A DNA stretch of 7,936 nucleotides from Octopus sinensis (lineage: Eukaryota). The stretch is from NCBI RefSeq assembly GCF_006345805.1, contig NW_021828601.1, positions 1 through 7,936 of the forward strand. The letters are read 5' to 3'. A program made the translations under genes and the position numbers. The notes beneath the pieces are model-generated. The model saw only the letters and a list, made by a program, of their open reading frames with translations, ran no database searches and had not been told where the DNA came from. Positions within the stretch are counted from its first letter, which is position 1; every line of letters begins with the position of its first letter. Below are positions 1-7,936 of this stretch, one piece after another.

Positions 1-53
1 GTGTGTATGTGTGCGTGTTTTCAAACATACAAGCTTACTACTAACCATTTACG

Positions 54-117
54 TATCTATCTATCTGTCGTTCTGACTGTCTGTTTGTCTGCCTGTTTGT
101 TTGCCTATCTGTCTGTC
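54..117. repeat. Degenerate (TATC)/(TGTC) tetranucleotide microsatellite
   Basis: tatctatctatctgtc...tgtctgtttgtctgcctgtttg...tatctgtctgtc read directly; many interruptions. Confidence 0.7.
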
Positions 118-298
118 GTCAACATGAATTGCTCGAAATACAGATTAGAAAAACAATCAACAACTGATGAAGGGTCGTTCCTTGTGTTGCTTCTCTTGTT
201 CTCCATTTGTTTCTTTCGTTGCTTGCAAAAAGGCCCTTATTCCATGTCCTCGTACTTCGTATTTTTGTTGTTTACGTTTTGTGACGTCCTGTGCCCAC

Positions 299-347
299 AT
301 ATGCATAGGTATATACGTATACATATGTACGTATACGTATCTATATA

Positions 348-400
<53 letters not shown>

Positions 401-424
401 GTATTTATGTATGTGTGTGTGTGC
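299..424. repeat. Compound (TA)n/(TG)n microsatellite with pure (AT)22 core at 351-394
   Basis: Read directly from the sequence. Confidence 0.95.
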
Positions 425-447
425 GTATTCACGTTTATATAACAATT

Positions 448-639
448 GTTTTTCAAATTTTGACACAAGGCCTGCAAGATCGGAGGACGGGGGAATTGAT
501 TTCATCGACCTCAGTAACTAACTGGTACTTATTTTATCGATTCCGAGAGAAAGAAATATAAAGATGACCTCGGTGGAATTTGAACTCAGAACGTAAAGGC
601 GGACGAAATACCGCTAAGTATTTTGCTTGGAGTGCTAAC
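448..639 (-). mobile_element. tRNA-derived SINE remnant (octopus-type, probably Nin/Deu-domain), extreme 5' head missing
   Basis: The reverse complement of 575-587 is GAGTTCAAATTCC, a Pol III B-box. Downstream on the - strand lies TCGATAAAATAAGTACCAGT, resembling the Nin/Deu SINE core. The sequence matches my recollection of an abundant Octopus SINE; family name not verified by search. Confidence 0.75.
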
Positions 640-876
640 AACAGATGTATTGCGGTTCGCTACACCTGTTTCAAGCGTGTTTTATTGAAGAACAGAAGTA
701 TTACACTGTGAAAAAAACAGAAAAAAAACACGTTTTCATCTGTTGAATACAGGTAAAAATTAAGAATTAAAAATTTCTCAAGAACAAGTACATAGTGTCA
801 GATGACTCGGCCGACCCAAATTCAGTCAGAGTGTGAAGAGTTAAATTAATATCAAGTTTGTACACAATACCAACAT

Positions 877-973
877 CATTTGACAACCGATGCTGGTGTG
901 TTTACGTCCCCGTAACATAGCGGTTCGGCAAAAAAGGTCGATAGAATATATACTAGGCTTACAAAGAATAAGT
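877..973 (+). mobile_element. Internal fragment of a second octopus-type SINE family
   Basis: ttgacaaccgatgctggtgtgtttacgtccccgtaacatagcggttcggcaaaa...tactaggcttacaaagaataagt resembles a common Octopus interspersed repeat (recalled). A diverged inverted copy at 1303-1478 independently shows it is repetitive. Strand assignment relies on the recalled consensus. Confidence 0.7.
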
Positions 974-1056
974 AAAAGAGGAAAAGAGTAATAGCTCTAT
1001 CACCGACCCGATGTTTCACTATTTAAATACCCGATTTGCTCGAATCCTGGAAATTT

Positions 1057-1072
1057 TATATATATATAAAAT

Positions 1073-1108
<36 letters not shown>

Positions 1109-1115
1109 ATATATA
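1057..1115. repeat. Interrupted (TA)n microsatellite
   Basis: Read directly from the sequence. Confidence 0.95.
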
Positions 1116-1302
1116 GCACACACAGAATGTGTATAAGTCTCCCTTTACTGTCCGTTGACCAAGCAATAAAACAACTTGTTGACACTGCATTATCCGTCAA
1201 TTAAATATAAAACCGTGTGACTGATAGTGAATTTATTAATTTATAAATGTATTTTAATAGCAATTGAGTGTTAAGCTTTATCTTCTTATCTATTTTTTAA
1301 AA

Positions 1303-1478
1303 CTTTAATTGTTTCACTCATTGGGATGCAGCCATGCTCGGTCAGCGCCCTGAGGGCTTTACTTGACCCACACTCAGTTATTTTTTTATATCTCCTACTT
1401 ATTCTGTTGGTTTTCAAGTCGAATTATTAAGTTAAATTTACGGGGACCGGAACAAAACATCACAGGCTGTCAAACGGT
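1303..1478 (-). mobile_element. Older, degenerate copy of the same SINE family as 877-973, in opposite orientation
   Basis: 1438-1472 matches the reverse complement of 881-915 at 26/35 ungapped positions (hand count). tacttattct at ~1396-1405 mirrors the AGAATA.. core. 1303-1345 resembles the recalled 3' end of the family. Confidence 0.65.
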
Positions 1479-1486
1479 ATCGAGAA

Positions 1487-1587
1487 CGCGCGCGCGCGCA
1501 CAACACACACTCACTCACAAACACACACACACACACACACTCATACACACATACACGTGTGTGTATGTACGTACGTATGTGTATATA

Positions 1588-1623
<36 letters not shown>
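1487..1623. repeat. Compound (CG)6-(CA)n-(TG/TA)n microsatellite
   Basis: (CG)6 at 1487-1498 runs into a CA tract, then TG/TACG units and a TA tract. Confidence 0.95.
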
Positions 1624-1626
<3 letters not shown>

Positions 1627-2817
1627 AAATTCAGAGTGAATACTTGATAATGTAAGCACCTGTATATGTCAGCTAGTAGCAGAGGTGAGAGGATATATGT
1701 ATCAAGTGAAATCAAATGTTTTTTTATTTCATTTTATATATATATACCATCATGTAAAGTTTGTTATGTCGTGAACTGTGCCTCAAAATTATACCTTTTT
1801 TAGTGGTAGTGGTGGTGATGGTGGATGAAGTACACAACAGCATCAAAATTGTGTTCTCGACCTCCTCATGGTACCAATTTATAGCCAGTTGACGTGGGCC
1901 ATTGTGAGATAATTGTTAATGCGAGATAGTGACCTTTCGATAAACCAGATCCAGCCTACTGATGGATCTACGATTATCGCACACCGATCATTACTTAAAT
2001 ATCGTTGAACCAGTCGAGAGTTCACTGACCTTAACGCAGTCTTAACGAGACTTAATTGATCTTATCATCGTTACATTAACCTTCATTTGCCTGATCAGGC
2101 TTCACTAACGAGAAATAAACATTAGTCCACCATTTTGTGATTTTGTTGACATTTAAGCTTTAGTTCGGAATTTGGAGAAACATTTTAAAGAAGTTTTCAT
2201 AGAGTTTATGCCGGTTTAATACAGTAGATACATGAATTGTAGTGTCGGTGTTGTTGTTGGTGGTTGTTTATGTGTAACTGTTGCTGTTGTAGTTGTAGGT
2301 TTTTGTGAACTCATCTTAGACCTGCTTTCATCACAACCATCATACAGAAATGGTCATATCGTCTTTATTAGTGCTCTATGTTTCAGGACCTAACCCAAGA
2401 AGACTTCCATAAAACCATTAAAAAAAAATATATATATATTGGTTAGGTTCCTGAAGGAGATTTCACTGTTACTTTGACTAGAGCAGGCGACATTACGATG
2501 TGATGGCCAAGCAATATTGAAATAGTCGAATACATTTAGCGGGTCATCGAGTATTGAGTCGGTCCAGATAATTTGAGCGCTACAAGTTATATGAAACTGG
2601 TGAACATCCGTTGAGATAGCCAAAGCTGGTCAATATACAGTAAGTGGCATTGAAACAAGTTTGACTGACCTCTCTATTTCTGACCTCAAAGATATTGTCT
2701 ATCTGTTTATGACATAGAATATTGGCTAAAACCAAAAGATATATTCTGTAATACAGTGTATACATACTTATATATATATGTTTGTTTGTGTGTGTGTATA
2801 CATAAGTATTTATGCAC

Positions 2818-2998
<181 letters not shown>

Positions 2999-2999
2999 C

Positions 3000-3686
3000 A
3001 GCAGCTCTGCCGACCGGGGTCAAACTTGTGCAACTTACAAACGACTAAAGCGTTCTATAGAGGACTAGTGGAGGGGAGGTCCGACGACACACTCGGGGCA
3101 AACCTGGGCGTCGACGAGAAACTCTTAACCCGCCTGTTCAGGACGACGTTCGGGCCAGGGCCTATGGATAACTTCCAGAAATCCCTGACATGGCAATGCT
3201 ATCGAGACGCACTACCTGTTCGAGAGAAGAGCTACAGGCACGGTTCGAAAACCATCACCGGACCGACCTGCCCGAGATGCGGTCAGAGCGACGAAACCGT
3301 TCTGCACGCACTCGTGCAGTGTCCAGATATTTCAGAGCTGTGGACCTTCGTCGAACAGCCGTTGTCGCGTGTAGGACGGGCCCGCTTATCGGCCCCGAGT
3401 CTATCGTGAATATTGTTCCACCACCTTCCTTTAAACGGGAAGGAAAACGGTTTTCGTTACGCTGATGGCTATGGCGAAAGAATGTGTGTGGGGACGCGTT
3501 TGAAAGGACTCCAACAAACCCTTCCTCTCTGGTCAGTCTCTCGTCAACTTTTTCAAGTACCACTTGAAAAGGAGGATGAGAATAGAGAGGAAGGCTTTGT
3601 CGAACGAATGTTTTAATAAAAAGTGGGTAAAAGTTGCAAAAATGGTCAGTATGAAAGACGACACTATTTTAAGCGTAAATCTGTAA
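3000..3686 (+). pseudogene. ORF2 C-terminal remnant of copy 1 (CCHC zinc knuckle), frameshifted
   Basis: In frame with the 2756..3409 ORF up to ~3390, then frameshifted. Ends ...[45 protein letters not shown], homologous to the ends of copies 2 and 3. Confidence 0.88.
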
Positions 3687-3704
3687 CCAAAAGAGAACTG
3701 TCTG

Positions 3705-3877
3705 AGGTGACCTTGGTCTTTTTTGTAGGTTTTTCTTTCCAGGGCTACACCTAAACTGTGAACTTTATATATATATATTACTTTTTTATACACCACACAA
3801 CCCACAGATCCCTATTGATCAAACGTTTTTTCTTTGTGTGTCCCACCCATCCCACCTCGAAAAGAAAAAACTCTACA
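3705..3877 (+). other. Predicted 3'UTR RNA pseudoknot/triple helix, copy 1
   Basis: Stem 1: AGGTG-A-CCTTGG (3705-3716) with CCAGGG-CTA-CACCT (3739-3752). Loop strand TTTTTCTTT (3730-3738) is complementary to AAAGAAAAA (3861-3869). TCTTTTTT (3717-3724) is the candidate third strand. Confidence 0.55.
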
Positions 3878-3930
3878 TTGTATTTCGTCCATTTTTATTC
3901 GACAATTAGTGTTTAGCCCTGTGTGGCCAC

Positions 3931-3936
3931 AATAAA
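3931..3936 (+). promoter_or_regulatory. AATAAA polyadenylation-signal-like hexamer at the 3' end of copy 1
   Basis: Lies 4 nt before the (TATC)n junction; the same position is conserved in copy 2. Confidence 0.6.
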
Positions 3937-3939
3937 AAG

Positions 3940-3940
<1 letters not shown>

Positions 3941-4022
<82 letters not shown>

Positions 4023-4031
4023 CCTATCTAC

Positions 4032-4067
<36 letters not shown>

Positions 4068-4089
4068 ATCTATCTATCCCTTTGTCTGC

Positions 4090-4139
<50 letters not shown>

Positions 4140-4150
4140 TCTATCTATAT
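3941..4150. repeat. Array B: (TATC)20, interrupted TATC/TACC, (TGTC)8, (TATC)6
   Basis: TATC 3941-4020, TGTC 4090-4121, TATC 4122-4145. Confidence 0.97.
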
Positions 4151-4378
4151 TTCTGATCAATCTCTCATCAACTTCTTCAAGTACCACTTGAAAAGGAAAG
4201 TGAGAGTAGAGAGGCAAGTTTTGTCTAGCGAATGTTTTAAAAAAAGATGGGTGAATGTAGCAAGGATGGCACGTATGAATGACGAAGCCAACTTGAGCAT
4301 AGTCCTATGAACCCAGAAATTGAAAACAGAGGGTTACCCACTTGCAAACAAATGTGGTAACATATAACAATATTGACC

Positions 4379-4677
4379 GAGGTTACCGTGGTCTTTTTCG
4401 TAGGCTTTTCTTCCCACGGATAAACCTCATCTGCTTTCCCCCTTTACACCGTACATCATGACACTGTGATACACGATCCCTATTGATCGTTTTTTTTCTT
4501 CCTCTTCCTCCTTTTTCCTCTTTTTCTTTTTTCCTTTTTCTTTTCTTTTGTTTCTTTTTTCTCCTTTTTTTTCTTTTTTCCCTTTCACGATCCCTTTTGA
4601 TCGAAAATCTACGCCACTTTTTTTTGTTTCTCTTGTTTTTTTGTTTTTTTTTTCATCCCCCAAAAGAAAAGCTCTAC
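4379..4677 (+). other. Predicted 3'UTR RNA pseudoknot/triple helix, copy 2
   Basis: Stem 1: GAGGTT-A-CCGTGG (4379-4391) with CCACGG-ATA-AACCTC (4414-4428). Loop strand GCTTTTCTT (4404-4412) is perfectly complementary to AAGAAAAGC (4664-4672). TCTTTTT (4392-4398) is the candidate third strand. Confidence 0.58.
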
Positions 4678-4716
4678 CTTGTAATTTGTCCCATCTATGT
4701 GCAGCCCTATGTGGCC

Positions 4717-4722
4717 AATAAA
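4717..4722 (+). promoter_or_regulatory. AATAAA polyadenylation-signal-like hexamer at the 3' end of copy 2
   Basis: Lies 6 nt before the (TATC)n junction, after the shared motif AGCCCTRTGTGGCC. Confidence 0.6.
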
Positions 4723-4727
4723 GAAAC

Positions 4728-4728
<1 letters not shown>

Positions 4729-4825
<97 letters not shown>
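4729..4825. repeat. Array C: pure (TATC)24
   Basis: 4729-4824 is 24 uninterrupted TATC units, plus T. Confidence 0.98.
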
Positions 4826-7800
4826 GGGGGATTGGAATGCTACCTTGGACACGCATGTAGACTACGTGGGTAGAGATAGGAATAGACGGGGATGCAAATG
4901 CCTCAGAGACCTGCTCAGACGCTTTCAACTGTCTGACAGGTTCCGACTAGACCACCCGAATGCGCCAACGTGGACATGGAGCAACCGCATCGGGTCGTCG
5001 AGATCGTATCTAGATAGGATACTGTGTAGGACAGTAGACAGAGATAGCATAGGATGTCCACAATTCCACATAGTCAGCTACAAGGATCACAAAACTTGTG
5101 ACATGTACGCTAGACTTAGGTAAGACACTTAGGCAGGTCCCGGATACTGGAAACTAAACGCGTCTTTCCATCGAGACAGGTTTTCAGAGACCGGATTAGC
5201 ACACTAGTAAAGAGGGCTTTGACGGGAGCCATCATCAACAACAAATGGTGGTTTGCCCTCAAGAGAGCAGTAAAAGCAGAAGCGATTAGGTACAGCAAAG
5301 CACTAGCCATAGATAGAAATAGAGTAGAGGGTGAGCTAGTTAAGAAGCTAGAAGAGGCAATTAGAAGCGGCATCGCACCCGACGTTTTGGCGGCGAGGTT
5401 GGCCCTCGACCAACACTTCAACGCCAAACACGAAGGATGTGCTGTCAGAGCTAGGATGCGTGCTCTAAGGAACGAAGGTGTTGGAGCCGCGAGAGAGGCC
5501 CGGGTGGCAACAGGGCAACAGGGCAACAAAGCCACCATTCGGTCCCTGGTAGATGAACAGGGGCGCGAATTGCTCGAGCCAAGTAAAATGTGTGAGGCCT
5601 TTCAGCAGCATTTTGCCCGACTGTTCGGGACGAGTGGAGGGCAAGAACGTAGGGTGGACTTCAGTGCCTACCTACATAGCCTACCACGACTCTCGACAAG
5701 AAAGGCAGTGTGCTGCGAAGGTGCCATCACGGCGGTGGAAGTGCAGGACGCGATGGCAGAATGCTCGAGGGACAAATCGCCGGGTTTGGATGGTCTACCC
5801 TACGAGCTTTACAATTGTATGCCAGACTTGTTTGGAGATCTCTGGCGGCGGTGTACTGCAAACTGGCAGCAAAACGGGAGCATCCTGGTTTTGTGAGCCG
5901 AGGGCCGTAAGTTGCTGCTGAAGAAAGATCTAAACAAGGGAAATGTAATATATAACTTTAGCCCATCACTCTGGCTTAATGCAGACTTGAAAATTTTGGC
6001 CAAGGTGCTAGCCAAGAGGTTGGCGCTGCTTGTCACGAGAAACTGGTCGACAGGCGCAACATGCGCCGTGCCAGGCCGGACCATCCATGACAACCTCCAC
6101 CTGATGCGCTACATCATAGACAGGGTAGTTAACGAACCTGGCATGGGTGGGGCGCTGATCAATTTGGATCAATCGAAAGCTTTCGATAGGGTAGACCATC
6201 GATACTTGGAGGCGGTCCTCAGAGCGGCTGGCTTCGGTCCCGTCTTCCGTGGCTGGATAGCCGCTTTGTACAGAGGCATCAGTTCGGTAATTCGCGTGAA
6301 TGGACATCTATCGAGACCCTTCGACATCGCACGTTCGGTCCGTCAGGGATGCCCCCTCTCGTCGCTTCTATACGTATTGACTCTCGAGCCATTATTGCGG
6401 AAGCTGGCAACTTTGAGGGGCATCCCGCGAGAACTGGGATGCGTGACGAGCGTGACTGCATACGCGGACGACGTCACCGTCATAGTGTCTAGCCACGAGC
6501 ACATCGAGCAGGTCGGCGAGACACTGAAAAACTACGAAGCGGTGAGAGGAGCGAAAATCAACCGGGAAAAGTCAGTGGGCTTGCGACTAGGCACCTGGAG
6601 AAGCAAGGCCATGCCGTCCACCAGCGCCTCCGTCGTGGGACGCTGGACCGACGGCCCGTTGAGTTGCGTCGGGGTCTGGTTTGGTCAGGACCTCCAAGTG
6701 GAGAAGAACTGGAACGAGATAACGAGTAGGGTGGTCACTCTCGCCCGGCAATGGGCCGAGAGGAAACGGTCCCTAAAAGGGTCGGCGGAGGTGGCGAACA
6801 CGTACATCGCGTCCGTCATCTACTACGCCTGAACCGTCGTAGCTTGTCCCGACCCTACCATCACCAAACTACAACGCATTCTCTTTCGCTTCTTGTGGAA
6901 GGATGCGTCCCGATGGTCAGGCGATCCATTTGCTGTCAACACCGCTAAATGGAGGGCTGGGCATGCCGTAGTTGATGATGCGCAGACACGCGCTGAGACT
7001 GCGACATCTCTGGCTCTATGTAGACGACGGTGAACAGGTGTGGTCGCCGTTTGTGAGGCACGCTTTCCCACAGATCGTCTCTATGACGAACTGCAGTCGT
7101 GGATCAAAAAGAGCCGAGAAAGGGCGAATGGCACCGCGAGTGTCGCGTTGCTCTCAAGCAACTCTGCCGTCCTGGGTCGACCTTGAGTGACTTCAACACA
7201 AAAGCATTCTATAGGGGATTAGTGGAGGGGAGGTACGACGACGAGCTCGGGGCGAACCTGGACGTCGACGAGGAGTACCTGACCCGCCTGTTAGGACGAC
7301 TTTCGGGCCAGGGCCCATGGACAACTTCCAGAGATCCCTGCCTGGCAGTGTTACGAGAAGCGCTACCGTTCGGGATAAGCTCTACAGACACGGCTCGAGA
7401 AACACGGGGGCCGACTGCCCGAGATGCGGTCAGAGCGACCGAAACCGTTTGCACGCACTCGTGCAGTGTCCAACAATTTCCGACCTGTGGGCTTGTGTCG
7501 AACAAACTGCTGTCACGTGTGGGACGAGTCGGTTTATCAGCTGAATCTATCGTCAATATTGTCACGCCTCCTTCCTTCAAACGGGAAGGAAGAGCTATTT
7601 TCATCATCCTTGTGGCTATGGCGAAAGAATGTATCTGGTGGACGCGTCTGAAAGGATTGGAGACAAACACTTTCCTCTCTGGTCAATCTTCATCAACTTC
7701 TTCAAGTACCACTTGGAAAAGGAAAGTGAGAGTAGAGAGGCAAGTTTTGTCTAGCGAATGTTTTAAAAAACAGATGGGTGAATGTAGCAAGGATGGCAGG

Positions 7801-7936
7801 TATGAAGACGAAGCCACCTTGAGCATAGTCCTATGAACCCAGAAATTGAAAACAGAGGGTTACCCACTTGCAAACAAATGTGGTAACATAAACAATATTG
7901 ACCAAGGTTACCGTGGTCTTTTTCGTAGGCTTTTTT
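4826..7936 (+). mobile_element. Copy 3: 5'-truncated L1/Tx1-type non-LTR retrotransposon (APE-RT-CCHC), runs off the window end within its 3'UTR
   Basis: The domain order APE endonuclease, RT, CCHC knuckle is typical of L1/Tx1 ORF2. ORF1 and the N-terminal half of APE are missing. Tx1 versus other L1-group placement is inferred from motif style and apparent target specificity, not from a tree. Confidence 0.93.
4827..7836 (+). pseudogene. ORF2 polyprotein remnant (APE endonuclease C-half, reverse transcriptase, CCHC), multiply frameshifted
   Basis: APE motifs: GDWN (4827-4838), PTWTW, SYLDRI, KDH (5082-5090), then GYWKLN (5142-5159). RT motifs: KSPGLDGL, NADLKILAKVLA, LDQSKAFDRVDH, RQGCPLS (Q at 6344), YADD (6461-6472), GAKINREKS. 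Then GGLGMP, CPRC..H....C (7416-7469) and stop TGA at 7834-7836. Confidence 0.93.

Follow-up and report, generated by a model that had tools for sequence, protein, structure and literature searches.

Poly(A)-only, relaxed template choice has its textbook example in the L1 clade. Stringent LINEs such as ZfL2 and monocot L1 carry a conserved terminal hairpin with compensatory change (compare PMC3747384), and in zebrafish LINEs the ORF2 protein binds the 3′ stem-loop of its own element (PMC4176376). Avian and turtle R2 proteins bind a 3′-UTR pseudoknot-hinge-stem, and compensatory mutants rescue insertion (PMC12180492); in that paper, the word "triple" appears a single time, with reference to amino acids. 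Targeting of microsatellites is established for Kibi, Koshi, and crocodilian Tx1 (PMC4494074), and L1-Tx1 families with recent activity are described in O. vulgaris (PMC13282606). A pseudoknot is not mentioned for microsatellite Tx1 or for stringent LINE stem-loops in the available portions of the literature cited here.

The triple helix of K. lactis telomerase RNA consists of five U.A-U triples and one C.G-C triple (PMC7583470), and the ratio of loop to stem in telomerase pseudoknots is about 1:1 in human (8:9), 1:2 in K. lactis, and about 1:3 in Tetrahymena (PMC5224487). The definition of the ENE, together with the C/G interruptions and genomically encoded A-tract of MALAT1, is given in section 13 of PMC7583470; the transposable-element ENEs named in the parts of the reviews at hand occur in elements of plants, fungi, and slime moulds and in fish-retrovirus elements, none of them non-LTR. 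Pseudoknots in non-LTR 3′-UTRs and triple helices in transposable-element RNAs are each known already; our searches of open-licence literature found no report of either structure in a Tx1/L1 3′-UTR, nor one of a major-groove triple helix in any non-LTR 3′-UTR.

LINE copies in the window

The window, i.e., the whole 7,936-nt stretch that we analysed, holds three LINE copies on the same strand (+, as for all features given below), all of them 5′-truncated and set among (TATC)n arrays. Copy 1 (2995-3940) comprises a frameshifted ORF2 C-terminus with zf-RVT, the ORF2 stop (3684-3686), and a 3′-UTR of 254 nt (3687-3940). Copy 2 (4152-4728) retains only the last ORF2 codons, with the stop at 4308-4310, and a 3′-UTR of 418 nt (4311-4728). 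Copy 3 (4826-7936) is degenerate and frameshifted, contains the end of the APE endonuclease, RT, zf-RVT, and the start of the 3′-UTR, and ends with the window. The arrays occupy 2818-2998 (5′ of copy 1, the likely target), 3941-4148 (between copies 1 and 2), and 4729-4825 (between copies 2 and 3). Because copies 2 and 3 are 98% identical (251/255) and copies 1 and 3 only 82% (555/679), we distinguish two subfamilies, A (copy 1) and B (copies 2 and 3). All five junctions visible in the window abut (TATC)n arrays or fall within a few bases of them, amounting at this one locus to target-specific insertion into multicopy sequence, and poly(A) is absent at both complete 3′ junctions (copies 1 and 2).

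Judged from its protein domains, the element is an L1/Tx1-type LINE. Pfam found RVT_1 and zf-RVT; Exo_endo_phos fell below the cut-off in the truncated window piece and above it in a relative, P0005, and the resulting ORF2 layout (N-terminal APE, RT, C-terminal zinc knuckle) is that of the L1 clade and Tx1 group. The best PDB match of the full-length P0005 was human L1 ORF2p (E = 9e-69), with R2 at 5e-16. The closest named protein was from Argonauta hians (64% across the RT region), a cuttlefish protein reaching 44%, which makes an octopod the likely host. Kibi, Koshi, and crocodilian Tx1 share both the APE-RT-zinc knuckle ORF2 and insertion into microsatellites (PMC4494074); the target here, however, is (TATC)n instead of (TC)n, (TTC)n, (TTCC)n, or (TTTC)n, and poly(A) is lacking here.

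A candidate pseudoknot in the 3′-UTR

A sequence-only reading of this DNA had claimed a covarying 3′-UTR pseudoknot with triple-helix geometry in copies 1 and 2. The UTR lengths it gave and the positions of all its sequence blocks were confirmed. We predict 24 pairs, 11 in a local stem (S1) and 13 in a long-range stem (S2). In copy 1, the S1 5′ strand (3705-3716) pairs with the S1 3′ strand (3739-3752) through 3705-3709/3748-3752 and 3711-3716/3739-3744, loop 1, the predicted Hoogsteen third strand, spans 3717-3724, and the S2 5′ strand (3725-3737, GUAG plus a pyrimidine tract) pairs with 3862-3876, which consists of a purine tract, a bulged A and U, and CUAC. In copy 2, the S1 strands are 4380-4391 and 4414-4427 (pairs 4380-4384/4423-4427 and 4386-4391/4414-4419), loop 1 as predicted third strand is 4392-4399, and the S2 strands are 4400-4412 and 4664-4677, the latter with its purine tract, bulged U4673, and CUAC forming a 13-bp duplex (-15.6 kcal/mol). 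From 5′ to 3′, the S1 5′ strand is followed by an 8-nt loop 1 and the S2 5′ strand; a single base then leads to the S1 3′ strand, after which come a long linker and the purine tract with CUAC. This is the topology of an H-type pseudoknot. The 13 bp of S2 take in the proposed GTAG/CTAC extension, GUAG/CUAC being invariant.

The 48-nt hairpin block has eight differences between copies 1 and 2, and the linkers, 109 nt in copy 1 vs. 236 nt in copy 2, align poorly. A small GAUC hairpin lies in the copy 1 linker (3807-3820) and recurs at 4475 and 4589 in copy 2. S1 begins 18 nt after the stop codon in copy 1 and 69 nt after it in copy 2, the insert variants described below giving about 55 nt; subfamily B has a hairpin in this interval (4333-4361, -9.5 kcal/mol). 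The purine tract is internal, 39-54 nt 5′ of AAUAAA. Of copy 3, whose continuation beyond the window end the earlier reading had named as a further place to look, positions 7905-7936 supply the S1 5′ strand and loop 1, and the S2 5′ strand is nearly complete where the window stops; a C>T change at 7935 removes the C of the S2 C-G pair.

Covariation and chance expectation

Three of the 24 pairs differ between subfamilies A and B, each by a double change, and none is broken: G-C/U-A and U.G/G-C (copy 1/copy 2) in S1, and U-A/C-G in S2. Under neutrality, the probability that all pairs are kept with at least three double changes is 7.5e-6 to 5.0e-5 at 12.5-25% per-site divergence, and three doubles arose in 26 of 2,000,000 trials when six changes were placed randomly on the 48 paired sites, figures that overstate the surprise because the structure was chosen post hoc on these sequences. 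We also wrote a descriptor (S1 of at least 6 bp, S2 of at least 8 Watson-Crick bp, and a 6-nt parallel match), composed after the motif was seen; on both strands of the window it matched only the copy 1 and copy 2 sites. For each copy, 3000 shuffles were made of each of three types (dinucleotide, 30-nt local, and 15-nt local). The descriptor matched 0, 0, and 1 per 3000 of these for copy 1 and 3, 2, and 3 per 3000 for copy 2, and at the observed stem lengths 0/3000 in all six sets, the post hoc choice of structure again making the counts look more surprising than they are. The covariation amounts to two double changes in S1 and one in S2 in a comparison of two subfamilies. Overall, we regard the S1 + S2 pseudoknot as probably real and under selection.

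Further copies of subfamily A

Contigs of four public runs (X1, X9, X10, and X18, from four organisms; 4 of 20 runs with matches) were aligned on 3500-3942, with likeness of at least 80% and variant rows counted from 4% of depth up. Position 3742 is A in 97% (X1), 92% (X9), and 84% (X10) of contig depth, and in the thinly covered X18 in only 4.8 of 39. Given the majority in X1, X9, and X10, the usual subfamily A pair 3713/3742 is U-A, and the change from A to B is U-A to G-C. The S1 compensatory changes proposed by the sequence-only reading stand as double changes, with the U-G of copy 1 atypical of its subfamily. The S2 covariation it proposed likewise stands as a U-A/C-G double change, with a qualification: the purine tract of copy 1 has six A after G3864 vs. 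five U opposite, so that S2 of copy 1 must bulge out an A as well as the U. A tract shorter by one A after G3864 makes up just 16%, 3%, and 3.5% of depth, leaving six A as the majority state in subfamily A.

No variant row of at least 4% fell in loop 1, at C3735, or at G3864 in the contigs, and variant rows were not significantly rarer in the motif (2/63 positions) than elsewhere in the UTR (11/161; Fisher P = 0.36). T3730C occurs at 5.5% (X1) and 10% (X10), and the contigs carrying it list no partner change in 3865-3870 and none at 3724. Between subfamilies, position 8 of loop 1 changes from U to C alongside the U-A to C-G pair. We weighed a three-way covariation of 3724/3730/3870 on this basis and do not claim it, as subfamily B is shifted by one position in register and the C3730 contigs have no listed change at 3724. 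At C3832, in a local tract that competes for the purine tract (see below), T accounts for 53%, 88%, and 76% of depth.

Six contigs carry an insert of 36-39 nt directly 5′ of S1 (window 3695-3697) that is absent from copy 1. Four of the six share the same 5-bp hairpin closed by three different GNRA loops, and subfamily B has another hairpin in this place (4333-4361); comparison of these sequences suggests that the hairpins with differing GNRA loops are a sign of RNA-level selection in the UTR. Loop 1 together with GUAG/G (3717-3729 and 4392-4404) resembles a 3′ splice-site consensus. None of the seven contig joints listed lands at 3729, a weak observation that concerns contigs only, and no RNA run was among the sequencing runs listed as carrying the element.

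Predicted folding

S1 is the minimum free energy structure of both 61-nt pieces, with z of only -0.5 and -1.7. ViennaRNA, which models neither pseudoknots nor triples, gave S1 pair probabilities of 0.72-0.97 in copy 2 and 0.22-0.24 in copy 1. For S2 it gave 0.0 in either UTR, and blocking the S1 3′ strand did not change this; S2 was outcompeted by 11-bp local U-tract partners at 3825-3835 (copy 1, variable among copies) and 4540-4550 (copy 2), which sit at non-homologous and variable places. As bare duplexes, S2 is stronger than the local partner (-10.8 vs. -9.9 in copy 1; -15.6 vs. -10.4 in copy 2), and in neither UTR does the loop have a better duplex partner than S2 (-11.5 vs. -7.7; -15.9 vs. 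-10.0). Since S2 loses to local partners in ViennaRNA, it likely needs base triples or protein if it forms. This is so in telomerase pseudoknots, whose stems are weakened or do not form once the triples are lost (PMC5224487).

Comparison with telomerase and ENE triple helices

Loop 1 runs parallel to the purine strand from the helix junction and would contribute one U.A-U, one C.G-C, and four U.A-U triples. The parallel match of the first pyrimidine tract to the purine tract, part of the original claim, is borne out at 8 nt in subfamily A (to 3863-3870) and 6 nt in B (to 4665-4670). The single C of loop 1 faces the single G of the tract, and the register begins at the helix junction in both subfamilies. 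Formation of a U.A-U/C.G-C major-groove triple helix is plausible and slightly favoured.

The motif resembles the telomerase pseudoknot in being H-type, in its U-rich loop 1, which runs in parallel with the stem 2 purine strand, and in its prospective reverse transcriptase partner. The predicted count of five U.A-U and one C.G-C equals that of K. lactis. Human telomerase P3 has a bulged U in stem 2, as S2 does here. The loop:stem ratio of 8:13 lies between the human and K. lactis ratios. This eases the earlier caveat that an 8-nt loop may be too short, the telomerase range in the available part of PMC5224487 being 1:1 to 1:3. The motif differs from telomerase RNA in lying in a LINE 3′-UTR, in having no template domain, and in its long and variable second loop (109-236 nt), in which an A-rich minor-groove strand was not identified. 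We rejected membership in telomerase RNA, the motif being part of a LINE 3′-UTR with no Rfam telomerase match at E ≤ 5; the likeness is assumed to be convergence. Rfam returned 34 matches at E ≤ 5, none at gathering score, and the sole match touching the motif, S. pombe snR10 (E = 1.9), is taken as chance.

As in ENEs, MALAT1/MEN-beta, and the transposable-element ENEs of Evade and TWIFB1, two pyrimidine tracts could clamp one A-rich strand, and the C/G interruptions and genomically encoded A-tract recall MALAT1. ENEs have an upper stem between the U-tracts, whereas here there is none, GUAG pairs downstream instead, and the arrangement is not poly(A)-compatible. We therefore rejected an ENE identity: the 22-nt hairpin loop is without an upper stem, the tract is internal, the tracts are C-interrupted, and the junctions are without poly(A). 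The MALAT1/MEN-beta layout was rejected as well, since the A-rich tract is not at the RNA 3′ end and there is no tRNA-like element (ARAGORN: 0 tRNA-like genes). Of the geometry first proposed, the covarying, telomerase-like H-type pseudoknot was retained and the ENE was not.

Relatives and the terminal hairpin

Scanning prokaryote genomes yielded 69 loci, mostly tandem arrays of two related families (~44% aa to the query) in one metagenome-assembled genome (MAG). Loci L001-L058, L060, and L066-L069 belong to this MAG, CAXXMW01 of the GTDB collection, which is filed as uncultured Arenicella sp.; its matched contigs are head-to-tail arrays, with a unit of ~6.5 kb, of intact two-ORF Tx1-type LINEs of two families, evidently animal host DNA in a bacterial MAG. 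A metagenome scan gave more distant relatives, represented here by the best 80 of 358 loci. In an RT tree of 33 rows (midpoint root; 6/24 proteins and 2/16 loci dropped, having no anchor motif), the window element, three close proteins, both MAG families, and the cuttlefish protein fall in a clade of 17 rows (100/100). U2- and 5S-flanked elements fall outside it in this midpoint-rooted tree, which contains no named Tx1 reference or outgroup. Among the distant Tx1-type loci, L061, L062, and L099 (two of them in bacterial MAGs) have poly(A) followed by what we take, by eye, to be 5S rRNA-like sequence, and L073 has poly(A) followed by presumably U2 snRNA-like sequence, cf. Mutsu/Keno. Protein cluster look-up gave no name for P0001 and P0091, and only "hypothetical protein" for P0003. 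Broad RT patterns found none in viral contigs, and clade-specific C-terminal protein patterns none in viral, metagenome, or genome contigs.

Both complete copies end in a terminal hairpin followed by AAUAAA and no poly(A): in copy 1 the hairpin is at 3916-3927 and AAUAAA at 3931-3936 (feature 3916-3936), and in copy 2 at 4704-4715 and 4717-4722 (feature 4704-4722). The hairpin has 3 bp, SSS-CU(N1-2)GU-SSS, stands just before AAUAAA, and has its middle pair swapped between families. It is present in both window copies and 61/69 loci (e.g., L001:6459, L003:6406) and in 0/80 distant loci, and all 70 matches are on the element (+) strand. No poly(A) was seen after AAUAAA in the MAG arrays inspected. 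The window copies and these loci have the conserved 3′-terminal stem-loop that characterises stringent-type LINEs and, as in ZfL2 and monocot L1, it is a terminal hairpin with compensatory change. By analogy, the clade seems to belong to the stringent type, with the terminal hairpin as likely primary signal. The sequence-only reading did not list this hairpin; from its distribution it seems a better candidate than the pseudoknot for the primary ORF2p signal.

The 3′-UTRs of relatives (78 from 76/149 loci with an intact ORF2 end, in 21 clusters) were searched for the motif. A relaxed descriptor matched 1/21 clusters, at an A5 run beyond AAUAAA, and the default descriptor on both strands of 157 loci (2.08 Mb) matched two places, both on the minus strand. 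A two-sequence covariance model on the window and 99/157 loci found the three window copies only (next best E = 1.7). The motif pattern matched 0 viral contigs and 8 loci in prokaryote genomes, of which 0/8 had the full descriptor, i.e., chance. As far as these sequences indicate, the pseudoknot motif is not required across the clade, being absent from all relatives examined.

In both MAG families, the start of the UTR pairs with a segment ~70-100 nt 5′ of AAUAAA in a homologous 11-bp helix, which has two double changes between the two families and no purine tract. S2 has the same position and effect as this closing helix, with unrelated sequence. The two families (L003:5732-6440 and L001:5762-6490) have highly structured 3′-UTRs of ~700 nt with invariant helices, and each also has a pyrimidine tract 5′ of the terminal hairpin that is able to pair with purines in the middle of the UTR.

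Proposed role and alternatives

We propose, as a tentative model, that the compensated 3′-UTR pairs fold as an H-type pseudoknot, predicted to be triple-clamped, that forms part of an ORF2p-binding module for TPRT. S1 would fold first and its loop would wait for the purine tract, whereupon S2 and the base triples would win over local U-tracts, and looping out of the variable linker would bring the pseudoknot to 26-39 nt from the terminal hairpin. ORF2p would then dock on this compact RNA end, and the nicked target would be paired by transcript read-through into (UAUC)n, accounting for the lack of poly(A). In the window lineage, the UTR-closing long-range helix of the clade would be a pseudoknot stem. 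The best reading of these predictions would be a lineage-specific tertiary fold that loops out the variable linker and builds an ORF2p docking module. The closest analogy is the R2 pseudoknot-hinge-stem, likewise from a non-LTR element, in which the pseudoknot lies just 5′ of a 3′ stem and divergent sequences share an architecture (PMC12180492); R2, as described there, differs in being of the RLE clade with a module of ~65 nt, whereas the element here has an APE endonuclease (L1/Tx1) and ORF2p binding is putative. By this analogy, a role of the pseudoknot in ORF2p docking is conceivable but short of probable. Pressing the telomerase analogy to an independently evolved telomerase-type triple helix in animal L1/Tx1, where RT would position the template for poly(A)-independent (TATC)n priming in a TERT-like way, yields a rather doubtful proposition.

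The same pseudoknot and triple helix might serve as a 3′-to-5′ decay barrier, an ENE-like function, for a transcript without or losing poly(A). Triple helices stabilise PAN, MALAT1, and transposable-element RNAs (PMC7583470, section 13), one aids the mobility of the LTR element Evade according to PMC12501189 and PMC13541005, and both complete 3′ junctions here are without poly(A). The A-rich tract, however, lies 39-54 nt 5′ of AAUAAA, within the UTR, which leaves the 3′ end unburied and makes a stability role fit less well; a stop at the tract would also cost the terminal hairpin and leave a dead template, and the C-interrupted tracts are unfit for poly(A), with no tRNA-like element present. 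We consider this function unlikely. Somewhat less unlikely is that S1 and S2 are real and loop 1 makes no stable triples, leaving a plain pseudoknot or a UTR-closing helix like that of the relatives, which has no purine tract. U-rich tracts are frequent in these UTRs, no covariation involving loop 1 is established, and loop 1 with GUAG may be kept for another reason, e.g., as a 3′ splice-site consensus (pyrimidine tract, UAG/G), against which the contig joints, none of the seven at 3729, speak weakly. Against such a structure, the lone C of loop 1 falls on the lone G of the tract, in a junction-anchored register in both subfamilies, and S2 without extra stabilisation loses to its local partners.

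The success of the 11-bp local partners in ViennaRNA in both copies, the single S2 double change, and the extra A in subfamily A would also suit a UTR in which only S1 and the terminal hairpin matter, S2 being a low-complexity U/A coincidence and the tract pairing locally or binding protein. This seems improbable, as the local partners are at non-homologous, variable places, S2 has the invariant GUAG/CUAC and outdoes every other duplex partner of the loop in either UTR, and shuffles match the descriptor in only 0-3 of 3000. Mirror pyrimidine repeats are able to form H-DNA, and the motif lies close after the stop codon, so one might also think of action as DNA or on translation, through recoding at the ORF2 stop or termination there. 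We hold either to be highly improbable: the stop-to-S1 distance varies (18, about 55, and 69 nt), the nearby GNRA loops favour RNA over DNA, and the S2 partner is 109-236 nt away and not on the opposite DNA strand.

If the docking model is true, a Tx1-type lineage without poly(A) and with a conserved hairpin plus a tertiary fold would make it practicable to study how an L1-type ORF2p recognises its template stringently, and TERT would no longer be the sole reverse transcriptase known to us as binding a natural pseudoknot triple helix. With ~65 paired nt and a linker that can be replaced, the module is small; it may serve template design for site-specific RNA-templated insertion.

Elsewhere in the window, short nonrepetitive stretches between microsatellites (449-640, 880-975, and 1320-1480) resemble fragments of SINE-type repeats common in the genome. 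Contig depth summed over 3530-3635 is several-fold above that of the 3′-UTR, which suggests further subfamilies with the same ORF2 segment and other 3′-UTRs.
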